A stretch of DNA of 35,378 bases from an uncultured archaeon (GCA_964632315.1 CAZWEM010000042.1:1389-36766); one strand, 5' to 3'; positions 1 to 35,378 are shown, counted from the stretch's first letter. Translations and numbers: made by a program. The notes: generated by a model from the letters alone, not told the origin.

Positions 1-18
1 ATCTCCTTCATAAAATAT

Positions 19-357
19 TTATAAATCCATAAACACTTCAAGTCTCTGAATTGCATTCATATCACCAGTAACAATCAAATCACCTTCCATGTAGGCTTCC
101 ATTGGATCGACTTCTCCATTAGCAATCCCAACGAATAAATCTGAGTTTGTTTCTAAGCTCATTTCAGCATTCTTATCAATTCCTTCTTCTAAATGAGCCT
201 TCTTGTCCTTAAATATCATTTTCAAATTATATTGGATATCTGAAAACTTGAATTGCATCGTTTTATTAAAATCTTCAAATTCTTCAGCGATTTCGGGGTC
301 TTCCATCTTATTTATCCAATTATTCAGAGCATTCTTTACCTCTTCTTTAGACGCCAA
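19..357 (-). CDS. SCP2 sterol/lipid-binding domain protein
   Basis: 112 aa, TTG start; C-terminal motif 'FVGIANGEVDPMEAYMEGDLIVTGDM' matches the SCP2 family pattern (G.ldp..Afm.Gkl.i.Gd). Confidence 0.85.
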   Translation of the reverse strand: MASKEEVKNALNNWINKMEDPEIAEEFEDFNKTMQFKFSDIQYNLKMIFKDKKAHLEEGIDKNAEMSLETNSDLFVGIANGEVDPMEAYMEGDLIVTGDMNAIQRLEVFMDL

Positions 358-435
358 TTTATTTCACTTCTTTTAAAAATAATTCATAATTAATACTTAA
401 AGTTCTGCTTCAAATCTTATAAAAGTTCATAAAAT

Positions 436-1215
436 TCAAGAGGTTTCATGAAAAAATCCTAAAGGGTACTTTGCCTTAAACCAAGGCCAACTTGCGAACC
501 AATGACTAAGGATCTTAATGAGATAAGAAATTTTATTTTTTTGTGGTGTATCATAAGAAAAGTAGACTCTCCGGTATTTTTCTGCATATTTATGTCCTTT
601 TACATGTAATCCCGCAAGTCTAATAGTGATTTTATACAAAATTTTAGCTTTATTTAAAAGCCAGAATTGAGTTTTATGACAATGAAGGAGATCATCTACA
701 AGTGGTAAATCCTTCTTATCAAAACCAAAATATCTATTCGGTGAAAGGGTTGAATAAAAAAATAATTTTGGAAATGTGCTTAACATTTTTTTATGGATGA
801 TATAATATAACGCTTTACCCGTATTTACATGATCAGCATGATAATATGAAGTGTAATATGCTTCAGGTGCAAATATAATGTCTGGTTTTTCTTTTTCAAG
901 ATAACTTAAAATAGATTTAATGAATTCATTATTAAACTTTACACATCCATCCAAATATCCAAAAAAATAAATTTGTTCTTTCTTAATGTTGTGAAAGCTC
1001 ATTGCACTCAGTAATTCTTTAGTTCTTACATTTGCTAATAACTCTCCCTTAAATTTATCATAGATATATCCTGGTAAACCAAATTCTCCCTTAGTTATAG
1101 CTGCAATTTTAATGCTAAATTTTTGATTACATTTAATTGCTAAATGGTGAATTAATTGAGCACACTTTAATTCTAAGTCATCTGGATGGGGTTGAAAAAA
1201 TATTATTTTTCTCAA
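436..1215 (-). CDS. PIG-L/LmbE family N-acetyl-sugar deacetylase
   Basis: Zn motif PHPDD near the N-terminus, TKGE.G, RTKE and HADH (HxDH); TTG start. Confidence 0.88.
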   Translation of the reverse strand: MRKIIFFQPHPDDLELKCAQLIHHLAIKCNQKFSIKIAAITKGEFGLPGYIYDKFKGELLANVRTKELLSAMSFHNIKKEQIYFFGYLDGCVKFNNEFIKSILSYLEKEKPDIIFAPEAYYTSYYHADHVNTGKALYYIIHKKMLSTFPKLFFYSTLSPNRYFGFDKKDLPLVDDLLHCHKTQFWLLNKAKILYKITIRLAGLHVKGHKYAEKYRRVYFSYDTPQKNKISYLIKILSHWFASWPWFKAKYPLGFFHETS

Positions 1216-1224
1216 TGTATTTCA

Positions 1225-2112
1225 CTATGATATTTTTTCTAATTGAGCTTGTCGCTTTGCCAATAAGAAGGAACTCACCAATATGAAAATGATTCCAGAA
1301 ATTAAAAGGAGAATTGAGCTAATATTATTTATAGGGAGCATAAAAACAGAAATAAAGTAAAATGGAGGTACAATTTGTATAGGAACTTGTTGTATGGGTA
1401 TTAAATTGCTTGCTTGGCCTTCTATAAATGCCTTTTGGATGGAAGTTATTCCAAAAACATTCGTACATATTAAGATTATGACAGATAAAATAAATAGTAT
1501 AAGCTCAAGAACGCTTGCGCCACCTTGAAAGACAACAAGTATTATACCCATCAAAGGACTAACCCAAAAATTTGACAATGAAAATTGGAACCCAGAATAA
1601 ATCGCTAAGGATATTCCCTTAAACTGATTTTTAAGTTGAAGAAAGTAGAAAAAAAATGCGAATCCATAAAGTATTAACGTAAAAATAAGAATTCTTGAAA
1701 ACAATGATATACTTGAGAAATTTTCATTGGCTATATCAACTACCATGTTACTAAAACCTAATAGGGAAATTCCCAATATCATGATAATTATCCCGATAAT
1801 CTCAGCAGTGTTTAATTTTTCACCAACAATTCTTACAGCACCTATCGCAAGAACAATCAATCCTGCTGCCATTAATCCAGGAATTAGAGTAGGTCCAATG
1901 TAAATTTGAGCAATCATAAAAAAAACTGCTCCAACTCCATTTTGTAACAGTAATCCTAATAACCAAACTGGATTCTTGACTAGATTTTTGAAAAATTTAT
2001 CAGCATCACGAAATCTATTTACTACTTTTTTTTGTAAAACTGTGCCATAGTTATTAGAGACTCCTGAAAGAATCGCCAATGTTACACCGAACCAATATAA
2101 AATTTGATCCAT
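1225..2112 (-). CDS. DMT superfamily membrane transporter (NIPA/EamA-like)
   Basis: About 9 hydrophobic segments; N-terminal 'G.VLQK', 'NPVWLLGLLL' and 'GEKLN..EIIGI' typical of NIPA-like DMT proteins. Confidence 0.75.
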   Translation of the reverse strand: MDQILYWFGVTLAILSGVSNNYGTVLQKKVVNRFRDADKFFKNLVKNPVWLLGLLLQNGVGAVFFMIAQIYIGPTLIPGLMAAGLIVLAIGAVRIVGEKLNTAEIIGIIIMILGISLLGFSNMVVDIANENFSSISLFSRILIFTLILYGFAFFFYFLQLKNQFKGISLAIYSGFQFSLSNFWVSPLMGIILVVFQGGASVLELILFILSVIILICTNVFGITSIQKAFIEGQASNLIPIQQVPIQIVPPFYFISVFMLPINNISSILLLISGIIFILVSSFLLAKRQAQLEKIS

Positions 2113-2335
2113 GATTATCAGCCGCTACTAGTAAGTAGATCCTTTTTGAATTTAAAGATTAATTCGATCCTTCAATAAACAAAATAATTATATAATTTCA
2201 AGTCCGAAAAAATAATTAAAAATATTATAAAAAGGATTTCACGCAAAGCTTTACGTTGATCCGTTTAAAGAAAATTTTTTGAATAACAACAAAAATTGAT
2301 TGAATTGCACTTACAACCGAAGGAGAAAATAAATT

Positions 2336-2346
2336 AAAAAAAAATT
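2336..2346 (-). terminator. T-tract terminator after the GH172 gene
   Basis: A9 run on + (T9 on -) just after the stop at 2347-2349. Confidence 0.45.
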
Positions 2347-3414
2347 TTATGTTTCTTTAGGTTCTTCTCTAGGGATTCTTTGTTCCACATTTGGTAAATC
2401 TCTCATTTTTTTATGAGGCTCTAGTTGGTACCAATAAGCAGTACTCGAAAAATCATCAGAACGCTGATTAGCATGGCCATGTTCTATCTTAACTCTTATG
2501 TTCTTGTGAAAGTATATTGGATCCTCTATGTGATAACGATAATATGAGATCTTGCCACTCCAATTATCACCCCCGGGTAAAGTTATGCCAAAGTAGGGTG
2601 AACAATAATACTGGTTGGGGCACCAAGCTCCACAGAAGTAGTCTTCAGTACCTGTTCCATATAAAATGGTTTCACTGTTATCAATCTCTATGTAATCATC
2701 CCCTTCTCCAGGCCAAAATGAATCTTTATTTTTCGGATTGTTCTCAGGAGTCATTAAGTTATGAATATCAAGGTGACAACCTACAAAATGACCTTCTCCT
2801 TCTGCTTCTAAAATCAAATAATCAGATAAATGATCCACGTTTTTTCTAATAAAAAGCTCACTTTTTTTATTCCCATATTCATTTCCTTTACATGGATTTT
2901 CTCTATTCCAGAATGCATGAAATCTGCCATAATCTTCATCGAGAGCATCATATTCTTCATAATCAATGTAGAAATAAGTAACTACACTATTATCGCTTTC
3001 ATTTTCTACCTCAATCCTTGCTTGTTTAGAAAATGGCATTGGCAAGAAACAATTAAATCCTTTACCATCTTTTGGTCCACAAGCAAATGGTATACTCCAA
3101 AAGTTCACTGTCTTTCCATGGCCCACGCCAAAGAAATCCCCTATAGGTACTTCAACTGAAGAATTAGGTTCTTCATCCCACCACATTCTTATAACAATTT
3201 TTCTGAGATAAAAAGGATCGGATGAAGCTAAAGTCATCCATATGTGCTTAATAATACCTGCTCCTTCAATATTACAAATTTTATACTTGCTATGAGGAGC
3301 AATAAGAACATTATCCATATTTGCGCCAGTTCTATCGTAGCTTGAAATACGTTTCCTCTTTATATTTTTCTTGATTTTAGCCAAATTTGTTAAAGAATTG
3401 AATCCAAGTTCCAT
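2347..3414 (-). CDS. Glycoside hydrolase family 172 (DUF2961) protein
   Basis: SSYDRTG.N.D, G.G.I.HIWMT, P.GDFFG.G, W.GEGD, GTGTEDYF, YR.H..DPI.F and IEHGHAN are DUF2961/GH172 hallmarks; AGGAGG SD upstream. Confidence 0.92.
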   Translation of the reverse strand: MELGFNSLTNLAKIKKNIKRKRISSYDRTGANMDNVLIAPHSKYKICNIEGAGIIKHIWMTLASSDPFYLRKIVIRMWWDEEPNSSVEVPIGDFFGVGHGKTVNFWSIPFACGPKDGKGFNCFLPMPFSKQARIEVENESDNSVVTYFYIDYEEYDALDEDYGRFHAFWNRENPCKGNEYGNKKSELFIRKNVDHLSDYLILEAEGEGHFVGCHLDIHNLMTPENNPKNKDSFWPGEGDDYIEIDNSETILYGTGTEDYFCGAWCPNQYYCSPYFGITLPGGDNWSGKISYYRYHIEDPIYFHKNIRVKIEHGHANQRSDDFSSTAYWYQLEPHKKMRDLPNVEQRIPREEPKET

Positions 3415-3543
3415 TTTAATATCCTCCTATTTAATTTTACCTTGTCAACAGCTAAAATTAAAGTAGAAAACCTTTGGAAAAATAAATTTATATTGGTTTC
3501 CGAATTTCCATAATAAAAATGGATAGTACCAGAGGGGAGTATT

Positions 3544-4749
3544 ATTTCTTCAAATAAAAGGTTCGAAGGGCACGTTAGAAACCTATTATTTGTAGTTTTA
3601 ATGTCAACAACCTTCAGAAGCATGGGCATGAGCATTGTTGAAATAGGATTACCTTCGTTCGTGATTAGTCTTGCTGGATCTCTCACATCCTATGGAATAA
3701 TTATTGGGATTTTTTCAGTAACTCAATGTATCTTCCAATTTCCATATGCTGCCGCTTCTGATAAATTCGGTCGACGTAAGGTCGTGCTTATAGGAATGAT
3801 AATTTATATATTAGGTACATTCTCATGTTTTTTTGCTCAAAATATCCTACAACTCATAATTTTTAGAGCCATTCAAGGGGCAGGAGCCTATACATCAATA
3901 CTGCAAGCAGTAATTGGGGATATTTACACTAAGGATCAACATGGAAAAGGAATGGGCTATTATTCATTATCCATGAATATTGGATATTTTCTTGGAATTA
4001 TTTTAGGTGGATTTATCGCGAATTATTTAGGATTTCGTAATATTTTCTCTATTAATGGATTTTTAATATGTATTAGTTTAGTTCTAATGTATTTTGCTTT
4101 GAAGAATAATACAAAACAAGCAAATGATACCGATACCGATAATAAAATGGAATTTAACATAGGAAATATAAAAATTCTTCTAAGAGAACAACCATTTAAA
4201 GTTTCTGTAATTTTGAATTGTGTAAGATGGTTCTTATTTGGTTTCATTACCGCATATCTTATTTGGGTCTTACAAGTCCAATTTTATTTAAATGAAATTG
4301 AGACTAGTTATGTTCTATTGCTAATTGTTGCTTTATACGTCAGTTTTGTTTTTATTTCAGGGCTTTTACTTGATCGTGAGGGTCCAAGGAAGATGATGAT
4401 GATTGGACAATCGATCGTGATAATATTTGGGATGTTATTTTTTATTCCAAATTTACTTTATGACCTTTTTCTCTTCATAATTGTCGTTTCTTTCATTGGG
4501 ATAGGAATTGCTTTATTTGATCCGGCAGGGAATACACTTTTATTGGAAGTAATTGAAGATATTCAACCTAGTCTGAAGGGTACTGGGATTGGATTTAATA
4601 ATGCAATCGGATTTTTTTGCGGTGCGGTTGCACCAATTATTATGAGCCCTTTAGGAGAAATCCAAGTGTTTATCCCATTCTATGCATTATTTGGATTAAT
4701 GGTGTTTTCACTTATCGTAACCTCTCGTTTTGTGAATAAAAAATATTAA
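3544..4749 (+). CDS. MFS transporter (DHA1-like); the start probably lies upstream of the tracked ATG at 3601, at ATT 3541/3544
   Basis: MFS motif A 'ASDKFGRRKV', 'RAIQGAG', second motif 'GLLLDREGPRK', 12 TMs; frame is open back to the TAA at 3514 and adds 'RNLLFVVL', the first half of TM1. Confidence 0.85.
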   Translation: MSSNKRFEGHVRNLLFVVLMSTTFRSMGMSIVEIGLPSFVISLAGSLTSYGIIIGIFSVTQCIFQFPYAAASDKFGRRKVVLIGMIIYILGTFSCFFAQNILQLIIFRAIQGAGAYTSILQAVIGDIYTKDQHGKGMGYYSLSMNIGYFLGIILGGFIANYLGFRNIFSINGFLICISLVLMYFALKNNTKQANDTDTDNKMEFNIGNIKILLREQPFKVSVILNCVRWFLFGFITAYLIWVLQVQFYLNEIETSYVLLLIVALYVSFVFISGLLLDREGPRKMMMIGQSIVIIFGMLFFIPNLLYDLFLFIIVVSFIGIGIALFDPAGNTLLLEVIEDIQPSLKGTGIGFNNAIGFFCGAVAPIIMSPLGEIQVFIPFYALFGLMVFSLIVTSRFVNKKY

Positions 4750-4849
4750 ATTTTAGTGTTCATCGAATTCAATAGAAAAATTTTCATTAAATTGAAAATT
4801 TAATAACAAGAAATTAGATACTTATAAATTTACATTGATATGATTTAGT

Positions 4850-6328
4850 ATGACAGAAAAACCAAATTTCCTAATAATTATGCCAGATCAGCATAGACAT
4901 GATATTTTAGGCTGTGCTGGAAAACAAGTTAAAACACCCCATTTAGATCGTTTAGCTTCTGAAGGAGTACGATTTGTGAATACTTTTACACAATCTCCAT
5001 TATGTGTACCTGCGAGAGCATCATTTCAAACGGGAAAATATGTACATGAAACACATTGTAGCACTAATAAGACTTTCATTCATGAAAATTGCCCTGAATG
5101 GATAAATGATACCTTTCTAAATATCCTGCAAAGATATGGATATTATAACGTCGATATGGGAAAAATGCATCTTATTGCTCATCAAGATAATTATGATGCA
5201 ACAAGAAGGGTGGGTGATCAAAATCCCAAAATAATTGATCATGTAAAGTATTATAATTCAAAATTAAAAGAATTAGGATTTGATGAGGTTGAGACTGTGT
5301 GTGGGAAGATGGAATCAACTAGAGTCGGGTCAATTTATACTGATAAATTAAAGGAGAAGGATCTATTAGATACATATCAAAGATGGTTAAGAAAATACCC
5401 GATAATCAATGCAGAGCCTATACCACTTCCGAGAGAATATTATATTGACTATTTTGTAGGTGATTTAGCAACAAATTGGCTTAAGAGATATATAAAAAAA
5501 CCAGAGAATAATAAACCCTTCTGTCTCTTTGTAGGCTTTCCTGGACCCCATGATCCATTTGATTGTATAGAAGAATATACAAAACTATACGATCCCGATA
5601 CCATCGAAGTAAAGGATGAGGAAATGAGAAGACCAGATAGACCAATTCCTCCTTATAGTTTAGTTTCCAAGGGGGTTAGTCGAAGCAATAAGGTTACTAA
5701 AGAATTTATACAAGATTGTAGAGCTAAATACTATGGCAACGTGACTCTAATCGATGAAAAAGTTGGTGAATTAGTTAAAGTATTGGAAGATAATGATCTT
5801 TTGGATGATACATGGATAATTTACACAAGCGATCATGGTGAACAACTAGGAGGACATAAGTTGTTCATGAAATTTGTATTTTATCGTTCCTCTGTTCAAG
5901 TTCCTTTAATTATTCGACCTCCGAAAGGAATTGAAAGCCGAATTGTCGAACAAGATGTGGAATTGATAGATATACCTGCTACTTTACTTGATATTGTTGG
6001 TATAGATATACCTGAAAGCCATCGTGGAAAATCGTTTCTTCCCTTGATATTTGATAAAAATACTAAATATTACCAGCATAAAGAATTGTGCATCAGTCAA
6101 GTATTTAACTATATTATGGGAGTAAATAAAGAATGGAAATTTGTTTTTAACATATCAAATGGAAAACTCTTAGAATTATATAATAGGAGCGAGGATTTTT
6201 ACGAAAATCATAATCTTGCCAATGAAGAGGAAGGAAAAAGAACTGGAAAGTACTTGCTCGATAAATATTTTAATCATATTATACCTAATTCTGAGTTTAA
6301 ACCAGTTGATATTCTAAAAAGCCTTTAA
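4850..6328 (+). CDS. Formylglycine-dependent (S1) sulfatase, choline-sulfatase-like
   Basis: KPNFLIIMPDQHR, CVPARASF.TG (CxPxR), GKMH, PHDPF, TSDHGE.LG.H. Confidence 0.93.
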   Translation: MTEKPNFLIIMPDQHRHDILGCAGKQVKTPHLDRLASEGVRFVNTFTQSPLCVPARASFQTGKYVHETHCSTNKTFIHENCPEWINDTFLNILQRYGYYNVDMGKMHLIAHQDNYDATRRVGDQNPKIIDHVKYYNSKLKELGFDEVETVCGKMESTRVGSIYTDKLKEKDLLDTYQRWLRKYPIINAEPIPLPREYYIDYFVGDLATNWLKRYIKKPENNKPFCLFVGFPGPHDPFDCIEEYTKLYDPDTIEVKDEEMRRPDRPIPPYSLVSKGVSRSNKVTKEFIQDCRAKYYGNVTLIDEKVGELVKVLEDNDLLDDTWIIYTSDHGEQLGGHKLFMKFVFYRSSVQVPLIIRPPKGIESRIVEQDVELIDIPATLLDIVGIDIPESHRGKSFLPLIFDKNTKYYQHKELCISQVFNYIMGVNKEWKFVFNISNGKLLELYNRSEDFYENHNLANEEEGKRTGKYLLDKYFNHIIPNSEFKPVDILKSL

Positions 6329-6343
6329 ATTTCTTAGCTATCT

Positions 6344-6763
6344 TTAAGATTCTCCTTGCAATTGTACATACACTTTTCTATTCCGAGGACCATCGAATTC
6401 AGTGAAATAACATCCTTGCCAAGTTCCTAACATTAACCTCCCCTTATGTACAAGTATTTCTATTGAAGTACCCATAAATGAAGATTTTAGATGAGCATCT
6501 GAATTTCCCTCGCCGTGGCGAAAATTATAGCCAAATCCACCTTCCTGAGGAACTAATTTATTTAGATAAGTTATTATATCTTTTTGAACTGAAGGATCAG
6601 CATTTTCATTAATGGTGATCCCTGCTGTGGTATGAGGAATGAATACTCTGCATGTTCCCTCATTAATTTGAGATTTCCGAACAATTTGTTGTAATTGAGA
6701 AGTAATATCGATTAAAATTTCTCTTTCTCGAGTTTTAATTTTGAATTCGTTAAATTCTATCAT
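6344..6763 (-). CDS. yjbQ: YjbQ/UPF0047 family protein (secondary thiamine-phosphate synthase)
   Basis: PHTTAGITINENADPSV, GNSDAH, LGTWQG, EFDGPR. Confidence 0.95.
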   Translation of the reverse strand: MIEFNEFKIKTREREILIDITSQLQQIVRKSQINEGTCRVFIPHTTAGITINENADPSVQKDIITYLNKLVPQEGGFGYNFRHGEGNSDAHLKSSFMGTSIEILVHKGRLMLGTWQGCYFTEFDGPRNRKVYVQLQGES

Positions 6764-6797
6764 AATGAGAATTAGGATAGATTAATTCAAATATCTT

Positions 6798-7559
6798 TCA
6801 GAATTCTCCATGCTTGCCTTTTCCCTTTGAAAAATCATCACTGCCTTCTAAATATTCACCACTTTCTAAGGTTTTCATTCCATAGTGGAATTCATTTTTC
6901 ATTGCATCAGGAATAGTTAATCCAAATTGAGAGTAGGCTGAAAGTCTGTCATTTCGCATGCATATTTTGGGAAATTGAGCTATTTCTAAAGCAAGTTTCT
7001 CCGCTTCTTCCCTTGAAGTTCCATCTTCGACAATTCTATTTGCTAAACCGAATTCTAAGGCTTCTTGGGCGTTAACAGGACGCCCTGTTAAAATCATATC
7101 TAACGCACAACTTAATCCTATTAAACGGGGTAATCTTACTGTGCCTCCGTCAATCAAAGGAACCCCAAAACGCCGACAGAATACTCCAAAGATTGCGCTT
7201 TTTTCAACCACTCTTAAATCACACCATATAGCTAATTCTAGACCCCCAGCAACAGCATAACCCGAAACTGCAGCAATTACAGGTTTTGTTAATATCATTC
7301 GAGTGGGACCCATTGGCCCATCTCCTGACTCTTCTACTCTATTTCCTTTCCCATTAATTAATGCTTTGAGATTTGCACCTGAACAAAAATTACCATTTGC
7401 ACCCCATAATACAGCAACTAGCGCATCTTTATCTTGTTCAAATGATCTAAATGCATCTGCTAATTGTCTAGCTGATTCTGCATCCACTGCATTTCTTACA
7501 TCAGGATTATCTATAGTTATTGTATAAATAGGATAGTTAATCGCTATATCTATTGGCAT
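6798..7559 (-). CDS. Enoyl-CoA hydratase/isomerase (crotonase) family protein
   Basis: RNAV, FCSGANL, KPVIAAVSGYAVAGGLELA, FGVPLIDGGTVRLPRLIG. Confidence 0.93.
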   Translation of the reverse strand: MPIDIAINYPIYTITIDNPDVRNAVDAESARQLADAFRSFEQDKDALVAVLWGANGNFCSGANLKALINGKGNRVEESGDGPMGPTRMILTKPVIAAVSGYAVAGGLELAIWCDLRVVEKSAIFGVFCRRFGVPLIDGGTVRLPRLIGLSCALDMILTGRPVNAQEALEFGLANRIVEDGTSREEAEKLALEIAQFPKICMRNDRLSAYSQFGLTIPDAMKNEFHYGMKTLESGEYLEGSDDFSKGKGKHGEF

Positions 7560-7631
7560 ATGAAACCTAGAATTCTATAAAAATTAAATATAACTACAAG
7601 ATAAGTAAAAAATAATAATTTAATTATAATT

Positions 7632-8285
7632 TCATCCAGCTATTCCCTTCAATATTATATCAGTAGAATGGTGAAGATATTGTTCCTCTGTAATACCATA
7701 CATCTGCATCAATAAACGATTTACTGAAGAAATTTGTACTGAATTCTCAATAGCAGATCCTAAAAACATTACAGTCTGTATAATATCTAGTTCCTTTCTA
7801 AGTGTTCCATCTTTAATTCCAAGAGTTACTGCTTCAATCATAATTTCTAATAGTTCTCTGGTAAGTTTAATATATATCTCTGCATCATCTATCTTTAGGT
7901 TTTCAACTCTATTTTCAAGCATTCTTGTAAATCTATTAGATCTTGCCGTAACATTTAACCGATAGTTATCAGCGTTTACTCGGATATAATCAAAATAAGT
8001 TTGAATAATGGCTTTTAATTTGCCCAATCCAGTAGATTCTTTCTCTACTGCAGAATTAAAAGAATCTCTAAGTATTTTCATTCCTTTTATAACCACAGCA
8101 TAAAAAAGTGAAGGTTTATTACTAAAATAAGTATAAAGCGTTCCTTTTGAAAGTTCAGCGTTTCTTGCAATATCTTCCATTAGAACATCATCATATATCT
8201 TTTTAAAGAATTCCTTCTCTGCTGCTTTAACAATATCTTTCCGTCGTTGTAACTTTTCACGTTCCTTTCGTGTTAATTTAGAAAT
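7632..8285 (-). CDS. TetR/AcrR family transcriptional regulator (extended to ATT start, 217 aa)
   Basis: HTH 'MEDIARNAELSKGTLYTYF'; 35 in-frame codons upstream of the tracked ATG (ISKLTRKEREKLQRRKDIVKAAEKEFF...) supply the canonical TetR helix 1. Confidence 0.9.
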   Translation of the reverse strand: MSKLTRKEREKLQRRKDIVKAAEKEFFKKIYDDVLMEDIARNAELSKGTLYTYFSNKPSLFYAVVIKGMKILRDSFNSAVEKESTGLGKLKAIIQTYFDYIRVNADNYRLNVTARSNRFTRMLENRVENLKIDDAEIYIKLTRELLEIMIEAVTLGIKDGTLRKELDIIQTVMFLGSAIENSVQISSVNRLLMQMYGITEEQYLHHSTDIILKGIAG

Positions 8286-8288
8286 TTA

Positions 8289-9155
8289 TTACACCTCTGG
8301 TTCAATCATTTTTTGATTAACCATATCACTTACCAATGCATATGGATGGGGATATCTACCTTTTTCTGTTGTGAAGGATTTCATGTAGATTTGAGAATGG
8401 ATTTGAATTGATTGGTTGGGGCAAAAATTTAAGCAACTGTAACAAAAGTAGCAATCAACATCACTCTGCCAAGTAGGTATGCCATCAACCATCTTAATCT
8501 TTAAAGAAGGGCATACTTTTTCGCAAATCCCACAACCAGTACACTTTGAATCGATGTAAAAGTACTTTTTGACTCTTGTCGCATAATGTTGGAGCATAAA
8601 TGGGATTATTCGCTCCAATAGAAAATTAAGAATTCTAAATCGCGAAAAAGAAACTCCATTCACATCATCATGAAATTCTTCTTTGCTTAAAATTACGCTT
8701 TGAACAAAGGAAAGCTTGTGATCTACTGTTTCTTCGATTAAAGCCAATTCTTCTTCTGTGGGCATGTGAAAATCTTTCAATTTCGGATCATTCATCCCCA
8801 TATTAATTACAAAACTTGCATTTAATTTTTTGTTTTGATTTTTAAGTATTTTGTTGATATGTGAAAAACCTCGAAAAACTGATCCTCCACGGGTTACTAA
8901 TGCAAAAATATATTTAACATTAGTTAGGTCAAATCTTTCTAAAAATAATCGTACCGGAATCGGAATTGTTAAGCCATGACAAGGAAAGACTAATCCTATA
9001 ATCTCAGAATTTACTTTTATAATACTATTAGTTGTATTATTTCTTAGTAATTTGGTGATGGGGCATAATTTGGAGTTAGGGATTCTCTTTGTTAATTCTT
9101 TTGCTATAAAAAGAGAGTTTCCAGTTCCTGAAAAATAATAAATATTTGCTATCAT
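8289..9155 (-). CDS. EFR1-family flavodoxin-ferredoxin fusion protein
   Basis: N-terminal YYFSGTGNS flavodoxin loop; two 4Fe-4S motifs CTGCGICEKVCP and CYFCYSCLNFCP; terminal 'RYPHP'. Confidence 0.92.
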   Translation of the reverse strand: MIANIYYFSGTGNSLFIAKELTKRIPNSKLCPITKLLRNNTTNSIIKVNSEIIGLVFPCHGLTIPIPVRLFLERFDLTNVKYIFALVTRGGSVFRGFSHINKILKNQNKKLNASFVINMGMNDPKLKDFHMPTEEELALIEETVDHKLSFVQSVILSKEEFHDDVNGVSFSRFRILNFLLERIIPFMLQHYATRVKKYFYIDSKCTGCGICEKVCPSLKIKMVDGIPTWQSDVDCYFCYSCLNFCPNQSIQIHSQIYMKSFTTEKGRYPHPYALVSDMVNQKMIEPEV

Positions 9156-9197
9156 CTTGGTTTTCTATATTTCTGTATTTTAAGTTCAATAGACTAG

Positions 9198-9226
9198 TGG
9201 TCAATAATTGACCAGACGTCTGGTCA
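9198..9226. promoter_or_regulatory. Operator: overlapping palindromes TGGTCAATAATTGACCA (9198-9214) and perfect TGACCAGACGTCTGGTCA (9209-9226); probable TetR site
   Basis: Read directly from the sequence; lies between a minus-strand TATA-like box (~9231-9240) and the start of the EFR1-TetR operon. Confidence 0.75.
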
Positions 9227-9486
9227 TATTATTATATATTTTTTATGATATTTAAATGTGATGTACAAAGCGATTTTTGAATTTCATTTCCTTATTTTAA
9301 GTATATATTAAGTTAGATTTTCTTATCTGTTAATCTGAGAAATCTGCTAATGAGAGCTAAATTGATATAAATAATTAAAATTTCTAATCTAAAAATTATT
9401 TTTAGGTCAGTTTCAATATTATCGCGATAAATTGAGAAGATTTACTTTATATAACATCAATTCTAATTCATATTAGGTAATTTATT

Positions 9487-10626
9487 TTGAATGCGTATGA
9501 AAGGGTCATTAAAGCCTTAAACCATGAAGAGCCAGACAGAATACCACTTTTTTGTCAAGTTGTTATGTCTGGTTTTGAAAAGCGATTATTGAATCATTGG
9601 GGAGATTCCTACCATTGGGAAAGAAAATACAAACTCATTAATCGTGATTTCAATGTAGAGCATAAATTAGGTTTTGATTGTGCTTGGGGATTTTATGCTT
9701 TTCCTGTCTACATTCCACAGAAATACATGCAAGATCACCCCTTACCGAAATTAGATGACGATAACAAATATGTTGATTATAATGGAAGATTGTACCTGAA
9801 ACATACTTCCAATGATCCCAATGATGTTGGTTATTATTATGGAAATTACATAAAAGATGAAAAAATGGCTGATTATTTCCATGAAACATATTTTGCAGTT
9901 GAATGGGACGAGGCTCCAGATTATGCTACCAAAATAAACAAAAAGCTAAGAAAGTTTCCCACCGATGAATTCGTACCTTGTACACATCTTGATCCGATAT
10001 TAGAATCAATGTGGATGGGAATGGGTCTTGGATTGCTTATTAAACTAATCAGGAAAAATAAGCAGAAATTAAAACACTATATTGAATTAAGAAAAAAAAA
10101 ATTGCTTAACGCTGCTAAATTAAGCGCAGAAACGGACTTTGATATTTTTTTTATTTGCGACGATACCGCATTAAAAGGCACCACAATGATTAACCCGAAA
10201 TATCATAGAGAGCTTATTGTTCCTGCTTATAAAGAAGCAATAAAAATTTTGAAAAAAGCGGGGAAATACGTCTGTTTTCATTCAGATGGTTTCACAGAAC
10301 CATATTTCGAAGGATTAATCGAAGCAGGATTTAATGGAATTGAATCTTTAGAACCAATGGCAGGTATGAATTTAGGACATTTAAAAGAAACTTATGGAGA
10401 TCAAATTTGCTTGATTGGAAATATCGATGTTTCACAATTATTACCTTATGGTACAACCAACGAAGTTATCAAAAAAGTTAAGGAATGTATTCAAGTTGCT
10501 GCTCAAAGTGGAGGATATATTTTAAGTCCTTGCACTGATATAACGAATGCTTGTAAAGTTGAGAATGTAATAACAATGATTTCAGCAGTAAAGAAATACG
10601 GTCAATATCCTATCAATCTAAATTAA
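9487..10626 (+). CDS. UroD/MtaA-like (uroporphyrinogen decarboxylase superfamily) protein
   Basis: ERVIKALNHEEPDRIP, ICDD.A, CFHSDG, ESLEP.AGM.L..LK, LIGNID, GGYILSP; TTG start downstream of TTTATATAA (9446-9454). Confidence 0.88.
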   Translation: MNAYERVIKALNHEEPDRIPLFCQVVMSGFEKRLLNHWGDSYHWERKYKLINRDFNVEHKLGFDCAWGFYAFPVYIPQKYMQDHPLPKLDDDNKYVDYNGRLYLKHTSNDPNDVGYYYGNYIKDEKMADYFHETYFAVEWDEAPDYATKINKKLRKFPTDEFVPCTHLDPILESMWMGMGLGLLIKLIRKNKQKLKHYIELRKKKLLNAAKLSAETDFDIFFICDDTALKGTTMINPKYHRELIVPAYKEAIKILKKAGKYVCFHSDGFTEPYFEGLIEAGFNGIESLEPMAGMNLGHLKETYGDQICLIGNIDVSQLLPYGTTNEVIKKVKECIQVAAQSGGYILSPCTDITNACKVENVITMISAVKKYGQYPINLN

Positions 10627-10719
10627 GTGTATTATCTTATATTCTTTCACATAGAATCTTATATAAAAAAGAATGAAGTAAGTTATACTAAAAATTAAAA
10701 AATATGCTAATAATTAAGG

Positions 10720-12870
10720 GTGAGTTACATATCTGATAATAAATATTCGATAGAGAACCCATTTTGGAAATTAACTATAAATAAGAATAATGAACAAGAA
10801 TTTGAGTATATTCTGCATGATAAAGTGAATCATATTGATTTTAGTGATGGAGACTACCATTATAGAGTCTTAACTTCTTCAAAGAGGGGAGCTCGATATA
10901 TTTACTTAAATCACATTGGATCGGAAATAAATGCTAAAAAATTAACTTCAAGAGAAATACGAGTAGAAGACCCAGATAAGATAGTCATAGAGGGAAAATT
11001 TGAAGCCACGGAGTTATTGCTAACTCATATATTCAAATTGACAGCAGAAAGCAAGTGGTTAGAAGAATTTATAACAATTACAAATGAAGGAGAAAAAAGA
11101 GTTAGATTAGGTTTCATGAATTTAGGCTTCGAAAAACCTCTATTTAAGCAATATTCTGGCTGGATCGAAAATTTAGATCAATTTTTCCTTACTTCAATTC
11201 CATATCGGAGATTCTTAGGATACGGAGATGACAAGAGAAAGAAAAATTACACTGCTAACGATTTACTCTTAAACGCTTGGGTTGATATAGAAACCGAATT
11301 ACCTGGATATTGTGCGGAAGGATGGTTATGGAGTACTAAAAACAATGGTTTGATAATTTGCAAATATAATCAGACAGAGATGGAATACTCACGATTTCAA
11401 AGTTTCTCAAAAACATTACCTGGAAGAGGAGCTGAAGATACTTATATAATATTTGGTGGGGTTTACCTATATGAAGGAAATCCTGAAGCTGCGACTCTTT
11501 TAGAACCTAAGCAGAGTTATTCATTTGGGATTAGTAAATATGCTATATATGAAGGGAATTACAAAGAAGGCTATTATCTCTATCGAAGTCATCTAGATGG
11601 TCAAGGTCATAAATTTAAGGAAGAATATGACCCTCCCATACATTGGAATGAATTATATAATTTGGGATGGGTTGCTGAGAAAACTGGTTTTTTTGTTGAT
11701 AGTACAGATTTCGAGTTATACACGTTGGAACAGTTGTATGAAGAAGCAAAATTAGCTAAAGATATCGGGGCAGAATCTTTATATTTAGACCCAGGTTGGA
11801 ACATCTCATTAGGATCTGCAATTTGGAATGACGAACGATTTGGGTCATTGAAGAACTTTTCTGAAACTATTCATAATAAGTTTAATCTTAAGTTAGCATT
11901 ACATTTGATGATGAATTTTGAAGGTGAAGACGAACCAGATGAATTCTATCTAACAACAAAAAAGGGTGTAAGAGTGGTGGCAGATCCGTATATAAATCTA
12001 TTTTGCGTATGTGCAAATGATTACTGGGTAAAGGAAAAAACTCGGAGATTGTTAGAATTAGCAAAAGAAGAAATAGATTTTTTCATGTTTGACTTCACTG
12101 AGCTTTCAATGTTCATGGTGGATAATCTTGGATGTTTTAATAAGAATCACGGACATGAAGTTCCTATGAAGAGACAAACTCATGCTGAAAACATTTTGAA
12201 AGTTATTCAAAACATTAAAAAAGAATATCCAAATATTCTCATTGAAGCTCATGATAGGGGGGTCAAGCCTCGGCACCCTTTATACTATCAACATAACCTT
12301 CTTTACAGTTTTGATGAAAACTGGGGTTTTGAATGCATGTGGAATCCAATGCAAGACCTCATCTCTGGTAGAGCACTCCAACTCTTTGAATATAATTTAG
12401 CATATTCTATTCCTCTCTATTTACATATAAATGAACATAGTGATAATGATCAGATGCTACAATTTTGGTGGTATGCTTCACTCGTAAGACATTTAGGCAT
12501 CGGAGGATTAAACGATGAGGAAAGCGTCAAATACAAAGCGTTAAAAGAGGCACTAACTCTTTATAAGAAAAATAAAGCTTTTTTTACTCGAGGAACTTTT
12601 TATGGTATTCATAAATATATCCATCTACACATAGATGAACACAGTAAACACGGAATTTTGACAGCCTATAATATAACAAGTAATCCTAAGCAAATTGAGA
12701 TTCAATTAGACCTTAAAAAATATGGTTTAGATATCAATAATGTAGATATCTATGATGGTTTAAACCGAAAAATAGCAAATTTAGATTTCGTTAAAATAAA
12801 TGAAGATATCGTAAGATTTCATTTAGATATTCCCTCACTCTCTCCAAGAATATGCATTTTAAGAAATTGA
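10720..12870 (+). CDS. Putative glycoside hydrolase, GH36/GH27 (clan D, alpha-galactosidase-like) TIM barrel
   Basis: HWNELY, LYLDPGW (DDGW equivalent), 'WNDERFG', FFMFDF (nucleophile D position), N-terminal beta-sandwich-sized region; GTG start. Confidence 0.6.
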   Translation: MSYISDNKYSIENPFWKLTINKNNEQEFEYILHDKVNHIDFSDGDYHYRVLTSSKRGARYIYLNHIGSEINAKKLTSREIRVEDPDKIVIEGKFEATELLLTHIFKLTAESKWLEEFITITNEGEKRVRLGFMNLGFEKPLFKQYSGWIENLDQFFLTSIPYRRFLGYGDDKRKKNYTANDLLLNAWVDIETELPGYCAEGWLWSTKNNGLIICKYNQTEMEYSRFQSFSKTLPGRGAEDTYIIFGGVYLYEGNPEAATLLEPKQSYSFGISKYAIYEGNYKEGYYLYRSHLDGQGHKFKEEYDPPIHWNELYNLGWVAEKTGFFVDSTDFELYTLEQLYEEAKLAKDIGAESLYLDPGWNISLGSAIWNDERFGSLKNFSETIHNKFNLKLALHLMMNFEGEDEPDEFYLTTKKGVRVVADPYINLFCVCANDYWVKEKTRRLLELAKEEIDFFMFDFTELSMFMVDNLGCFNKNHGHEVPMKRQTHAENILKVIQNIKKEYPNILIEAHDRGVKPRHPLYYQHNLLYSFDENWGFECMWNPMQDLISGRALQLFEYNLAYSIPLYLHINEHSDNDQMLQFWWYASLVRHLGIGGLNDEESVKYKALKEALTLYKKNKAFFTRGTFYGIHKYIHLHIDEHSKHGILTAYNITSNPKQIEIQLDLKKYGLDINNVDIYDGLNRKIANLDFVKINEDIVRFHLDIPSLSPRICILRN

Positions 12871-12933
12871 ATCAACGGACTAAAAAATAGATTTCAGAGA
12901 TATTCTTTTTTATAGTCAACCATATTAATCTAT

Positions 12934-13833
12934 ATGAAATTTGGAATTTCACCTTTATCGCTCGAATTTGTTATAGAAAATATTCTTAAAGAAAAGGGAT
13001 TGGCGGGTTTAGCAGAGTTTAAACTTTCAAAGCTTATCGAGGGTGTTGCTAAGGCAGGATACCAGCATTGTGAAATTATCATGGACATTTTTCAACTTTT
13101 TCCTATCCAAATTTCGCAAGAAGAAATTCAAAAAATAAAGAGTATAAAAGAGAAATACGATATTACCTATTCAGCACACTTTCCCTTCATTAGTATAGAA
13201 CTTGCCAGTCCAAATAAATTCATTCGTGAAGGTAGCATAAACTCAATAGTGGATGCATATGAAAGTTTCATAAAATTGGAGGAGTATATTGACGTTTATG
13301 TATTACATGCAACAGGCGAATTTATTGCAGATGCCATGGATTTTATTACTGCACCTTCGATTTTTCCTGTTGCTACAAGCCTATTTGCTGCTTTGTCAAT
13401 CCAAAGTATCAAAGAAATAATAAAAAGGACGGGAATTAATAAGAATAAATTAGCGATCGAAAATATCGAATTTCCCCTTGATTCAACTGTTGAAATGGTT
13501 AAAGAATTAGGGTTAAATCTGTGCATTGACACGGCACATACCTTAGGAGGACTCTCTGGAAAATGCGATTTAGTTGAGATTATTCATAAATATTTTGATA
13601 TTACGAGTGAAATTCATTTGCAAGATTACGTCGAAAATGCCTTAATAGATCATGGGGCTTTAGGAACGGGGAGCTTTCCATCAGAATTTTTAAATTTCAT
13701 TGACGAGAATAATTTTAGTGGTCCAATTGTCTTCGAACTCCCTCGAAGAGATGCTATTAAATCCATTGAGTTTATTAAGAAATTTGCTCCTCAAATAGAA
13801 CTTCCAAAAGTAAAAGATATTTCATTTTATTAG
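12934..13833 (+). CDS. Xylose-isomerase-like TIM barrel / AP endonuclease 2 family, resembling cobamide-remodelling phosphodiesterase CbiR
   Basis: SAHFP, YVLHATG, LAIENIEFP, LCIDTAH, EIHLQD, DH.ALG.G, GPIVFEL. Confidence 0.7.
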   Translation: MKFGISPLSLEFVIENILKEKGLAGLAEFKLSKLIEGVAKAGYQHCEIIMDIFQLFPIQISQEEIQKIKSIKEKYDITYSAHFPFISIELASPNKFIREGSINSIVDAYESFIKLEEYIDVYVLHATGEFIADAMDFITAPSIFPVATSLFAALSIQSIKEIIKRTGINKNKLAIENIEFPLDSTVEMVKELGLNLCIDTAHTLGGLSGKCDLVEIIHKYFDITSEIHLQDYVENALIDHGALGTGSFPSEFLNFIDENNFSGPIVFELPRRDAIKSIEFIKKFAPQIELPKVKDISFY

Positions 13834-13848
13834 AGAAAATAATTTTGA

Positions 13849-16593
13849 TTATTCCAAGATTCTCATTTGTTCTTCAAACTGCTCCATTTGTATTTGTAAA
13901 TCTTCAAGCCTTTGCCTTTCTCTTTGAACGAGTTCTTTGGGAGCTCGCTCTGAAAATGGACTTTTAAGCTTTTTCTCAAGTTTCAATTTTTCTTCTGAAA
14001 CTTTCTCCAATGAGGTTTGAATTCGTTCTTTTTCTTTTTCAAAGTCAATCATCCCGGATAAGGGAACGAATGCTGGCGTTCCACCAATTACGATTCGAGC
14101 AGACTGAGGAGGCGGAACTATTTTTTTTTCAATCAAAAATTTATCCCCATTAATAAATGCCATTTTGACCAGTTCATTTTTACAGAGTTCGAACAATTCC
14201 TTATCATCGGTTTCAATTTGCAATGGTACCACTGTTTTTAAAGGAATTCCAAAGTCATGCTTAACTCTCCTCACTTCACGTACGAAATCAGACATTAATA
14301 GAAAACTTTCTTCTAACTTTGGTTTTATATATTCCGTATTAACTTCTGGCCACTTAGCATACATTATTGTTGGGATTGTTTTTGTAGTTATCGGGAGATT
14401 TTGCCATAATTTTTCTGTAATAAAAGGCATTACTGGATGTAAAAGTCTATAAAATGTTTCCAAAACATGTATTAATATTGATTTTTGTACGTATTTTGCT
14501 GAGTATTCATCGTCATACAAGAATAATTTGCTCATTTCGATATACCAATCACAAAATTCACCCCAAAAAAAGGATTTGAGTTCCCTTGTCATTTGTAGAT
14601 AATCATAATTATCCATGTGTTTTTGTACCTCTTGTATCACTGAATTTAACCTTGAAAGAATCCACTTATCTGGGAATTTTAATTCCTCTTCATCAATTTC
14701 CTCTATTGGGAGAATTTCATCATCTGAATCAATATTAGATAAAACATATCTTGACGCTTGCCATATCTTATTACAATATTTATGTGCGACATCAATGTTC
14801 TTTGGATCCAAATTTGTATCTAAACCAGGAACGCTATTAGAAATTAAAACGTATCTAAGCGAATCTGCTCCAAAATCTTCAATAATGATTAAAGGGTCAT
14901 ATTGAGCGATATTCTCCATTGATTTACTAATTTTTTTACCCTTTTCGTCTCTTATAAGGCCATGTAAGTATACGAGGTGATATGGAACTTGACCAGTTAA
15001 TTCAAGACTCATCATCATTTCTCTAGCTACCCAGAAAAAGAGAATATCATAACCAGTCTCTCTCGTGTCAGTTGGAAAGAACCTTTTATAATCTGGATGA
15101 TTCTCATCGGGCCAACCAAGGGTTGAAAAGGGCCATAATGCACTCGAAAACCAGGTATCTAATACATCTGGATCTTGATGAACTTTTGAACAACCACATT
15201 TAGGACAAATCTCAACGTGATCAATATCCGGCTCGGGACATATTTCTGTTTCACAGTCTTCACAATACCAGACGGGAATTCGATGGCCCCACCATAGCTG
15301 TCTTGAGATGCACCAATCATGTATATTTTCCATCCATAGGAAAAATCTTTGTTCTTCTCTTTCAGGGATAATTTTTGTAATTCCTTTTCTTACTTTTTCC
15401 ATTGCCACTTTCGCCAATGGAGTAGTATTTACAAACCACTGAATTGAAATACGAGGTTCAATTATTGTATGACAACGTTGACAATGAGCTAATGAATGTT
15501 CATATTGCTCTGTTTTTTCTAAAAGGCCTTCCTTTTCGAGATCTTTAAGAATGGCTTCCCTACATTCATACCTATCTAAACCCGTATAGGAATCAACGAA
15601 TCCCGGAAGTATTTTAGCATCTTCACTAAAAATGTTAATAAATTCTAAATCATGTTTCTGGCCAATTTCAAAGTCGTTTGGATCGTGAGCAGGAGTGATT
15701 TTCAATGCGCCCGTTCCAAATTCAGGGTCTACGTATTCATCAACGATTATAGGAATCTTCCGACCTACTCCTGGTAGAACCGCTTTTTTACCAACGAATT
15801 TTTTATATTTAGGATGAGTTTTAATTGTAGCGACTGCGCTGTCTCCTAGTAAAGTCTCTGGTCTAGTTGTAGCAACAACAATAAAATCAGTAGCTCCCTC
15901 TGACCATTTTCCACTTGACCAAGCATTTTTTGGACCACTCCATGATTCTGTGATTATTGGATACTTGATATACCATAAATTACCCATCTCATCTTCAGAA
16001 TCGGTTTCTAAATCAGAGATGGCTGATTCGCATCGTGGACACCAATTAACTAAATATTCTCCACGATATATTAAGCCTTTATTATACAACCTGTAAAATG
16101 CTTCTCGAACAGCTCTCGATAAATCCGGATCTAACGTGAAGTGTTCTCGAGACCAATCACTGCTGATACCTAAACTCTTCGATTGTTTCGTAATTCTTGC
16201 ATGATACTTATCTTTCCATTGCCATACTCTTTCAATAAACTTTTCGCGTCCAATTTCCTTGCGTTTTATTCCTTGCTTAAGTAATTCGCGTTCAACTACG
16301 TTTTGAGTAGCAATTCCAGCATGATCTGTTCCAGGTATGTAAAGAGTAACTTTTTGCCTCATTCTTTCATATCGAGCCATTAAATCTTCTAAAGATATAG
16401 TAATAGCGTGTCCAAGATGAAGTTGACCAGTAACATTAGGTAATGGTATTGTAATGCAATATCTTTCTGATTTTTCATCAGTTAATCCTAATTCTTTTGA
16501 TTTCTCCGGTTTAAAGAAACCTTGGCTCTCCCACCAAGCATAAATTTCCTTTTCAATTGATCGGTGATCATAAACCTTTTTGAGATCTTCCAT
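13849..16593 (-). CDS. valS: Valine--tRNA ligase (bacterial type 1, with C-terminal coiled-coil arm)
   Basis: PNVTGQLHLGH (HIGH), GTDHAGIATQ, ATTRPET, KITPAHD, DWCISRQLWWGH, DVLDTWFSS, KISKS (KMSKS variant), C-terminal 'F.ERAP' arm. Confidence 0.97.
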   Translation of the reverse strand: MEDLKKVYDHRSIEKEIYAWWESQGFFKPEKSKELGLTDEKSERYCITIPLPNVTGQLHLGHAITISLEDLMARYERMRQKVTLYIPGTDHAGIATQNVVERELLKQGIKRKEIGREKFIERVWQWKDKYHARITKQSKSLGISSDWSREHFTLDPDLSRAVREAFYRLYNKGLIYRGEYLVNWCPRCESAISDLETDSEDEMGNLWYIKYPIITESWSGPKNAWSSGKWSEGATDFIVVATTRPETLLGDSAVATIKTHPKYKKFVGKKAVLPGVGRKIPIIVDEYVDPEFGTGALKITPAHDPNDFEIGQKHDLEFINIFSEDAKILPGFVDSYTGLDRYECREAILKDLEKEGLLEKTEQYEHSLAHCQRCHTIIEPRISIQWFVNTTPLAKVAMEKVRKGITKIIPEREEQRFFLWMENIHDWCISRQLWWGHRIPVWYCEDCETEICPEPDIDHVEICPKCGCSKVHQDPDVLDTWFSSALWPFSTLGWPDENHPDYKRFFPTDTRETGYDILFFWVAREMMMSLELTGQVPYHLVYLHGLIRDEKGKKISKSMENIAQYDPLIIIEDFGADSLRYVLISNSVPGLDTNLDPKNIDVAHKYCNKIWQASRYVLSNIDSDDEILPIEEIDEEELKFPDKWILSRLNSVIQEVQKHMDNYDYLQMTRELKSFFWGEFCDWYIEMSKLFLYDDEYSAKYVQKSILIHVLETFYRLLHPVMPFITEKLWQNLPITTKTIPTIMYAKWPEVNTEYIKPKLEESFLLMSDFVREVRRVKHDFGIPLKTVVPLQIETDDKELFELCKNELVKMAFINGDKFLIEKKIVPPPQSARIVIGGTPAFVPLSGMIDFEKEKERIQTSLEKVSEEKLKLEKKLKSPFSERAPKELVQRERQRLEDLQIQMEQFEEQMRILE

Positions 16594-16644
16594 AATTTTA
16601 TTTCCTCAAATGATCTTAAAAATGGCGGAAATCTCTTAAAATTT

Positions 16645-16666
16645 AGGAAAAAGTAAAAAAAAGTAA
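16645..16666 (-). terminator. T-rich terminator after the GPH transporter
   Basis: On the - strand the stop is followed by ATTACTTTTTTTACTTTTTCC. Confidence 0.45.
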
Positions 16667-16667
16667 T

Positions 16668-18095
16668 TTAAAATCCCATTTCAAGGATTTTTGCTTTATT
16701 TTCAAGAACTTTTTCTTGGGTTAAAGGATAAAACCTCCAGAATATTATTGCCCCAATTAAGACGATACATGCTGGGACAATTCCTAAAAGTAAACGAATT
16801 CCTAATAAGACTAATCCCACATTTATTCCAGGAGTTGTTACCAGCGTTGCATAGTCCGAAATACCAGGATCAAATCCAGTGAGAGTGAATACTGTCGTAA
16901 TTAAAAGTTCATCAATAAAAGCTGTCGCTAAACTTAGTACAGCCCAAGTCCCTACTAATAATCCCTTTTGATTTCTTCCAGTTCTCACTAAAAAGTCATC
17001 TTGTGCGTTTGAAAACAAAACAGGCATTCCAATTGTCCATATGCATCCATTTCCAAGGCCTATTAAAAGCATCATAATTAGCAAATCAATCTGAGTTTGG
17101 AAAAATGAGAGTGGAAAGATGAGTACGACTAATAATAAACTACCTATTACATAAATTTTCTTGTTGTCTCCAATCTTTTTTAGGACTTTTAGCCAAATAG
17201 GAATAGAAACTAATGAACCTATTAGAAAAACAGCCAAATAAAGAGTCATTTCATCTTGAGAAACTCGTAGAAGAAATGTTGTTAGATAAACGATCATTCC
17301 AGTCATTATTGTTGTAGCGCACAACCAAAGAACATATGATATATAAAGGGCCATAAAACTTCTCTGTTTAATTACCAACCAAACTCCCTTAAAGATATGC
17401 AACCGCTCATATTTTCGCGAATAATATCTATCAATAATGATTTTATCCTCCCGAGCTCCAGGTATGAAAGTAAAACCAAAAATAATTCCTATTAATGCTA
17501 TTATTGACGCCATAACAGTATATGAAAATTTATTATTTTCACCAAAAAACAAAAGCAGTGGAGGTAGAAGCATTCCGAGGACTTGGGCAACCATATCGAA
17601 AAAACCCCATGCTCCTGCATATTTCCTTCTTTCTCTTTCAGTTCGAAACTTATCAGCGCGTAATATCATGACGTGGATATCTACGAGGGTAATAAATAGA
17701 TCAAACAAGAAAAGAGAAATAATAAGCCATAACATAACGGGTAACGGATTTGAGGGATCCAGTTTTGGGGCAGAAAAGATCATAATTAAAGATAGAGATT
17801 GTGGAATAAACCCAATTAGAATCCATGGAAATCTTCTACCCCATTTCCTAGTCCACTTAAAATTACGATCTGTTAACCAACCTATTAACGGATCATTTAG
17901 ACCAGACCATAATGTATTGATTGCTACAACGATTAGAATTAACACTGGCGCAAGACCAACGATGGTATGATAATAAAAATACATAAATAGGTTCATTGTT
18001 GCAGTTGGAATCGTCCAAAGTATGTTGTATGTTCCAAAAGATAAATAGGTCAAAAAAGAATGTCTTGAGGTTTCTTGTTCTTCATTTTCTACCAT
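16668..18095 (-). CDS. GPH-family (MelB-like) MFS glycoside:cation symporter
   Basis: NDPLIGWLTDR...WGRRFPWI, 12 TMs, 'TGRNQKG', 'YPLT'; ATG at 18095 preferred to GTG at 18104, which looks like part of the SD. Confidence 0.9.
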   Translation of the reverse strand: MVENEEQETSRHSFLTYLSFGTYNILWTIPTATMNLFMYFYYHTIVGLAPVLILIVVAINTLWSGLNDPLIGWLTDRNFKWTRKWGRRFPWILIGFIPQSLSLIMIFSAPKLDPSNPLPVMLWLIISLFLFDLFITLVDIHVMILRADKFRTERERRKYAGAWGFFDMVAQVLGMLLPPLLLFFGENNKFSYTVMASIIALIGIIFGFTFIPGAREDKIIIDRYYSRKYERLHIFKGVWLVIKQRSFMALYISYVLWLCATTIMTGMIVYLTTFLLRVSQDEMTLYLAVFLIGSLVSIPIWLKVLKKIGDNKKIYVIGSLLLVVLIFPLSFFQTQIDLLIMMLLIGLGNGCIWTIGMPVLFSNAQDDFLVRTGRNQKGLLVGTWAVLSLATAFIDELLITTVFTLTGFDPGISDYATLVTTPGINVGLVLLGIRLLLGIVPACIVLIGAIIFWRFYPLTQEKVLENKAKILEMGF

Positions 18096-18117
18096 AATAA
18101 TCACAAAAATTTAAGTA

Positions 18118-18137
18118 GTAGGTAAATATCTACCTAC
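18118..18137. promoter_or_regulatory. Operator-like palindrome GTAGGTAAATATCTACCTAC
   Basis: 20-bp palindrome with one mismatched pair, between a minus-strand TATA-like box (~18139-18149) and the GPH start. Confidence 0.65.
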
Positions 18138-18245
18138 GATATAATAAATACTTTGCTCAGCTTTAATTTAATAAAAGGAAAAAGAATAATTATGCAAAAT
18201 TCTAATATAAGTAGGATTTATGATTTAAAAATGATGAAAGGATGC

Positions 18246-19403
18246 TTAAACCTCTAATGGATACTTTCTATATTTTTCAATCGCAGCTTTCATCGCTAAT
18301 ACATTCTCCCATGGCATATTCAATATATCGTGACTTGGTCCAATTACATACCCTCCTCCTTTTCCTGCATCACGTAAGCACTTTTTTACGTTTTCCTCAA
18401 CATCTTGAGGGGTACCAAAAGTTAATACTCCACTTGAATCGAGTCCCCCCATAAAGCAAATTTTGTCTCCAAGAGATTCCTTTAACCCCTTAAGATCAAC
18501 ACCAGCCGTCGCTTCTAGTGATTGAATGCAATTCAAACCTATTTTTATTAAATCTGGCAAAAAATCATCGATTTTACCGCAAGAATGCAGTACAGTTAGC
18601 ATTCTATGTTTCTGACATTCCTCATACATCATTTTATGATATGGAAGGATTAATTCACGAAAATCTTTAGGGGAAAATATTGGATTTTCCTTATAGCCAA
18701 AGTCATCTCCAAAAAAGATGATATCAACCCCTGCTTCAGCGAGTCTTTTAATTATCTCAATATTTGTCTTAGCATATTCTTCCATTACTTCATGGATGAA
18801 TTGACGATTCTTACGCATGTAATATGCCAATCGAACAAGTGAAAGTCCATTGAATAACGATTCAGTTGGATTAATAGGCATGCTAACCATTGGGTAAAAA
18901 TAAGGGGATAGTGCTTCCACAAAATCCTCCCATAATCGAGGAGAATAATTAACTTTATCAAGAATGAGTTCAGAAGGCCTTCCATAGTGCTCCCAATGAG
19001 AATGCAGAATTTCAGGAGTGGTGTAAAATCCACCAACATACCATTGATATGATAACCCAGTTTCAATCTGTTCCACAGTTTTATAGATCCTTCCATCCAA
19101 AAGATCGATATAACAGTCCGGATATTCTGGAGGAGCTTTTTTAGTGCGAGTTTTTAATTTAACATGTCCAAAAGGATCCATTGCGAAAATATCAACATTC
19201 CAAAAACGTTGCTCTGTGATATAATATTTAACTTTTGAGGATTTCGGCTTTATCCATATAGCATCCTTACTTTCTGGAGAATTCTTATATGCTTGAAATG
19301 AGGTTCCTGTATGTTCAAAACCAAATACATTTATTGGGACTTTATCTGGTTCGCCATCAAGTTCTAAAGCCCTAAATACCCGTTCTCGTTTTGATAACAC
19401 CAT
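18246..19403 (-). CDS. UroD/MtaA-like (uroporphyrinogen decarboxylase superfamily) protein
   Basis: RERVFRALE..GEPDKVP, FFGDDFG, VLHSCG, QSLE..AG.DL..LK, GGLDS, GGYVIGPSH. Confidence 0.88.
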   Translation of the reverse strand: MVLSKRERVFRALELDGEPDKVPINVFGFEHTGTSFQAYKNSPESKDAIWIKPKSSKVKYYITEQRFWNVDIFAMDPFGHVKLKTRTKKAPPEYPDCYIDLLDGRIYKTVEQIETGLSYQWYVGGFYTTPEILHSHWEHYGRPSELILDKVNYSPRLWEDFVEALSPYFYPMVSMPINPTESLFNGLSLVRLAYYMRKNRQFIHEVMEEYAKTNIEIIKRLAEAGVDIIFFGDDFGYKENPIFSPKDFRELILPYHKMMYEECQKHRMLTVLHSCGKIDDFLPDLIKIGLNCIQSLEATAGVDLKGLKESLGDKICFMGGLDSSGVLTFGTPQDVEENVKKCLRDAGKGGGYVIGPSHDILNMPWENVLAMKAAIEKYRKYPLEV

Positions 19404-19521
19404 ATAAAATTAAAAAGGAGGTTTAAGTTTTAAATTTTAATAAAAAATTGGTTAAATTTTATTTCAATAAGGTTTAAATTTACTTTTTGATATCAATCTG
19501 ATTTTATGTTAAAAAGGTAAT

Positions 19522-20631
19522 TCACTTAATAAATTCAAGGCAGTATTTTATCGCTGGAGTTATATGATAAGCAATACCTAAAATATGTGGACTTAAGCTT
19601 GCTTTAGGGTCATCATAAAACTCGTATTGGTGTGGAATGTTTAATTCATTAAGTGTTTCATGAATTTGTTCCGTTGCAATGGCAGATCCCATTTCATCAT
19701 CCCGAGCGCAGTTAATCATTAAATGAATTTGTTTCAGTGCTTCTGGACGCTTCTTAATCAAATTATTTATATCATAACTCATCCAGTTATCGAAGGAATC
19801 AGAGTCCATATCTATTACTTTCCCGCTTTCATCACGCTTAATTGATGGTAACAAGGGATTTTCTTTTGAAAAAATAAGATCACATGTGTCTAAAATATCT
19901 GTCCATGTTTTCTGCCCCATTCTTTTTGCGATTTTTTCACCAAAGAGTAGCTTGTTTAATGGGAAAATTAGTTCCCAATCAAGTAATTTAGGGACTAAAT
20001 TCCCTGGGCTTAAAGCGGCAGCAGCAATAAATTTCTCGGGATAAGAAAGAGATATTCTCAATGTTCCTGCGCCCCCCATAGAACCTCCTAATAATGCTCG
20101 ATGATGATTATCAGGAATCGTCCTGTAAGAGGAATCTATATATTCCAAGACATCCAGAGCGATATAATCCTTGTAATTACCAGAGAAGGAAGAATTGATG
20201 TAAAAGCTACCTTTCATAGCAGGTTCACCACTTAAATTTTTTGTATTGTTGATATTAATAACATGTAGACTTGCATCTGGTTGAACTAATATGAATGGTT
20301 TCAATTCTCCACTTTCAATTAACTCGTCTAGCTTCTCATAAGTTATCAATCTATCTAAATCGATATGCTCCAATATTTTTTTTGGAATGCGATCCAATGG
20401 GAGTGCTCTATTCTTTTCATTAGAAGCTGTGATTGTCCAATTATTATTACTACCACCGTATCCATGTAAAAAATAAAGCACGGGGTATTTTATATTATCT
20501 GAATCAAAATAATTTGGGGGTAAATAAATACGTAAATCACGATCAACTGGACTATTAAGTGGATTATCTTCTAAGCTCTTCGCTCGGAAATTATCGATAA
20601 TATATCTTTTATTCTGCTTTATTTCATCCAT
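19522..20631 (-). CDS. Putative esterase (Fes/CE1-like alpha/beta hydrolase)
   Basis: IYLPPNY, YPVLYFLHG, nucleophile elbow GGSMGG, candidate Asp (RDDE) and His (SPH). Confidence 0.88.
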   Translation of the reverse strand: MDEIKQNKRYIIDNFRAKSLEDNPLNSPVDRDLRIYLPPNYFDSDNIKYPVLYFLHGYGGSNNNWTITASNEKNRALPLDRIPKKILEHIDLDRLITYEKLDELIESGELKPFILVQPDASLHVININNTKNLSGEPAMKGSFYINSSFSGNYKDYIALDVLEYIDSSYRTIPDNHHRALLGGSMGGAGTLRISLSYPEKFIAAAALSPGNLVPKLLDWELIFPLNKLLFGEKIAKRMGQKTWTDILDTCDLIFSKENPLLPSIKRDESGKVIDMDSDSFDNWMSYDINNLIKKRPEALKQIHLMINCARDDEMGSAIATEQIHETLNELNIPHQYEFYDDPKASLSPHILGIAYHITPAIKYCLEFIK

Positions 20632-20687
20632 AAGAAATCACTATTTTATTATTCCAATTAATTTTAGTTCAAAGTTATAATGTGTTC

Positions 20688-22124
20688 TTATAATCCAATT
20701 TCTTTTAATTTTTGCGTATTTTTCAGCGCTTGTTCCTTGCTTATAGAGTACATCAAAGCAAATGCTATTGCTCCAATAAGCATTATGAAGAATGGAATTA
20801 AACTAATTTGTACTAATAATCCAACATATGCCGCTTCAGTATAAGTACTGGGGTCACCAGAAGCAAAACCGGTAAAGAAAGACACTATCGCAAAAATTAA
20901 GGTTTGGGTCGCATATGAATAAGCTGTAAAAATCCTTAGAACACCATTATAAGACCCTTCTTCTCGCTTGCCTGACTTAATTACGGCATTATCAATCGCT
21001 TCAGCTCCTATATAAATTCCCGTTACTATTACTCCTCCATAGCTAAAACCACCAAAAATACACAAAATGTTTAAGAGAGCAACTGGTAAGACGATTATCG
21101 AAAAGAGTAATAAGAAAAACAAGCTAAACAATGCCAAACTCACGATTCCACACTTTTTTGTTCCAAACTTCTTTACTAATGGTATAAAAATCAAAGAGCC
21201 TACAAACGTCATGATTAAGACAATTAATGTTGGAAGGATAGCCTGAATAGAATCTATTTCATAACCAAGTCCATCAAGCAAGAAAAAGGGTATTCCGTTT
21301 AAAAAGCAAATTCCTGCTATAGAATATAAGGTAAACATGATCAAGTATGCCATCCAATTTTTATCCGTGAATATTCTTTTGAGACTTTCCTTAATTGCAG
21401 AGTAACTTTTCTTTTGTTTATCAAGATTCACTCTGAATGCTCTAATTTCTTTATTTTCATATACACCATATGAGAATGGAATTAGCATGATGTAAAACAT
21501 TATTGTAGATATAATAACTGTTCCTAAATATGCTGAAGCAACATCCTTTCCACCCAATCTTCCTAAAATGATTGGAATCAGAAGTGCAGTAATAAAAATT
21601 TGGAAAACAATGGTTACAATCTGAGTCGCTCGTATACTCTTGCCACGTTCGCTTTGAGTTCGGAATAAATCTGGAAACAAACCAGATTGATTTATCTCTG
21701 CAGTCGTTCCAAACGTCTCAAAAATGCACATCATTACTATTAGCCACACGATTGAAAGGGTTAAATTACCTGGTTCATTTAAAACATCAGCAATTGGAAT
21801 GAAGGATAAGATTAAGAATATTGGTTGAAAAATCCGGCCAAACATTATCCAAGGAAATCGTTTCCCGTATTTCTGAGTAAATCTCGTTGTACGATCTGCC
21901 AAATACCCCAGTATTGGATCATTGAATGCATCAACCGTAGAATAGATAAAATAAATCATGAAAATAGTAATTTGTGGGATTAAAAGAATATGAGCCGAAA
22001 AATATTGAATTCTGCCCCATAAATTCGTCATTATTAAGGCAACAGGGCCTCCCATTGCCCATGCCCAGTACTTGATGCTTTTATGAGGCGTTCTTACATT
22101 CAAGTTAATGTTATTATTTGACAT
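20688..22124 (-). CDS. GPH-family (MelB-like) MFS glycoside:cation symporter
   Basis: DAFNDPILGYLADR...YGKRFPWI, 'LFPDLF', 'SGKREEGSYNG', 12 TMs. Confidence 0.9.
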   Translation of the reverse strand: MSNNNINLNVRTPHKSIKYWAWAMGGPVALIMTNLWGRIQYFSAHILLIPQITIFMIYFIYSTVDAFNDPILGYLADRTTRFTQKYGKRFPWIMFGRIFQPIFLILSFIPIADVLNEPGNLTLSIVWLIVMMCIFETFGTTAEINQSGLFPDLFRTQSERGKSIRATQIVTIVFQIFITALLIPIILGRLGGKDVASAYLGTVIISTIMFYIMLIPFSYGVYENKEIRAFRVNLDKQKKSYSAIKESLKRIFTDKNWMAYLIMFTLYSIAGICFLNGIPFFLLDGLGYEIDSIQAILPTLIVLIMTFVGSLIFIPLVKKFGTKKCGIVSLALFSLFFLLLFSIIVLPVALLNILCIFGGFSYGGVIVTGIYIGAEAIDNAVIKSGKREEGSYNGVLRIFTAYSYATQTLIFAIVSFFTGFASGDPSTYTEAAYVGLLVQISLIPFFIMLIGAIAFALMYSISKEQALKNTQKLKEIGL

Positions 22125-22311
22125 AATATTTCTTAGACCCCACTAATTATTTAAATCTTTAAAAATTTGAAAAAATTTGATATTGTTTGACAATCTCAAG
22201 AATAATAACCTACATTAAGAAGAAGAAAAAATAAAAAAGAATTATATATTTAAAATTTGAATTTCTTAATTAATGGTTGAATGATACTAGTGAATAGTAT
22301 AAAACAGATTT

Positions 22312-25300
22312 CTAAAACATGTATTGACATAAGATACTAAAATTTTGAATGACTTTCAAGTCAAGAACTTGATTAGTTCCTAATTGATCGTTTATTTCTG
22401 GTAATTCTTGGTCTTTATCCACGGTTTTGAATGTAAAGGAGCCTATGAGCATTCCTTTTCTCCATATTTCAACTACATAGGTTTGTGGAATTTTTGATGT
22501 CTTGAAATTTGTAATGTATAGCTCGCCGAGAGAATCAATACGATAATCAATTGAACTTGTACCAAACCTAGCATTTCGAAGGATTGTATTAGGATCGCTA
22601 AAAGCATAAATAAGGACATTAATTTCCTCATTTCTTACAAAAGGGGTATTGAGGTCTACTGATGCGTGGACTTTAAGTGAAAATTTCACGGGCATAGTTC
22701 GTCCAGCTTTATTATCTTCGGTAGAGGGTAACAATTCTAACACTGCCCAATTTCTTATACTAAAGGATGTTATATCCACACCAATATTATCGAACCTATC
22801 GCTTGTATTTGTAATAATCAAATATAAACCGTCGGGTAAAATTGTTGTATCAAAAAATAATTGCCACTCGTTTGTTACCTCGTTATATTCTACTGGTACA
22901 TTTTCAAAGTCATCATGAATAAAAATTCCATTTGCACCATTATCCTCACGAATAGTAAATTTTAGCCAAATAACATCATTGGTGTCCTCTACTGTCCATG
23001 TGAACATTATACCATCTTGTAGAGCTTGATCTTTCTTTGGAGTCACTACAGTAATAGATGGAGGAGTTATATCTTCAAATAGCGCAATTATTGAAAAACT
23101 CTCCACTTCACCATATATAATATTTGCCTCCGTATCTACCCAAGTTGTCACGTCAGTCCATATCTCGGATTCAGAATCCCAGTGTTTCAAATTAAGATGT
23201 TTTTCATTTCCCTTGACCAAGGTTTCATCATATTGAATAGCAATTTCAATTGTTCCTAAGAAAAAAGCCGTAGTTGATATATTATAATACGTATCAGTCA
23301 AAAGAAATCCCGAGGGAGGATCAGGACCTATATTATTAGTTATTATGCTTGTTGCACCAAAATCTGTAATCTCATCAAATGTTAGAATAATTCCCGTGTT
23401 TGAATCAATAACCTGCACTTCATTCCCTTCATAGGTCCAATAATCAACACCATTCAAAGGATCAGTTCCAAATAAATATACTTCATCACCATCTAATATT
23501 CCATCATTATCGGTATTTGCATTAAGAGGATCAGTCCCATAAATTAGTTCTTCATAAACATTTATAATTCCATCATTGTCTGAATCAATTGTAATCCAAG
23601 TTATTTCCTGCATGAAGGGATAAAGATCATACGCATATAAGCCCACAGATCCCCCCCATATATATTTTCTGCTATCCCCAATGCCATCACCATCAGCATC
23701 TTGGCCGATATAGTTGGACCAATAATTTCCTTCATTAAATTCAGGACTGTACCATAAATTATTCCCAGCATTCGTATCTCTTGCTTGATCTGTATTGTCT
23801 ATGAAATTATTGTGATATATAAGATTATCCCAACAAGCTTCTTGAGTATATGAATTAAACCGAATAAAAATTCCTCCCCAATTGAATTTTATCGTATTTG
23901 CTGCTAAAACATTATTGTTCGAATTTTCGCCAAGATTAAATCCGTAATTTGCATTCATCGCAATATTACCGATCAAAATATTATATGAACTACGAGACAA
24001 TGGAAATCCGGTATATTTGTTACAATCTGCTAGATTATTCAACATACTATTATAATTTGAATCTATGAAAGAGAATCCTTGTCCATTATTGATGGCCATA
24101 TTCTCAGAAAGGAAATTGTGATTGGAATTTTCTATTAAGCTAAAACCTTGTTCAGGATTTTCTAGCGCTATGTTATTAGTCAATTTATTGAAGTTTGATC
24201 CCAACCTCAGGTAAAAGCCTTTATATCTGCTTTGAGCAACAAGATTATTTGATAATAGATTATTTGAACTACCATAAAATAAGAACCCATAACCGCAATT
24301 TTTAATAATGTTGTTATTATATGTGTTAAAGTTAGCGAATTCGAGATAAAAACCATAAGTCCATCTTTCTACAACGACATTTTTAATAGTAACCCCTTTT
24401 CTACCATTTAATTCGAATGCTTTTCTCGTTCCAAGTCCTTTTAATCTATAACCATTTCCATCAATAACTATATTATCGGCGGTTATGACAATCGGTCCAA
24501 AGATGTCTCCATTAAATGTGAAATCAGAGTCAATGTAAAGTGTTGGCGATATTCCAGTCATTACCACAAATTCTGAGAAACTTGAGATGTTGCCATAAAT
24601 AATTTTATTCGATGAATCAATTAAAGTAGTTATATCCTCCCATTGATTATTTTCTGAGTTCCAATGCATTAATCTTGGATTTCCTACAGTATAAGGGATC
24701 GCTACGGTGATTACTCCTGAATAGCTAGCTGTATTAGTAATCTCGTAATATAGTCCAGAGACACTTAAACTTGATGGGGGATCATTTCCTGTATCGCTAC
24801 TAGTAACTATCGTTGTACCACTCTGAGTAATCGTGGTAAATGTTATACTGATACCTGAAATGGGATCATTTAATTCTATATTATTTCCAATAGGCGAGTT
24901 TTCTCCATCATCCCAAATTGGATAATTATCTTGAGCCCCAGCAAAGCCACTAATTATATAGGGAGAGTCTCCAATTCCATCATCATTAAAATCTACATCG
25001 AGATAATCATACCAGAAGTTTCCTTTCACTCCATCATCCCATTGATTATTCATCCCTTCATCAAATGCATTAACATCATTACCAGTAAAATTGTTATCTA
25101 AAAATACGTTGTCAGAACTGGCAGATAATATCTTAATACCATACAAGTTAAAAGTAATTTGATTACTAAAGAAATTGTTGTATGCGCAGGAATCAATAGA
25201 AAAACCGCATCCAGTATTATATGTAGCTAAATTGCCAGAAAATTCATTATTATAGGAATATCTGAGGATTTCAAAACCGTATAAATTTTCTGAGGCTATA

Positions 25301-26475
25301 TTTCCTATAATCTTATTATTAGCGCTACTAGTTAAAAAGATCCCATAGAATATGTTTTTAGTCGCATTATTATTTCCAAGAGTGTTACTAAAACTTGAAT
25401 ATATTCCAAAGCCATAAGAATTTTCTGTAGCCTTATTGTCAGTAAGAGAGTTATTTGAACCCCCAAATAAAACGAAACCATGGACGTTGCCTGATGCAAT
25501 GTTTTCTTTTATTTGATTAGAAGAACTCTGGTATAAATATATACCATTAGCATAGTTATCCTGAACAAAATTTCCAGAGATCAATATATCAATACAATGC
25601 ATTAAGCAAATTCCGTAATAATTATTCTCTGAGCAGTTATTATTAACTAACTTTCCATTCTTCACGTTATATAATTTGATTCCAGCATCATATTGATTTG
25701 AACCAGAATTATAAACAAGACAATTTTCAATTCTAAAATAAACATCTGAGTTTCTAATCTCAATCCCACTACCAGAATTTTGAGCGTTTAGTCTAATATC
25801 CTTAATAATATATGGATCGCTTAATGAACCTGAGCCAGTGCACCAAGGTTCTATGACAGCTTCAGCCCAGGTGTAATCTCCAGCTCCATTACTAATATCA
25901 TCGTCAATTATGAAGGGTGAAAGGTTATAAGAAGATGGAAAATTTAAAATTAGTACAGTTATATAAGAACCGGGTGGACCTCCAACTTCAATCTCAAATT
26001 CATTATATTGGTTGGGGAAATCGATAAATATTGCAATTGAATCAAATTCTTCATTGAAAAGTATACCACTTATTATTTCAATATCATTTATCCAAATTGA
26101 GGTTTGATTTGTTCGATGGTCGCCAATAATATCACCATTTCGGATATATAATATTGATTCTCCAGTAGTACTCACCGGTTCAATCAATCGTGTTTTGGTA
26201 TTAACCCATTCATCTAGACGAATAAAAGTTTCACCAAACAAAATTTCACATTGACCGCTATTATACAGTTCTTCAGCACGATCTTTTTCAGGATAATGGG
26301 GGGGCCGAGCTATAAACTCGACCATTTTTAACTCGTTAAAACCAGCGCTATTTGATAAATATACGATTCGGTCACCCTTAATCTCGGGGAAATGTTCTTG
26401 ACCAGGATCGTTAGTAACACGCACAGTTTCTCCAATTGCAAGATCGTGAAAATAGATATTCACCTCATCATACAT
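22312..26475 (-). CDS. Large cell-surface protein, C-terminal part: end of a beta-propeller, two NosD/CASH beta-helix + PGF-pre-PGF-like modules, TSP3-like Ca repeats, Ig-like and PxKF-like domains; in frame with 26539..27498
   Basis: Repeated 'GI.L..S.NN.I..N' beta-helix turns, GN.W.DY...D...DGIGD.PY (twice), DSDNDG/GTDPL repeats, 'KAGRTMPVKF'; no signal peptide of its own. Confidence 0.85.
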   Translation of the reverse strand: MYDEVNIYFHDLAIGETVRVTNDPGQEHFPEIKGDRIVYLSNSAGFNELKMVEFIARPPHYPEKDRAEELYNSGQCEILFGETFIRLDEWVNTKTRLIEPVSTTGESILYIRNGDIIGDHRTNQTSIWINDIEIISGILFNEEFDSIAIFIDFPNQYNEFEIEVGGPPGSYITVLILNFPSSYNLSPFIIDDDISNGAGDYTWAEAVIEPWCTGSGSLSDPYIIKDIRLNAQNSGSGIEIRNSDVYFRIENCLVYNSGSNQYDAGIKLYNVKNGKLVNNNCSENNYYGICLMHCIDILISGNFVQDNYANGIYLYQSSSNQIKENIASGNVHGFVLFGGSNNSLTDNKATENSYGFGIYSSFSNTLGNNNATKNIFYGIFLTSSANNKIIGNIASENLYGFEILRYSYNNEFSGNLATYNTGCGFSIDSCAYNNFFSNQITFNLYGIKILSASSDNVFLDNNFTGNDVNAFDEGMNNQWDDGVKGNFWYDYLDVDFNDDGIGDSPYIISGFAGAQDNYPIWDDGENSPIGNNIELNDPISGISITFTTITQSGTTIVTSSDTGNDPPSSLSVSGLYYEITNTASYSGVITVAIPYTVGNPRLMHWNSENNQWEDITTLIDSSNKIIYGNISSFSEFVVMTGISPTLYIDSDFTFNGDIFGPIVITADNIVIDGNGYRLKGLGTRKAFELNGRKGVTIKNVVVERWTYGFYLEFANFNTYNNNIIKNCGYGFLFYGSSNNLLSNNLVAQSRYKGFYLRLGSNFNKLTNNIALENPEQGFSLIENSNHNFLSENMAINNGQGFSFIDSNYNSMLNNLADCNKYTGFPLSRSSYNILIGNIAMNANYGFNLGENSNNNVLAANTIKFNWGGIFIRFNSYTQEACWDNLIYHNNFIDNTDQARDTNAGNNLWYSPEFNEGNYWSNYIGQDADGDGIGDSRKYIWGGSVGLYAYDLYPFMQEITWITIDSDNDGIINVYEELIYGTDPLNANTDNDGILDGDEVYLFGTDPLNGVDYWTYEGNEVQVIDSNTGIILTFDEITDFGATSIITNNIGPDPPSGFLLTDTYYNISTTAFFLGTIEIAIQYDETLVKGNEKHLNLKHWDSESEIWTDVTTWVDTEANIIYGEVESFSIIALFEDITPPSITVVTPKKDQALQDGIMFTWTVEDTNDVIWLKFTIREDNGANGIFIHDDFENVPVEYNEVTNEWQLFFDTTILPDGLYLIITNTSDRFDNIGVDITSFSIRNWAVLELLPSTEDNKAGRTMPVKFSLKVHASVDLNTPFVRNEEINVLIYAFSDPNTILRNARFGTSSIDYRIDSLGELYITNFKTSKIPQTYVVEIWRKGMLIGSFTFKTVDKDQELPEINDQLGTNQVLDLKVIQNFSILCQYMF
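23452..23588 (-). repeat. Thrombospondin type-3-like Ca-binding repeats within the surface protein
   Basis: DSDNDGIINVYEELIYGTDPLN / NTDNDGILDGDEVYLFGTDPLN; coordinates approximate. Confidence 0.7.
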
Positions 26476-26538
26476 TTGAGAACAGTCATTCCCTAAACAA
26501 CCTCCTGGGGGTTCATATGCTTCCCAAACAACATAGTC

Positions 26539-27498
26539 TCAATCCATTTGTATTTCACCCTGAAATGTGGGAGAATTAGAAATTAGCCAAAGTGCATGTG
26601 ACTCAATATTCATTCCCCATAACTCAGTTTTTAAATTATCGTTTACTAATTTAGAGAAGACTGTAATACCTTCACCGTTAACTGCAGTATATACTAAGTT
26701 TTCATAAGTGGGAGTAACTAATAATTTGGATGATATTCCTGTCTCTATGTTGCAAGTCCACAATTCTGTATTAACACAACTTCTCTCTAATCCTCTAATC
26801 CATACAACATAGTTTCCATCCAAAGCTGGTTTTTTTATAATTTCATGTTCAAAAAAGTCACTGACTTCAAACTGTTCAATAATTAAACTCTCACCTGTTA
26901 AGAGGTTGTATATATCTAATGAAATTCGGTAGAAAGTACCCCAGGACGGCCCAGAGTAGTATTCATGTACGAAAACCAGGTAAGGAAATGAAAGACTTAA
27001 ATCTTTATACTTATCATAATCATGAGCAGGAATTAAAGTAGAAACTTCATTATTATTATAATTAATTTTTAAAATTTCAGATGGCTCACTAGCAACTCCT
27101 GCACTACCCCTTTTAGCAATGATAGCATAGTGTTGATATGCTACATTACCATAATGTGGAATATAGCTACTCCCAATCAGCTCATGAATTTCTCCTCTTC
27201 CAATATCAAGAGCAAAAAGTTTAAAATAATTTGAATACACTGGATAAGTGACAATATCACCACTTATAGCAAAGCTGTGGGCAATATAATCTGGAAATGC
27301 TGGAAATGCTGCCAAGGTGGTATATTTAAAATTAAGAACATTAGATTTTAAAAGATCAGAGTCTATTGATTCTCTTTTCATTGATCCTTCATATAAGTTA
27401 TTATTTGGTTCATTTTGTAGTGTGTTTATTATTAAAATCATCGAAATTGCTAAGAAAACTAAACAAATTATATCTCGTTTTTTATTTGTAATTGTCAT
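26539..27498 (-). CDS. N-terminal part of the same surface protein (signal/TM anchor + beta-propeller), ending at an internal in-frame TGA
   Basis: KKR + hydrophobic N-terminus; propeller blades 'AISGDIVTY', 'PALDGNYVVW'; reading continues past TGA as 'MD*DYVVWE'. Confidence 0.8.
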   Translation of the reverse strand: MTITNKKRDIICLVFLAISMILIINTLQNEPNNNLYEGSMKRESIDSDLLKSNVLNFKYTTLAAFPAFPDYIAHSFAISGDIVTYPVYSNYFKLFALDIGRGEIHELIGSSYIPHYGNVAYQHYAIIAKRGSAGVASEPSEILKINYNNNEVSTLIPAHDYDKYKDLSLSFPYLVFVHEYYSGPSWGTFYRISLDIYNLLTGESLIIEQFEVSDFFEHEIIKKPALDGNYVVWIRGLERSCVNTELWTCNIETGISSKLLVTPTYENLVYTAVNGEGITVFSKLVNDNLKTELWGMNIESHALWLISNSPTFQGEIQMD

Positions 27499-27586
27499 TT
27501 AAGATATCACTCTCATTTTTGTATAATATGTTCATAACTTTCATTTTTAACAATAAATTTTTCACTTCGAATTTTTAATTAGATTT

Positions 27587-27610
27587 ACTGTAGCTACGAA
27601 CTGTAGCTAC
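27587..27610. promoter_or_regulatory. Tandem 11-bp repeat ACTGTAGCTAC x2 (each with the palindrome GTAGCTAC), operator-like
   Basis: Copies at 27587-27597 and 27600-27610, directly downstream of minus-strand TTTATAA (~27613-27619) for the surface-protein gene. Confidence 0.6.
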
Positions 27611-27700
27611 AATTATAAATCACCTTCGGTTTACTTGTTTCAATTCAGTTTTCACTCAATTTGCTTTTTGAAAATTTTTATTTTTTAATATGAATTTTAC

Positions 27701-27713
27701 AAAAAAAAAAAAA
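27701..27713 (-). terminator. T13 terminator
   Basis: A13 on + abutting the stop codon of the Fe-S gene. Confidence 0.65.
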
Positions 27714-28856
27714 TTAAATTTGCTTTTTTAACAACATTTTACCCATCATTTTCATCGTCCCAAGGAATCCCCGTTTCTTGATCATGATCTTTTGTAATAG
27801 TGCGTCGAAATCTTTTGGAGGCACCATTTCTTTTTCCTTCTTTTCGAGCGTGATTGCCGTTGACGGGCAGGTAACCACGCAATTTCCGCACCCTATACAT
27901 CTATCATAATCTATCGTGGCAACATTACTGACAAGCGATACAGCATCCATCTGGCATCGTTCAGTGCAGGTACCGCATCCTTCGCATATATCTGCATCCA
28001 CTATCACATGGAAGTTTGATGCAAAATAATCAGCGGGACGAGGGAATTGTTTTACCATAAGTAAATTTTGACAGCAATCCCCACAACATGCACAAATAAA
28101 CCCGGAGTCTTGTGAATTATTCGGTTGAAGCACCAATCCAAGCTCTTGATATTTCTTCAAGCGTTCCATTGCTTCACTTTTGGTGACCTTACGACCAGAA
28201 CCCAATTCTAAAAAGCCAGCTCCCAAATTGCCAAATCCCATACAAGTATCGGGTATATCTGTAACGCTACACGATCCTCCCAATACTCTTTTTTCTTGTT
28301 TGCAGACACAGTTCAGTATTACAATTGGTTCCTCAGCATTTTCCAAAAGTTTACTCACATCATCATAAGTACTGATATGATGTTCTGGTACTACGGCTTT
28401 CTCAACTGGAATTGTTCGCATTTGAGGGGGAACATTTGGCTTAAAGAATTCTTTATAAAATACGGATTTATTGTATTCTTCAGCAACTTCAGCTAATTCT
28501 ATATTAAGCTTATCCACTTGAAACTCAAACATGCCAATCGCATACTGAGCCGTGCTATATGTTTTTTTGTCGGGATCATTAAAACTTCCTCCCATGATTA
28601 ATCCTCTTTTCACTAAAGAATCTAATTGTTGCTCTAATTCTTCCAGTGTTATCCCAGTATGTTTAATACGCTTGTAAATACGTTCAATTGGTTCTGGTAA
28701 GGCACTCAAATATAATACTAAATTCGCTTCCTCCGGAGTGAATAAATGCTTTAAAATTCGTATTTCAGCACCAGATTCACTCCTTGGGAAGCCTACAGGC
28801 ATACGCTCGTCGATATGCTGCTGTAGTTTTCTATATACACCATTGGTTTCGCCCAT
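27714..28856 (-). CDS. 4Fe-4S binding protein (N-terminal HTH-like region, Cys-rich core, C-terminal 2x[4Fe-4S] ferredoxin)
   Basis: GMFEFQ, NCVCK, ICACCGDCC, CEGCGTCTERCQ, CIGCGNCVVTCP. Confidence 0.88.
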   Translation of the reverse strand: MGETNGVYRKLQQHIDERMPVGFPRSESGAEIRILKHLFTPEEANLVLYLSALPEPIERIYKRIKHTGITLEELEQQLDSLVKRGLIMGGSFNDPDKKTYSTAQYAIGMFEFQVDKLNIELAEVAEEYNKSVFYKEFFKPNVPPQMRTIPVEKAVVPEHHISTYDDVSKLLENAEEPIVILNCVCKQEKRVLGGSCSVTDIPDTCMGFGNLGAGFLELGSGRKVTKSEAMERLKKYQELGLVLQPNNSQDSGFICACCGDCCQNLLMVKQFPRPADYFASNFHVIVDADICEGCGTCTERCQMDAVSLVSNVATIDYDRCIGCGNCVVTCPSTAITLEKKEKEMVPPKDFDALLQKIMIKKRGFLGTMKMMGKMLLKKQI

Positions 28857-28939
28857 TTTCTCTTACCCTGCTTTTAGTTTTTTTTACTCTCATTAATATT
28901 TCTTTATTTGACAATTTTTATTTGTTCGAATATATAATC

Positions 28940-28985
28940 CTACTTTCAATAGTCTCATGAAAGTCCCAAGATATGTGAAAGTAAA
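28940..28985. repeat. Composite inverted-repeat element, copy 1 (cTACTTTCA-N27-TGAAAGTAaa)
   Basis: Arms at 28941-28948 and 28976-28983; internal TGAAAGT at 28958-28964; homologous to 30612-30657. Confidence 0.7.
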
Positions 28986-29418
28986 ATTTTTGAGAGTTTT
29001 GAATATAAATTATCACTATTAGATTTTTTCATTTGATTTTTATTAGGTTTTCCGTATCGGTTCGTGTGATTCTAGAGTAATTCAATATATCCAATTAAGA
29101 CTCAAGAATAATGGATCTTTCACGATTCGGATCATTTAAAAAAATAGAAACCATTAATATTTAAATATTTCGATACTAGTCGAATAATAAAATTGAAACC
29201 TTCAACAAATCAATTATAAAATCATGACAAAAATATAGATTTATGTAAATCGATTCGATAGATATAAATAGAGTAATATAAAAGCAATAATATCATAAGA
29301 ATAATTGGTTTTTTATTGTTCGTATTGTTATAAATACTTATAACCTTAAATTGACTCTATTAACATAAATAACGAGAAATAAATTTGACATTCATAAAAT
29401 TATTTAAAGGTGGCTGAT

Positions 29419-30108
29419 ATGGAAGAAAATCAAATTACACCGACAATTGATGTTTCATTTTGGAAAAATGATATTCGCTATCGAATATGGGGATTATTAA
29501 CGGTTTATCATGAATTAAGTTTTACTCAATTAGCAAAAAAGTTAGGAAAGTCAAAATCTACAATACACCCGCATTTACAGGAAATGATTAAGCTTGGAGT
29601 TGTTGAAATTTCTAAAAAAAAGCATGTTAGGGCCAATATAGAAGCCCATTATTATTCGCTAACTCCTAATGCGGCGGATATACTCTCACTTGCTGGTTTC
29701 GATACTTCGCGAGGATACGATAAGGAATTAATTAAAAAAATTGCTACCTCCAATAAATCTTTAGCAACCTATAATAAAAAGATCTTGGATAAACAGATCA
29801 GATTCTTTGAATATTTAGAAGAAACTGACTCGGATGATATCGTAGAAATCTACACTAAAATTTATAAAACAATAAATCGCACAAAAAATGATATGAGTCA
29901 TGTTTTTATGGGCCAATTCTTTCTCACAGAGGATCAATGGAAGAGATGGCAAAAAATGTATTTTAAATTAATCATGGAGTTTGAAGCAGAGTGTGTCAAA
30001 GAGCAAAAGGAACACCCTAATCAAGAAAAATACATTTATTGGTTTTCCATGGGTATACCTGTGAAAATTCTATTTGAAGAAATTGAATCAAAAGATTATA
30101 AAGAATAG
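29419..30108 (+). CDS. ArsR/winged-helix transcriptional regulator
   Basis: 'RYRIWGLL...ELSFTQLAKKLGKSKSTIHPHLQEM..LGVV...HYYSLT'; ATG at 29419 behind GGTGG SD preferred to GTG at 29410. Confidence 0.85.
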   Translation: MEENQITPTIDVSFWKNDIRYRIWGLLTVYHELSFTQLAKKLGKSKSTIHPHLQEMIKLGVVEISKKKHVRANIEAHYYSLTPNAADILSLAGFDTSRGYDKELIKKIATSNKSLATYNKKILDKQIRFFEYLEETDSDDIVEIYTKIYKTINRTKNDMSHVFMGQFFLTEDQWKRWQKMYFKLIMEFEAECVKEQKEHPNQEKYIYWFSMGIPVKILFEEIESKDYKE

Positions 30109-30157
30109 AGAATAAAAAAAAAGAGTTTAGCTTATATAAGCCAATTTGATTTAGTTC

Positions 30158-30535
30158 TTATTTGTGTTGGATGTATATGTAAATAAAAACTGTTACTTGT
30201 ACGATCCATATAATCGTGTTGACCCAAACAATAGGATGGGTGGGAAGGCCAAAGTGGATATATAACATTGCTAGAATTTCTAATAGAATCCATACAATTT
30301 GCTGGAGAACAACCATTTTCACGCATTCCCATTCCTTTTTCCTGTATGCCAGTAAGTTAAGGAAAGAATAACCTAAAAGAGCTACTCCAAATAGCCGTGG
30401 AATTCCTGGATCAGAATAAGGCCAATAGAGTATGTCTAAAAATATGTCCAAAAGAAAGATAAATGTCAATCCAAAGAACAATTGCAAGAGAAAGGAAAAA
30501 AAGAACCAATATTGTGTCAATTTTTCGATATTCAT
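30158..30535 (-). CDS. Small membrane protein, about 4 TMs, function unknown
   Basis: 125 aa, four hydrophobic segments, 'WPYSDP..PRLFG'; GAGG SD upstream. Confidence 0.75.
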   Translation of the reverse strand: MNIEKLTQYWFFFSFLLQLFFGLTFIFLLDIFLDILYWPYSDPGIPRLFGVALLGYSFLNLLAYRKKEWECVKMVVLQQIVWILLEILAMLYIHFGLPTHPIVWVNTIIWIVQVTVFIYIYIQHK

Positions 30536-30611
30536 TTAATTTCAACCTCTTTTTAATTAGATTTTTTTAAATTTTTGTTAAATAAAATTCGATTTTTCCG
30601 ATTATTTAGTT

Positions 30612-30657
30612 CTACTTTCATAAGTACTATGGAACTCCCATACATTCTGAAAGTAAA
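30612..30657. repeat. Composite inverted-repeat element, copy 2 (cTACTTTCA-N27-TGAAAGTAaa)
   Basis: Arms at 30613-30620 and 30648-30655; same 27-nt spacing and conserved core ATG(A/G)AA(G/C)TCCCA as copy 1. Confidence 0.7.
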
Positions 30658-30712
30658 GTTATTATACTAGATGGACTTTATGATTTCTTGATTAAAAAAA
30701 ATCACTACAAAT

Positions 30713-32617
30713 ATGGAAAAAATTAATTTCCCTTCTCAAGAAATCCTCAATCCTCGAAAATTAGCAAAAAAGAATTATGAGCATATAATTCTCTGGATGT
30801 TATATAACAATGAGGGATGTGAGTGGGCTAATTTCTCTAAGGAACCAATGAGTATACCCGAGGCTACACTTTCAAGATATTTAGGCATTCTAAATAAGAA
30901 AAGATTCATAGAAAAAGTGTCTCGAGGATATTATCAAATTACTCCAGAGGGGAAAAAAAGATTTCATGAATTATCCAAATATAAAGGAAAACGACGAAAA
31001 CTAAATTATCCTCCAAAAGTTATTTTAAAGAGTGGCAGAGATTACGATAAGTGGATTCTCTGGATGGTGTATAACAATGAATATTGTCGAAGGTCTGATT
31101 TCATAAAGGAACCCTTATCTATTAATCAGAATGCTTTGTCCAAAAACCTTAGATATCTTATTGAGAGCAAGTTTATCCTAAAAACTGATAATCTATATAA
31201 AATTACTCAATCAGGCAAGATAGAGTATTCCAAAATGCTACATGACTATGCCCTAGATCGGCAGACCATTTTAGAAGAGGAAAGTAAGCGTATTGATGAA
31301 ATTACTTTAAAAACCACTGAATTTTTTGAGGAATATAAAGTTAATGATAAAGAAGTTAAATTTCGCTTCTTAAACAAGGTATTAAGGTTGGATTATTCAA
31401 AAGTGAAAACTATATTAACGAATGAGTACGATTTTTATAAAATTCTATTATTCATATCAATAAATCATCCAGATTTTTATCCAAACTACCTCTCTCTCGA
31501 GAAATTTTCAAATCTATACCTAATTAAGAGAAAAATTCTTGATTATTGGATAGATGAAATCTTAACGGGAAAAATTTTTGATCTGAAATTACATCGGTTA
31601 GAAGTACCTCCAGATAAATATTATTATTTCGAAGCAAATCAAAAATTGGAAAAGATGCTTCGAGCAATTTCTACAGATCATATCACTAAGAGCAAGTATT
31701 TACAAAAATTTGGGTATTATAATGAGCATGAATTATTGCTTGAAAACATTATAAATGAGAGTTGTGAAGGTTTATTTCATGAGGATTTAATCGAATCTTT
31801 AAGAGAATTTTTACCAGGATATATCAGATATCTAGCATATAAAATTGAAACAAAGAAAAGATTAATGAATACTTATGATAAATTAGAGGGAATCATTTGG
31901 CAGGATATGGAAAGTATCGTTTATTCGCAAGGTTCTGTAACATTAGAAGACCAATATCAAGAAATATTGAAGGAAACTGAGAGAGTCATTGCTTTAGATC
32001 CACTTGATGATGATCCATATAATGAAAAAGTAAGAATTCTCATTTATTATAACCAATACACGAAAGTACTAGAATTTTTGGATGAAATGATCCAATTATT
32101 CCCTGAAAAGGAAATCAGCTTACAAATGAAAAAAGCATCTATTCTAAAAATGAAGAAAGATGTTAAGGGAGGGATGAATATCATAGAGAAGTTAATCAAG
32201 AAGCACCCAGAGAATCCCGATCTTCTGAATTATAAATCATTTTGGTTAAAGTATTTGGGGAAAAAAAAAGAAGCAATACAGATTATCCAACAACTAATAG
32301 AAGATAATCCTAAAAATGCTCTCTACTACGACACATTAGGAGAAATATTATTATATTTTGAGGATTTTAAGCAGGCTTCAACAAAATTCTTAAAAGTGAT
32401 TCTCTTAGATAAAGACAGTTGGTTTATTTATCAAACATATATTAAATTAGCAAGCTGTTATCTTGCATTAGAAGAGCACGATTTAGCAGAGAAAAATCTC
32501 AAGATGGGAACAAAATTAATACACGAAAAAATAAAAGATGTTGAAACAAAACAAAATTGGTTAACAATTGCCAATCTATTACGTGCCGATATGATGGAAC
32601 AAAGAAATGAGCTTTGA
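30713..32617 (+). CDS. Tandem winged-helix (x2) + C-terminal TPR protein, putative regulator
   Basis: Two ~65-aa repeats 'ILWM.YNNE.C....F..EP.SI....LS..L..L....FI.K....Y.IT..GK'; C-terminal TPRs ('NPKNALYYDTLGEIL'). Confidence 0.8.
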   Translation: MEKINFPSQEILNPRKLAKKNYEHIILWMLYNNEGCEWANFSKEPMSIPEATLSRYLGILNKKRFIEKVSRGYYQITPEGKKRFHELSKYKGKRRKLNYPPKVILKSGRDYDKWILWMVYNNEYCRRSDFIKEPLSINQNALSKNLRYLIESKFILKTDNLYKITQSGKIEYSKMLHDYALDRQTILEEESKRIDEITLKTTEFFEEYKVNDKEVKFRFLNKVLRLDYSKVKTILTNEYDFYKILLFISINHPDFYPNYLSLEKFSNLYLIKRKILDYWIDEILTGKIFDLKLHRLEVPPDKYYYFEANQKLEKMLRAISTDHITKSKYLQKFGYYNEHELLLENIINESCEGLFHEDLIESLREFLPGYIRYLAYKIETKKRLMNTYDKLEGIIWQDMESIVYSQGSVTLEDQYQEILKETERVIALDPLDDDPYNEKVRILIYYNQYTKVLEFLDEMIQLFPEKEISLQMKKASILKMKKDVKGGMNIIEKLIKKHPENPDLLNYKSFWLKYLGKKKEAIQIIQQLIEDNPKNALYYDTLGEILLYFEDFKQASTKFLKVILLDKDSWFIYQTYIKLASCYLALEEHDLAEKNLKMGTKLIHEKIKDVETKQNWLTIANLLRADMMEQRNEL

Positions 32618-32641
32618 AATCTTCTTAAAACTTACTTAGTT

Positions 32642-33175
32642 TTAAGAGTGGTGATATAATTTTACAATAAGATCATTAAAAGCATCAGTAACTCCTTGTC
32701 CTGTCTTAGCAGAGGTAAGGTAATAGTTAGGTATGTTCAAATCATCAAGGATTCGTTGGATTTTTGGTGTATCCAACTTATCTTCATCGATTAAATCGAT
32801 TTTGTTCGCAAAAAGGACAACCGGAATATTTCCACATCGATTTCTAAGTTCATTATACCAATCTGCTATATGGGAAAAACTTTCAGTTCCTAATTCATTT
32901 TCTTCAACACTATAGACAATTATACAGGCGTTACTCTCTTTATAAAATAAAGAGCTGAGAAAATCAAAACTGCTTTGGCCAGCAATATCCCAAAATATTA
33001 AGCTTATTTCATCTCCATCAACTTTTTTTTGTATTTTGGTAAACTGAGCTCCAATAGTTTTAATATAGTCTTCTTTAAAATTACCGTGGGTAAATTTCTT
33101 AATTAAAGAGGTTTTTCCTACTCCTCCATCCCCAATGACTACAATTTTGAATTTAAAAATTTGAGTACCATTCAT
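32642..33175 (-). CDS. Rab-like small GTPase (Ras superfamily)
   Basis: G1 GDGGVGKT, G2 KTIG, G3 WDIAGQ, G4 NKID, G5 TSAK; no C-terminal CaaX/CC tail. Confidence 0.95.
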   Translation of the reverse strand: MNGTQIFKFKIVVIGDGGVGKTSLIKKFTHGNFKEDYIKTIGAQFTKIQKKVDGDEISLIFWDIAGQSSFDFLSSLFYKESNACIIVYSVEENELGTESFSHIADWYNELRNRCGNIPVVLFANKIDLIDEDKLDTPKIQRILDDLNIPNYYLTSAKTGQGVTDAFNDLIVKLYHHS

Positions 33176-33302
33176 TTAGATTTTTTAACACGTAAAATTA
33201 TTATACCTCTTAATGTAAAATACATAAATGAACTAGGATATAAAAGTTAATAATTTTTAAGGAAAATGGAAAAAAATTCGTCTAACTTCTATTCTAGCCA
33301 AT

Positions 33303-35222
33303 TTATTCATTGAGAAAAATCTGAGTTATAAGAGAGTTAAGATTAGGTAAATCTTCAAGTTTAATCATTTGGTTTGCTATTTGATATTCATTAAATTTAT
33401 TCATCAAATCTTGATTCATTTCTAATCTTTCAATAAAGTGCTCGAGACGTTTTTGAGCAAAGAATGATTGTCCCTTAAAGATATAACATGCTAAAAATCT
33501 TGAAATTGGCTTCATTATTAAGGTAAACTCACCAAAGGAAGCCCGATCAAGCCCTTCAGAAAAGAGTTCACCGCTAAACGTGTTAAAAGCAGATAAAAAG
33601 CCACTAATTAGATCATCTTCAACCATAAATGTGTCAGCAAACAAGTTAGAGAACGTGGGAGTGCCTCCTTCAGATATTAATAAAATCATAATAGGATCTT
33701 CTTCTTTTATTTCTGAGGGCCCATTTCTACGTTTTTGAATCATAATATTTATCTGATCATCAATATTACTTAACTTCAATCGATCAGATAGTGATGATTC
33801 TGATTCTTTTAAATTCTCCCACAAATCTAATTTCTGAAGTAGATCGTCATGCTCACTTGAGATTTTTCTCACTAGAGGGTCAAAACCATAACTTTCAGCA
33901 ATATTCTGGGCTTTAGTTAACAATTGGCGAGCGTTTTTAATATCTAATGTTAATAGTGCTAATTCTGCTTGCAAAACATACGTTTCAGCATAATACCAAT
34001 AACTGTGCGACTTTTCTGTTAAATTCAATAATTGATTAATTAAGGGCTGTATCTCCTCGAGAATCTCTTTTTCACCCGTAATTTTAAGCTCATCAATTAG
34101 TAGATCGCATAACTGAATCAATCCCTCTATTTTAATATCAAAAACAACATCTTTATCTTCAATTAATGATCTAAACAAGTTCTCTGCTTTAGCACGATGT
34201 TGAATTCTAGGGCTCTTCTTGAGAATAAGAGCTTCGGTGTACTTATAATCCCGATTAATATAGGGGGTTTTTTCTATATCGCGCAATTGTTTTACTCTTT
34301 CTAAATGTTCCTTAGCTTTATTAATGTCACCTTTAATGAGTAAAACCTCCACCATGGTCACGTGATATCCTACTTTCATCCAATTATTTTTTAATGGTTC
34401 TGAAAAATCAATACATTTAGTTAATAATTCTACAGCTTCATCTAAATTTCCTTGTGCTCGATATACACCCGCCATATTATTCATAGTACCTAAATAGGAA
34501 CTTAAATCATTAGTTTTCTCGAAATATGCTAACGCTGACTTGTTATGTGATAAAGATTTTTCTAATTCTCCCTTAACATGATAAATATGACCTAAATAAA
34601 CATTAGCTTTAGCTAATAGCCGTTGATATTTTATTTGGTTGGCAATTTTAAGACATTGTTCTATATAATAAAAAGCTTTATCGAGATCCACCTCTACAAG
34701 GCGATAAAAATTGGACAATCCAAGAAGTGATTCAGCAATATCTCGTTTATTACCTATATTTTCACGTAATTCTAAACTCTTTTGAAAATATTTTAAAGAA
34801 TCCTTCTCGTGACCTTGATAAAAAGAAAGGAATCCTTTAATATAAGCCGTGTAAGCATCAATTTCAAGCTTAGCTTCAGGTCCAATAGAAAGCAGTTTAT
34901 ATATTTCTTCACTTGTTTCTAGTAATTTAGAACTCTTCCCTAAATCACCTATTATGATTGAAGAATTAGCCATATTTAGGAGTGCATTCATTGAATTTAG
35001 GTAATCTTTAGATCCTTTAGCTTTGTGATAAGCTTCCTCAGCAATTTTAAAAGCTTTTTCTGAATCTCCCAATCTAATAAGTAGGTTGCTTGCTAAAATT
35101 TCTTCTGATATTGATAATTTAGGGTTTTCAACTAATCTGTTTAAAAGAGGAATTGCTTCAAAATCTTTGCCCTCATTTAAAAGAGTCTCTGCCATATTTA
35201 AATCTTTATCTACACTAAACAT
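33303..35222 (-). CDS. TPR-repeat protein with C-terminal longin/roadblock-like domain
   Basis: Multiple TPRs ('SLKYFQKSLELRENIGNKRDIAESL'); C-terminal 'ILLISEGG.P.FS....DDLISGFLSAFNTFSGELF..GLDRASFGEFTLIM' alpha/beta longin-like segment. Confidence 0.8.
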   Translation of the reverse strand: MFSVDKDLNMAETLLNEGKDFEAIPLLNRLVENPKLSISEEILASNLLIRLGDSEKAFKIAEEAYHKAKGSKDYLNSMNALLNMANSSIIIGDLGKSSKLLETSEEIYKLLSIGPEAKLEIDAYTAYIKGFLSFYQGHEKDSLKYFQKSLELRENIGNKRDIAESLLGLSNFYRLVEVDLDKAFYYIEQCLKIANQIKYQRLLAKANVYLGHIYHVKGELEKSLSHNKSALAYFEKTNDLSSYLGTMNNMAGVYRAQGNLDEAVELLTKCIDFSEPLKNNWMKVGYHVTMVEVLLIKGDINKAKEHLERVKQLRDIEKTPYINRDYKYTEALILKKSPRIQHRAKAENLFRSLIEDKDVVFDIKIEGLIQLCDLLIDELKITGEKEILEEIQPLINQLLNLTEKSHSYWYYAETYVLQAELALLTLDIKNARQLLTKAQNIAESYGFDPLVRKISSEHDDLLQKLDLWENLKESESSLSDRLKLSNIDDQINIMIQKRRNGPSEIKEEDPIMILLISEGGTPTFSNLFADTFMVEDDLISGFLSAFNTFSGELFSEGLDRASFGEFTLIMKPISRFLACYIFKGQSFFAQKRLEHFIERLEMNQDLMNKFNEYQIANQMIKLEDLPNLNSLITQIFLNE

Positions 35223-35378
35223 ATTTTCTCAGATGAGTTTTTATTGATTGGATTATAGTTCTATATACTAATTTTTTGGACTGTTCTAAGGTAAATTTAA
35301 TTAAATTAAGATATAAAATTTTACAAAATTAGTTCAAAATAAAATTAAAATATAAAATAAATTAGTGGGGATTTCATT

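Follow-up and report, generated by a model that had tools for sequence, protein, structure and literature searches.

Two copies of a short inverted-repeat element lie 1672 bp apart, in the same orientation, in the genome of a Loki-type Asgard archaeon (G000, 4.45 Mb, 33% G+C). In the original prediction the copies were viewed either as the operator of a regulator encoded next to them, whose regulon would include an Fe-S protein gene, or as recombination sites bounding a cassette. The window analysed is the whole stretch of 35,378 nucleotides corresponding to G000:C42:1389-36766, and positions are counted from its first letter.

The element pair and the genes around it

The two copies, here called E1 and E2, span positions 28940-28985 and 30612-30657, respectively. 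Their core 43-mers (28941-28983 and 30613-30655) fit the pattern TACTTTCA-N27-TGAAAGTA with no mismatches, and positions, 8-bp arms, 27-nt spacer and the 14 of 27 matching spacer positions were all reproduced as quoted. The probability of 14 or more spacer matches is 0.007 at the local base composition. Over the whole core, 30 of 43 positions are identical and 13 differ, the two arms being the sole identical stretches compared. The exact pattern occurs twice in G000, against 0.008 occurrences expected from the observed 8-mer frequency. Matches with two mismatches are found at the control rate (10 versus 8), and the half-site 7-mer, present in 1131 copies, is not over-represented. A regulon-wide motif of 7 or 8 nt was accordingly discarded, as word counts in G000 are those expected by chance and further paired sites were found at no spacing. 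When the E1 and E2 units were searched against G000 by blastn-short, the matches were the units themselves, with no third copy. The pair is genuine and local, and does not belong to a genome-wide repeat.

E1 lies upstream of a gene on the minus strand (27714-28856) encoding a 380-aa Fe-S protein, a member of a large paralogous family, whose C-terminal 2x[4Fe-4S] ferredoxin domain is identified by Pfam Fer4 families and by matches to ferredoxin domains in the PDB. Between E1 and E2 is found a plus-strand gene (29419-30108) for a 229-aa protein with an ArsR/IclR-like winged helix-turn-helix (wHTH), as assigned by Pfam, followed by a minus-strand gene (30158-30535) whose translation is a hydrophobic (membrane) protein of 125 aa. 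The latter is the divergent partner of a plus-strand regulator gene (30713-32617) located on the other side of E2. Further right are a Ras/Rab-like GTPase gene (32642-33175) and a TPR protein gene (33303-35222), both on the minus strand.

The 634-aa regulator combines two wHTH domains in tandem with a coiled helix, a third wHTH-like fold and a TPR domain. The tandem domains and the TPR are matched by Pfam HTH_45, HTH_34 and TPR families and by the NCBIfam Sso10a-type wHTH, the TPR families covering residues ~410-630. The third winged-helix-like fold, at residues 213-307, is suggested by an AlphaFold model with a mean pLDDT of 75. Foldseek searches with the full-length model retrieved generic TPR proteins only. 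The gene also holds an internal DNA repeat of 89 codons (family D1). Regulators of this wHTH-TPR family are abundant in one Loki-type genus, where their usual neighbours are Rab-like GTPase and TPR-longin genes.

Both copies had been placed about 80 bp upstream of minus-strand genes, and the distances agree: E1 is 84 nt from the start codon of the Fe-S gene (28856), E2 is 77 nt from that of the 125-aa protein gene (30535). The TATA-like boxes said to abut the copies are equally present, and are conserved in relatives. The box TTCGAATATATAATC (28925-28939, minus strand) lies between E1 and the Fe-S start codon, and is identical at 15 of 15 positions to the box found left of the element in the related genome G016 and in the metagenome contig Ga0180433_10039963. 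The box TTATTATA (30659-30666, plus strand) points from E2 toward the regulator gene, and is kept in G016 and in a second relative, G035. On the left side of E2, TCCGATTATTTAGTTC (30596-30611, minus strand) aligns with the TTCGAATATATAATC of G016, G035 and E1 and is a diverged, degenerate TATA region.

The parsing of the element into two overlapping dyads, hence four half-sites, did not survive. The second dyad, AGTCCCA-N7-TGAAAGT, is weak, and the family comparison described below resolves three boxes, with box 1 in inverted and boxes 2 and 3 in direct orientation. The putative operator at E1 (28941-28983, plus strand) is made of box 1 TACTTTCA (28941-28948), box 2 ATGAAAGTCCCA (28957-28968) and box 3 TGAAAGTA (28976-28983). 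At E2 (30613-30655, plus strand) the corresponding boxes are at 30613-30620, 30629-30640 (box 2, ATGGAACTCCCA) and 30648-30655. The leftward TATA box, TATA(-), precedes box 1 at a distance of 2 nt, and the rightward one, TATA(+), follows box 3 at 3-12 nt.

The three-box array in the regulator family

In a pattern search of 42 genomes of the genus, the G000-type element was found elsewhere in G016 and G035 only. In both it precedes the orthologue of the 634-aa gene (70% identical) by ~60-65 nt, and is adjoined on the other side by the gene for the 125-aa protein (79-84% identity). The three loci, aligned in A1, share a unit formed by TATA(-) TTCGAATATATAATC, the 43-nt element and TATA(+) TTATTATA, which has the appearance of a bidirectional archaeal promoter with the element set between the TATA boxes. 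E2 is identical to the element of G016 at 38 of 43 positions and to that of G035 at 34 of 43 (79-88%), compared with 59-60% at third codon positions of the regulator gene. By position and sequence E2 appears to be the orthologue of the single element of these genomes. Conservation at an orthologous position above the neutral rate was found for E2 in the comparison with G016 and for E1 in that with Ga0180433.

Conservation upstream of regulator orthologues was also looked for across the family, and the element, kept in G016 and G035, is found in a diverged form throughout the subfamily. Regions of 220 nt upstream of the regulator orthologues, and of paralogues at ~50-57% identity, were aligned by MAFFT (20 sequences from 18 genomes). 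In all 20 regions the G000-type element aligns with a three-box array and both TATA boxes. The array fits the consensus CTTcCgATAnTTcCAtGgAAgTTCCGAA-N6-TGGAAGTT. Box 1 has the form (A/G)(C/G)TT(T/C)C(G/A)A and is followed by a spacer which is roughly TAGTYTC; box 2 is ATGRAARTTCCGA, followed by a spacer of 6-7 nt, and box 3 is RTGGAAGTT. The distance between boxes 1 and 2 is identical across the family, that between boxes 2 and 3 varies by 1 nt. The right TATA box, ATATAAATAG, is strongly conserved at about the same alignment position, and the left one is of the TTTATAGTT type. In most clades boxes 2 and 3 form GGAANTTCC palindromes; the G000 clade has GGAAGTCCC and GAAAGTA instead, so that the G000 subtype is the clade-specific TACTTTCA...TCCCA...TGAAAGTA. 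It follows from the alignment of the boxes that the 8-nt arms originally described correspond to box 1 and to the left half of box 3. Mean identity is 0.63 in the array columns versus ~0.5 in the flanks, in an alignment that includes close relatives. The 43-nt element is best read as the clade-specific form of an array of three GGAAGT/TTCC boxes, preceding every examined gene of the subfamily in the genus.

A scan with a position weight matrix (PWM) had been proposed as a way to detect further copies. A family PWM derived from the 20-sequence alignment gives three strong sites in G000, upstream of the C9 paralogue of the regulator (44.5 bits), at E1 (39.8 bits) and at E2 (30.3 bits), the best control score being 15.9 and E1 being outside the training set. 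The genome has a further site of the family type, at the C9 paralogue, and the exact element only at its two known positions. The supposed enrichment upstream of wHTH-TPR paralogues is borne out by a degenerate family pattern, which has 16 matches in the 42 genomes, against 3 in the control, with 13 of the 16 directly upstream of regulator genes. The array of the C9 paralogue faces a gene encoding a 1065-aa LVIVD surface protein, a weaker one on C33 a gene for an LRR protein. The array was not found upstream of two more distant paralogues of G000 (C14 and C37). The word TGAAAGTAAA is present in 72 copies in G000, about twice the chance expectation by a hand estimate.

Some matches were set aside. 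The pattern match at G000:C13:82065 falls within a coding sequence and was attributed to chance, as were 4 of 8 metagenome matches (two labelled human gut), which reside in GC-richer contigs and have flanks unlike the module. TTCC..GGAA dyads resemble the cores of origin-recognition boxes. This identity was rejected, since arrays occur several times in a genome, in each case ahead of a regulator paralogue, and orc1/cdc6 genes are not among the neighbours.

Added copies at the Fe-S gene and in another genome

The origin of E1 was approached by comparing the regions upstream of Fe-S genes. The closest Fe-S orthologue among the genomes is that of G036 (86% identical). The upstream flanks of the two genes align on both sides, and G036 lacks a ~105-nt segment containing the TATA box and E1, located 35-60 nt upstream of the Fe-S gene. 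The segment lies within positions 28892-29018, and may be placed equally well at 28892-28997 or at ~28915-29018. G036 also lacks a close orthologue of the regulator (best 53%) and any element of the G000 subtype. Since the Fe-S upstream regions of the outgroups G005 and G008 are unrelated to that of G000, both an insertion in the G000 lineage and a deletion in G036 are compatible with the data.

E1 is carried by the metagenome contig Ga0180433_10039963, which encodes an Fe-S protein 88% identical to that of G000. From box 2 through TATA(-) the two sequences are identical at 46 of 47 nt, versus 62% at third codon positions. In the metagenome contig box 3 is decayed to TGGGAGTA, with unrelated sequence on its right side. 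The metagenome relative L122 matches E1 at 38 of 43 positions, changes being concentrated in box 3 and spacer 2. By these comparisons E1 is under strong purifying selection.

The left TATA box survives in E1, where it is the same as in G016, and the right one is gone; E2 still has the right box, next to a diverged left one. Each copy has retained the TATA box facing a gene, the other having decayed. E1 matches the intergenic region between membrane-protein and regulator genes of G016 and G035 at 35 of 43 positions and in the flanking TATA box, and copying from the regulator locus is therefore indicated. The data point to E1 being a second copy of the left half of the regulator-locus unit, made of TATA(-) and the array, the direction of copying being the one we infer.

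Other added copies were found in G005, a metagenome-assembled genome labelled Promethearchaeota, which hosts three copies in total. Two of these are extra copies of the same subtype, TACTTCCAATA(G/C)TTTCATGGAAGTTCCA, each provided with a left TATA box. They precede, at a distance of ~108 nt, two genes with no relation to one another, for a Kre9-type Ig-like protein and for a membrane protein of 135 aa. At the latter locus the module is missing from the corresponding upstream regions of G008 and G034. Added copies match the operator variant of the resident regulator. In two diverged G005 paralogues (80% identical) the 75 nt upstream are the same; one of the two lies at a contig end. Remnants of regulator pseudogenes were sought to the right of E1 and of the G005 extra copies by tblastn and blastn, and none were detected; nor is the right side of the G005 extra copies occupied by a regulator gene. 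It may tentatively be suggested, and is far from assured, that the TATA-plus-operator unit (~65-190 nt) is a portable promoter cassette of an Asgard-specific wHTH-TPR regulator family, and that copying has placed it time and again before unrelated genes, encoding Fe-S, membrane, Ig-like and LRR proteins.

The putative reader of the array and its regulon

The arrangement observed suggests a regulatory scheme. Three GGAAGT/ACTTCC-type boxes would form an array between back-to-back core promoters, in the order TATA(-), boxes 1-3, TATA(+). At E2 these promoters would drive transcription of the membrane-protein gene to the left and of the 2xwHTH-TPR regulator gene to the right, and the regulator would bind the array itself, controlling its own gene and the divergent one. 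Archaeal upstream activating or repressing sites beside BRE/TATA are familiar from Ptr2, Lrp-type and TrmB-type regulators. As the outer boxes adjoin the TATA boxes at the usual BRE position, occupancy should alter TFB/TBP recruitment, with either activation or repression as the outcome. E1 would bring the Fe-S gene under the control of the same array. The operator array is probably bound by the adjacent regulator, which would control both divergent promoters, and was probably co-opted by the Fe-S gene. Of the two roles first proposed for the pair, that of an operator of the wHTH-TPR regulator, whose regulon would take in the Fe-S gene, is consistent with everything the comparisons show.

The parsimonious candidate for the binder is the adjacent wHTH-TPR protein, because the array travels with its gene family whatever the other neighbours, because extra copies match the resident variant, and because recognition-helix residues differ in the G000 clade. 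In this clade the residues of the two putative recognition helices are TLSRYL and INQN(A/S)LSK, as against T(L/I)(S/A)RH(L/M/I/F) and I(N/S)QSSLSK in the other aligned members. The split in the helices coincides with that between operator subtypes; it is a single evolutionary event, and the correspondence is only suggestive. The ArsR-like protein encoded between E1 and E2 is an unlikely binder, as its gene does not track the element: an orthologue (74% identity) is found in G036, a genome devoid of the element, and the gene is a pseudogene with 2 stops in G035, where the element is intact.

The array could instead be read by another transcription factor, or by a TFB paralogue using the outer boxes as extended BREs. 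The outer boxes are 2-12 nt from the TATA boxes, and since they overlap the expected BRE position part of their conservation could be of core-promoter origin; moreover, half-site core and putative recognition helices vary little among paralogues, so that one shared reader is conceivable. The best conserved box 2 is, however, ~15-25 nt from either TATA box, outside the core promoter, and the motif is confined to the promoters of one gene family and to a few added copies, these being of the resident regulator's variant. TGAAAGTAAA is no general promoter word either. A reader of this kind is accordingly judged unlikely. Equally to be weighed is the view that TATA box and array form a small, mobile or copy-prone promoter cassette similar to a MITE, and that its spread, rather than regulatory selection, accounts for the second copy. 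Insertion polymorphism is seen at two loci (the Fe-S gene, G000 versus G036, and the 135-aa gene, G005 versus G008/G034), the 7-nt inverted repeat ACTCTCA/TGAGAGT is found at the E1 junctions, and the shared 75-nt sequences upstream of the G005 paralogues are of the kind that copying would produce. Against this are the small number of copies (2-3 per genome, with blastn detecting no other E1 unit in G000), the lack of a clear target-site duplication, unit boundaries that differ among loci, and the strong purifying selection acting on E1. Spread as the explanation of the second copy is regarded as improbable. Such a cassette is compatible with the operator reading, and is no true alternative to it.

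The second role originally proposed, att/dif-like sites delimiting a 1672-bp cassette with the ArsR and membrane-protein genes, accords with the direct repeats that flank the two genes and with the single element of the relatives, which resembles E1 on the left and E2 on the right. Yet that single site still lies beside the membrane-protein gene in G016 and G035, and for this reason is the counterpart of E2, not an empty site. G036 keeps the ArsR gene in spite of lacking E1, and G035 lost part of the region by an unrelated deletion. No hybrid or empty-cassette allele was found in the relatives. Tyrosine recombinase genes are absent from contig C42, PF00589 matches being found in C56 and C116 only, and the two genes enclosed are those of a wHTH protein and of a membrane protein. 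The 13 differences in 43 positions leave no identical core beyond the 8-nt arms. Recombination sites of this type are thus very improbable. Hardly credible, finally, is that the element gives rise to a structured RNA or codes for a micro-peptide starting at the ATG of box 2. Hairpin folds have z-scores of -2.2 to -4.1, and short ORFs open at this ATG in all copies of the G000 subtype, but the fold score is a trivial consequence of the inverted arms, no Rfam match was found, and the element is upstream of both flanking TATA boxes. The ATG is changed to ACG, GCG or TCA in many family members, differences among copies fall mainly at first codon positions, and ORF length ranges from 9 to >30 codons. 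The micro-ORFs at 28957-29022 and 30629-30670 were discarded on the same grounds, their ATG being unconserved, their substitutions not codon-like, and their position upstream of TATA(+).

The predicted operator array bound by the wHTH-TPR protein resembles the sites of autoregulated archaeal regulators, which are repeated or dyad half-sites upstream of the TATA box, ahead of both the regulator gene and a divergent target, with extra sites before other genes forming a small regulon, as is predicted here. Unlike Ptr2, Lrp-type and TrmB-type proteins, the 634-aa regulator combines 2-3 wHTH domains with a TPR, and its three boxes would serve two promoters over 43 nt. The protein is also similar in plan to the RRNPP regulators of Bacillota (PlcR, NprR, Rgg, PrgX), which are autoregulated through palindromic boxes: an N-terminal DNA-binding part precedes a TPR sensor domain, and both the regulator gene and the genes of the regulon have a conserved box upstream. 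It differs from them in having a tandem winged-helix N-terminus (HTH_45, HTH_34, Sso10a) and no XRE-type HTH/HTH_3, the hallmark of the RRNPP group, by Pfam and NCBIfam, in its archaeal host with TATA/BRE promoters, and in having generic TPR proteins as structural neighbours. A peptide gene beside the regulator was also looked for, and at this locus no conserved micro-ORF was found in the stretches separating the element from its flanking genes.

The principle, an autoregulated regulator with some additional operator copies, is an ordinary one. To our knowledge, very little is known of gene regulation in Asgard archaea, and no published description of this regulator family or of its operator was found in the literature searched. 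The analysis provides predicted operator sequences at base level, with defined boxes and promoter geometry, for an undescribed Asgard regulator family. E1 and E2 are concrete probes, and the Fe-S and membrane-protein genes are the predicted targets. The locus also documents one case in which a regulon has presumably grown through a promoter-operator unit being inserted; a sister species preserves the unoccupied allele. If the unit is truly a portable cassette, the regulon would grow by copy-and-paste of the regulator's bidirectional promoter, and the Asgard small-GTPase module, in which the sensor is found beside Rab-like GTPase and TPR-longin genes, would have a direct and testable transcriptional output.

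Arrays elsewhere in the host genome

The regulator encoded at 30713-32617 (634 aa) has a paralogue of 637 aa, 51% identical, on contig C9 of the host genome G000. The array region next to it (G000:C9:23633-23812, corresponding to 4634-4813 of locus extract L091) carries a variant of its own, AGTTCCAATACTTTCATAAATGTTCCAAG...CGGAAGTTCC, and the divergent gene, which encodes a 1065-aa LVIVD/Big_13 surface protein, starts 66 nt from the array. Weaker arrays, neither of them flanked by a regulator gene, are found at G000:C9:20315-20361, immediately 3' of the surface-protein gene, and at G000:C33:26084-26129. The former scores 15.9 bits, a value equal to the best control score. The latter scores 21.1 bits, holds a perfect 13-nt palindrome (GTTCCAAGTATTA/TAATACTTGGAAC), and is located 110 nt upstream of a gene encoding a 496-aa LRR protein.

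Upstream regions and promoter units in related genomes

Comparison of upstream regions revealed a second palindrome, ATCATC-N4-6-GATGAT, which is conserved in most other clades of the regulator family (L028-L040) and is absent from the G000 clade. It occupies the stretch that separates the array from the divergent gene, some 45 nt to the left of TATA(-).

Small membrane-protein genes are recurrent beside these TATA-plus-array units. In the metagenome relative Ga0180433, a gene encoding a 132-aa membrane protein (L122 4093-4491) ends 47 nt right of E1, the putative operator array ahead of the Fe-S gene; its product is similar, as judged by eye, to a 135-aa protein of G005, another genome of the genus. 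G005 carries two paralogous genes for 135-aa membrane proteins (L127/L133; G005:C168 and G005:C187), one of which is located at a contig end. The 75 nt upstream of the two genes are identical in spite of a protein identity of only 80%, which suggests that the promoter unit has recently spread or undergone gene conversion.

The Fe-S and regulator proteins

The Fe-S protein (window 27714-28856, minus strand) belongs to a very large family of paralogues: G000 has 8 copies or more, and the 42 genomes searched gave over 250 matches. The N-terminal portion, some 250 aa long, includes a CCGDCC motif and matched no Pfam family. In G035, another genome of the genus, the Fe-S promoter region, with any E1 there, was lost through deletion. 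What is left of the ArsR-like gene (L046 7094-7585, G035:C13) corresponds to the C-terminal residues 64-226, is interrupted by two stops, and overlaps a 33-codon piece of the 3' end of the Fe-S gene.

In the AlphaFold model of the window regulator, residues 213-307, which follow a coiled helix, form four helices and a beta hairpin. The arrangement suggests a third winged-helix-like fold, and each regulator chain may thus contain three wHTH units.
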